From NCBI GenBank assembly GCA_002104945.1, contig MCFH01000055.1, positions 62,001 to 126,000 of the forward strand: a stretch of DNA of 64,000 nt, read 5' to 3'. The notes beneath the pieces are model-generated. The model had not been told where the DNA came from. It made no database searches and was given only the letters and a program-made list of their open reading frames with translations. Shown in pieces: positions 1-64,000 of the stretch. The DNA comes from Piromyces finnis finn (Eukaryota > Fungi > Neocallimastigomycota). The first letter of the stretch is position 1, and every line of letters begins with the position of its first letter. Position numbers and translations under genes: made by a program.

Positions 1-127
1 TTATTTGATCCTCTTTTACTTCAGAATGTTTAAACTTAAAAAAGAGTTATTATTAATTATCATTAACTATCATTAAATGTATAATACCTTAAATAAAATA
101 ATTAAAATTTAAAATTAAAAGAATATT

Positions 128-360
128 AAACTAAAATGAAATTAAAATGAAACTAAAATAAAATTAAAATGAAACTAAAATAAAATTAAAATGAAACTAA
201 AATAAAATTAAAATGAAACTAAAATAAAATTAAAATGAAACTAAAATAAAATTAAAATGAAACTAAAATAAAATTAAAATGAAACTAAAATAAAATTAAA
301 ATGAAACTAAAATAAAATTAAAATGAAACTAAAATAAAATTAAAATGAAACTAAAATAAA
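128..360. repeat. 22-bp tandem minisatellite (GAAACTAAAATAAAATTAAAAT), ~10 copies
   Basis: The unit G recurs every 22 nt (149, 171, 193...). Confidence 0.95.
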
Positions 361-964
361 AGTATCAATTATTATAAGCACTCATTTTATACAAAAACCA
401 AAAACATAAAAGAATTCTGTATTTTATCCTTAAAATTACTATTATTGTTCTATTTCCAGGTTTAAGTTTGTCACTTTTAGTAATAATTACTCAATTATTT
501 AATTATTAGTTTTTAAATATAATTTTAAAAGAATTTTTAAGGGACATTTGGATAAACACTAGAATTAATAATTTGATATACACCATTTTATTTGAATTTA
601 TTCATTCATTTTTATTTATTATTTTATTATTTTAATATACTAATACACTATTTAATTAAGTTGTTTTATTTAATAATTTATTTATATTTATTTCTATTAA
701 GTCATTTTATTCAGAATTTATTATTATTTATTTAATAAAGAGAATATTATTTATTTAAAAGGGTTATATTTTTATATAGTTATTATTCATTTATTTTAAA
801 GGGTTATTGTTACTTATTTTTATTAAAAGTCACTATGGGTTAAGTCGTGTTTATTCGGTTAGTTTTTATTATATTTTTGTGCGAGTAGCGTATCAAGATG
901 TAATAATTATTACTATATATTTAATAATAATTATTATCTACAATATAATGATATAATATGTATT

Positions 965-1345
965 ATTAAATTGAGAAGTTTCTTAAAAGAAAATAAAGAA
1001 ATAAATACTTATCTTAAAGAGTTTATTATAAGTGAGCTATAATAAACAACACAAAATTTTAAAGATATTTTAGTTTAAATATTTTTATTAATATAGCTTT
1101 TTGAAAAAAGCTATTTACTATAATTGTCTTATAATAATAACTCTGGATTCTTTAATGGAATCCAAGAGTTCTCTTATTTATAATTTTATTAAAATTTAAA
1201 GTTAAATGAATAATTTCTAATCTTAACAAAAAATCTTTTTAGGAAAAGATTAGAAGAAAAACCTAAAAAGAAATTCGATTGATATCTTAGACATACCAAT
1301 CATCGTAATATTAAGTAAAACTTAATAAAGGAAAAACCTTAATAT
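965..1345. mobile_element. Degenerate family-L-related LTR fragment
   Basis: Shares ATACTTATC..GAGTTTATTATAAG, AATAACTCT..GATT..AATC.AAGAGT and AAAAGATTAGAAGAAAA blocks with 32248-32660, 54445-55071 (reverse) and 58442-60780. Confidence 0.5.
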
Positions 1346-1364
1346 CTGATATTTCTAATTTATT

Positions 1365-1672
1365 AAATAAAATAAAATAAAATAAAATAAAATAAAATAA
1401 AATAAAATAAAATAAAATAAAATAAAATAAAATAAAATAAAATAAAATAAATAAAATAAAATAAAATAAAATAAAATAAAATAAAATAAAATAAAATAAA
1501 ATAAAATAAAATAAAATAAAATAAAATAAAATAAAATAAAATAAAATAAAATAAAATAAAATAAAATAAAATAAAATAAAATAAAATAAAATAAAATAAA
1601 ATAAAATAAAATAAAATAAAATAAAATAAAATAAAATATAATAAAATAAAATAAAATAAAATAAAATAAAAT
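1365..1672. repeat. (TAAAA)n microsatellite
   Basis: Near-perfect pentanucleotide run. Confidence 0.97.
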
Positions 1673-1989
1673 GTTACATAATTTATAATTTGTGAAATTT
1701 TTGTATAATAATTTTACTAATAAATAAATAAATGGAAATGGATTATTAATCTCTAAATAAATACTATTAATTAAACTAAATATACGTAAAACCAATGTAT
1801 TAAATAAATTTACTATATTATTTAAATGAATGAATAAATATATTTTAAATAAATATTTATAATGTAATTAAATGAATAAGTAGTTAATGCATTAAGTAAA
1901 CTTACTATATTATATTAATGAATAAATAAATATATATTAAATAAATTCAATAAATTTTTATATAATGTTTAATTACATAATATAACTAA

Positions 1990-2410
1990 GAATGAATATT
2001 AAGTAATTTAATATTAATTCTTACATTGCTCCTCTTCAAATGATTCTTTAAGTTCAGGATTCCTTTTTACACATGGTTCTAATTGTGAGATATGAAATAT
2101 AGGTTGAAGGTGTAAGTTTTCTGGCAACTCCAGGTGGTTATTCATTCTTTCCCTCTTCTCAATGATTTTAAATAGCCCTAAATATTGTGAAGATAATTTT
2201 TTAGAAGGTTCATTGGAAAAATAGTATCTCTTTAGTTAAACCATGTCATTCACTTTAAAGTCAGAACCAGTAGATTTTTTTGGATTACCGAATTTCTTGA
2301 AATCTTCTTTAGCTTTGACTAAGTGGGCTTTTAAACCATCAAAATGAGAATCCCAGTCACTAGAAAGTTTTGAAATATTATCCTTAAGGAGAATTGGAGG
2401 TGAGTCTATT
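1990..2410 (-). pseudogene. pol: Ty3/Gypsy integrase C-terminal relic with polypurine tract (PPT) and start of 3' LTR (family P)
   Basis: Minus-strand translation ...FKVNDMV*LKR..SQYLGLFKIIEK..LELPENLHLQPIFHISQLEP.. (GPY/F region, internal stop); GAAGAGGAGCAA precedes TGTAAGAATTAATATT at 2025; the same LTR start recurs at 58441. Confidence 0.8.
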
Positions 2411-2489
2411 ATGCAAAATTAATTATGATTTACAAAAAAAAAAAAAAAAAACTATCCAATAGGAATTTGAATTTTTTAAAAAATATTTA

Positions 2490-2560
2490 TGCGTTAACCG
2501 GGAATCGAACCCGGGCCATTTGCTTGGAAGGCAAATATTCTACCTCTATACTATTAACGC
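2490..2560 (-). tRNA. tRNA-Gly-TCC: tRNA-Gly(TCC)
   Basis: GCGTTAA/TTAACGC acceptor stem; ATTTGC-CTTCCAA-GCAAAT anticodon arm; GGTTCGATTCC B-box; downstream T-run. Confidence 0.96.
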
Positions 2561-2574
2561 CTCATATGTTAATA

Positions 2575-3365
2575 TGATAAATAATGAAATTAATAAATAT
2601 AAAATTATTATTAAACCTGATTTTCAAATTAACCCTAAAAGTAACTTTAAATAAGTTATAGTTTAATTAATTACTTTACCAAAATTCTAAAATAAAATTA
2701 ATCCTAAACACTGCATATATTCTAATTATTGAAAGAAAATAATAAACTTTAATTAATCGAGATCAAAATATATAACTTTTGTTAAATTAATTATTAAATT
2801 AAATATTTAATAACTTCGTTAGTAAATTACACTTTAAAAGTAAACAAATATAATAATTCATGTTATAAAATAATATAATTAAACACCTTTATTAAAACAT
2901 TAAAAATAATTATTACTTTAATTAATTGTAAAATAAACAACTTTTTATATTCTTTAACTTTTAATTATTTCTTTTATTGTTATTTCTAATTACTTTTATT
3001 ATTTTTATTGTAAATAGTTATTAATTTTATTGTTTTAATGTAAATAGTTTAAATTTAAAAGAAAATATAAATACATGTAAATATCCTTATTTTAATCATT
3101 ATTATTATTATTAATAAAGAAATATTATAATTTTAATAATCACTTTTATAATTAATTAAATAAAATTTTAAATATTTAAATATTAGAAAAACGAGTGTTT
3201 CTAATAAAACAATTTAGTGTTTTTAATAAAACAATTTTATTAATCTTTATAAAAACAATTTCAAATTCTAATCCATATAACTTATATAGTTATAACTCAA
3301 GATATAATATAATAATCACTTTTTGAAGTAAAATTCAAAATTAAGATTATTATCAAATTATATCA
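2575..3365 (+). repeat. Family A 5' LTR (791 bp)
   Basis: TGATAAATAA...ATTATATCA; direct repeat of 10753-11564. Confidence 0.97.
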
Positions 3366-3366
3366 A

Positions 3367-3383
3367 TGGTCCTTCGAACCGGA
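3367..3383 (+). promoter_or_regulatory. Primer-binding site, probably tRNA-Tyr
   Basis: TGGTCCTTCGAACCGGA one base after the LTR; complementary to a CCA-ended tRNA and resembles eukaryotic tRNA-Tyr 3' ends (..CCGGYUCGAAGGA-CCA). Confidence 0.75.
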
Positions 3384-3731
3384 GAATCAAAATAAGGTAA
3401 ATATATAAATTTTCTTTATATAAAAATTTCATATAGAATAGTAAAATATTCTATGAAATTAATTAAATAATAGTATAGAATAGATAATTAATAGAATAGT
3501 TAAATATTCTCAATATTTTATCTATTTAGAAATTATAACTTATTAAATAATAAAATAATATTAAAATAATAAATCAATATTCAATATTGAAATATTATTT
3601 AAATATTATTAAATCAATATTAAAATAAAATAAATAAATTATAATACTTAATAGTATAGTATTAATATAGTAAATTGATATATAAACATTATATATTAGA
3701 TAAAATATATAGATATTTTAAATAAGAAAAG

Positions 3732-3769
<38 letters not shown>

Positions 3770-3968
3770 GTATAGAAAAATTATTAGATAAATAGATTGA
3801 TAATATTATAAATAAGATAGTTGAAAGAATTAATTATAATAATAAAATAGGTATATATACATTAGATATATATACATAAAAATAAATATATAATAAAAAT
3901 AAATCAAAATAATAATAAATAAAGATTTAAGTATATATATATAAAAAATATATATACACCAAACAAAC

Positions 3969-4004
<36 letters not shown>

Positions 4005-5348
4005 ATAAATATAAAACTTTATAAATAAAAAATACTTGTAAAAATATACTAGGAGCGTATAGAGCTCATATACAGAGTTTCAGTGTATAATTAACTAGTT
4101 TCAGTTGGTTAGAAACTATAGCTGTTAATCACTGAAGTATTTGTAAAAGTAGGACGAGTGTGAATAGCACGCTTACTTGGGGGAAGGGATTGTTAGTGTG
4201 ATAAAAAGCACGCAATACAGGACTCTCAAGTTGAATACTTTTGTGAACTCTGGCGAATAAGGAACTTTAGTCACCGAAGGCTAAAGGTTTGTCGTGAAGG
4301 TAAAGCGACATAAAAATATATAGTTTAAATTTATTTTGAGGTCTAGTATATCACCTCTAGTTAGTAGCTTTTGCCGGTTAATTAAATTGTTGTAAGGCAC
4401 TAAAAAGCGAAAAATAAATCCTGTAAATAAAGTTTTATATTTAATTATTTTTTTTAAAAAAAGAAAAAGAAATACATAAATTATAATTATAAATTAATAA
4501 TTATAATTTATAAATTAAAGATAAAAATTATTTAATTATAAAATATAATCATCGGTCAAGTAAAATTAAAAGTATTGTTATAAATTTTAAATAATAAAAG
4601 CAATAATATTGAGTTGTCTTTTTAGTTAATTTTCAGCGAAAAATAACTTTTGTTTATCTTTTCGGTTAATTAATTACTAAGATAATTAAAGTGTTTTATA
4701 GTAAGTTAGTAAGAGTGCAGTTTTATCACATATCGTGGGGGAGTAGAGCGCTAACTAATAAGTAAATATTACACCACTTAATATTTATGACGGTTAGTTA
4801 GTGGAGGTCGAAAGGCACGGTGACGAAACTGTCGGGTACTCTGAAGGTACTATAATAACATAATCAATATTATTTTCTGCTTTATAATAAAGAAATAAAA
4901 ATAAACATCCTACTCTAAATTAAATATTTTTTTTAACAATACTAATATATAAATAACTTAATATAAATAAAATATATTCTTAACATTTTCTCAAAAAAAA
5001 TAAAATCTTCTTAATTACAATAAAACTAAAGCAAGTGTCTACAAGTGTTTACAAACAACAACCAATTACTCCTTTTATATTACATTATATAAACGTTATA
5101 TAAGATTATATTTTATTAATAACAGTAATAAATAAAATACCTGTAAATAAAATTATATTATTGTAAATAAAGACTATTGTAAATAAAAACATATTACTGT
5201 ACTTATAACTAAATTATTGTAAATAAAGATTGTTGTAAATAAAAACATATTATTGTTCTTATAACTAAATTATTGAGAATAAATAAAAATTGAGTTTTTA
5301 AATAAAATATTAAAATAAAATTAAATAAAATAAAAATAAAAAGTAATA

Positions 5349-6317
5349 ATGGATAATACTACTAAAGGTATTACCTTTAATAGAATACCTATTTTGGGTT
5401 CAACAAAGGTTGAATTTGATGATTGGGAATTTTCTTTCAAACATTGGTGTAATTTATATAAGGCACCAGAACAAGAAAAGTTAGAATACCTTATATCATT
5501 AACTACAGGTACAGCTAGAACAATTGTAGTTAATGCATTAAATAAAGAAACACCAGATGATTATAATACCATCATCAAAAACCTTAAAAGTCATTTTAAA
5601 GGTTCAGTACCAAAGAATTCTAGATTATTAGAATTGTCTACTATTACAATAAAGAAAAATGAAAGTGTATCTGAATTCAATATTAAATTTGACTCTTTAA
5701 TAAATAAAACAAACTTAAAAATGTCAAATGAAATCATATTGTCCTACTATATTAATGCTTTTAGAAACCTTACTAAAACTTACGAAGCACTTTTAGAAGC
5801 TGAACCAAAAAGTTTAGAAGAAGCCAGAAACATTACTATTAAGAAAGAGAAAATTTTCAATATAGTTGAAGAAAATAGACCAAAAATAAGAACTTCCATT
5901 AATTCTAGAAGATCTCCAAATGATAATAATGCTCAAAGAAATAATGATAAAGCATATTCCAATAATTTTAATAGTTATAACCGAATGAATAATAATAATA
6001 CCACCCAAAATAGTTTTAAAAATTATAATAATAGAAATTATACTAATAACTACAGAAATAATAATTATAATAGTAATATTCAAAATAATAACTACAATAA
6101 TAATAACAATAATTATCCAAGATTTAATAATATTAGTCAAAATGTTGAGCAAAGAAGAAGTACCTTAAAATATCCACAAAATAATGATGATGAACTAAAA
6201 GAAATAACTCAAAAGCTTGCTGACCTAAAAATTAATGTTTGTTTAAATTGTAAAAGAATAGGTCATACTACGAATGATTGTCCAGAATTAGATGATGAAT
6301 ATAATCATTTAAACTAA
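5349..6317 (+). CDS. gag: Gag of family A with CCHC zinc knuckle
   Basis: 322-aa ORF; retrotransposon gag-like N-terminus; CLNCKRIGHTTNDC knuckle. Confidence 0.93.
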   Translation: MDNTTKGITFNRIPILGSTKVEFDDWEFSFKHWCNLYKAPEQEKLEYLISLTTGTARTIVVNALNKETPDDYNTIIKNLKSHFKGSVPKNSRLLELSTITIKKNESVSEFNIKFDSLINKTNLKMSNEIILSYYINAFRNLTKTYEALLEAEPKSLEEARNITIKKEKIFNIVEENRPKIRTSINSRRSPNDNNAQRNNDKAYSNNFNSYNRMNNNNTTQNSFKNYNNRNYTNNYRNNNYNSNIQNNNYNNNNNNYPRFNNISQNVEQRRSTLKYPQNNDDELKEITQKLADLKINVCLNCKRIGHTTNDCPELDDEYNHLN

Positions 6318-6342
6318 ATAATGGGAGTAAGCAATCTCCCAT
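6308..6342 (+). promoter_or_regulatory. -1 ribosomal frameshift signal (U UUA AAC plus stem-loop)
   Basis: TTTAAAC at 6308-6314 in gag frame just before the stop; 6-nt spacer; ATGGGAG/CTCCCAT 7-bp stem; -1 frame stays open into the protease. Confidence 0.85.
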
Positions 6343-7302
6343 AAAAACTAAAATTGCAAACAATTCACAAAATGTACAAGAAGCCCAAATAAATTCTAAT
6401 ATCTCTAATGAAAATAATTATTCTATAAATGCCGCTCAAAAGAAGAGAATAAATGTTAAAACACTAGATAAAAATAAAATATCACCAAATAATAAAAGTA
6501 TTGTCAAACCCTCAATACTTAACCAACCCAACATTAGGAATTTAAAACAACAAAAGAAGAATATTAGAGATACTCGTGGAAGAAAAATTAGTGAAGATAA
6601 AGATGAAGAGATGGAAGAAATCCCAAATGAAGAAACAGAAATAGAAAGTGAAGAAGAACAAAATAATACCAATGAAATACCTCTAGAAGAAGTTACGAAT
6701 ACAAAAGAACATATCCAACCTATTGAAATTAATGATTCTAACAATTCTACTAATGAAGAAACTTTTAAAAATAATAATGAAACTAATAAAATAAAAGTAA
6801 AGAAAAATCTTGTCAAACCCAAGGTAACTACAAAAAGAAATATGACAGAAATACAAATGTTAAAAACCAAAGATAAATTTAGTATAATTAAAGAAGCAAA
6901 TAATTTATATCCAAAAATAAGTCTTTCTCAATTACTCTCTGCTAGTCCATCGCTTAGAAAAGAATTAGAACAAGGTTGTAAACCCAAAGTTGAAAAAGTG
7001 ATGTACTCCTTTAATAACTCTAATATTCCATTAATAATTGGCGACATAGATGGAAAATATTTAAAAATCCTTTATGATACTGGCGCAAACGTCAATATCA
7101 TTACTACAAATGGTTTTAATAAATTATCTAATAAAAATATTGAAAGAAGTGATGAGGAACAAAATATAACTATTGCTAATGGTACTACTGTTCCTACAAA
7201 TATTTTTACTACTTTAAAAATAAATATTAATAATTGTTGTACTATTTTAGAAAAATTTTATATTATAGAACAAAGTAACCCATACTTTGATATAATTTTT
7301 GG

Positions 7303-7306
<4 letters not shown>

Positions 7307-7341
<35 letters not shown>

Positions 7342-7873
7342 TTCCGAGTGCATTTCTCCCATCGATCAGAGTTAGCTCCAATGGTGGTTCTTAGAGAAAC
7401 GTTGGCTCATTCCTATTGCTAGGTGGTTGTGACCCTCCTGGTCTGTCATACTGTTTCTTCAGCTTCGACGCTCACTTAATCCATGTACATTAGATGCATG
7501 TCGTTGTACGATATTTCACAACTACAATGCTAAGCCTCTTATAGTCAATTTGATCACGTGTCAACCGCCCCCTAATGTTTACACTTAAATTGATTAAGGA
7601 ATATTATGTGTTTTTGGCATAGCCTAAGTCACCACTTATTAAGTTCTAATTTGGAATGTACCATGTACACTAGACCCTCTCAGGCCGGCTAGACGAGTGT
7701 TATTATCATAGTAGTAAATTAGAAAGTTCATTTATACTTACCTGAATATCATAACCCAACCCATGGCAAACCCAGTGGGAAAATCCACAGGCACTGACAT
7801 CTGCGGGGTCGAACCAGAAGCCTTATGTATGCTAAGGAAACGCCTTAACAACCAGGATAAAAACTGGAACGAC
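7307..7873 (-). mobile_element. Polyadenylated non-LTR retroposon, probable tRNA-derived SINE
   Basis: 13-bp TSD AATTTTTGGAAGA (7294-7306, 7874-7886); 32-nt poly(A) tail; no ORF; 5' head has GGTTCGACCCC B-box and a CCTTA-7nt-TAAGG hairpin. Confidence 0.8.
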
Positions 7874-10752
7874 AATTTTTGGAAGAGGTATTCAAAAGAA
7901 ATACCGTTTATTTATTGACCCTGATGATGATTATATATATCAAAAAACCAAAAAAGGTTTAAAGAAAATTACAAATATTATCAATAGTAATGATAATGAT
8001 ATTAATGATATTCCTTTGATGAATTCTATAATTATTTCAAAAGAAGAAAACCAAGAATTTCAAGATACATTAAAAGAAATTTTAAATTCAACACCTGATA
8101 ATATTAAATCAAAATTTGAACATATTATAAATAAATATAAAAATTGTATGGCTACATCAATGTCTCAATTAACTACTGCGGATCTAGAGCCTCATTCTAT
8201 AATTACTACTACTAATAAACCAATAAAATTAAAACCTTATAAATTATCTAAGGAACATGCTGATATTTTAAAAAGTGAAATTCTTTCATTACTTGATAAA
8301 GGTTTAATTACTCCTTCTCACTCTCCATGGTCATTTCCAGTTCTGCTTGTACAAAAGAAAAATGGTAAATGGAGAATGTGTATTGATTATAGAAGACTTA
8401 ATGAAATTACCATTAAGGATTCTTATGCACTTCCTTTTATTGATGAATTAATTTCTTCTGTTAATGGTGCAAAAATATTTTCTGCTTTAGATTTATATTC
8501 TGGCTATCATCAAATTCCTATGAATCCAAATGATATTGAAAAAACTGCTTTTACAACAAAATTTGGTAATTATAATTTTAAAGTAATGCCATTTGGTTTA
8601 ACTAATGCTCCCGCTACTTTCCAGCGAGAAATGAATAGGATTCTCTTACCATTAATTGGTAAATGTCTTTTTGTTTATATTGATGATATTGTTGTTTATT
8701 CTAAATCACCTGAAGAACATCTTTATCATTTACAACAAGTTTTTGAAATATTATCTAAATATAATCTTTCTCTTAATTTACAAAAATGTAAATTCTTTCA
8801 AGAAAAGGTAGAAGTACTAGGACATGTACTTACACCTAATGGATTAAAAACTGTTCCTTCTAAAGTTCAAAGTATTGCCTTATGGAATGCTCCAAGAAAT
8901 GTTAATGAACTAAGATCATTCCTAGGTTTAGCTAGTTATTACCGCAAATTTATTCAAAATTTTTCTATTAGAGCAAGTTCTCTTTTTAATTTATTAAAGA
9001 AAGACCAAGAATATATTTGGTCACAAGAATGTAATGATGCTTTTGAAGATATTCGACAATGTCTATTAAGTGATCCTATTTTAAGTTATCCTGATTTTAA
9101 TAAAGAATTTATTATTCGTACTGATGCATCAACTAATGGCATTGGTGCTGTACTCTTACAGGTGGAGGGGGACAAATTGGAACATCCAATTTGTTGTATT
9201 AGTCGTACTTTATCTACTTCAGAAAAGAATTATTCTGTTACTGATCTTGAAGGATTAGCAATTTATTATGCTATTTTACAATTTCGTCAATATATTATAA
9301 GTAATAAAAATCCTACCATATTAATTACCGATCATAAACCATTACTTGGATTCTATAAAAAGAATATTCCATCAAAAGGTAGACATGCAAGATGGATTGA
9401 AGAATTTAATAAATATAAAATTGAATTAAAATATGATAAAGGAAAGAAAAATGTTTTTGCTGATGCTCTTTCAAGATTGCCTTCTAAAAACTCTAATGAA
9501 ATAGTAAATTGCGCTTATGCAATTTTATCTGATTTTAATCCAAGAGATTTAGACCTACCTGAAGGAATAAAAAAATATTTTACTAAAAATTATCAAGTTG
9601 TTGATAATACTCTTTATTACAAAAAGGATGAATTATATCTTAAAGTTATTTATAAAGATGAAGATAAAAAGGATATTATAAGTCGTGCTCATTCTGTTGG
9701 TCATGAAGGTGCTGAAAAGACCACAAATAGAATTTTAAAATCTTACTATTGGCCTGGTATTTGGAATGATGTAAGAATGTGGGTAAAGTCCTGTAGAAAA
9801 TGTCAACTTTGTAGACCTAAGCCTTTACCTAAAAATACTGAAGATAATATAACCCCAATTGAACAACCATTTACTAGAGTCGGATTAGATATAGTTGGTC
9901 CATTACCACTTACTAAACATGGAAATTCTTATATTATTACCCTTGTTGATTATTTCACCAAATGGGTTGAAGCTAAAGCAATCCCAAATATGAAATCAGA
10001 AGAAGTAATAAAATTTTTAATAGAAGTAATAACAAGACACGGTCCACCAGAAATAATTGTTACTGATAATGGAAGTTCGTTTATGTCTGATATTACTAAA
10101 ATGATGATTGATCTATATGGATCATGGGTTCATTTTGTTTCTCCTCATCACCCACAATCTAATGGTATGATTGAAAATAGAAACAAAGAAATTGGAAAAA
10201 CTTTAAGACTTTTAATTGAAAATGAATCCGAATGGGATGAATATTTACCATCTGCACTTTGGGCACTTAGAACCACCAAAAATTCAAAAACTAAGTTTAG
10301 TAGTTTCGAACTATTATATGGTAGAAGAGACACATGGCCATTAGAAATAATGTTTCCTGATATTTATAAAGATCCTAATGAAACAGAAGAAGAATATATT
10401 TTTCGAAGATTTTTAAGGCATCAAAATTGGGTAAAACAAGCTACTGAATATTCTAATCATGCTAATCAATATTGGGAACATAGAATAGGTTTATCCAAAG
10501 CTTTAAAGAAGACTTATAAACCAGGTGATTATGTTATGATAAGATTAATAGGAAGAAGTAAATTAAATCCTTATTTTTATGGTCCTTATAAAGTTGTTAA
10601 TAAACAAAAATTTAATACTGTTGTACTTGAAGATCCACATACAGGAAAACTACTTGATAGAAATGTGCATATTAAAAATATTTTTCCTTACGTTCTACCA
10701 GAACAAAATTTGACTTCAAGGGACGAAGTTAATTCTTAAAAGGCCGAGAAAC

Positions 10753-11564
10753 TGATAAATAATGAAATTAATAAATATAAAATTATTATTAAACCTGATT
10801 TTCAAATTAACCCTAAAAGTAACTTTAAATAAGTTATAGTTTAATTAATTACTTTACCAAAATTCTAAAATAAAATTAATCCTAAACACTGCATATATTC
10901 TAATTATTGAAAGAAAATAATAAACTTTAATTAATCGAGATCAAAATATATAACTTTTGTTAAATTAATTGTTAAATTAAATGTGTAATAACTTCGTTAG
11001 TAAATTACACTTTAAAAGTAAACAAATATAATAATTCATGTTATAAAATAATATAATTAAACACCTTTATTAAAACATTAAAAATAATTATTACTTTAAT
11101 TAATTGTAAAATTAACAACTTTTTATATTCTTTAACTTTTAATTATTTCTTTTATTGTTATTTCTAATTACTTTTATTACTTTTATTGTAAATAGTTATT
11201 AATTTTATTGTTTTAATGTAAATAGTTTAAATTTAAAAGAAAATATAAATACATGTAAATATCCTTATTTTAATCATTATTATTATTATTAATAAAGAAA
11301 TATTATATAGTTTAGTTAATATTTTTTTAATTTTAATAATCACTTTTATACTTAAATAAATAAAATTTTAAATATTTAAATATTAGAAAAACGAGTGTTT
11401 CTAATAAAACAATTTAGTGTCTTAATAAAACAATTTTATTAATTTTTATAAAAACAATTTTAAATTCTAATCCATATAACTTATATAGTTATACTCAAAG
11501 ATATAATATAATAATCACTTTTTGAAGTAAAATTCAAAATTAAGATTATTATCAAATTATATCA
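10753..11564 (+). repeat. Family A 3' LTR (812 bp)
   Basis: Preceded by purine-rich AAAAGGCCGAGAAAC; has a 22-bp block absent from the 5' LTR. Confidence 0.97.
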
Positions 11565-11569
11565 AATAT

Positions 11570-12227
<658 letters not shown>

Positions 12228-12990
12228 ATATGATAAATAATGAATTTAATAAATATAAAATTATTATTATACCTGATTTTTAAGTTAACCTTAAAAGTAA
12301 CTTAAATAAGTTATAGTTTAATTAATTACTTTTACCAGAATTTTAAAATAAAATTAATCCTTAACACTGCATATATTTTGATTATTGAAAGAAAAAATAA
12401 TAAATTTTAATTAATCGAGATCAAAATATATAACTTTTGTTAAATTAATTGATAAATTAAATACTTAATAACTTCTTTAATAAATTACACTTTAAAAGTA
12501 AACAAATATAATAATTCATATTATAAAATAATATAATTAAACACCTTTATTAAAACATTAAAAATAATTATTACTTTAATTAATTGTAAAATAAACAACT
12601 TTTTATATTCTTTAACTTTTAATTATTTCTTTTATTGTTATTGGTAATTGCTTTTATTGTAAATAGTTATTAATTTTATTATTTATTTTAATGTAAATAG
12701 TTTAAATTTAAAATAAAATATAAATACATGTAAATATTCTTATTTTAATCATTATTATTATTATTAATAAAGAAATATTATATAGTTTAGTTAGTATTTC
12801 TATAATTTTAATAATCATTTTAATAACTTAATAAATAAAATTTTAAATATTTAAATATTAGAAAAACGAGTGTTTCTAATAAAACAATTTAGTGCTGTAA
12901 CAAAACAATTTTATTAATTTTTATAAAACATTATTTTATAAATATAACTTATACAGTTATATCTAAAGATATAATATAATAATCACTTTT

Positions 12991-13844
12991 TGTGTTAAAT
13001 CACGCAGATTCGGGTTAGGTTTGGATTAATTAACTAGGTCGGGAATGGTTATAAACTAATAATAATAGAAATTAATTTTCTTAATTATCCGGTTATTGGA
13101 TTAAATTATATGCAATGGCTTTATTAACTAAAATAACACTTTAATTTCAAATTTCATTAAATTAAAATTAAGTTTAAATCAACTTTTATTTATAAAATTA
13201 GTTACAAGGGAAATCTAATGTAATTTATTAATCTTTACTATTATTAATTTATCTAATTAAAATTAATAATCTTACTACTGATCAACATTTAACTAAACTA
13301 CTCTATTTATACTAATTTCACAAAGTTACAATTTTTACATAATTAATCATTAATCCACATGGCTATTTTATTAATATTAATTAATTAATTTTTGTAACTA
13401 TGATTTTTATAAACTGTTACGAGTAATAATAATTATTAATATAATATATTATTATTTTAAGTCATGAGTTTAAATAACTTCTCACAACTTTTATCATCTG
13501 ATTACTAATTTAGTAATTAATAATTAAATTTATTATTAATAGTAATACTTAAACCAATATCTAAAAGTTTAGAAAAATTTCTATTAATTTTAAGTGTGAA
13601 ATTTTTAATATTTAATTTATACTGAATTCCCTTTAATTGGTCATAAGTATCTCAACTTTTTGGAATATTGATGATTTAAATGTACCAAAAGATAGCTTAG
13701 GCCTTTAGCTTTCTAATGTTCATAATATCATCAAAGTAATTTGATTTTTCCAGTAATTTTCTTGGGTTTCGTAATTCAAACTTCCTTCAAGGGTTAAGTG
13801 TTTCACATCTATGGGATTATCTAAACCCACTTAGATTCATGACA
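12991..13844. mobile_element. Solo LTR, family B
   Basis: TGTGTTAAATCACG...GATTCATGACA; near-identical to 56511-57357. Confidence 0.85.
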
Positions 13845-13850
13845 TTTTGA

Positions 13851-14847
13851 TGTTAAGTTTTTGGATTTGGTTATGCGGCCAGGTCAGAATGTTATCAATT
13901 ATATAGTAAATATGTTTTTAAGAAATTAAATTTAAATATAAAATAACCCTTTAAACTTCCAAATGAAAAATTAATATTTATTCTTTAGAATAACTTTTTT
14001 TATAAAATTTTATTTATTTATTAATAATAATATAAATGATAATATATTTAATAACTATATAATTAAGATTATAACTATAATCTTTACAAAGAATTAAAAT
14101 CAAATTCAATTCATTCTATTTTATATTCTTTGTTCAGATTATTAAATTGATAAAAATAAAGTATTACATGTAATATGTTAATAATATAATAAGATTGTTT
14201 GTTTGTTTGTTTGTTTGTTTTGTCATGACATAAAATAAAATAAACATATGATTAATCATTTAAACACTTGATCTATTAACCTATTTTATAATAATTAAAA
14301 TTATTTAATTTATAAATGTTAACTGTTACACCTAAATGGTTTAGTTCTATTTTTAGTAACAGTCACTATCATTAATTAAATTAATATAATTAGAATTTCT
14401 ATTGATATCTTTTTAATTTTCGTCAAGTCATAAGAAATGTCTATGATCCATACTTGATATCATATTAATTTTAATTTACTTATTAAAATCTTCAAATGAT
14501 CATATCTTCCTTAAATGACCAGTTAGAAGGACCGCGATTATACCAAAATATAGCTTTTCCCTTAAGCTTTCTAATAAACCTGGTTTCACAACCGTAGCAC
14601 TTACAGCCGTAGCGACAGTTTTTGGCGAGTTATGCGTAGTTTCGTATTTGTTTATTTTTGGCTAAGGGTTATAGTGTATTGATATTAAATTTTTTGAAAT
14701 CATAACCCTTTCACTGAACCAAAATTTAAAAGGTGACTTTTAAAGGTGTTTTAAAATAATTATTGGGATCATTTAATTCTAATTATTATGTTTAATTAAT
14801 TATAGATATTATCTGAATTTGTTTTAAATCCAGTTAATATCTTCACA
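13851..14847. mobile_element. Solo LTR, family C
   Basis: TGTTAAG...CTTCACA; 5-bp TSD TTTGA; homologous to 16521-16988. Confidence 0.88.
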
Positions 14848-14913
14848 TTTGAAGTAAAATTCAAAATTAAGATTATTATAAAATTATATCAACGCCTTTT
14901 AAAATTGATAAAA

Positions 14914-14987
14914 GCTCGCGTAGCCTAATTGGATAGGGCGTCAGACTTCTAATCTGAAGATTGCGGGTTCGAGTCCCGCCGTGAGTG
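14914..14987 (+). tRNA. tRNA-Arg-TCT: tRNA-Arg(TCT)
   Basis: GCTCGCG/CGTGAGT acceptor stem; TCAGA-CTTCTAA-TCTGA; GGTTCGAGTCC; T-run downstream. Confidence 0.96.
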
Positions 14988-15069
14988 AATAATGAATTTT
15001 TTTTTACAAAAATTGCTGAATATTTTTATATTATTTTATATTGATTAAAATAAATGTCATTTATTTTTA

Positions 15070-15101
<32 letters not shown>

Positions 15102-15528
15102 GTAATATGTTTTAAACTATAACAAAAAAGAAAAGAACAGAAAAAAAAAGTTTAAAAATTAAAAATTATTGGAGTTAAAAGTTAATGTTAATCATTAAGT
15201 GGACTCTTAAAATTAAATAGATATTTGATGAACTTAAAATAAGATTAAAATTACTTTTATCATAAGCTTGCCAGATAAAATATAACGCAAGTCACAAAAA
15301 TATACTATTTCAATATATACTAATATATTAATTGAAAAGTGAAAATATTTATTATTTATTTAAAAAGTATTGTTTAAAGCTTATTCTTATTAAGTTATAG
15401 AATAAATAATTGATAATTCTAATTATAGATTCTCATAAATGGTTAATAATTGTTATTAATTGCTTCGATCTGTTTCGATCAAATCAAACAATCTTTTGAT
15501 TCTTTGATTAAAGTAATAATATTATTAT

Positions 15529-15875
<347 letters not shown>

Positions 15876-16111
15876 GAAAATTTTTAAATGAAATTATTTT
15901 TCGTAAGTTAGATGACTTGAATAATGATTTAAATATATATATTATCTTTTATTATATTATATATACTATTATTAATCAATTTAATATTTAATATAGTATA
16001 TTGATATAATACTAATTAAATCCTTAATATAACTATACCTTGCTAAGTAATAGTGGAAATTGGGAAAATTAGCAGAAATTTTGTGATAATATAGATTTAA
16101 GTTAAGGCTTC

Positions 16112-16142
<31 letters not shown>

Positions 16143-16520
16143 TTAAGCATTGATATTTCATGAATCAGCAGAAATATCAAATCCATTTTAACATATGTTG
16201 TTGTTCACGAGTGTGACCCTATCTAATAATCATAATTTTATGCAAAAATATTTTCATCCAAAAATTCACATTTGTTGTTGAGCTATGATTGTTTCTCTTT
16301 TGCTATTTATAATCTTAAAGGTTAAAAGTGTTTGCATTAATTTTTTATAAAAGGTAAAGGTCATGCTAATGCTGCTTTAATCTTTAACAAGTTTAATATT
16401 TCTTAACATTGTTATATAATTTTAAAATTTGATAATAATTAATTTTTCTATATTTTAAAAGTAATTTTGCAATTTCAAGATCACTTGAAATTGCAGATTT
16501 CACTAGTATCCGTGACACAT

Positions 16521-16988
16521 TGTTAAATCTTAGAGTTTGGTTATGCGGCCAAGTCAGAATGTTATTAATTACATAGTAAAAATGTTTTGTAAGAAATTAA
16601 ATTTAATTATAATATAACCCTTAAAACTTCCAAATAAGAAAAGTCAATATTTGGTTTTAAAATAACTTTATTATAAAATTTTATTTATTTAATAATAATA
16701 ATATAAAATGATAATATATTTAGTAACTATATAATTAATATTATAACTATAATCTTTACAAAGAATTAAAATCGAATTCAATTCATTCTATTTTTCCTCT
16801 ATTAAGATAGAGATAAGGTATTACATGTAATATATTAATAATAGAATACTTACACTGAATCAAAATTTAAAAGGTGACTTTTAAAGGTGTCTTAAAGTAA
16901 TTATTGAAATTATTTAATTATAATTATTATGTTTAATTAATTATAGATATTATCTGAATTTATTTTAAATCCAGTTAATATCTTCACA
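16521..16988. mobile_element. Solo LTR, family C, internally deleted
   Basis: Both ends match 13851-14847; ~530 bp of the middle is missing. Confidence 0.85.
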
Positions 16989-16991
16989 CAT

Positions 16992-17641
16992 TGTCAAGAA
17001 TCTAAGTGGATTTAAGTTTATAATTAAGTCTACTAGGTTAGGATAGGCTTAATTATATAGTAAAGTAAGTGTTAAGATAAGGAATAATAAATATAGTTTT
17101 TAAAGAATTATTTTATTCAGCTTTTTATTAATATATAAATATTAATTATTAATTTTTAAATATTGAATTTACTATATAAAAAAAGAGTATTAATAATCTC
17201 ACAAAGAACTTCTTAAAATCGTTCTTTGTTCAACTTATTTATACTTTCATTTTTAATATAATATTGATATTAATAAAGTATAATAATAATAATATTTTTA
17301 AGTTATACATGTATAATAATATAAATATAAATATTAATAAAATATAATAATATAATAATATAAAAATATAATTTTCTTTAAATATTGATATTAATAAGTT
17401 GTTAAAAATAATATTAATAATTGTTTAAATGAATCATATTTTACTAATTGGTTTGTTTAATATTAATTAATTGTTACACTATTTATCTCCGGATAATAAA
17501 TAGCTTCCCAATTAATATTTATATTAAATCAACTATTATTAGTAAAATATTATTAAATTAATATTTTAATTAATTTAATTAATAATTTCAAAATTATGAA
17601 ATTTCATGAAATGTCGAATTTCATGAATTGAGATTTTGACA
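16992..17641. mobile_element. Solo LTR, family D (opposite orientation to 31597 and 53738)
   Basis: TGTC..GACA termini; 5-bp TSD CACAT. Confidence 0.9.
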
Positions 17642-18217
17642 CACATATAAAAAATTTATATAGTTTTTATAATTTAGTTAATAAAATTTTCACGAAAAAA
17701 ATTGTAAAAGGTTTTTATATATGTTAGTTAATAAGTTAAATATAACAAGTTAATTAAGTTAGTTATTACCTCTCTATACGAGTTAATAACTAAATAAAGT
17801 TTTATAAAAAATAATAAAAGAACTAAAATAAATATTATAACACAAAAATAAATATAATACGATAAATATTAATATGAAATATTATTTACTTAAATAATTA
17901 TTATAATTATTATCTTTTATTTATTAGTTATAATTATATACATTAATTATTATTATAGCTATTAATTTACTTTAATACTAACGCTAAAGTATTTAACGTT
18001 AGTTTTGACTATACTATTTAACTATATGAGTTTATTTTCTTTACCACTTGATTGGGTAAAGCAAATAGACTTCCTATTTAATTAATAACCATTAATATAT
18101 GGTTATGCATATATTTGGCCAATAAATGGTGACCAGAATATATGGTTTCAATTGAAATATTTGTGGGCAAACTTATGGCCACAAATATTTCTTACAATGC
18201 CCCCCTGAGGAGAAAAC

Positions 18218-18444
18218 CTAGGCAGGGTTTTGGACACTAACCATGAATTCCTGGTAGCATTTATCTTGAAATTCCTTGAGTAGCTTATCATAGTGGGAGT
18301 TCTTGTCAATGATATCAGCATCAACCCACTCTTGTCTAAAGTCACTAAAGGTAGCTAAGTATTGGTAGTTATCCTTCTTTCTTCTGGCATTCATGATTTT
18401 GATAATTTTCTGGTAGCCCACTGGTGCAGGTGTTAGTTCTTGTT
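18218..18444 (-). CDS. Chromodomain-like tail of F integrase in the -1 frame
   Basis: QELTPAPVGYQKIIKIMNARRKKDNYQYLATFSDFRQEWVDADII..LLKEFQ overlaps the pol stop. Confidence 0.7.
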
Positions 18445-21400
18445 ATGGTAGGGTTCAAGTTCACTGATATGAAACACAGGGTAGACATTGGGGAAAGGTG
18501 ACTTGCTGATATCCAACCGGTAGTTAAGCTTGCTTTCATCAATTCCAATAACCTTGAAGGGACCGTACTTTCTTGCTTGTAGCTTGTAGAAGGGAAGAGG
18601 GTTGTAATTTTCTGGTTTTCTTAACCACACCAAATCCATGAGCCTAATTTTAGGGTAGTTAAGTTCTCTTCTATGGTCCAAGTGGTCTAAGAACCGTGTT
18701 CTTGATATGTCCAGCATGTGCTTTAAGTTACCTAAGTTGTGAGCGAAGCTATCTAATATAGGAGCTTCACCAAGTGAGTGGACAAGTTCTGAGTCTTGAG
18801 GGTTCATATGTACCTGGTAGTTATACAAGGCTAGGAATGGGGACTGCTTAGTAGAACTGTGTACTGCATTATTATAGCAGAACTCAGCTAAGTACAAGTA
18901 CTTCAACCATTCGTCGTCATCAAAGGTCTTCACAAAGCATCTAAGGTACATACTTACGTAGGAGTTATTGCGTTCTACCTGACCAACTGTTTCATGATGG
19001 CCAGTAGTAGCAAGGTTTACTTCTACGCCAAAGAACCCCATAATGTCCTTCCACAACTTACTAGTGAACTGGACACCACGATCCGTAGTAACCGATTTGG
19101 GACAACCATGTAACTTGAATACATGTTGTAAGTATGCTAAGGCTGTTTCTTTAGCAGTAGGCATACTCCTAAATCCCACTAAGTGTATCATTTTGGTTAA
19201 CTTATCGCTACAAACCATGATACAACCTCTTCTAGTGACTTCTGGGGGTTCTGAGGGACTACTACCTGGTTTTCTACGTTCCTTAATAGGTAGGTCCGTC
19301 AGGAAGTCGATTTCTACTTCTTGCCAAGGTAAGTCTGCAACTTTTACCCTAGCAGCGCTACCGTACGGCTTGTGTCTGTTGTCCTTTTGGGTACAACATA
19401 TGGTACAAGCTTTAATATATCCCGCAATGTCATCCTTCATTTTTGGCCAGTAGTAGTTTCTGGCTATCAGGTCATAAGTTTTATCTTTTCCCAAATGACC
19501 TGCTGTTTCACTATCGTGGTTAAGTTTTATGATTGTTTCCCTTAACACCTTTGGTACATATGTACGTTCTGGTGCATCCTTTCTAACAATCAACCCATTA
19601 ACCATCAACCACTTCTTTTTGATGAGCTTGTGGCCTCTTTTTGCGTCAAGACCATCTCTAATTTCCCTAGCAAGCTCATCCGTGTTGTAGGCTTGTTTCA
19701 GTTCTCCCACAAAGCTTACTTCTAACACCGCATAGCACTCTTCTTCCACGGGTGGAAATTCTTTTACCTGTTCAGGTCGAAGGAGGCTAGCTTTTTCCAT
19801 CTCCAGTTGTACCTGTTCTGGAGATACCATTCTTGATAGGATATCGGCTCTACCATTCATTTTTCCTGGCCGATATATTATTTCGAAGTCGTATGCAGCA
19901 AACAGCTCTTGCCATCTTGCCTGTCTTGCTGTCAACAACTGTGGTTTTGTGGCGAACAGGAGATTCCTATGGTCACTATATACTAGGACCTTATGTTTCG
20001 CACCCATTAACAGGTGTCGCCACTCGATGAAAGCATTCCTAATAGCCAACAACTCCTTTTCCGTGATGGAGTAGTTGATTTCTGCTTTCGTAAGTTTCTT
20101 GGAATAGTAATACACAGGGTGTAGTTCATTGTCATCGCCTAGTTGTGATAATACACCACCCACTGCGTAGTTACTAGCGTCGCACTCCACTATAAACTGA
20201 CGGTCATGGTCAGGATATGCTAATACTGGTGGAGACAACAGCATTTCTTTTAACTTCTCGAACGCCTGGATGCGTTCTTCATTCCACAGGAATTGTACCT
20301 TTTTGGACGTCATCGCATATAACGGCCTTGCTATCTTAGAGAAGTCCTTTATAAACTTCCTATAATAGTTGCAGAATCCGAGGAATGACTGTAGTTCTTT
20401 AATGTTGGTTGGTTGTGGCCAACTTGCTACAGCTTTTAACTTTTCTGGGTCGGTTTTAATACCATATTTTCCAACTACATGACCCAGGAATGCAAGTTCT
20501 TCCTTGTGGAACTCACACTTCGCTAACTTAGCTACTAGACGATTATCTATTAGCTTTTGTAGGACTCTTTTTACATGCCCTACATGCTCTTCAAGTGACT
20601 TGGAGTAGATGATGATATCATCCAAGTACACTTGACAGCAGTCGTTGATTTCTTCTGCCAGCACCGTATTAATGAACCCTTGGAACGTGGCAGGAGCATT
20701 AGTCAACCCAAATGGCATCACTAGATATTCATAATGCCCAAACTTGGTTGAGAATGCCGTCTTGTATTCGTCACCTTCACGAATACGCACGAGGTTGTAG
20801 GCAGACTTCAAATCCAACTTGGAGAAGATAGTCGCGCCTTTCATAGCCTCAAACACTTGACTGATGAGTGGTAAAGGGAAGGAGTTACGTACTGTTACCT
20901 TATTAAGACGCCTATAATCAGTACATAATCGTCTTTCACCACTCTTTTTGGGCACGAATAACACAGGATAACCTGCAGGACTTTCTGACTTCCTGATGAA
21001 GCCTTTTGCCAGGTTTTCCTCTATATATTCCTTCAGTGCTTTTTCCTCTTCTGGATTGAAGGGATATATAGGCCCTTTATGAAGACTAGCATCCGGCTCC
21101 AGGTCGATCTTACAGTCGTAAGGACGGTGTTCTGGTAGCTGGTTAGCTATTTCTTCATTAAATGCTTCTTTGAAATTGTGGTAGTACTTCTCCACGATTT
21201 CTTCAGGTGTAGGTTGATTTTCGTTTAAGTTTTCTTCCTGTACCAACCCTACGTAAATGTGATTTTTCTCTAAGTTTGACTCTTGTACCAACCCTACTGA
21301 AACACAAGTTTTCTCTAAGTTGGAACTCGATGCCAACCCTCCGGAACTTCCGTTCCTGGTTCCTTTTGTAGCCTTGTGGCTACCATTACCCACGATTTCG

Positions 21401-23616
21401 GCTTCGATGTTTTCTGCGGTTACAGTTACCAGAGGCCTTCTTGCTTTTGCATTAGTAACTGTAGTTATGGGACTTAATTGAGTACAGTAGTAGATATTGC
21501 CGTCATTTACACCATAACTGTTGGTGTGTCCTTTATCCTTATCATTATCTACTACGAAGTACCTCACTTGTGCATCTTTATCATAACCTCTGTAGATAAA
21601 GTGCTCATCCATGAAGCCCAGTCCCACAATGATCATCTCCGGCATATTGTCGGATAGGTGACAACTTGTGTTGAAGCAGTATGGCTTAGCTTCTTGTTCG
21701 CCAGATGGAGTTAACCATAACTTCAACTGCAAGTCATCTGAGAACTGCTTTAACTCGATATCACCATTCACAGTTCTGAATATGGCTGGTTTGTCCACTA
21801 CCTTTAACCCGAGCTTCTTTGCTAAATTTGGGTGAATGAGGTTTGTGGTGGAACCAGTATCATACAAGACTTCTACCCTTTTTATATCTCGAGGGTTGCT
21901 TCTTGCATTTATTTCAGCTACTAGTTGGTTCTGACTGTAGTAGCTGTTATTGACCGTCGTTTGACTTGCCATAGCCTTAGGTAATGGGTTATTTCCCATA
22001 CTAGAAGGTCCTTGCTTTGGTTGGAAGCTAGAACTTCTTCTAAAGCTTGACTTATTTAAGGATTCACGACGTTCTTTGGCACCGTTATTGTTTTTTACGT
22101 AAGCCTGAGTGTTGGTCTGCTCAACTTTAGGCTTATTATTTGGCTTGTTGTTCTTCTGCTTTAACTCAGCCCATCTAGATGGTCTACATGGGTCTGTGAT
22201 ATCCAACAAGGCCATAATAGTGGTCTGGCGGTCTCTTTTGTCGTACTTTTCTATGGTTTCATTACGGAAGACTGCTTGGTGGTCATCGCACTTTAGCAAG
22301 ACTTCACTTAATGTTTCCAGCGTACGTTCCGGTTCAGGGATATCATAGAACGCTTCCCTGACAGAAGGCCTGACCTGTTGTATTAACACCTGTCTCCTAA
22401 CATTTTCAGGAAGCCCAAGTGTTTCCGTCAATTCATTGAACTCTTCCAAATAGTCGTATGCTTTTCCCCACTCATGTGTGAGCTTAAGCAACTTTGACTT
22501 GCAGAGTTCATGGGGAGACTCTGGTGGAAACTTATCTTGAAGGTGGAGGAATAGTCTTTCAGCATCGGGATTCCTACGCTGCAACATCCTCTCTCTAAGT
22601 CTATACCATCTCAATACTTTCCCACCTAGATGATCTTCAATGAAGCTAACCTTTGCCTTTTCGTCGTTACCATAGTCATATGGGTAACGTTTGAAATGAC
22701 GTAAGCACTTCTCTTGAAAACCCTCTAAGTCTATCCCATTATTATCAAACATAGGCACTTTTTCTTCATACCTATGTACTCGCCAATCGAACATCTTCAC
22801 GTCCCCATCCTCGGAATATTCCGTAGGGTTGGTGCTGCTACTAGTTCCAGCACCATGAGGATTACCCATACCACCGGTTTGATAGGATGTTCTTTCATGA
22901 GCTCTGGCTTCAGCTCTTCTGTTCATGGCTTCGACTTTAGCCTCGAACAATTTTTCTCTTTCTTCTAGAGCGTTTCGTTGCTCCCTCAATCTGGCCATCT
23001 CTTCTTCAAGCTCTTTTTTATAAGAGACAAAGGCACTAGATTGACGGTACAACGTTTCTTGGTTGTTTAGCACTTGCTGGTGGTCTTGTAACCTTTCCTC
23101 ATGTTCTGCGGTAAAGGCATTTTCCACAGCATGCAGCTCTTCCAAGCTAACTTGGCTAGCTGACTCATTTGCTTCCAACCTTTGATCCACTTCAACAAAT
23201 TTTTGCTGAAGAGCATCGTTTATCTCGCTCTTGTAAACCTCAATACCCCGAAGTTGTTCTTCCATAGCACCCAGACGGTTTCCCATACTAGCAAACTGGC
23301 TAGATATTTCCGAAACCCATCTATTAAGAAGAACTTCAATGTGTTGCATTGGGTTTACCTCACTATTATTAGTAAAAAAGAAAGAAGGATCAACAGGGGT
23401 GGGCATAGAATCCCCCTGTTGAACCTGTAAATTCTGATTAGATTCGACCTCAGTGCTTTCGAGAAGCACCGGGGTTCGAACCCGTGACATTCCCTCTACA
23501 CCATCCATGCCATCCGCGCTCGCCGCGTCAGGACGGGTCCCGTCCCTTACGAATGATGTTTTTGTGTCCAATTTATGGACACCCCGAGGGTTAGGCGACT
23601 TACCTGCGTTTTTCAT
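18433..23616 (-). CDS. gag-pol: Gag-Pol polyprotein of family F (coiled-coil gag, PR, RT, RNase H, IN), 1727 aa
   Basis: LYDTGST, YLDD, VECDAS, H..GH..C..C, TDRG, YGPF motifs. Confidence 0.96.
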   Translation of the reverse strand: MKNAGKSPNPRGVHKLDTKTSFVRDGTRPDAASADGMDGVEGMSRVRTPVLLESTEVESNQNLQVQQGDSMPTPVDPSFFFTNNSEVNPMQHIEVLLNRWVSEISSQFASMGNRLGAMEEQLRGIEVYKSEINDALQQKFVEVDQRLEANESASQVSLEELHAVENAFTAEHEERLQDHQQVLNNQETLYRQSSAFVSYKKELEEEMARLREQRNALEEREKLFEAKVEAMNRRAEARAHERTSYQTGGMGNPHGAGTSSSTNPTEYSEDGDVKMFDWRVHRYEEKVPMFDNNGIDLEGFQEKCLRHFKRYPYDYGNDEKAKVSFIEDHLGGKVLRWYRLRERMLQRRNPDAERLFLHLQDKFPPESPHELCKSKLLKLTHEWGKAYDYLEEFNELTETLGLPENVRRQVLIQQVRPSVREAFYDIPEPERTLETLSEVLLKCDDHQAVFRNETIEKYDKRDRQTTIMALLDITDPCRPSRWAELKQKNNKPNNKPKVEQTNTQAYVKNNNGAKERRESLNKSSFRRSSSFQPKQGPSSMGNNPLPKAMASQTTVNNSYYSQNQLVAEINARSNPRDIKRVEVLYDTGSTTNLIHPNLAKKLGLKVVDKPAIFRTVNGDIELKQFSDDLQLKLWLTPSGEQEAKPYCFNTSCHLSDNMPEMIIVGLGFMDEHFIYRGYDKDAQVRYFVVDNDKDKGHTNSYGVNDGNIYYCTQLSPITTVTNAKARRPLVTVTAENIEAEIVGNGSHKATKGTRNGSSGGLASSSNLEKTCVSVGLVQESNLEKNHIYVGLVQEENLNENQPTPEEIVEKYYHNFKEAFNEEIANQLPEHRPYDCKIDLEPDASLHKGPIYPFNPEEEKALKEYIEENLAKGFIRKSESPAGYPVLFVPKKSGERRLCTDYRRLNKVTVRNSFPLPLISQVFEAMKGATIFSKLDLKSAYNLVRIREGDEYKTAFSTKFGHYEYLVMPFGLTNAPATFQGFINTVLAEEINDCCQVYLDDIIIYSKSLEEHVGHVKRVLQKLIDNRLVAKLAKCEFHKEELAFLGHVVGKYGIKTDPEKLKAVASWPQPTNIKELQSFLGFCNYYRKFIKDFSKIARPLYAMTSKKVQFLWNEERIQAFEKLKEMLLSPPVLAYPDHDRQFIVECDASNYAVGGVLSQLGDDNELHPVYYYSKKLTKAEINYSITEKELLAIRNAFIEWRHLLMGAKHKVLVYSDHRNLLFATKPQLLTARQARWQELFAAYDFEIIYRPGKMNGRADILSRMVSPEQVQLEMEKASLLRPEQVKEFPPVEEECYAVLEVSFVGELKQAYNTDELAREIRDGLDAKRGHKLIKKKWLMVNGLIVRKDAPERTYVPKVLRETIIKLNHDSETAGHLGKDKTYDLIARNYYWPKMKDDIAGYIKACTICCTQKDNRHKPYGSAARVKVADLPWQEVEIDFLTDLPIKERRKPGSSPSEPPEVTRRGCIMVCSDKLTKMIHLVGFRSMPTAKETALAYLQHVFKLHGCPKSVTTDRGVQFTSKLWKDIMGFFGVEVNLATTGHHETVGQVERNNSYVSMYLRCFVKTFDDDEWLKYLYLAEFCYNNAVHSSTKQSPFLALYNYQVHMNPQDSELVHSLGEAPILDSFAHNLGNLKHMLDISRTRFLDHLDHRRELNYPKIRLMDLVWLRKPENYNPLPFYKLQARKYGPFKVIGIDESKLNYRLDISKSPFPNVYPVFHISELEPYHNKN

Positions 23617-23906
23617 TTCTAATTCGAAAATAAATTCTTTTAATAAATTAAAGAATTTATTATATAAAATATGGTTATAATGAATTTTAAAATTTACAAA
23701 TAATGAATTTTTAATGTTAAACTATTAAAAAATAATTATTTTTAATAATAAATTTACTTCTTTTAAATATAATATTTGAATATTATATAAAATATTGTAA
23801 ATAATTATTATTAAACAATAATTTAAATAAAATAAAATATGTTTTTTAAGAATTTTTAATAACACTAACCTAATTAAAACTAAGCTAACGTAAGAACTAA
23901 CTATAA

Positions 23907-23917
23907 AGCGTTAGTAT
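23907..23917 (-). promoter_or_regulatory. Self-priming PBS of family F (ATACTAACGCT)
   Basis: Abuts the 5' LTR; exact 11-nt complement inside the LTR at 24190-24200. Confidence 0.85.
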
Positions 23918-24423
23918 TGTAAAAGGTTTTTATATATGTTAGTTAATAAGTTAAATATAACAAGTTAATTAAGTTAGTTATTACCTCTCTATACGAGTTA
24001 ATAACTAAATAAAGTTTTATAAAAAATAATAAAAGAACTAAAATAAATATTATAACACAAAAATAAATATAATACGATAAATATTAATATGAAATATTAT
24101 TTACTTAAATAATTATTATAATTATTATCTTTTATTTATTAGTTATAATTATATACATTAATTATTATTATAGCTATTAATTTACTTTAATACTAACGCT
24201 AAAGTATTTAACGTTAGTTTTGACTATACTATTTAACTATATGAGTTTATTTTCTTTACCACTTGATTGGGTAAAGCAAATAGACTTCCTATTTAATTAA
24301 TAACCATTAATATATGGTTATGCATATATTTGGCCAATAAATGGTGACCAGAATATATGGTTTCAATTGAAATATTTGTGGGCAAACTTATGGCCACAAA
24401 TATTTCTTACAAAAATGTGTAAA

Positions 24424-24496
24424 GCGAAGTTGGCGCAGTCGGCAGCGCGTAAGTCTCATAATCTTAAGGTCGTGAGTTCGAACCTCACACTTCGCA
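24424..24496 (+). tRNA. tRNA-Met-CAT: tRNA-Met(CAT), elongator type
   Basis: GCGAAGT/ACTTCGC stem (G1-C72); CTCATAA loop; GTTCGAACC. Confidence 0.95.
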
Positions 24497-24847
24497 GTTT
24501 TTTATTAATTGAAGCAATATAATATTTTTATACTCTGATGTTTTAACCTTTTCAAAAATTTTTACCCATAAAAATTGACATTTATAAATTTTTAATTATT
24601 TTAAATAAATTATTTGAATTTTTAAATTATTAGTATTAATTTTAAAAGTTAAATTAGATAAGTGCTATTTGAAATTAATTTTGAATCAAATTAATGTCTT
24701 TACATTTTAATATTGTAGAGCTTATTTCTTTTTATCTATAATACAATAAGCCTTTAATATTGATACGTTATTTTTATATAAAGTAACTTAAAATAATATG
24801 ACAAGCTAGTTAAACGCTATAAATAATATATTAATAATTTATTTTAA

Positions 24848-25088
24848 TAAAAAAAATAAAAATAATACTTGTTATGAAAATAGAGTAAATAATAAAAACA
24901 ATGAAAAAAAAATAAAAATAATACTTGTTATGAAAATAGAGTAAATAATTAAAACAATGAAAAAAAAATAAAAATAATACTTGTTATGAAAATAGAGTAA
25001 ATAATAAAAACAATGAAAAAAAAATAAAAATAATACTTGTTATGAAAATAGAGTAAATAATAAAAACAATGAAAAAAAAATAAAAATA
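24848..25088. repeat. 56-bp tandem repeat x4
   Basis: CTTGTTATG recurs at 24868, 24924, 24980 and 25036. Confidence 0.95.
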
Positions 25089-26675
25089 TATATATATATA
25101 ATATTATTTATTTTCTTTATTTTTATTTTTTTTTTAAACTTTCTTTATATTATGTTATTTCATATTGCTATTTTTATTTAATGCTATTGGTATTATATTT
25201 AATTTATTTTATTTCATTTATATCAACAGTATGTTTCATAATAATACATATATAAATTTAAAAATATATATTTTTTTTTTTAATTTAAAAATTTTTAATA
25301 TAAAGGTTAAGCTTTTTTAAGTATATAATAAATAAAATTATTCTAATCCTTTTTATTAAATTTTCAAAAATTTTATATTATTAAAAATTTAAAAATTTAG
25401 AAATTTACAAAAAATTTTATATTTTAACAATTTGAGATATTAAGCATTTATAACATTTATAATAATTATAATAGCTAAATTAAAATTGTAATAATTTATA
25501 TTATATTATTCATATATAAAAATAATATTTTTTCAAAAATTATAAACCTTTAGAGTTAGTCATTTATTTTCTTAACCTAAATCTATTTTAAGTTTACAAT
25601 AAAATTTCTTGATACAATTTAACTTAAGTTGGTATTTAGATCATTTCCGGAAAATAAAAATGCTAATGCTAATAATATTTTTATATAGATGTCATTAGCC
25701 TCAAGCCATCTTCAATAAGAAAAAAGTATTAAACTAATTATTTAATTTAACTTGCTGAGTTTTAAATCCAAACTATGTCAAAATAAGCATTTACTCTAAA
25801 ACTTCAAATATAGTTATCTCATTTATAAAAATAAATAAATTAATTATTTATTTACTTACTAATATTCACTAAACTACTCCTAAAATGAGCCATTACTTAT
25901 TTTATCCAATATGGAGCTTGATTATAACTTTAAGAGTGGTATTTAAATTATTTAATTATTAATTATAATATATATTAGTACATATTAATTTAATATTAAT
26001 TAAATTTATTATTAATTAAATATATTAGTAAAATTAAACTTGCTATTAGTTTATCATTATTTTAACTCTATATTAATTGACTGTCGAGTTGTAGTAGTTA
26101 GAACGTAATTTAATCCGAATGTTTTATTTAATTTAATATAGTAATTGATAAAGATTACAATTAATTATCAGACTAACTAATTAAACTTTCTTTTTTAAAC
26201 AATGAAAAGTATTGTTTAAAGCTTGTTTAAATAGAAGAATTATATAATTGAATTCTGAAAGAAAATGACACGTATTCAAATATATTTTAAATTTTAAATA
26301 TACTTAAAAAGTGATATATATGTATATTTTTGAATGATTTATTTTTACATATACGCTTGTTATACATTATATTACTATTATAATATATGCAAATAAATTA
26401 TAATGTATTATAAAGTTTATTGTTATTGTAATTATTAGAGTAAAAATATTTAAATTAATGAATTCTCGAGATTCCTAATGATAGGAATTTTTTTCGAGTA
26501 TTTACACCCTCTCTATTTTTAAAGATTACATTTTAAATTTAATACATGATCAATTATTTATATTAATTGTCTATTCTATAAATTAAATATGTATTAATTA
26601 CATATACCTTTTTTTAAAACCTCGTATTATATTTGTACATAATAATTATAAAGTCATAAGAAAAAAAAAAAAAAT

Positions 26676-26967
26676 TTTTTTATAATTTTTATAATTTCTA
26701 TAATTTTTATAATTTCTATAATTTTTATAATTTCTATAATTTTTATAATTTCTATAATTTTTATAATTTCTATAATTTTTATAATTTCTATAATTTTTAT
26801 AATTTCTATAATTTTTATAATTTCTATAATTTCTATAATTTTTATAATTTTTATAATTTTTATAATTTTTATAATTTCTATAATTTTTATAATTTTTATA
26901 ATTTCTATAATTTTTATAATTTCTATAATTTTTATAATTTTTATAATTTTTATAATTATTTCTATAA
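26676..26967. repeat. 9-bp tandem repeat (TTTYTATAA)n
   Basis: Direct reading; alternating T/C variants. Confidence 0.95.
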
Positions 26968-27240
26968 TACATACCAAATGTAGTAATTTTTAATTATCTA
27001 ATAATACAAGAGTTATTAAATAATACTATAATTTTTATAATTAAATATAGTATATTTTATATTTTAAAAATTAACTAACACTTGAAATGAACAAGTATAA
27101 AAATCGTTAATTTTTTAATTTATTTTTCTTTATTTATTTTTAATAATTTATTTATTAAATTTTAGATACAAATATTATCACTTTCTATATTCATTTATAT
27201 TTATATAATTAAGATAATATCATCCTTATATCAAAATTAT

Positions 27241-27568
27241 TGTAAAAGGTTTATTATATTTTCTATAAGAGGAATAGATTTATATATTATTTTATATAAA
27301 AAAATATTATACTAATAAATAAGTAACAACCTCTCATACGAGCTAATAGTATAAATAATATTTTTATATTAAAATTTATAAATAAATTAGTAATTAAACA
27401 ATGAATAAAGTCATTTAGTTATATATAATAATAAATGTTTATCATCTTATTTCTCTTACTAATATAAACTATCTTTACCTACTTTAAATATAATTATTCT
27501 ATATTATTAATTATTTATTATAATATTTTACTTTAATACTAACGCTAAAGTATTAGCGTTTGTTTACA
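27241..27568 (-). mobile_element. Diverged F-related LTR
   Basis: TGTAAAAGGTTT start; ACCTCTC.TACGAG and TTTACTTTAATACTAACGCTAAAGTATT blocks shared with F; no TSD seen. Confidence 0.6.
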
Positions 27569-27967
27569 TGTTTTCTTTTATAATATTATTAATATGTATT
27601 AACTATTATTAATTAATATTATTAAATATTAATTAATAATATTATTTACTTACTATAATAATACATGTTAATTATTTAAATATAAAATATTATATAAATA
27701 TAAAATATATAAAATATATAAAATATTATATAAAATATATAAAATATATAAAATATTATATAAAATATATAAAATATATAAAATATTATATAAAATATAT
27801 AAAATATTATTTAAATATAAAGTAATTATCAATATTTTATAGTATTTTATAATATAATATTAGTAAATAAATTATATCACATGAAATATCATATCATATG
27901 ATAAATTAACATAAATATATGTGATTATATATTATAGCATTTAGTAATATTAATCCGTTATAGATAA

Positions 27968-28460
27968 TGTAAAAGGTTTTATATATGTTAGTTAATAAGT
28001 TAAATATAACAAGTTAATTAAGTTAGTTATTACCTCTCTATACGAGTTAATAACTAAATAAAGTTTTATAAAAAATAATAAAAGAACTAAAATAAATATT
28101 ATAACACAAAAATAAATATAATACAATAAATATTAATATGAAATATTATTTACTTAAATAATTATTATAATTATTATCTTTTATTTATTAGTTATAATTA
28201 TATACATTAATTATTATTATAGCTATTAATTTACTTTAATACTAACGCTAAAGTATTTAACGTTAGTTTTGACTATACTATTTAACTATATGAATTTATT
28301 TTCTTTACCACTTGATTGGGTAAAGCAAATAAACTTCCTATTTAATTAATAACCATTAATATATGGTTATGCATATATTTGGCCAATAAATGGTGACCAG
28401 AATATATGGTTTCAATTGAAATATTTGTGGGCAAACTTATGGCCACAAATATTTCTTACA
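27968..28460 (-). mobile_element. Family F solo LTR, 11 bp upstream of tRNA-Glu
   Basis: Near-identical to the F LTRs; TSD GATAA. Confidence 0.96.
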
Positions 28461-28471
28461 GATAAAGAGTA

Positions 28472-28543
28472 TCCGCATTGGTCCAGTGGCTAGGATTCCA
28501 CGCTTTCACCGTGGCGGCCGGGGTTCGATTCCCCGATGCGGAA
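28472..28543 (+). tRNA. tRNA-Glu-TTC: tRNA-Glu(TTC)
   Basis: TCCGCAT/ATGCGGA; CCACG-CTTTCAC-CGTGG; GGTTCGATTCC. Confidence 0.96.
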
Positions 28544-28552
28544 GTCTTTGAA

Positions 28553-28626
28553 GCTCGCGTAGCCTAATTGGATAGGGCGTCAGACTTCTAATCTGAAGAT
28601 TGCGGGTTCGAGTCCCGCCGTGAGTG
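28553..28626 (+). tRNA. tRNA-Arg-TCT: tRNA-Arg(TCT), 9 nt downstream of tRNA-Glu
   Basis: Identical to 14914-14987. Confidence 0.96.
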
Positions 28627-30663
28627 AGGATTTTATTTTATAGAATGTTCATTTAAGATAGTAGTTTTATTTAATTATCATATATACATTTCTTATTTTA
28701 TAAATATATAATTCGTTTATTTAAATAAATAATTTTATAATTTTTTTTTCTAGTATAGTAATAAAATAATAAAATTGAAAAATCATAATAATGAATAATA
28801 GTATAGTATAGTATAGTATAGTATAGTATAATTTATTATGTGGAATTGTGTTTTCTGTTCTAATAAAGAATAAATAAAAAACTAAAACAATATTTAAGAA
28901 AAATGAATTATATATTAAATCATTAATTTTTTTTATATTTTTATATTTTTATATATTTATATATTTGTATTTTTATATTTTTATATTTTTATATCTTTAT
29001 ATTTTTATATTTTTATATCTTTATATATTTTTATACTTTGATACTTTAATATGTGATATTAAAAAATTGCTTTTATGTATAAATATTAAATAACTAAAAA
29101 TTACACATATTTTGACTTGAATTAGATATAATTATAATAGTGGTAGAAAAACAGAAAACCCTTTTATAAATTTTATTATTTTGTTTTGTAATAATTAAAA
29201 AAAAGTTAAGAAAAAAAATATTTTTGTTTCTTGTATCTAGCATTCTATTAATAAATTTAAACTTAAAAGAAATAGTAATAATTAAAAATTTTATATTAAT
29301 GCTATTTAAACAATAATAAATAAAATTGAAAATATTTATATATGAATAAACTTGAAATTTATTATGTAGTATACTTTACATTGCTAAGTTAATAACATAG
29401 AATATATTATATTCATTTTATTAAGCACAACACACTATGAAAGATCTATTTTAAAAATACTACTTTTTGTTAATTTTTCAAATTGATTTTTTCATTATTT
29501 CTTCATAAAGTATTATGAATAACTGATTTAAACATTAAAAATAACAAAATATTTACATGCTTTCATATAAATTTTTTAAATTTAAATTTTAAAAATGCCT
29601 AAAAAAAAAAAAAAAAAAGACACTACTTTATGAAAATATATAAATTTTAATTTTAAAAATAAACACATTTTTAATTTAAATTATTATTTATAATTAATTA
29701 AAGGAACATTCGTTGTTACATACAGCAAGTAGTAATAAAAAGTAAAGTAATGGAAATTTTTGATTTGAAGTAAATTACTTTTAATTTTGGTTTTATAAAA
29801 ACTTACTCTTAATTAAATCAGTTATGATTTTATATTGGTAAATTTAATTACTATTTTATAGCAAATTATATAATCAAAGTTAGTTTAATCATTAAAAATT
29901 TATAGTTTTTTCTTATTAGTCATTCATTCATTCATTAATTTATTTATTTATTTATTTATTTTGGTAAAAATGTTTTTAATAAACACTCACTATTTTTTCG
30001 TATTTTATCATTATCAATTAAGTGATTAGTCATTATATAGCTTATAATATGTTTTTAAATATAATGTTTAATTATTATTTATATATTATATGGAATCCTT
30101 TATTTCATTTTCATTAAATCTTGATAATGCATATAATAAAAGAAATAAACTCAGTTTTTAATTTTTTGTAAAGATTATATAATTATAATTTTAATTATAT
30201 AACTAGTAAATATTCATACATATATTAAAAATCATAATAAAAAACATTTTAAAATTAATATTTATTCTATAAATATAATGTATATCTTTGAGATTATTTA
30301 ATAATAAGTATTAATGATTAAGTAATGATTTTTACATTTTAATAAAAGATTATTTCATAAATTCATTAAATACGATTCGTGGAGTAATTAAATAAAAAAT
30401 TGTTTAAATAAAAACAAAATTTTGATAAATATTTAAATTTATGGAACAAGTAAATTTATTCAAAATAACTATAAAAATATTTTATTTTTTACTTTCACTT
30501 TATTTTAAATTACTTTAACATATATAATGTAGTATTAAAAATAGGGATATATTCAAATTGGATCAAGAAAAACATATTTGATTTGTTTTAATTAAGCTTT
30601 ATTGCTCTGGTTTATTAAATAATTATAATTTTTCCAATTAGCAATAATACTATTAATTAAAAA

Positions 30664-30735
30664 TGGAGAGTGAGTGATTCGAACACCCAACCTTCCGCTC
30701 TGGAGGCGGACGCGCTACCGTTGCGCCAACCCTCC
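30664..30735 (-). tRNA. tRNA-Trp-CCA: tRNA-Trp(CCA)
   Basis: GGAGGGT/ACTCTCC; TCCGC-CTCCAGA-GCGGA; GTTCGAATC. Confidence 0.95.
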
Positions 30736-30749
30736 TACTTGTTTTTTCA

Positions 30750-31540
30750 TGATAAATAATAAAATTAATAAATATAAAATTATTATTAAACCTGATTTTC
30801 AAATTAACCCTAAAAGTAACTTTAAATAAGTTATAGTTTAATTAATTACTTTACCAAAATTCTAAAATAAAATTAATCCTAAACACTGCATATATTCTAA
30901 TTATTGAAAGAAAATAATAAACTTTAATTAATCGAGATCAAAATATATAACTTTTGTTAAATTAATTATTAAATTAAATATTTAATAACTTCGTTAGTAA
31001 ATTACACTTTAAAAGTAAACAAATATAATAATTCATGTTATAAAATAATATAATTAAACACCTTTATTAAAACATTAAAAATAATTATTACTTTAATTAA
31101 TTGTAAAATAAACAACTTTTTATATTCTTTAACTTTTAATTATTTCTTTTATTGTTATTTCTAATTACTTTTATTACTTTTATTGTAAATAGTTATTAAT
31201 TTTATTGTTTTAATGTAAATAGTTTAAATTTAAAAGAAAATATAAATACATGTAAATATTCTTATTTTAATCATTATTATTATTATTAATAACGAAATAT
31301 TATAATTTTAATAATCACTTTTATAATTAATTAAATAAAATTTTAAATATTTAAATATTAGAAAAACGAGTGTTTCTAATAAAACAATTTAGTGTTTTTA
31401 ATAAAACAATTTTATTAATCTTTATAAAAACAATTTCAAATTCTAATCCATATAACTTATATAGTTATAACTCAAGATATAATATAATAATCACTTTTTG
31501 AAATAAAATTCAAAATTAAGATTATTATCAAATTATATCA
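30750..31540 (+). mobile_element. Family A solo LTR, 14 bp upstream of tRNA-Trp
   Basis: About 5 substitutions from 2575-3365; 4-bp TSD TTCA. Confidence 0.96.
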
Positions 31541-31596
31541 TTCAATGTAATAATTCCATTATAAATTATTATATAATAGAATTATTAACTACAATT

Positions 31597-32239
31597 TGTC
31601 AAAATCACAATTCATGAAATTTGACATTTCATGAAATTTCATAATTTTGAATTATTAGTTAAATTAATTAAAATATTAATTTAATAATATTTTACTAATA
31701 ATAGTTTATTTAATATAAATATTAATTGGAAAGCTATTTATTATCCGGAGATAAATAGAGTGTAACAATTAATTAATATTAAACAAACCAATTAGTAAAA
31801 TAAGATTCATTTAAATAATTATTAATATTATTTTTAACAACTTATTAATATCGATATTTAAAGAAAATTATATTATTATTACTATTATATTTTATTAATA
31901 TTTATATTTATATTATTATACATGTATAACTTAAATTATATTATTATTATACTTTATTAATATCAACATTATATTAAAAATGAAGTATAAATAAGTTGAA
32001 CAAAGAACAACTTTAAGAAGTTCTTTGTGAGATTATTATACTCATTTTTATATAGTAAATTCAATATTTAAAATTAATAATTATCATTTATTTATATTAT
32101 AAAAATTAAATAAAATATTTCTTAAAAAACTATATTTATTACTCTTTTATTTATAAAAATTTATTATTTACTATATAATTAAGCCTATCCTAACCTAGTA
32201 GACTTAATTATAATTCTAAATCCACTCTAACTCTTGACA
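31597..32239. mobile_element. Solo LTR, family D
   Basis: TGTC..GACA; TSD CAATT. Confidence 0.92.
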
Positions 32240-32247
32240 CAATTTAT

Positions 32248-32660
32248 TGATAAATTGAGAATAAAAAGAAAATAAATATTAATACTTATCTTTAAGTTCG
32301 AGTTTATTATAAGAGTAGAAATAATTTTACACTTTAATAAGTTAATATGTTTTATTATAACTAAGTTAAGTAAAATAAAATTAAAAACGCTTTTATTATT
32401 ATAATTTGTTTCTTATAATAATAACTCTTGATTTCTTAGAAGGGAATCAAGAGTCTTTATTTATATTATTTAATAAATTTAAAGTTTAAATTAAAATTTT
32501 ATCTAATCTTAACAAAATAATTTTTTGTTTAGGAAAAGATTAGAAGAAAAACCTAAACAAAGTTCGATCAACATTCTATACATATTGATCATCGTATATT
32601 TTAAGTAAAACCAATTATTTTAGAAATTGGAAAAAACCTTAAAATATCGATTCCTAAACA
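32248..32660. mobile_element. Family-L-related LTR fragment
   Basis: Homology to 965-1345 and 54445-55071; ends approximate. Confidence 0.5.
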
Positions 32661-33480
32661 ATGAATAATTATTTTAAAGTAATTAATTAAATAAATAATT
32701 AAATATATTTGATAAAAATATAAAGTTAAATAAAAGTAATTAATTAAATTAATTAGTTAAATGCATAAATATAATTAATAAAAATATTAAATAAAATATT
32801 AATGAATAGTATAATTAAATGGCTAAATGTAATTTAAGATATTAAAATTAAGTGAAAATAAATAATTAAAATAAATTTGTAAAGATATCAAACGCCTCTG
32901 TTTGATATCTTTAATGTAACTTAAGCCACAAGTATTATTGTTTAAGTTACACAAATTATATTCAGAAAAAGAAAATGAGACATAATTTATTTATTAATAA
33001 TTAAAGTTTAAAACAAAATAAATTATTAATTTATTTTTAATGTTTAACAAGTAAATTAATATTCTCAATTTAAATCCCTAGTTTTAGTATTGTTTTTTTA
33101 TAGAAATAGATAAATAATAAATGATTAAAATATCAATAATACATGGGCACATATTCAAATTAAATAGTACTTAATTTGAATTGCCAATTGTATTTTACTA
33201 AAAATAGTTATAGTTTAAATATTTATTAATAATTAAGATTTTAGTGTAGATTTTAAATAATAATATATAAGAAATAAATAGTTATAATATAATATAAATG
33301 TATTTAGGAAAAATATAAATAGAAGATATTTTTCATCATTTTATCGATGTAATTGTTATTATTAAAATTCTATTATAATAAAAGATATTTTTAATAAAAC
33401 AATTTTTATTTTTATTTTAAATTTAGTGTTATTGTAATAGAATAGATATCCTAATCTATTCTTTCTGTGTCGCCATTACA

Positions 33481-33491
33481 ATAACAATTAC
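33481..33491 (+). promoter_or_regulatory. Self-priming PBS of family J (ATAACAATTAC)
   Basis: Exact complement GTAATTGTTAT at 33349-33359 in the 5' LTR, ~35 nt after TATAAA (33314). Confidence 0.85.
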
Positions 33492-33846
33492 CTAACTACT
33501 TCAAGAGTACGTTAGGATATCTACTACTGTCAGAAGAAGAATCTACCGAAGTACTTGGTTGCTACCACAGAAGAAGAATTTATAGAAGAACTTGGTTGCT
33601 ACCATAGAAGAAGAATTACTGAAACAATTATAGGTTAAACTCTGTTGCTGCCCTTGTTAAAGGAATTCTACCGAAGGAATCAATATATAGATACAAAACT
33701 TGTTCGACACTGCTTTGCAGAACGCGTTTGAATAACTTTTGTATTTAAATAGATTGTATTAGTGTAAAAAAAAAAAAAAAAAAATTAAGATTACTTACTT
33801 GAAACAGTAGTAAGAAAACATTTTTTATTTTATTTAATAGTTTACG

Positions 33847-34782
33847 TTGGAGGCCTTAATTAGTGAGTTTGAAAGTTTAAATTTAGAGATGGGTGATAGG
33901 ACTGTGGGTGTTTCTGGGAATTCGGGGAACATTATTAATGCTCCACCGATATTTTCTGGTAAACAAAGAGAATTGGATGGATTTTTAACCAGAGTTGAGT
34001 TGGTATTTCGTACTCGACCGACACTGTATAATACAGATCGAGTCAAGGTCGACTTCGTTATATCATACTTCTCTGGTAAACCTTTGGAATGGGCTTCAGT
34101 GTTGATGAAGAATAATAGTGGGGTTTTAAATCATTATGATGAATTTGTAGATAGGTTGAAGGCTAATTTTGGCAGTTATAGATACGATACCGTTGTAGCT
34201 AACGGTAAATTAGATAATCTTCGCCAAAGGAAACTTGGTCAGGTATTAGATTACATTACCGAGTTTCAACGTATTAGCCAAAATTCAAGCTTTAATGATA
34301 GCGCAAAAATCTACATGTTTCTGAAAGGTTTATTACCACCACTTAGGGAGAAGTTGGCTTTCATTGAATCAAACCCAACTTCAATTGAACAATTGATTTC
34401 TTCAACTATTTTAGTTGAAGATATGATGAAAAGGAATTCTCTAAGTGAATTTTATTTTAATGGTAGAAGGGCTAATGATCCTATGGATGTGGATGTATTT
34501 AGAATTAGTAGAGAAAATAAACGCAAAAGGTATGTGAATATCCAAGGATCAAGTAAAAATTACAATGAAAACATAGACAATTTTGAAGAAGAAAAGAAAA
34601 AGGGGTTATGTTTTCTTTGTAAACAACCGGGACATTTAAAGTTTAATTGTCCTAATAGAGTAAAGCCCAGAAAAGTGTTAAGAATTGTTAAAGAAAGGAC
34701 TCCAAAAATTGTTAATCCAAAAATTTACAAAGTTGGAGTCAAGGGAGTGAAAAGTGATTTAAACCTTGTGGACTTTACTTGA
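33847..34782 (+). CDS. gag: Gag of family J (first ATG at 33889) with CCHC knuckle
   Basis: PIFSGKQRELDGFL retrotransposon gag motif; CFLCKQPGHLKFNC. Confidence 0.9.
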   Translation: MEALISEFESLNLEMGDRTVGVSGNSGNIINAPPIFSGKQRELDGFLTRVELVFRTRPTLYNTDRVKVDFVISYFSGKPLEWASVLMKNNSGVLNHYDEFVDRLKANFGSYRYDTVVANGKLDNLRQRKLGQVLDYITEFQRISQNSSFNDSAKIYMFLKGLLPPLREKLAFIESNPTSIEQLISSTILVEDMMKRNSLSEFYFNGRRANDPMDVDVFRISRENKRKRYVNIQGSSKNYNENIDNFEEEKKKGLCFLCKQPGHLKFNCPNRVKPRKVLRIVKERTPKIVNPKIYKVGVKGVKSDLNLVDFT

Positions 34783-35360
34783 GTACCAATGAAGTTTCGG
34801 AAGTTAAAATTAAGGTTTTAATTGATTCGGGTTCTGAATTAAATTTCATTAATCCAAGTCTTGCTGAAGAACTTGGTATTAATTTGGAAAAAGTGGAACC
34901 ATTCCGTGTTTCAGGTGTTAGTGATGGAGTTGTTAGTGTTTGGGAAAGGACTGAGAAGTGCATGCTCCGTTGCAAAAATCACTTCGAAGTAATTCAACTT
35001 TATGGATTACAAGTCCCCGGTGTTGATGTTATTCTTGGTTTGCCGTGGATAAAGAAGCATAATCCAAATGCTTTCTACGACTCTAAGAAAATCGCTTTTA
35101 GTTCTGGTTATTGTGCCAGACATTGTAATAAAGGCAAAAGAAAGAGAAAACCAAGAAAGAAGTCAAAGAATGATCAGTTAGATCATGATGTTCTCGACCG
35201 AAGCTTGACCAAAAAGCCGAAAGTAGATCCCTCTGTCCCAAACAATGAAGAAAAAGAATATGTTAAAGGCCGCCTTGTTAGAACCATCAATGATGAAGAT
35301 GATAGCGATGATGAATATATTAGTTTTAATAAAAAAGTCATGTATCGTAACAAAAATTAA
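34758..35360 (+). CDS. pol: Protease of family J in the -1 frame
   Basis: LIDSGSELNFI; in-frame T TTA AAC at 34758-34764. Confidence 0.85.
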   Translation, partial: FKPCGLYLSTNEVSEVKIKVLIDSGSELNFINPSLAEELGINLEKVEPFRVSGVSDGVVSVWERTEKCMLRCKNHFEVIQLYGLQVPGVDVILGLPWIKKHNPNAFYDSKKIAFSSGYCARHCNKGKRKRKPRKKSKNDQLDHDVLDRSLTKKPKVDPSVPNNEEKEYVKGRLVRTINDEDDSDDEYISFNKKVMYRNKN

Positions 35361-38300
35361 TGAAACATGTAATAATGATGAGTCATGTAGTAATAATGAT
35401 AATGAAAAAGATATTAATAAAGATAAATTGGTCGCCGTACCAACCCAATATTTAAAATTTAGTGAAGTGTTTAACGAAAAAAATTGTGAAGTGTTACCTC
35501 CTCATAGACCTTATGATTGTGAAATCAAACTTAAAGATGATTCGACTTTATTTTATGGACCTTTGTATCCATTAACTGAAGTTGAAAGAGAGGAACTTAA
35601 AAAATATATTGATGATAATTTAAATAAAGGTTTTATTAGGAAATCATCGTCTCCTGCTGGTGCCCCAATTTTATTTGTTAAAAAGAAGGATGGCTCCCTA
35701 AGACTTTGTATCGATTATAGAAAGTTGAATGATATTACCATTCGTAATTCATATCCTTTACCTTTAATTAGTGACCTTTTGGATAGGGTGAAAAATGCTA
35801 AGATTTCTACTAAATTAGACCTTAAATCCGCTTATAATCTTGTTCGTATTAAAGAAGGTGATGAATACAAAACGGCTTTTCGTACTAGATATGGACATTT
35901 TGAATATCTGGTTATGCCTTTTGGATTAAAGAATGCACCTGCAACTTTTCAACACTTCATTAACGATGTCCTTAGTGACTATTTAGACGATTTTGTTATC
36001 TCATATATTGATGATATTCTTATTTATTATAATAATATCGAAGAACATCATGAGCATGTTAAAAAGGTACTTAAGAAACTACTTGAAAATAATCTTTATG
36101 TTAAATTAGAAAAATGTGAGCTTGATGTTGAGAAAACCACTTTTCTTGGTTATGTCATTTCAAAGGATGGATTGCAAATGGATGAAAATAAAGTTAAAGC
36201 AATTCTCGATTGGCCGGTTCCCAAGAATGTTAAAGAGGTTCAGTCTTTTATTGGTTTATGCAACTATTACAGAATTTTTATTAAAGACTTTGCTAAAATT
36301 GCAAACCCTCTTCACAAACTCACTAGAAAGAATGTTGCTTTTAACTGGGTGAAAGAAGATCAGGACGCTTTTATTTTATTAAAATCTCTGTTCACGTCAG
36401 CTCCTATTCTGAAACATGCGGATAGTAATAAACAATTTATTGTGGAAACTGATGCTAGTAATTATGCTGTCGGTGCTATTCTCTCTCAAGAATTTGATGG
36501 CAAATTGCATCCTATTGCATTTCTTTCTAAAAGTTTGACGAGTTGTCAAAGAAACTATCCTATATATGACAAGGAACTTTTTGCTATTGTAGTTGCTCTT
36601 GAAGAATGGCGTCATTATTTAGAAGGTGCACGCCATCCGTTCATAATTTATACTGATCACAAGAATTTAACATTTCCTAGAAAACCTGAAATGTTATCTC
36701 AGAGACAAATTAGATGGAATTTGTTCTTATCCAGATTTGATTTTAAACTCATTTATAGAGCTGGAAAGAAATCCGGTAAGCCTGATATCCTGTCTCGTAG
36801 AAGTGACCATTTAGAGAATAATATTAATTCTGATGTTTCTTGTCTTACTATTTCGTTTCATCATAGCGATAACAAACCGTTTATCGATTCTATTTTATTA
36901 GAACTTAAAAATGACGATTTGTATAATTCTATTGTCCAATTTAAAATGAATGGTTCTGCATGTAATGCACCTATTAAAAATATTGATAAAGTTATAATTG
37001 ATAACGAGGGATTTTTGTTATATAATAATCTTATTTATGTTCCTAAATCTCTTAGGACAAGAGTTTTGGAACTTCATCATGATTCTGTTGCTGCTGGTCA
37101 TTTCGGTATTAAGAAAACCACTGAACTGATTTCCAGAAACTTTTGGTGGCCAAGGTTTCATTCAGACGTTAAATCTTTTATCAAATCTTGCGTGACTTGT
37201 TGCAAATCCAAAGTCCCCAGACATAAGCCTTATGGATTGTTATCCCCTTTGGACACTCCCAGTAGGCCCTGGTCTGATATTTCTATTGATTTTATTGTTG
37301 ATCTTCCTAAGTCCAGAGATATGACAACTCTCATGGTTGTTGTCGATAGATTTACTAAATTTGCTCACGCCATTCCTTTACGTTGTCTTCCTACTGCTTC
37401 GATTGCTGCTGATGCTTTTATTGCTAATGTCTTCCGTTTGCATGGTCTTCCTGATTCCATCATTTCTGATAGAGGCTCGCAATTTACTTCTGACTTTTGG
37501 TCAAGACTTTGTGACCTTCTTAATATCAATCATTCATTATCAACTGCCAACCATCCGCAGACAGATGGTCAAACGGAGAGGGTGAACGGCATATTAGAAC
37601 AATATTTCCGTTGTTTTATAAATAAAAAGCAGAATAACTGGGTTGATCTTATCCCATTTGCTGAATTTGCATATAATAATACTTTACAACAATCTATAAA
37701 TCAATCCCCATTCTTTGCTAATTATGGTTTTCATCCAAAGTTCAGCTTAGAAATTCCAGCTAATGATAGACCTAGTAGAGCTGAACAAAGAGTAATTGAT
37801 ATGAATGAAAACTTTAAATTATTAAAAGAATACTTAGAAAAAGCAAAAGAAACATATAAGAAATATGCCGATATGAAAAGAATGAGTCCCCCGGAGTTCG
37901 AAGTAGGAAAGAAAGTATGGTTATTGAAAGATTCTCCTGAAACTAACTTAAAGAAAAAATTAGCACCTCAAATGCTTGGTCCATTTGAGATAATTGAAAA
38001 AGTTAGTTCTCTCGCTTTCAAATTGAAACTTCCAAAGACAATGAGATGTCATCCAGTCTTTCATGTTTCATTGTTAGAACCATACTTTGAAAACAAGTTT
38101 AACGACAGGTCTAATCGTAGGAAGAGGAACATTCACCTTAACACAGATTTAATTGAAAAAATTCCAGAGAAAATTGAAAAGATGAAATCTGTTAATGGTG
38201 AAACATTTTATAAGTTATCATGGAAAGGATTTGACAAATCCACTTGGATTTCTGAAGATCAGATTCCAGATAAACAATTAATACAAGAGTTTGAAAGAAA

Positions 38301-38430
38301 CTCTAAAAAGTCAAAATATAAGTCGAACGACTCCTCCATGAAAATTAGAAAGAATAAAGTTGGTAATCTAATCAAGCACAGATACCAACCATTTGTAATT
38401 GAAATTCCTTCGAGAAAAGATTCCTTATAA
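35245..38430 (+). CDS. pol: RT-RNaseH-IN-chromodomain of family J, offset +1 from the protease frame
   Basis: YIDD, VETDAS, H..GH..C..C, SDRG, LGPF; degenerate chromodomain FYKLSWKGF..TW. Confidence 0.93.
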   Translation: MKKKNMLKAALLEPSMMKMIAMMNILVLIKKSCIVTKINETCNNDESCSNNDNEKDINKDKLVAVPTQYLKFSEVFNEKNCEVLPPHRPYDCEIKLKDDSTLFYGPLYPLTEVEREELKKYIDDNLNKGFIRKSSSPAGAPILFVKKKDGSLRLCIDYRKLNDITIRNSYPLPLISDLLDRVKNAKISTKLDLKSAYNLVRIKEGDEYKTAFRTRYGHFEYLVMPFGLKNAPATFQHFINDVLSDYLDDFVISYIDDILIYYNNIEEHHEHVKKVLKKLLENNLYVKLEKCELDVEKTTFLGYVISKDGLQMDENKVKAILDWPVPKNVKEVQSFIGLCNYYRIFIKDFAKIANPLHKLTRKNVAFNWVKEDQDAFILLKSLFTSAPILKHADSNKQFIVETDASNYAVGAILSQEFDGKLHPIAFLSKSLTSCQRNYPIYDKELFAIVVALEEWRHYLEGARHPFIIYTDHKNLTFPRKPEMLSQRQIRWNLFLSRFDFKLIYRAGKKSGKPDILSRRSDHLENNINSDVSCLTISFHHSDNKPFIDSILLELKNDDLYNSIVQFKMNGSACNAPIKNIDKVIIDNEGFLLYNNLIYVPKSLRTRVLELHHDSVAAGHFGIKKTTELISRNFWWPRFHSDVKSFIKSCVTCCKSKVPRHKPYGLLSPLDTPSRPWSDISIDFIVDLPKSRDMTTLMVVVDRFTKFAHAIPLRCLPTASIAADAFIANVFRLHGLPDSIISDRGSQFTSDFWSRLCDLLNINHSLSTANHPQTDGQTERVNGILEQYFRCFINKKQNNWVDLIPFAEFAYNNTLQQSINQSPFFANYGFHPKFSLEIPANDRPSRAEQRVIDMNENFKLLKEYLEKAKETYKKYADMKRMSPPEFEVGKKVWLLKDSPETNLKKKLAPQMLGPFEIIEKVSSLAFKLKLPKTMRCHPVFHVSLLEPYFENKFNDRSNRRKRNIHLNTDLIEKIPEKIEKMKSVNGETFYKLSWKGFDKSTWISEDQIPDKQLIQEFERNSKKSKYKSNDSSMKIRKNKVGNLIKHRYQPFVIEIPSRKDSL

Positions 38431-40071
38431 ATTAATCTCGCAGGAGCTCGACTTAGAGAGAGAGATTGTAAAGATATCAAACGCCTCTGTTTGATATCTT
38501 TAATGTAACTTAAGCCACAAGTATTATTGTTTAAGTTACACAAATTATATTCAGAAAAAGAAAATGAGACATAATTTATTTATTAATAATTAAAGTTTAA
38601 AACAAAATAAATTATTAATTTATTTTTAATGTTTAACAAGTAAATTAATATTCTCAATTTAAATCCCTAGTTTTAGTATTGTTTTTTTATAGAAATAGAT
38701 AAATAATAAATGATTAATATATCAATAATACATGGGCACATATTCAAATTAAATAGTACTTAATTTGAATTGCCAATTGTATTTTACTAAAAATAGTTAT
38801 AGTTTAAATATTTATTAATAATTAAGATTTTAGTGTAGATTTTAAATAATAATATATAAGAAATAAATAGTTATAATATAATATAAATGTATTTAGGAAA
38901 AATATAAATAGAAGATATTTTTCATCATTTTATCGATGTAATTGTTATTATTAAAATTCTATTATAATAAAAGATATTTTTAATAAAACAATTTTTATTT
39001 TTATTTTAAATTTAGTGTTATTGTAATAGAATAGATATCCTAATCTATTTTTTCTGTGTCGCCATTACAAAATTTAAATGAGAATAATTATTTAAATAAA
39101 CTAATATTATTAACATTAATTAATGATTAATAATTAATGATTTTAACTAAAAAATATTAATTATGTATCAAATAATTATTATTTCTTACATATTGTTAAG
39201 GAATGAACATAAATAGTTGAATTAGCTAGAATTTTAGGATTTAACCTTCAACTATTTATATTCCTTACTAGTGTTTAACTCTATTTTTAAAATATAAAAA
39301 TTATAATATATAATTTTTATACATTTTTCTAGTAATTATTAATATTTTTATTATATAGTTATATTATTTGTATATAGTTATTTAAGACCTTTATTATTAG
39401 TATTAGTATAATTACTTATAATATTTTATACTTATAAAATTTTACAAAATTTTATTATTAAAATAGTTATAGGTATTTTATTATTATTTAAGGTTTATTT
39501 TATTAATTAACTTTATTGTATAATATTTTATAATTTGAAATTATGACATAGAATTTAATTATAATTTTTACTAAAAGAGGCAACTGTTACACACAAAACA
39601 GAAGATACCTCGACAGAAAAATTATTATTTATGTCTAAAAAAGGGCATAATTAATTGAATAATATAATTTTATTATATGTCATAATTAAATATATAATAT
39701 ATGATATGCAAAAATGTTACACATATCATAAATTAAAAATTTATTAATTATAAATTAAAAATTTTTCTATTCAAATATTAAGAGATTATTCATAATATAT
39801 ATTAAGGATTTAATTAATATATGTTACAGTGAATGATCCATATATTATGAATGAAATCAATTTAAATCCTTAGCTATCCAAAACCATTAAATTTCAAATA
39901 ATGGATAGTTGGAAAAAGTACGAGGATTTTTGAGAAAAATTTTAAAAATTGAAAAATCAAAAATAAATTAAATGAATAAAAATTAAAATTAAATAAATTT
40001 TTATTTTTATAACTATTCAAGTGTTTTGTGATATCTTATTTGAACCGTAGCATTATAGATTCGTTACATTT

Positions 40072-41518
40072 TGTAAAATATTGTATTAATAGAATAATGT
40101 ATTTAATTGTCATGAATATTAGTGGATTCATGATTATTTATTTAATTAGTGTTTTATTCGTTTAATTAATTAGAAATATTTTATTATAAAACATAATTAA
40201 ATAATATTTTAAATATTAATTAATTATAATTATTAAGATTTTATATTTATTAAAGTTTGAATTAATATTTCTTTGTTCATTTGATTAAGAAGGAAATTAA
40301 AACTAAATTATAAAATAATCATTCCTTCTACAAATGATTGATAATATGACTTTTATAATTATTAAATTTAACACGAGTGAAAAGTCATATATAATTAATA
40401 TATAATTAATTTATAGAATAGTTAATTAATATAAATAATTAGTCATGTATTAAATTTAAAATGTATTCCTTAATATTAGAGATAGTATAAATACTCGAGA
40501 AAATTCTTATCATTAGGAATTTCGAGAGTTCATTACATTTAATATTTACTCTAATTATAATAATAACTAATAAATAAAGATTTTTCTTTAAATAAAAATT
40601 TATTAATAAATAAAGTTAATAAAATATTATTTATTTAAAAATTTACTAATTCATTTATTTAATTAATTGATAAATTTAGGGTAAATATGTACGTTCCGAC
40701 CTAACTGAAGTGAAATCCTTAACATTAATACGTATTTAAAATAATGTATAATGTATTAAATTAATGTACCGTAAAATTTCATAAAATTTATATCACAATA
40801 CATTAACATAAATTTATGTAAATTTTATTTTTTAATTACAAAAATTTATATCACAATACATTAACATAAATTTATGTAAAATTTAATTTTATGATAAGAT
40901 AAAGTTTTTGATGATAAAATAAAATTCTAAATTAAATAAATTTTAACCAATAAATATTTAGATAATAAAAAAAATTTTTTTATAAACTAAGCCTCAAAAT
41001 TAGAAATAAATAAATTGAATATATGTTTGAAATATAATCAACCATATAGTAAATAAATCAAAACTTTATTTTAAGTTTAGAAAATTCTTTAGTAAATAAA
41101 TTGAATTTAAATAGTTTAATACAAATAATTTCTTTTAATAAATGTATAAATGTAAACAATGTAAAATTATAATATTAAAACATGTATATTAGAATTTATT
41201 CAATTTATTTAAAAAGTATAAATAAAGAAAATTTTTCAACTATTGAAACGATAGTTGGAAAATCGTATAGGTTAATTTAGTATAGATAAATTAACATTAG
41301 TTTATAGTTTAGATTAATAATTTTAGTTTTAAATAAATATAAATTGATTACCTAGTGAGGGCTCTGGTAAAATAACCTTCACGGTAAAGTAATCAACGGT
41401 TGTTATAGTTTTGTTTAGTTTAAATAATTTAATAAATAAATAAAATATAATAAATAAAGATAATTTGTTAGTTTAGTGAATTGTATACAAACCTGAACTT
41501 AGGTTAGTTTATTTTACA
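40072..41518 (-). mobile_element. Family M LTR-like repeat interrupted by the N LTR
   Basis: Reverse complement of 49489-50308; TGTAAAATA termini. Confidence 0.75.
40108..40724. mobile_element. Solo LTR, family N
   Basis: TGTCATG..CCTTAACA; TSD TTAAT; removing it rejoins the M sequence. Confidence 0.8.
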
Positions 41519-41535
41519 ATTATCAAATTATATCA
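41519..41535 (+). mobile_element. 17-nt remnant of the family A LTR 3' end
   Basis: ATTATCAAATTATATCA, identical to the A LTR terminus. Confidence 0.6.
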
Positions 41536-41957
41536 AATAATAGAAATAACTAAATTGTTATAGTGGTTAGTAGCTAAGAATTTGAATCTGAATGTAACTA
41601 GTTCGAGACCTCATAGATACTATTTTAAAAATTATAATTTTATTTTATTTTTAAATTTTATTTTATATGAAGATTATTGATTGGCTAAGAATTTTAAGTT
41701 GAAAAAATTTTATAAATTAATTTAAAAAATTTTTAGTATAAATACGAGCGAATTTTCTCAAATATTTTAAAGAATCGAGATTTTATTAATAAATAATTAT
41801 ATTATTAAACACTAACTTATTAAGTTAAATTCTATGTGTTTTTAATGATATTTTTATAAATTAATAATTTACAGAATATTTTAAAGTGTTAAGATTACTA
41901 AGTTATTTAGTAAATATTATAACTTGTTTTTTATTAATAAAGACACATTTCTTTACA

Positions 41958-41967
41958 ATAAAATCTC
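41958..41967 (+). promoter_or_regulatory. Self-priming PBS of family G (ATAAAATCTC)
   Basis: Complement GAGATTTTAT at 41777-41786, ~40 nt after TATAAA (41737). Confidence 0.7.
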
Positions 41968-42852
41968 CTTATAATATAAAAGCTTAATACCTTAGTGTTT
42001 AAGAAATTGTTATAGATAAAACTTTTAAGTTTTATTGAAGCTTTTCTTTAAAAGAAATATTTTATTTACTTAAAGTAGTAGAATTAGTACGCTTTAGAAG
42101 CGGTATATAATTCAAACTATAAAAAGTAAAAGATTAACGGGATCGAGTTTAACCTGTACAATAATTGGGTTGGCAGGCTCTGAGCTATTCTACTTTGAAT
42201 AAGGAAGTAGGAGAATCCGAGGTACACCACGTACAAGACGCTGTAATAAGCAAGCTGGCGTGAGATTTATAGTTGTATACTATCTTTTGCTGTTTGATTA
42301 TAGACCGGAAAATAGCCGGAAATGCCTTACTTTAATAAAATAATATTTCTTAATTAATACATTTTAAAATTAAGTTTTCTAATAAAACAATTTCTAATTT
42401 TTAATTATAATTATTAATTGTTAAGACAATTTATTAAAATTGTAATAATATAAAATAATATTCTTTATAACTCCTTTAGCGTGAGAAGTTAAACTCTTAT
42501 ACATAATACTTCTACGTTCGGATAAGGTTGATATAGGGAAAGAAAACCTGTAATAATTTTTATTGCTAACAATAAGTTAGACACTAAAAAAAAATTTTTA
42601 CACCGTTCCTTTCTTTTATTAATTTAATTAATATTAACAATCGACTTTATACGTGTTATCGTGAAGAGCTACGAAGGACTTATTATAAAGAATAAAACAG
42701 GTTATATATTTGATGGTTTAACACTATATAATCTGGTTTGTATTATTATTTAATAAAAAGATTTACTCAATTAATAAATATATAATTAAATACTTTATTC
42801 TATTATTTTTACAAATTTATTAAAGCTTATTAAAGAAAACATCATAAGTACT

Positions 42853-43953
42853 ATGGAAGAGAACGAAAACAACCACATGGATAATAATAATATTTTCGAA
42901 AACGCAACTCTTAAGGATGGTTTTTCAGGGGATCGCAGGTATCTGAAGGGTTTCTTAGCTAAGGTGGAGCTAGTGTTTATGCTATATCCTGAACGGTATC
43001 AAGACGACGCAACCAAAATTCTCTATATAATATCAAGACTTTATGGGGACGCTATGAATTGGGCTGCTACTCTTATAAACAACCATGATCCGTGTCTTAA
43101 TAACTACCAAGCTTTTGTTGACAGGTTTAAGGCTTTTTATGGATATAACGATGCTACCTATGTTGCAAATCAAATGCTTAGAACCTTAAAACAACGCCGA
43201 TTAGGAGGAATTAGAGGATATATCTTGGAATTTAACCGCTATGCTGATGAATCAAACTGGAATGAACAAGTCAAAATGGATGCATTTATAGCTGGCCTTA
43301 ATCAACAAGTTGCCGTTCGTATTTTGGAAATGTTTCCGGGTCCTAGGGATCTTCTTTCATTACAGACTATTGCTTCAAGAATCGATTCAAGATTATCTAC
43401 ACATCATACCTTTTTCCCTTCTGGTTCAAACAATGACCAAAACCGAAAGAAAAGATCTTTTCATCACTCTTCAAAAATAACAAAGTCCATTACAAACAGG
43501 AATAACCATGGCCCTATCTCAAACGAAGAAAAGGAAAGAAGAAAGAAAGAAAATCTTTGTGTGTATTGTGGTGCTTCAAGTCATAAGCTTAATAATTGTC
43601 CAAAAAGAAAGAATAAAGATCGTGAAAATCCTTCACTAATATCTATTCCCACACTTATATCCGCTCCTAAAGAAGAAAACAAAACTCATAATAAAATGAC
43701 AACTAAATTTAAACTTTCTTATGAACTAAATACGGATATTCTTATTGACTCAGGATCCAAACTTAATTTAATTGATGTAGATTACTGTAACGATAATAAC
43801 ATTCCTTATCATGATGATGGTAACCTCCCAAATATCGTTGGTATCGGTGGTCGACAATCTCTTTTTGGAATTACATCTCCTTTGAATCTTCGCTACAAAG
43901 ATCATCTCTGTCGAACACAATTCTATGTAACTGATCTACCTTATTATCCTTGT
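42853..43953 (+). pseudogene. gag: Gag-protease of family G, truncated by a J LTR
   Basis: CVYCGASSHKLNNC knuckle; LIDSGSKLNLI in the same frame. Confidence 0.9.
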
Positions 43954-44476
43954 TGTAAAGATATCAAACGCCACAGATTGATATCTTTAATGTAACTTAA
44001 GCCATAAATATCATTGTTTAAGTTACACGAATTATATTACAGAAAAAGAAAATGGGACATAATTTATTTATTAATAATTAAAGTTTAAAACAAAATAAAT
44101 TATTAGTTTATTCTTAATGTTTAACAAATAAATTAAAATTCTCAATTCAAACCCCTAGTTTTAGTATTGTTTTGTAATAGAAATAGACATCTAGTATATA
44201 ATTATTAAATGTTTAATATATCAATAATACATGGGCACATATTCAAATTGAATAGTACTTAATTTGAATTGCCAATTGTATTTTACTAAAAATAGTTATA
44301 GTTTAAATATTTATTAATAATTAAGATTTTAGTGTAGATTTTAAATAATAATATATAAGAAATAAATAGTTATAATATAATATAAATGTATTTAGGAAAA
44401 ATATAAATAGAAGATATTTTTCATCATTTTATCGATGTAATTGTTATTAATATAATTTCTATTATAATAAAAGATA
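43954..44476 (+). mobile_element. J-type LTR lacking its 3' ~110 bp, fused to the G RT
   Basis: TGTAAAGATATCAAACGCC start; joins directly to the (I)DDIIIFS coding sequence. Confidence 0.88.
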
Positions 44477-46792
44477 GATGATATTATTATTTTTTCCTCT
44501 GATTATAAATCTCATATATCTCATGTCAAAACTGTTTTGAAACACCTGAGGGATGCTGGGCTCTATGCTAAATTGGAAAAATGCGAGTTCTTTGTTTCTT
44601 TTATTGATTTCCTTGGTCATAGGATTTCTACTGATGGTATTCACATGGACCCAAATAAAGTTTCTTCTATTTTAAACTGGCCTACTCCATCTAATGTTAA
44701 AGAGGTTCAATCTTTTCTTGGTCTTGCGAACTACTACCGTCGATTTATTCCAAATTTTGCAAAGATCGCTCATCCTTTGCATAAACTTTTGAAGAAAAAT
44801 GTTAAATTTGTATGGTCTAAAGAAGCTCAAGATGCTTTCGATTCACTCAAGTCCTTATTTGTTTCTGCTCCTGTTCTTATATTTCCTAATCGTGAACTTC
44901 CATTCATAGTCGAAACTGATTCAAGTAACTTTGCCATTGGTGCTATTCTCTCGCAAGTCTCTCCAATTGATAATATGACCCATCCAGTTGCTTTCTTTTC
45001 TCGCTCTCTTACTGGTCCTGAACGTAATTATCCAATATATGATAAAGAGCTCTTAGCTATCGTTGCTGCCCTTGAAACATGGCGTCATCTACTTAAAGGC
45101 TCTTCTTCTACTTTTAAGATTTACTCGGATCATCGAAATTTACTCTATCAAAAGAAACCTGAAAAAATGTCTCAACGTCTTGTTCGCTGGGCTTTGTTTC
45201 TCTCTGAATTTAACTTTGTTATTATTTATCGTTCTGGTTCTTCTAACGGTAAGCCTGATGCTCTATCTCGTCGTCCTGATTATGCTATCAATTCGAATTC
45301 CTCTTCTGATGTTCCTTTTAATGTTCTTCGCCCTGAAAACTTTTGTGCCATTGTGACTTCTGTTTCGTCCATTAGTGATTCTTTTCTTTCCGAATATATA
45401 ATTGATGACTTTTACAATAAAATCTGTGAATATCTTGATTGTAGGAAACCTCCAATACCTCACCCTCAAATTGACAAATTTTCCTTAAGCAATAGTTTTC
45501 TCCTTTTTACTGACAGAATCTATGTTCCTCCTAATTGTCGTCTTTCAATTCTTAAACTCTGTCACGACTCTCCTTCAGCTGGTCATTTCGGAATAAAGAA
45601 AACATCTTCTCTTATTGCTAGAGACTTCTGGTGGCCTTCTATTTCTTCTGATGTTAAAGACTACGTTCGTTCTTGTGAAGTTTGTTGTCGTTCAAAAACC
45701 TTTCGTCATAAACCTTATGGTCTTCTGAATCCTCTTGATATTGCTGAGCGTCCTTGGTCATCCATTTCAATGGATTTCATTACAGATTTGCCTTCATCTT
45801 CTGGTTTCACTTGCATTCTTGTTGTTGTTGATCGTCTTACAAAAATGGTTCATCTCATTCCGTTCAAAAGTATTCCTTCCGCCGCCGAAACAGCCACAGC
45901 CTTTATTGATAATATTTTCCGTCTTCATGGCCTACCTGAATCTATTGTCTCGGATAGAGGTTCTCAATTTACCTCTAAATTCTTCCAATCCATCTGTTCC
46001 TCCCTTGGCATTGAACTTAAGTTGTCTACTCCATTTCATCATCAATCAAACGGTCAGACGGAGAGGGTGAACTCCGTTATAGAACAATATTTAAGATGTT
46101 TCTCAAATTATAAAGGTTCAAATTGGAAAAGTTTTCTTAGTCTTGCAGAATTTAGTTATAACAACGTGGTTCAAGAATCATCCAAATTTTCTCCATTCTT
46201 TTTGAATTACGGCTTTCATCCAAAATATTCACCAGTTATTCCAGACTTATCTAAAGTCCCAAGAGCAGAAGAGTTTACAAGAGATTTTAAAACTTTAATT
46301 AATACCTTAAAAGAAAATTTAAAATCTGCCATGGAAACCCAGAAGAAGCATGCTGACAAACGTAGAAAAGAAGCTCCGAATTTTAAAGTTGGTGACAAAG
46401 TTTGGCTGGATAGTTCTTTAATTATCCACAAAGGAAATAAAAAATTTAAGCCAAGAAAACTCGGCCCATACAAAATCTTGGAAAAAATATCAAATGTTAC
46501 ATTTAAATTAAGTCTCCCAAAATCTATTAAGATTCATCCAGTTATTCATGTATCCAATCTCGAGAAATATGTCGAAGATAAATTTGGAAGATCTCAACCA
46601 CCACCGCCACCTATTACCGTTGACAATGAAGAAGAATACGAAGTTGAAGAAATTCTGGATAAAAGAAGACATTACGGAAAAATACAATACCTGATTAAAT
46701 GGAAAGGGTATTCAATCAATGAAGCTTCGTGGGAGCCTGAAGAAAATCTAAATTGCAAGGGGCTACTTAAAAAATTTAATAGAAAGAAATAA
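44474..46792 (+). pseudogene. pol: Family G pol remnant (RT C-terminal half, RNase H, IN, canonical chromodomain)
   Basis: IDDIIIFS; VETDSS; SDRG; LGPY; [28 protein letters not shown]. Confidence 0.93.
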
Positions 46793-47118
46793 AAAATAGT
46801 TAAAAAATTCAAATTATATTTATTATTAATATTAAAATCATAATTATTATTATTATCAAAACTTATTAATATCATTATCAATATCAATTTTATTATTAAA
46901 CAATTTATTAATATCAAATTTATCAATATTTTATTTTTAACTTTAGTAATATTAAAAAAAAATGTATTTTATTATATTAAATGTATTTTTATAATTAAGA
47001 AAATTCACTCCTTAGTTTAGTTTATTAAAAAAGAAAAACATATATTTAAATATTAAAATTCTAGATTCGTCTGGTATCCGAATCCTGGAGGAGGACCATG
47101 TAACGAATACTAGAAATA

Positions 47119-47197
47119 ACTAAATTGTCTTAGTGGTTAGTAGCTAAGACTTTGAGTCTGAATGACACTAGTTCGAGACCTCATAGATACTATTTTT
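47119..47197 (+). promoter_or_regulatory. tRNA-like Pol III A-box/B-box cassette in the G LTR U3 (also 41549, 55591, 59169)
   Basis: TGTCTTAGTGG at 47126; AGTTCGAGACC at 47170; Gln(TTG)-like arm AAGACTTTGARTCT; T-run after. Confidence 0.7.
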
Positions 47198-47561
47198 AAA
47201 AAAAATTATAATTTTATTTTATTTTATTTTATTTTTAAATTTTATTTTATATGAAGATTATTGATTGGTTAAGAATTTTAAGTTGAAAAAATTTTATAAA
47301 TTAATTTAAAAATTTTTTAGTATAAATACGAGTGAATTTTCCCAAATATTTTAAAGAATCGAGATTTTATTAATAAATAATTATATTATTAAACACTAAC
47401 TTATTAAGTTAAATTCTATGTGTTTTTAATGATATTTTTATAAATTAATAATTTACAGAATATTTTAAAGTGTTAATATTACTAAGTTATTTAGTAAATA
47501 TTATAATTTGTTTTTATTGTTAAAGACACATTTCTTTACACAACAAAAGCTTGGTAGTTAT

Positions 47562-49047
47562 TGTAATGTTGAACACTGAAAGAATAGATTAGGATATCTA
47601 TTCTATTACAATAACACTAAATTTAAAATAAAAATAAAAATTGTTTTATTAAAAATATCTTTTATTATAATAGAATTTTAATAATAACAATTACATCGAT
47701 AAAATGATGAAAAATATCTTCTATTTATATTTTTCCTAAATACATTTATATTATATTATAACTATTTATTTCTTATATATTATTATTTAAAATCTACACT
47801 AAAATCTTAATTATTAATAAATATTTAAACTATAACTATTTTTAGTAAAATACAATTGGCAATTCAAATTAAGTACTATTTAATTTGAATATGTGCCCAT
47901 GTATTATTGATATATTAATCATTTATTATTTATCTATTTCTATAAAAAAACAATACTAAAACTAGGGATTTAAATTGAGAATATTAATTTACTTGTTAAA
48001 CATTAAAAATAAATTAATAATTTATTTTGTTTTAAACTTTAATTATTAATAAATAAATTATGTCTCATTTTCTTTTTCTGAATATAATTTGTGTAACTTA
48101 AACAATAATACTTGTGGCTTAAGTTACATTAAAGATATCAAACAGAGGCGTTTGATATCTTTACAATCTCTCTCTCTAAGTCGAGCTCCTGCGAGATTAA
48201 TTTATAAGGAATCTTTTCTCGAAGGAATTTCAATTACAAATGGTTGGTATCTGTGCTTGATTAGATTACCAACTTTATTCTTTCTAATTTTCATGGAGGA
48301 GTCGTTCGACTTATATTTTGACTTTTTAGAGTTTCTTTCAAACTCTTGTATTAATTGTTTATCTGGAATCTGATCTTCAGAAATCCAAGTGGATTTGTCA
48401 AATCCTTTCCATGATAACTTATAAAATGTTTCACCATTAACAGATTTCATCTTTTCAATTTTCTCTGGAATTTTTTCAATTAAATCTGTGTTAAGGTGAA
48501 TGTTCCTCTTCCTACGATTAGACCTGTCGTTAAACTTGTTTTCAAAGTATGGTTCTAACAATGAAACATGAAAGACTGGATGACATCTCATTGTCTTTGG
48601 AAGTTTCAATTTGAAAGCGAGAGAACTAACTTTTTCAATTATCTCAAATGGACCAAGCATTTGAGGTGCTAATTTTTTCTTTAAGTTAGTTTCAGGAGAA
48701 TCTTTCAATAACCATACTTTCTTTCCTACTTCGAACTCCGGGGGACTCATTCTTTTCATATCGGCATATTTCTTATATGTTTCTTTTGCTTTTTCTAAGT
48801 ATTCTTTTAATAATTTAAAGTTTTCATTCATATCAATTACTCTTTGTTCAGCTCTACTAGGTCTATCATTAGCTGGAATTTCTAAGCTGAACTTTGGATG
48901 AAAACCATAATTAGCAAAGAATGGTGATTGATTTATAGATTGCTGTAAAGTATTATTATATGCAAATTCAGCAAATGGAATAAGATCAACCCAGTTATTC
49001 TGCTTCTTATTGATAAAACAACGGAAATATTGTTCTAATATGCCGTT
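47562..49047 (-). mobile_element. 5'-truncated family J copy (IN C-terminus, PPT, 3' LTR 47562-48165)
   Basis: Near-identical to 37585-39069 on the opposite strand. Confidence 0.95.
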
Positions 49048-49488
49048 GTTTATTCTTAAATAACTATTTCTATCCATTTTACTATTTCTTAATAAACAAC
49101 AAATTATTAACCAATAATTAATATCCCAATTATTTAATTTACTCAACTTTATTTTCTATACTTATTTTAAACTTTCTTATTAATAACTAAAACTAAATAA
49201 TGTATTATATATTATTAACTAAACTAGTATTTTTATATTATTACTATTTATTAATTATTAACTATTAAACTATTTTAACAACAAACTATTCTATACCAAA
49301 TAATTTTAAAATACCCCGAAATTAACTAAAATTAATTTCTAACAACAAAAATTTTTTTTTTTTAATATTCAATCCCCGAATTTAATTCTATTATTAAATT
49401 CTCACTATAATTAATAATTTTTTTTTTTACTATCAATATTATTACTTATATACAAAGGTGAACTTTCTATTCTGAAAAGTTGGAAAAT

Positions 49489-50308
49489 TGTAAAATATTC
49501 TATACTACAGTTCAGGTTTGTATACACTAAACTAAACTAACCAAATTATAAATTATTTTTAATAATATTTTTATTTATTTATTTTAAAACTATACTAAAC
49601 AACCGTTGATTACTTTACCGTGAAGGTTATTTTACCAGAGCCCTCACTAGGTAATCAATTTATATTTATTTAAAACTAAAATTATTAATCTAAACTATAA
49701 ACTAATGTTAATTTATCTATACTAAATTAACCTATACGATTTTCCAACTATCGTTTCAATAGTTGAAAAATTTTCTTTATTTATACTTTTTAAATAAATT
49801 GAATAAATTCTAATATACATGTTTTAATATTATAATTTTACATTGTTTACATTTATACATTTATTAAAAGAAATTATTTGTATTAAACTATTTAAATTCA
49901 ATTTATTTACTAAAGAATTTTCTAAACTTAAAATAAAGTTTTGATTTATTTACTATATGGTTGATTATATTTCAAACATATATTCAATTTATTTATTTCT
50001 AATTTTGAGGCTTAGTTTATAAAAAAATTTTTTTTATTATCTAAATATTTATTGGTTAAAATTTATTTAATTTAGAATTTTATTTTATCATCAAAAACTT
50101 TATCTTATCATAAAATTAAATTTTACATAAATTTATGTTAATGTATTGTGATATAAATTTTTGTAATTAAAAAATAAAATTTACATAAATTTATGTTAAT
50201 GTATTGTGATATAAATTTTATGAAATTTTACGGTACATTAATTTAATACATTATACATTATTTTAAATACGTATTAAATACATTATTCTATTAATACAAT
50301 ATTTTACA
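49489..50308 (+). mobile_element. Family M LTR-like repeat (820 bp, 11-bp inverted termini)
   Basis: TGTAAAATATT...AATATTTTACA; no TSD. Confidence 0.75.
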
Positions 50309-50315
50309 AAGGAGG

Positions 50316-51754
50316 TGTAAAATATTTAATTTAAATCTAACCTTTAAATTAAATTATTGGATTTAGGTTTGTGCTACTCTAATGTTAAAACGAAACAAAC
50401 AAACAAGACAACAACAGAAACACTTCTAATTTAATTCTTAATAATCTTTTATTTAACTTTATTCCTTTAATTTATGACAACTGACGATTACTTTACCACG
50501 AAGGTTATTTGACCAGAGCCTTCGCTAGGTAACCAGGTTTTTTAAATAAACTAAAAAAAATGTTTTATTATATGTAATGTTGAACACTGAAAGAATAGAT
50601 TAGGATATCTATTCTATTACAATAACACAAAATTTGAAAAAATAAAATAAAAAAATTGTTTTATAAAATATCTTTTATTATAATAGAATTTTAATAATAA
50701 CAATTACATCGATAAAATGATGAAAAATATCTTCTATTTATATTTTTCCTAAATACATTTATATTATATTATAACTATTTATTTCTTATATATTATTGTT
50801 TAAAATCTACACTAAAATCTTAATTATTAATAAATATTTAAACTATAACTATTTTTAGTAAAATACAATTGGCAATTCAAATTAAGTACCATTTAATTTG
50901 AATATGTGCCCATGTATTATTGATATATTAATCATTTATTATTTATCTATTTCTATAAAAAAACAATACTAAAACTAGGGATTTAAATTGAGAATATTAA
51001 TTTACTTGTTAAACATTAAAAATAAATTAATAATTTATTTTGTTTTAAACTTTAATTATTAATAAATAAATTATGTCTCATTTTCTTTTTCTGAATATAA
51101 TTTGTGTAACTTAAACAATAATACTTGTGGCTTAAGTTACATTAAAGATATCAAACAGAGGCGTTTGATATCTTTACATTATATCTTTATTAATAATCTA
51201 ATATTATTAATACTAATTAATTAATTACTAATACTAATAATTACTATTTTCCAACTATCGTTTCAATAGTTGAAAAATTCTCTTTATTTATATTTTTTAA
51301 ATAAATTGAATTAATTCTAATATACATACTTTAATATTATAATTTTAAATTGTTTACATTTATACATTTATTAAAAGAAATTATTTGTATTAAACTATTT
51401 AAATTCAATTTATTTACTAAAGAATTTTCTAAACTTAAAATAAAGTTTTGATTTATTTACTATATGGTTGATTATATTTCAAACATATATTTAATTTATT
51501 TATTTCTAATTTTGAGGCTTAGTTTAAAAAAAATTTTTTATTATCTAAAATATTTATTGGTTAAAAATTATTTAATTTAAAATTTTATTTTATCATCAAA
51601 ACTTTATCTTATCAATAAGTTAAATTTTACATAAATTTATATTAATGTATTGTGATGTAAATTTTTGTAAAATTTACGGTACATTAATTCAATACATGAT
51701 ACATTAATCTACATACGTATTAAATACATTATTTAACTAATGCAATATTTTACA
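50316..51754 (+). mobile_element. Diverged family M copy containing a J solo LTR
   Basis: Same 11-bp termini; TSD GGAGG (50311-50315, 51755-51759). Confidence 0.8.
50573..51178 (-). mobile_element. Family J solo LTR
   Basis: Matches 47562-48165; TSD TTATA. Confidence 0.95.
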
Positions 51755-51806
51755 GGAGGACCATGTAATGAATATGATAAATAATTAAATTTATAAATTA
51801 TGAATT

Positions 51807-51921
<115 letters not shown>

Positions 51922-51995
51922 TTAAAACACAGATAGTTAAAAATTAAAATAATTAACATGTATAAAATTATTAAATTAAAAATTATAAATGTAAA

Positions 51996-52026
<31 letters not shown>

Positions 52027-53737
52027 TAAATTAAATAGTTTATATTTGTTTATAATTATACTTTAAAATAATAATTTTGTATAAATAGTGATAGAATTAC
52101 TTTATTTTAAAAGATGTTCCTAATAATCCAGAGCGAAAAATTAGATATATATTTTTAAATATTAAATTCAAAAATGATTTTATAATAAAACTTATTTTTA
52201 AAAGGGTTACTAATAATCCCTGAAAATTAGAATATAAAACATACATTTTTTTTTATTTAATAATACTAGAGTTATTAAATAATGATATAATTTTATAATT
52301 AAATAAACTTTATATTTTTAAACATTAACTAATACTTGCAAATGAACAAGTATAAAAATCATTTATTTTATTTTTTTTATTTCTTTTTTAGATACAAATA
52401 TTATCACTTTCTATATTCATTTATAGAATTAAGATAATATTTTTCCATTGTATCAATGTTACGGTTCGAGGAATTTACTTTTATTTATAAAATATTAATA
52501 AATTTATTAATACTCAAAAATAATATTAAAATGAAATAAGAAAAATTGTTTTATTAATAAAATTATTTTATTAAGATATTAATATAAAATTATAAAATAA
52601 AATAAAAATAAAAATAAAAAAATATCTGTATATTCTCTAATTCTTATAATATACACCTTTTTATACTTTTTGTAAAAAATTAAGTAGTGTTAATTAAAAG
52701 AATTAGTCTTTAATTATTTACATTAATTTTAGTATTTAAATTACTTTTAAATGAATAATAAAATTACATTACTATTATAATAAATATTTATACATATTAT
52801 TAAATTGATTAACATACATTAAAAGTTTACTTTAAATATATTTCACTAAAGAATTTTACTAATTTACAGAAATATTATTTATAATTTAATTAATAAAAAT
52901 TCATTAACTTGATAAATTAAACTAAAAGTTAACTAAACTATAATTTCTCAATATATTATTATTACTAAATTAATTTTTAATTTTAATAAAATAAAATTTA
53001 AGTTCAATAAAAATAATTATTCATAATTTTAAATATAATTTAAGTGTATACATTAATTTACAAATAAGAATATTGTAAAGTTCTCATACATTTAGGAATA
53101 ATAATGGATTAGGTCATAATCATTAATTATGACAAGAATAACATTATTTGTTGGTTCCTTAACATCAAATAATGTCACAATAACATATATAAAAATTTAA
53201 AAAATTTGGACACATGGAAAAAATTAAAAATTTTTTTAAAATTTGAAAATTTGAAAAAATTTATTTTTTAAATTTTTATTAAAAAATTTCAAATTATAAA
53301 ATTTCTAATATTTGAAATTATTAAATTTTTTTTAAAAATTATTAAAATTTTATTATAAAAAATTTTATTTTAAATTTATTAACTATTTACAATAATTATA
53401 TTAATTATTAATTTATAAAAATTAAATATTTTATAATTAGACAATAATTAATTAAAATTAAAAAATGTAAATTAAAATTGTTCATGTATAAAAAGAACAA
53501 AAATTGACAAAAATTACGAATCTTTAGCGTTAGTAATTTTTTTTAACTTAAAGTTAATAAAATTTATAAACTCCTATAAAACCTACAATTTTAAAAATTT
53601 TAATATTTTTAATAACTTATTACATGCTGATATTAAGTTATTGCTAAAATAAAAATATTATTTAATTTTCTTTATATAAATATTATTAGCTTTACGCCTT
53701 CAATAGGAAAGTGTATTATAATTGTTAATTAATATAA

Positions 53738-54390
53738 TGTCAAAATCTCAATTCATGAAATTTGATATTTCATGAAATTTCATAATTTTGAAATTATTAA
53801 TTAAATTAATTAAAATATTAATTTAATAATATTTTACTAATAATTGTTTATTTAATATAAATATTAATTGGGAAGCTATTTATTATCCGGAGATAAATAG
53901 TGTAACAATTAATTAATATTAAACAAACTAATTAGTAAAATAAGATTCATTTAAACAATTATTAATATTATTTTTAACAACTTATTAATATCAATATTTA
54001 AAGAAAATTACATTTTTATATTATTATATTATTATATTTTATTAATATTTATATTTATATTATTATACATGTATAACTTAAAAATATTATTATTATTATA
54101 CTTTATTAATATCAATATTATATTAAAAATGAAAGTATAAATAAGTTGAACAAAGAACGATTTTAAGAAGTTCTTTGTGAGATTATTATACTCATTTTTA
54201 TATAGTAAATTCAATATTTAAAAATTAATAATTATCATTTATTTATATTATAAAAATTAAATAAAACATTTCTTAAAAAACTATATTTATTACTCTTTTA
54301 TTTATAAAAATTTATTATTTACTATATAATTAAGCCTATCCTAACCTAGTAGACTTAATTATAGTTCTAAATCCACTCTAACTCTTGACA
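53738..54390. mobile_element. Solo LTR, family D
   Basis: TGTC..GACA; TSD TATAA. Confidence 0.92.
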
Positions 54391-54444
54391 TATAACTAGC
54401 GTGCTTACCACACTTTTCTTTAATAAAAAATCGCTTTTTGACAA

Positions 54445-55071
54445 TGTAAGAAATTAGATTTATTTTATAATAAATAATCTATATTTCTTATTAAAATTAA
54501 TTTATTATATTTTTTATTTAACCTTTAATATTTTATTAAATTTTATTAAATTTTATTATAATGCATAATGTATTTTAAATGTAATGTAAATTATTGTATT
54601 TAGAAAAAATCGATTATTAGAATTTTCCCGAATCCATTCGGTTTTATCTAATAATACGATGATTGATAAGAATAGATTATCAATTGAAACTTTTCTAGTT
54701 TTTTCTTCTAATCTTTTTCTAGAAAAGAAATTTATTAAGATTAGAACTTTCTTTTATTTTTTAAGTTTTTATATAAAAAGACCTCTTGAGTTTCATTTGA
54801 AAATCAAGAGTTATTATTATAAGAAATTATAATAAATAACATAAATAAATAGATACACTTTTAACATAAATAAAACATTCCTATAATAAAAAATATTTTA
54901 AACCCTAACACAAACGTTATTTATAGGCTCTTATAATAAGCTCGATAAGTATATTCTTCTTTATTTTAATAAATAGTTTTCTTATCATTATCTCATTTTA
55001 ACAATTAGTGTTAAAATGTAGCTAATAATTTTATTATGTGAAATACTAATGTATATAATAAAATTATTACA
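54445..55071. mobile_element. Solo LTR, family L
   Basis: TGTAA..TTACA; TSD GACAA. Confidence 0.88.
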
Positions 55072-55081
55072 GACAAATAAT

Positions 55082-55579
55082 TGTAAAAGGTGTTTTTTAT
55101 AAAATTAGTTAATAAGTTATATATTTAGTTAATTAAGTTAGTTATTACCTCTATATACGAGTTAATAACTAAATAAAGTTTTATAAAAAAATAATAAAAG
55201 AACGAAAATAAATATTATAACACAAAAATAAATATAAGTATATATAAATATTATTATGAAATAAATTTACTTAAATAATTGCTTTTTAATTATATCTTTT
55301 ATTTATTTAGTATAATTATAATACATTAATTATTATTTTAGCTATTAATTTACTTTAATACTAACGCTAAAGTATTTAACGTTAGTTTTAACTATACTAT
55401 TTAACTATATTAGTTTATTTTCTTTACCACTTGATTGGGTAAAGCAAATAAACTTTCTATTTAATTAATAACCATTAATATATGGTTATACATATATCTG
55501 GCCAATAAATGGTGACCAGAATATATGGTTTCAATTGAAATATTTGTGGGCAAACTTATGGCCACAAATATTTTTTACA
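55082..55579 (-). mobile_element. Family F solo LTR (diverged), 11 bp upstream of the G-LTR tRNA-like cassette
   Basis: Collinear with the F LTR; TAAT duplicated on both sides. Confidence 0.93.
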
Positions 55580-55997
55580 TAATAGAAATAACTAAATTGT
55601 CTTAGTGGTTAGTAGCTAAGAATTTGAATCTGAATGTAACTAGTTCGAGACCTAATAGGTACTATTTTAAAAATTATAATTTTATTTTATTTTTAAATTT
55701 TATTTTATATGAAGATTATTGATTGGCTAAGAATTTTAAGTTGAAAAAATTTTATAAATTAATTTAAAAATTTTAGTATAAATACGAGTGAATTTTCCCA
55801 AATATTTTAAAAAATCGAGATTTTATTAATAAATAATTATATTATTAAACACTAACTTATTAAGTTAAATTCTATGTGTTTTTAATAATATTTTTATAAA
55901 TTAATAATTTACAGAATATTTTAAAGTGTTAATATTACTAAGTTATTTAGTAAATATTATAACTTGTTTTTTATTGTTAAAAACACATTTCTTTACA
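55580..55997 (+). mobile_element. Family G solo LTR, extreme 5' end split by the F and L insertions
   Basis: Collinear with 41536-41957 and 47099-47540. Confidence 0.92.
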
Positions 55998-55999
55998 TC

Positions 56000-56188
56000 C
56001 ATTAATTTAAATATTTATCCAAATTTCATTTCTTAACCTTGATATTTTAAAATTAATTATTATTTAATTATTCCATAAAATTTATTGAATAAATTTTATA
56101 AATAATTTCCATTAAAATATCAAGATTTTTATTTAACAATTATTAATTAATTATTGAATAATTTAAAGATATATCTTATATCTTTACA
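56000..56188. mobile_element. LTR fragment, family Q (also ~60900-61086)
   Basis: Both end AAAGATATA..TATATCTTTACA, related to the J terminus. Confidence 0.5.
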
Positions 56189-56510
56189 ATAAACAAATAA
56201 GTTTATCAACCTATTGGGAATGAATTTTATTTTTCTATATAAATCTTTTTAATTCATACATTAGTAAATTTTTATATAGATACACGTTACAGGTTTGCAT
56301 TAATTCTTGACATAATATCAAAAATTTCTTTAATTTGATTAATTACATCTTTGCATTCGTAAAGATCCGTAGCCTTTAAAGAGTACATCTTCTTCATCCA
56401 ATATTGAATATCAGCATATTTCTTTTTGCCATACATAGATCTTAGCTTTTTCATAATATCATAAACTGATGATAATCTCTTGATATAATCTAGCACTTCC
56501 TTTGAAACGT

Positions 56511-57357
56511 TGTGTTAAATCACGCAGATTCGGGTTAGGTTTGGATTAATTAACTAGGTCAGGAATGGTTATAAACTAATAATAATAGAAACTAATTTTC
56601 TTAATTATCCGGTTATTGGATGAAATTATATGCAATGGATTTATTAACTAAAATGACACTTTAATTTCAAATTTCATTAAAATGAAATTAAGTTTTAAAT
56701 CAACTTTTATTTATAAAATTAGTTATAAGGGAAATCTAATGTAATTTATTAATCTTTACTATTATTAATTTATCTAATTAAAATTAATAATCTTACTACT
56801 GATCAACATTTAACTAAACTACTCTATTTATACTAATTTCTCAAAGTTACAATTTTTACATAATTAATTCACATGGCTATTTTATTAATATTAATTAATT
56901 AATTTTTGTAACTATGATTTTTATAAACTGTCACGAGTAATAATAATTATTAATATAATATATTATTATTTTAAGTCATGAGTTTAAATAACTTCTCACA
57001 ACTTTTATCATCTGATTACTAATTTAGTAATTAATAATTAAATTTATTATTAATAGTAATACTTAAACCAATACCTAAAAGTTTAGAAAATTTTTTATTA
57101 ATTTTAAGTGTGAAATTTTTAATATTTAATTTATATTGAATTCCCTTTAATTGGTCATAAGTAACTCAACTTTTTGGAATATTGATGATTTAAATGTACC
57201 AAAAGATAGCTTAGGCCTTTAGCTTTCTAATGTTCATAATATCATCAAAGTAATTTGATTTTTCCAGTAATTTTCTTGGGTTTCGTAATTCACACTTTAT
57301 TTAAGGGTTAGGTGTTCACATCTATGGGATTATCTAAATCCACTTAGATTCGTGACA
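56511..57357. mobile_element. Solo LTR, family B
   Basis: Matches 12991-13844; CGT duplicated on the flanks. Confidence 0.87.
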
Positions 57358-57370
57358 CGTTGGTGCTAAT

Positions 57371-57803
57371 TGTAACGTATAAAGGTTTTATCTCTTTTCA
57401 CCAAAATTGTATTTCGGGGTTCCTCAAGCTGGTTTCGCTGTCAGGTTGTTGGACGCTGACCTATTTGTAATGCGTTCGACTCCAGGTTCTCTATATTATG
57501 GATTAAATATAGCGATTGCTATATTTAATCCTTAATGTTTATCTATTTCTATTTCTTCTTTTTTTATTTAAATAATTGAAGTAACCAACCGTTATGAATG
57601 ATATTTATTAATAATTATTGAATAAGAATATTTATAAATAGTAAATATAAATGATTTATGAAATTAATGTATATTTAGTCTTTAGTATTAAGGTTAATTT
57701 GTGTTAATAATATTAAATAATCATATTATTAATAAAATATACTATTAATACAAAAAATAGTTAATTAGGATTGTGTTAACCTGAGTCTCTCGCGTTGTTT
57801 CAC
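57371..57803. mobile_element. Solo LTR, family O
   Basis: TGTAACG..TTTTCA; TSD CTAAT; removing it restores the gag frame. Confidence 0.85.
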
Positions 57804-59020
57804 TAATGATCGTTCAAGCTAGTGCATCCATTGCTTCTGCTTCATCGATCTCTTCTTCCATTTCTTTTATAACCTGTTTGTTTTGGATGGTATTCCCTTT
57901 TTCAGTTTCAAGCTTTTTCTTAAGTTCTTCAACTTTATTAGTTTTAACATAGCTTAAGATTTTCTTGGATTTGAGAATGTTGTTGATAAGGAATTCTCAT
58001 TCTTCAAAATTATCTTTGTTAAGACGTTCTTCAGGTTGTAGTTTTAATTCTTGAGACATGTCGCAAATAAAGAGGAATTGAGACTCTTAATCTTTTATTA
58101 GTTAAAATATTATTAAAAATATAGTTTAATTTTATTATTAATATTAATAGATTATGGTAATTACAAAGAATTAATTAACGAGAAATTGAATAAGTTTATA
58201 CTATAAAATGTGGCTAGTTATAAAATTAAAAACTATTGCTAATAAATGTTCTTAGAACATGTAAATTACTAATACACTACTAATTATTATTAATACATTA
58301 TTAAATATTACTAATACATTATTAATTATTTTAAACAGAAAATAAAATTATTTTAACACATATTTAATTTATTCTAAAATATTCTAACACAATTATATAA
58401 TCTAAGAATAAATATTAAGTAATTTAATATTAATTCTTACAGTAATAATTTTATTACATGTATTAATATTTCACATAATAAAATTATTAACTACATTTTA
58501 ACACTAATTGTTAAAATGAGATAATTATAAGGAAACTAATTATTAAGATATAAAAAAAATAAAATATACTTATCGAGTTTATTATAAGAGTCTAAAAATA
58601 AATAACGTTCGGGTTAGGGTTTAAAATATTTTTTATTATTTATTATAAGGATGTTTTATTAATATTAAAAGTGTATCAGTTTATTTATGTTATTTATTGT
58701 AATTTCTTATAATAATAACTCTTGATTTTCAAATGAAACTCAAGAAGTCTTTTTATATAAAAATTTAAAGAATGTATTGATTACAATAACAACAACATTG
58801 AAAGATATCATTTAATTATTGGCAATAACATAAAATATAATCATGAAATTAAATGTGTGATGAATGTGAAAAATGTACAAAATCAATATTCTAAAGACAC
58901 TGATTATAATATTGTCACATTAAATGGACAAGAAGATATAAATATTAATAATTCATATGGAAGAGTCGTTGATAATATAAATATGTTAATTAGAGATAAT
59001 TATTCAGGCATTGATTTATA

Positions 59021-60675
59021 CTTTATCTTAGATTTTGGAAGGTTTTAGCCAGACTTTTTAGCCAGGCAAAATGTGACCTCTGGTATAATTTTGGCCAGGC
59101 AAATGTCAACGAAACCAGAAAATCTAAGCAAAAGAATAAATTCCCTACTGTAACGAATCATAGAAATAAAGAAATTGTCTTAGTGGTTAGTAACTAAGAC
59201 TTTGGTCCGAATGTCTTGAGTTCGAGACTTCTAAATTACTTTTTTTTATTTTTATTTTAATTTTTTATTTTGATTTTTTATCAACTCGAAATTCTTTGAT
59301 TGGTTAAGAAATTTAAGTTGTAAAAAATCTTTTAGATTAATTTTAAAAATTTTTATATAAATACGAGTGGATTTTTCTAAATTTAAAAAAATTGAGTTTT
59401 TATTAATTAATAAATTATTGTTAAACACTAACCTATTAAGTTAAAATTTGTGTGTTTTTAATAATAATTTTAAATATTAATAATTAACAGTAAGATAAAA
59501 GTGTTTTATATTTACTAAGTTATTTTAGTAAATTATTATAAATTTCTTTTATTGTTAAGAACACATTTCTTTACACCTACTCATATAATCTTAAAACGAG
59601 CAAGATTAGTTCAAAAAGAATTTGAGGAAGCGTAAGCTTTCCTAATTCGTCAGGGCATGAGTAATGCCCTTGAACATATTCGCCGCTCGGGCTATATCTA
59701 TGGGAGACATTGCTTCCGGTAGGTAAAATTGGGTACTAGTCTCTAATAGTGGGGGGACAAAAGTGCATCATAAGGGTAAAAGAAAAGCATGTGCCACAAT
59801 TAAAAGGATAGATGCATCTAATTGGAGACAAAAGAAAAGCATGTGCCACAATCAAAAGGATAGATTCACTATAATGGGAGACATTTAGGTTACACAAGAT
59901 TTGATATACCTAGGTTTACATATATTAATAGAATTGGGTATGGTTACGAAAAAAGTACAGTTTATCACCCTACGTGGTGGCTTCTTTTCGTACCATACTA
60001 TAATAGAGAAGGTATCACTTCACGAAACGAACCTAGGACGTAGCCTAGTAAAGTGTAGTTGTTTCGTATTCGTTGATGTTACTTAATGCTTTTCTATATT
60101 TGTAAAATTATTTCATAACAGTATCACATGTAAGAATTTTTTAATCTAAAAAATTCTTCATGTTTATATTAGAGTCATTCTATAATACAACAGAAGAACT
60201 TTTTAATCAAAAGGTTCTCCTGTTTACTTTAGTTAAAAATATTTTCATAATGCCAAGAAATAATCTTGTGTAACCTAAATGTCACCCATAATATTATATC
60301 TCCCATTACAGTGCATCTATCCTTTTGATTATGGCACATGCTTTTCTTTTACCCTTATGATGCACTTTTGTCCCCCCACTATTAGAGACTAGTACCCAAT
60401 TTTACCTACCGGAAGCAATGTCTCCCATAGATATAGCCCGAGCGGCGAATATGTTCAAGGGCATTACTCATGCCCTGACGAATTAGGAAAGCTTACGCTT
60501 CCTCAAATTCTTTTTGAACTAATCTTGCTCGTTTTAAGATTATATGAGTAGGGAATTTATTCTTTTGCTTAGATTTTCTGGTTTCGTTGACATTTGCCTG
60601 GCCAAAATTATACCAGAGGTCACATTTTACCTGGCTAAAAAGTCTGGCTAAAACCTTCCAAAATCTAAGATAAAG
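59021..60675. mobile_element. Long inverted-repeat (foldback) element; arms 59021-59901 and 60262-60675
   Basis: ~414-bp arms are near-perfect reverse complements once the G LTR is removed; 360-bp spacer. Confidence 0.85.
59149..59575 (+). mobile_element. Diverged family G solo LTR
   Basis: TGTAACGAAT..TTCTTTACA; TSD CCTAC; the other arm lacks it. Confidence 0.93.
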
Positions 60676-61086
60676 AAAGTTCTAATCTTAGTAAATTTCT
60701 TTTCTAGAAAAAGATTAGAAGAAAAGATTAAAAAAGTTTCGATTGATAATCTATTCTTATCAATCATTATATATTTTCTATTGAAATATAAACAAATCTA
60801 TTTTTAAAACTAAGTTAAAATTATTAAGCTATTCTAAATTTAAATAAAAAAGTATAATCTATTATAAAAGTATTTAAAATATTTGAATTTAATTAAAATT
60901 CTTTTATTCCTTAAATTTAAATATTTATCTTAATTTAATTTTAATGGAATTATTATAAAATAATTTACTATTAAATTAATCTATAAAATTTATTCTAAAA
61001 AAACAATTTTACTAAATATTAATTTATTATTTAATAATTAATTGTTAATTATTAAATAATCTAAAGATATATATTATATCTTTACA

Positions 61087-61360
61087 GAAATATTCTCAAA
61101 GAAATTTTCAATTTCAACAAACCAATTACCATTTTCATAGATAATTTATCAAGCAAAACAGCAATTGAAAATGGTCACTTAAATTCAAAATTAAAACATA
61201 TAGATATAAAATATCATTTTAACAAAGATAATATAAAAAATAAAAAGATAACTCTTGAATACTTGAATATGTTCACACAACTAAAATGCTTGCTAACGAT
61301 TAACCAAAGATGTGAATAGTTAAAAAATGTATAACTTTACAAACCAAATATTTAATAAAT
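61087..61360 (+). pseudogene. pol: Ty1/copia RNase H C-terminal relic
   Basis: PITIFIDNLSSKTAIENGHLNSKLKHIDIKYHF, then frameshifted MLA..TK. Confidence 0.8.
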
Positions 61361-62179
61361 GAAATATTTGATTTGAGGACTATTAACAACCAGAAGAATT
61401 AAATTTATATTATTAATTTGCTTTATTGTTCTAAAAACCTATCAATTTATGTATTTGTATTAATTTAATGTATTTGTATTAAATATTTAGTAGTCTAGAA
61501 TCAAGCCACAAACTGTATATTTTAAATAAAAAAAAAATTAGCTTACATTGTATTTTTTTTATATTCAATTATCTTATTTTGGACTTTTAAAGAAAAATTA
61601 ACATATTTTTTATTTCTTTTTCGTAAATTATATTTTCCCTTTTTTATTATAATTTCTTGATTCATATTTAATAATGAAAATGATGATATATATATTATAT
61701 ATTATTATAATTTTGCTTTTACTAATTATTATAAGTAGTTTAGTACTTTTTTTTTTTTATTTAATGAAAAAATTAATATTAAAAGTATAATAAAAAAAAA
61801 AAAAAAAGTTGAGATATTTTTTTCTAATCATATTAATTAGTTTCATTTTAATTTATTTATTTTGTTTTTTTGATTGATATTAAAATTAATGTATTTTGTT
61901 TTATATATATATATATACTAATTATTTTTTTTATTAAAAAAAAAAAAAGGATAATATATAAAGTTATTTATATTATATATTGTTCATTTTTAATTGTTGT
62001 ATGTTATATTTATTTATGTTATACGATTTTTGATTAATATTTTAAATACTTATTTTTATTTTTAAACATATTCACATTTAAGAAATGATTTTTATTTTTT
62101 ATTTTTGTAAAATTATTTTGAATATATAATAATGGTTTTTGATGCTTTATAAAAAATTAATATAAATCTAAGATTATAT

Positions 62180-62651
62180 TTATTCTTCTTTTATTTCATT
62201 TTCCCAACAACGAATAGTATTATCATCTGAGGCAGAAACTAATAGGTTTTTTGTTGGATGCCATGCAACACTATTAACTGAAGCTGTATGTCCTGATAAC
62301 GAACTAATTAAGCATCCCTTTTTACGATTCCAAATATATACCTTATAATCTTTCATAATATTTTTTTAACAATATTAATTAATAAAATTAAAAAAAAAAA
62401 AAAAAAAGAAAAAATATAAATATTATAAAAAATAAAATAAAATATTTTAAAGTTATTGAATTCAAAGAATATTATTAATGTAATATGTTGATTGTATATT
62501 TTGATTAGTCATTAATCTACCTTCACTTCCACTGGCTATAAAAGTTTGGTTTAAACCACCAAAACAAGATCGTATAACAAATCTTCCTTGTTTTTGCCCA
62601 GAATATTTTTGCACAATTCGTTGTTCTTCTAAATCCCATAAATGAATTTCC

Positions 62652-62694
<43 letters not shown>

Positions 62695-63890
62695 TTTTAA
62701 ATAAAAAATAATTAATAAATAAATTATATTAATAATAAATTTATATTTTTATTATTTTAGCGGATGAAATTTATATAAATTTTCATTTTAAATAAAAATA
62801 TTTTTATTAATGATAAACATTACCTGTATAGCACGTAAATTAAGAAGAGCATATCTTGAATCATTGGATAAATATAATGATGTGATAAAATCAGTTTCTT
62901 GTATTGAACTTTTTTATAATAACCATTATAATTTACACCATTTTATAATTATAATAAGTTTATATAAATAAAAAAATGTATTAATATTATAATATTAATG
63001 CCATTTTACATTCTGATATTGTAATGATTTTATAAAATATTTCTATATCAATTTTATATAAGTTACTTTATTTCATCTCCTGTTTCAACATTAAAAATTC
63101 GGATTTTCTTTTCATAACAGATAGTAACTAAACGAGTTCCATCTTTAGAAATGGCTATATCTGTAACTCTTGAACTTGGATATTGATGTAATATTTTTCC
63201 ATCTACATTCTATTATGTTAGTTTTTATGTATTATTTATTTTATTTATTAATATTTAATATTGTTAAATATATATATATATATATATAAAATTTAAGCAA
63301 ATATTAAAATATTACCCATAAATATAAACATTTATCTAAACTTCCAGATACAAACTTAGTACCACATGGTAGCCAAGCACAAGAAGTTACACCTTCAGTA
63401 TGTTCTTCATATGTATGAATTAAGCTTTCATTCTATAATTTATAATAATTATTAATTTATGTAGTATTATAATATTATAATTAATTTTTATACATCAACA
63501 AATTTGAAAATAATAACTTACAATTATATCCCACAATTTAATAGTTTTATCATTTGAACATGTTAAAAGTTGGGTTCCATCTGGGCTCCAATACATATTT
63601 GATATCGCATCAGTATGACCATATAATCTATATTTTAATTGGAAAGACTTTTAATTGCAATAAAATTAATATATAAATATTAAATAATTTTAATTAAAAT
63701 AATGATTTCTTTATTTTAAATGTATTTAGTGTTTAATATTTTTATTTTATTTACTGTAGTATCCCATATAATGGTAGTGGAATCTTTTGAACCTGATGCT
63801 AGATATTTACCGTTAGGTGAAAAACAAACATTCCATACTTCATCACTGTGTCCATTTAATATATGTGTTGTCACCTTTGGTAGATTTTCT
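62180..63890 (-). CDS. WDR26: WDR26/GID7-like WD40 protein, 3' part; exons 63755-63890, 63522-63647, 63316-63432, 63067-63209, 62824-62908, 62521-62650, 62180-62349; continues beyond the window
   Basis: GT-AG introns with compatible phases; GHSDEVWNVCFSPNGKYLASGSKDSTTIIW and IHLWDL..KYSGQKQGRFVIRSCFGG..FIASGSEDYKVYIW..GHTASVNSVAWHP resemble the WDR26/Gid7 C-terminus. Confidence 0.88.
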
Positions 63891-64000
63891 CTATTATTTA
63901 TTTATATTTTGAAAAAAAAAAAAAAAAATTAATATAATCTTTCTTAAAATCCAAATAATAATTATTATATAATATAAAATATATCCCATTTACAAACCTC

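Follow-up and report, generated by a model that had tools for sequence, protein, structure and literature searches.

A module resembling a tRNA-type Pol III promoter in the LTR of a Piromyces finnis chromovirus and its probable use as a landing site by other LTR retrotransposons

Towards the far 5' end of its long terminal repeat (LTR), the chromovirus designated G carries a tRNA-gene-like cassette with A and B boxes, and at least eight LTR-retrotransposon families treat this cassette like a tRNA gene. Each of these families, which insert 10-30 nt upstream of real tRNA genes, keeps its own distance and presents to the cassette the terminus that it presents to the genes. These observations were made in the window, i.e. 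the whole stretch of 64,000 nucleotides analysed, in which Ty3/gypsy elements are nested about six real tRNA genes, and were extended to the complete genome (56,455,805 bases in 232 contigs, the largest of 2,625,575 bases). The explanation that best accommodates the data, and which we regard as very probable, is that a tRNA-derived type-2 Pol III module in the U3 of a chromovirus is used as a landing site by a guild of tRNA-targeting elements through a putative TFIIIC/TFIIIB tether, and is kept for the benefit of G.

Anatomy of the cassette and of its carrier

Numbering of the cassette took the T of the A box, at 55598, as tRNA position 8 (T8), thereby placing a virtual +1 at 55591. Tested on this scale, the G LTR was found to contain, some 24 nt in from its start, a tRNA-type A box and, at canonical spacing, a B box, with 44 nt between the beginning of the A box at 55598 and that of the B box at 55642. 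The anatomy is that of a type-2 Pol III promoter, with TRGCNNAGTGG at approximately +8, GGTTCGANNCC at approximately +52, and a T-run thereafter. The original prediction, that such a cassette is present in all four G LTRs of the window, was borne out by reading a common block in every copy (..TTGTCTTAGTGGTTAGTA..AGTTCGAGAC..T-run, the A box coming first), and by the occurrence of TAGTGGTTAGT in four out of four, at 41561, 47131, 55603 and 59181. The observation of an LTR-borne tRNA-like cassette is thereby confirmed. In the copy at 59149, which belongs to a diverged subfamily (G2), the A box is the same as in G1, the B box reads GAGTTCGAGAC, and the terminal run consists of eight Ts. The T-run of G1 comprises four Ts only, a feature of little meaning in a genome so AT-rich, the intergenic G+C content being 12-20%. 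The coordinates of relevant features are collected in Table 1.

Table 1. Positions of the cassette, of the G and F elements and of the reference tRNA genes in the window
Feature	Position	Strand	Evidence or remark
Polyprotein ORF of full-length F	18433..23616	-	LTRs of this F terminate at 18196 and 24411
tRNA-Met, reference target	24424..24496	+	F LTR terminus ends at 24411, gap 12 nt
tRNA-Glu/tRNA-Arg tandem pair, reference target	28472..28626	+	F terminus ends at 28460, gap 11 nt
G LTR with cassette +1 at 41549	41536..41957	+	..AAATTATATCA terminus 13 nt upstream of +1
G coding region, rearranged copy	42853..46792	+	Pfam
gag of window G	42853-43995	+	Pfam
RNase H, integrase and chromodomain of window G	44537-46792	+	Pfam
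G 3' LTR, intact polypurine-tract junction (GGAGGAGGACCA joined to TGTAACGAAT)	47099..47540	+	Cassette +1 at 47119
Older LTR terminus ..AAAATTATTACA	ends 55071	+	17 nt from virtual +1 before F insertion
Displaced G LTR nucleotides GACAAATAAT (LTR positions ~4-13)	55072..55081	+	Just after the older terminus
TAAT duplication around F solo LTR	55078-55081 and 55580-55583	+	Sequence reading
F solo LTR in G LTR, ending 11 nt before virtual +1 at 55591	55082-55579	+	TAAT flanks
G LTR, subfamily G1b, first ~10 nt moved upstream by F	55580..55997	+	3' end ..CATTTCTTTACA at 55997
tRNA-gene-like cassette	55591..55668	+	Read from the sequence
A box TGTCTTAGTGG	55598-55608	+	Sequence reading
Anticodon-arm-like stretch	~55617-55633	+	Cassette of the 55580 G LTR
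B box AGTTCGAGACC, from tRNA position 52	55642-55652	+	Sequence reading
T-run TTTT	55665-55668	+	Cassette of the 55580 G LTR
G2 LTR (diverged subfamily), start intact	59149..59575	+	Cassette +1 at 59169

It had also been proposed that the acceptor and T stems of the cassette do not pair, and the results agreed that no foldable tRNA is present: ARAGORN called no tRNA in the cassette copies of the window, at 60 loci or on the contigs of related elements, the Rfam tRNA model gave no match to the cassettes even at E ≤ 10 (E ≤ 1 for those of the relatives), and the minimum-energy fold of the cassette consists of two hairpins with neither an acceptor stem nor a cloverleaf. An identity as a functional tRNA or a tRNA pseudogene was rejected on the basis of the negative ARAGORN and Rfam results obtained at these permissive thresholds. 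The possibility of a tRNA-derived SINE was rejected because 100 of 100 examined cassette cores occupied one and the same position inside the G LTR, none being free-standing.

The carrier is an autonomous Tf1-like chromovirus (Ty3/gypsy, with the chromodomain on the integrase) of ~6.1 kb, the intact LTRs of which measure ~439 nt and stand ~6.08 kb apart. Pfam models matched on G were Ty3_capsid, RVT_1, RT_RNaseH, Integrase_H2C2, rve, SH3_Tf2-1 and Chromo (E = 3e-15), and an intact copy (L062:2799-7241) contains a single gag-pol ORF of 1480 aa with the chromodomain at its end. Immediately after the 5' LTR, ATAAAATCTCC agrees at 10 of 11 nt with the complement of CGAGATTTTAT, which itself lies ~30 nt downstream of a TATAAATA (TATA) box within the G LTR; this arrangement suggests Tf1-like self-priming from the element's own LTR transcript, the start of which is predicted. 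On this layout, the cassette would occupy the 5' extremity of U3 and precede the Pol II TATA box (TATAAATA) by ~165-235 nt. A role for a cassette RNA as the primer of G reverse transcription was rejected, because the putative primer-binding site matches the LTR transcript of the element itself and not the cassette. The flanks of G copies are unrelated sequences, one being the reverse transcriptase gene of another element, and as such fit a presumed chromodomain-directed insertion into transposon-rich chromatin.

Foreign insertions at cassettes and at tRNA genes

One invader of G within the window is F, a Ty3/gypsy element whose polyprotein comprises protease, RT, RNase H and integrase but lacks a chromodomain. 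The gaps originally claimed for F, 11 nt at the 55591 cassette compared with 12 nt at tRNA-Met and 11 nt at tRNA-Glu, were reproduced with the same terminus facing in each case. The orientation bias of F is alike at real tRNA genes and at cassettes, and this part of the claim stood; the part that called for correction concerns the terminus involved. As read from the only full-length F of the window, the ORF of which lies on the minus strand, the terminus that faces tRNA genes and cassettes is the 5' (U3) end of F, and F is consequently divergent from its target. Subtraction of F together with one copy of TAAT from the 55580 locus brings the ..ATTATTACA terminus of the older L LTR to 17 nt before 55591, exactly as foreseen for the state prior to F insertion, and the older terminus type that lies under F also occurs 15-18 nt before real tRNA-Arg genes. 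The gaps of 13 nt (..AAATTATATCA, copy 41549) and 14 nt (..TTATTTATCA, tRNA-Gly/tRNA-Trp) that had been ascribed to a single family A were both recovered on measurement, in the form of two termini that may not represent one family. Sequences recurrently neighbouring F termini began with ATGCCCCCCTAAGGAG..., AAATTGTCAAAAAGCG... and ATAGATTCGTTGC...; an Rfam search of these three contexts matched no family, and the ATGCCCCCCTAAGGAG context is the polypurine-tract side of F itself, as judged from the full-length F of the window.

Genome-wide, the cassette core TAGTGGTTAGTAGCTAAGA has 104 exact occurrences, and the upstream sequence was examined for 100 of these G1 sites. Thirty-four proved to be 3' LTRs with an intact polypurine-tract junction, and a further 29 had an intact LTR start preceded by a unique flank (5' or solo LTR). 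A foreign LTR terminus was located 10-30 nt before the virtual +1 (with one outlier at 2 nt) at the remaining 37 sites, a number that includes duplicates on other contigs and corresponds to an estimated ~30 independent events in G1, the equivalent estimate for G2 being 5-6. Over half of the G1 copies that are not 3' LTRs are thus occupied by a foreign terminus. The G2 subfamily (the 59149 type), in which the sequence between LTR start and A box differs from that of G1, is represented by 19 sites, and five of the 14 that are not 3' LTRs were likewise occupied. The gaps recorded at G2 sites were 12 nt for F, 12 nt for V, 15 nt for Y, 17 nt for W (with T nested at 28 nt) and 30 nt for T, all family labels being assigned from terminal motifs of 9-19 nt, the loosest of which (T and W) could catch unrelated AT-rich ends.

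A genome-wide plot of insertions near G LTRs had been expected to show a peak in front of the cassette, and such a peak was present, as indicated by the occupancies of 37/100 (G1) and 5/14 (G2). Summed over the 26-nt zone of all 119 sites, ~43 termini were observed compared with ~1.5 expected by chance, this estimate deploying eleven terminus motifs at 5e-4 per strand-nucleotide in transposon-rich sequence. A role for the G cassette as a landing pad for other transposons is therefore strongly supported. As regards the remaining 6 kb of G, insertions are rare on the sole basis of LTR-pair spacing, 27 of 34 LTR pairs retaining the canonical 6055-6113 nt; by comparison, the 25 nt immediately before the cassette of the 5' LTR had been invaded in 8 of the 34 full-length elements. 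The corresponding value for the 3' LTR cassettes of full-length elements was only 1/34 versus the 8/34 of 5' LTRs (p = 0.027). This scarcity counts against the model and calls for an extra assumption; a G+C-rich polypurine tract falling on the TFIIIB position, or interference by Pol II read-through, may be put forward by way of speculation. Natural B-box mutants exist among the G copies, and are uninformative on box dependence because the mutations may be younger than the insertions.

Reference distances were obtained from 60 real tRNA loci, taken from the 63 scored out of ~2900 candidates in the genome, and consisting mostly of tRNA-Arg(TCT), tRNA-Thr(TGT) and tandem partners, and hence of few tRNA species. 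Comparison of these with the cassette distances (Table 2) upheld the proposal that the two are equal, the agreement being apparent family by family.

Table 2. Distance from the foreign LTR terminus to the first nucleotide of real tRNA genes and to the virtual +1 of G cassettes
Family	Gap at tRNA genes (nt)	Gap at cassettes (nt)
F	11-12 (n = 8, window included)	10-15
V (F in the other orientation)	12	12-13
S	12	none seen at cassettes
A	14	16 (one site; A2-type end at 13)
U	14	14-16 (Z, with a similar terminus)
Y	14-16	12-15
X	14 (n = 1)	15-18
W	15-18	17
T	28-29	28-30

Family means at tRNA genes and at cassettes gave a Pearson coefficient of 0.98 and a Spearman coefficient of 0.81 (p = 0.016), the cassette gaps being more widely spread than the tRNA gaps (for F, 10-15 versus 11-12 nt) and the number of tRNA sites per family ranging from one to eight. 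The mean offset between the two classes of target was +0.75 nt, which indicates that the virtual +1 is placed correctly to within a nucleotide. Nested insertions were found to hold the register of their own family: T was located at 28-30 nt inside W or A2 remnants that themselves end at 17 or 13 nt, falling within the last 11-17 nt of the older W or A2 LTR, and a nested X at 17 nt sits inside a U/Z-like end at 13 nt. The 41536 copy in the window provides one such case, with a T-type terminus (..TTTATTTTACA) 30 nt upstream of +1 nested in the ..AAATTATATCA terminus. In one T insertion at a real target, the element has entered the Glu gene of a Glu-Arg pair.

Conservation of the cassette and rival explanations

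The closest named relative of the G polyprotein comes from an Orpinomyces/Pecoramyces genome, and relatives with 61-70% identity were found in rumen metagenomes and in the assemblies GCA_016295205.1 and GCA_016295295.1. In every contig of a relative that reaches the LTR start, an A box lies 25-35 nt beyond TGTAACGAA and is succeeded by a B box and a T-run; in total nine lineages of the clade, sampled from rumen metagenomes and from anaerobic fungi other than the present one, retain a cassette there, with the boxes conserved and the rest diverged. In G-like relatives the conserved parts read TGTC(T/C)TAGTGGTTAGTA ... AGTTCGA, while the box pairs of the divergent relatives are GGTTCAGTGGTAAC ... 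GGGTTCGACTC, GGCTTACTCGTTAAGC ... GGGTTCAATAC and TGGCATAGTGGTTAGAGC ... GGGTTCGACTC. Three sequencing runs also contain the cassette sequence, on contigs of uncertain kind in which U3, cassette included, is joined to the polypurine-tract region and in which neither starts nor ends of transcripts are seen. When the five lineages that could be aligned were compared over their first 100 nt, invariance was found in 22 of the 29 columns of the boxes and in 15 of 62 other columns (Fisher p = 6.6e-6), in accordance with the original expectation that the boxes would be more conserved than the rest of U3. Such conservation suggests that selection operates in those lineages of the clade that are active, and therefore that the module probably has a function for G itself. 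In lineage L214 (GCA_016295205.1), the LTR is without its first four nt and a ..TTTTATCA end lies 16 nt before the virtual +1, a single case that is suggestive of landing-pad use in another genome.

The order of events can be read from the interrupted G LTRs, which are without their first 4-13 nt and in which, wherever the invader was short enough to span, the missing part was found together with a 5-bp duplication beyond the invader's far side. Duplications at reconstructed empty sites included ACTAG, AATAC, AACGA and ATCAA, with TAAT for the F insertion of the window. It follows from these target-site duplications that the invaders entered pre-existing G LTRs, and the proposal that G inserts beside older LTR ends was rejected on the same evidence. 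A reversed sequence of events in the wider sense, whereby G lands by the LTR termini of tRNA-targeting elements or both kinds accumulate at real tRNA genes, would accord with the fact that TE-rich regions in this genome are dense nests round tRNA genes. It is, however, scarcely credible when set against the displaced and duplicated LTR starts, the failure of ARAGORN to find any real tRNA within 1.5 kb at 30 G LTR loci, and the unrelated nature of the G flanks. It is also very unlikely that the invaders read the sequence or shape of the LTR start, or a nucleosome-free edge, in place of a Pol III complex, the match in distances then being coincidental. All insertions do fall within the initial ~20 nt of the LTR, itself a conserved segment (TGTAAYGAATACTAGAAATA), or immediately outside it, but a response to the LTR edge would not account for eight families that each maintain a register of their own at tRNA genes and cassettes alike, the values ranging between 11-12 and 28-30 nt. 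Nor would it account for G2, which preserves the same registers despite its different sequence between LTR start and A box, or for T-type insertions, which at 28-30 nt fall beyond the LTR, either in the polypurine tract or in the flank, and the regions upstream of real tRNA genes have no sequence in common with the G LTR start.

A different kind of challenge is posed by structure, since the A box lies within a hairpin of 7-8 bp and the B box forms the 3' strand of a second hairpin, and part of the conservation may consequently serve an RNA or DNA structure beside the polypurine tract as opposed to Pol III factors. Taken to its full extent, this would mean that the module is kept mainly as a cis-acting RNA/DNA structure for the replication of G, that its Pol III likeness reflects ancestry, and that any binding of factors and the attraction of other elements are incidental. 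The two-hairpin fold was indeed recovered in six of seven lineages, with z-scores of -1.2 to -3.5, hairpin 1 contains a compensatory pair (GTCTTAG/CTAAGAC in G1 versus GTCCTAG/CTAGGAC in L214), and every lineage has the module at a fixed position 25-35 nt past the polypurine tract. Nevertheless, we consider it unlikely that structure is the main reason, because the invariance extends to the A/B-box consensus itself and is not confined to the pairing, and lineage L217 has kept the boxes with hairpin 1 broken. The stems of distant lineages are moreover quite different and out of register, so that the apparent covariation is mostly hairpin propensity. Even if correct, this alternative would still leave the insertions in need of Pol III-type recognition, and it competes with the landing-site explanation solely over why G keeps the module.

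Proposed mechanism and relation to known systems

Under the preferred explanation, that of a Pol III module serving as a landing site, and by analogy with Ty3 and Tj1, TFIIIC would bind the boxes of the cassette and position TFIIIB upstream, and the integrases of the invaders would be tethered to the resultant TFIIIC/TFIIIB complex. G would retain the module because it gains from it, most likely through a TFIIIC/Pol III chromatin barrier protecting the LTR promoter within the heterochromatin that the element targets, with the attraction of other elements as a by-product; such a barrier is our preferred guess as to why the module is kept. In yeasts, TFIIIC sites act as heterochromatin barriers, as exemplified by tDNA barriers and by ETC and COC sites. 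In the part of that literature drawn upon here, these are sequences with A and B boxes or a B box, situated at heterochromatin borders and acting via factor binding and not via an RNA; ETC sites usually have the B box only, whereas the G cassette has both boxes plus a T-run, and its barrier role is hypothetical. The insulator function and the short Pol III RNA (~75 nt) envisaged in the original prediction are likewise hypothetical. The more far-reaching notion, that a chromovirus clade seeking out heterochromatin bears the cassette in every LTR as a mobile and selected TFIIIC/Pol III boundary element, one that keeps the chromovirus promoter open and, as a side effect, spreads tRNA-like havens that redirect the guild across the Neocallimastigomycota, is offered tentatively and is more doubtful than not; if true, one transposon family would be reshaping the integration landscape of others throughout that phylum. 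The word 'decoy', which featured in the original prediction, imputes a purpose, and no result presented here bears out a purpose.

Both Ty3 and Tj1 use TFIIIB to integrate at the start sites of Pol III transcription, the insertion window of Tj1 being 5-11 bp upstream of the mature tRNA 5' end (PMC4600332). The present system resembles these in its narrow window, from a few to ~12 nt upstream of the tRNA, into which F fits at 11-12 nt, and in its orientation bias, and is likewise akin to them in that any Pol III-transcribed gene serves Ty3 and Tj1 as a target. It differs in that at least eight families are involved, with distinct registers that include one at 28-30 nt, and in that a large extra class of target is borne by a retrotransposon as opposed to host genes; the tether, moreover, is putative here. 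Insertions of TRE5-A on the Dictyostelium rDNA element report Pol III complexes at non-tRNA sites (PMC5391098), and the targeting of tRNA genes by DGLT-A and Skipper-2 is convergent in compact genomes (PMC5006619). Common to those cases and to the present one is the use of insertions to infer TFIIIC/TFIIIB at sequences not annotated as tRNA genes; by way of contrast, the sites are host sequences in the former, while the site described here is mobile and multiplies with its carrier.

The nearest structural parallels are Helenus, Ajax and Cassandra (TRIMp3), elements with a tRNA- or 5S-rRNA-derived segment in the LTR (Kojima 2024, PMC10886601). According to the sections of that paper used here, they share with G conserved Pol III boxes in the LTR and for the most part encode no functional RNA, and the fungal TRIMp3 members have 5-bp target duplications and a conservation of the boxes that was read as function. 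The same sections describe them as non-autonomous elements of 0.3-1.3 kb, the Pol III promoter of which is thought to drive their own transcription, and argue that the autonomous partners of such TRIMs need Pol II. G is different in being autonomous and 6.1 kb long, with its own TATA box, a predicted self-priming site, and a cassette far upstream in U3; of the features that define TRIMp3/Helenus elements, it has the tRNA-derived LTR segment with A and B boxes and is not a short element devoid of ORFs. Within the same coverage of the source, the LTR-borne Pol III modules on record are those of Cassandra, Helenus and Ajax, all of them non-autonomous TRIMs, and fungal Helenus is reported from Pucciniales and Agaricomycetes and not from anaerobic fungi, and the first part of the Results and the Discussion contain no mention of LTRs as integration targets (PMC10886601).

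A literature search found no paper on tRNA-targeting elements or on tRNA-like LTR modules in anaerobic fungi. Both kinds of phenomenon being known separately, what is new is the presence of the mimic on an autonomous chromovirus clade, combined with a guild that uses the mimic as a landing pad. LTR-borne Pol III modules are thereby extended from miniature TRIMs to a clade of full-length chromoviruses, and evidence at the level of sequence is provided for the in vivo recognition of a Pol III promoter mimic borne by an autonomous LTR retrotransposon, the organism being one with scarcely any molecular genetics. In terms of transposon ecology, one family makes integration sites for others, so adding mobile pads to the fixed set of tRNA genes, and the question is raised of whether TFIIIC sites can serve transposons as portable chromatin barriers. 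On a practical level, the cassettes and the nests of insertions before them will confuse the annotation of tRNA genes and transposons in the genomes of anaerobic fungi.

Occupancy and integrity of G element cassettes

Genome-wide comparison of the two LTRs of 34 paired full-length G1 elements demonstrated that the cassettes of the 5' LTRs were occupied in eight cases and those of the 3' LTRs in only one (Fisher p = 0.027), the sole 3' LTR case being a T-type insertion located within the polypurine tract. The window's own G copy is rearranged or nested, because the distance from cassette to cassette is 5570 nt rather than the usual ~6083 nt; a repeat belonging to another LTR family is present within this element (see table).

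Coordinates of cassette-bearing LTR starts, repeats and an LTR terminus
Feature	Location	Strand	Context
Cassette-bearing LTR start	L214:630-720	minus	Anaerobic-fungus assembly GCA_016295205.1 contig
Cassette-bearing LTR start	L214:825-916	plus	Anaerobic-fungus assembly GCA_016295205.1 contig
~490-nt repeat, other LTR family	window 38466-38958 and 43953-44457		Inside the window's G element
T-type LTR terminus	L148 (G000:C184:47358-47546)		Within tRNA-Glu half of Glu-Arg pair, 28 nt before tRNA-Arg

Priming and transcript ends of G

In the intact G copy of locus L062, ATAAAATCTCC, situated just after the 5' LTR (L062:1908-1918), is complementary to CGAGATTTTAT, which lies in the LTR ~30 nt after TATAAATA and close to the predicted transcript start. 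From this complementarity, G seems to self-prime in the manner of Tf1. Depth in run X1 drops more than tenfold immediately after the stop codon of the G ORF, and in a single contig of run X3 L062:7416 is followed by a stretch of A, ~135 nt before the 3' LTR; provided that both runs are RNA, many transcripts of G may stop short of the LTR.

Tandem tRNA pairs as insertion sites

The tRNA genes often occur as tandem pairs (window 28472-28626; L129, L131, L133, L137, L154, L157; L159-L180), with spacers of 9-10 nt in the Glu(TTC)-Arg(TCT) pairs and 6-8 nt in the Gly(TCC)-Thr(TGT) pairs. At locus L148 the T-type insertion destroyed the upstream gene, and the position of its terminus relative to the tRNA-Arg therefore indicates that integration can be directed by whichever gene of a pair lies downstream. 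Three further Glu-Arg pairs (L134, L135, L136) share a deletion of the A-box/D-arm part of tRNA-Glu (..ccgcattggtccagtacacgc..), and are probably copies of a single decayed locus.

Departures from the family insertion distances, and other LTR starts

The single family with the terminus ..AAATTATATCA showed no agreement between its two kinds of target, with a gap of 22 nt to copies of tRNA-Arg (window 14914; L130, L138, L158) as against one of 13 nt to the G cassette at 41549. An outlying X-type terminus was recorded just 2 nt before the virtual +1 at a contig end (L067, G000:C1:67), compared with gaps of 15-18 nt for the other X-type hits at cassettes. The G2 LTR at L201 (G000:C195:271713-271963) starts only from CATAGAAATA, and the ..GAGCTATTAATCGGATTTC directly before it, which fits none of the terminus motifs used in the survey, may represent either a further invading family or a deletion. 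The two tabulated LTR starts of L214, which belong to different lineages and run in opposite directions, are ~100 nt apart.
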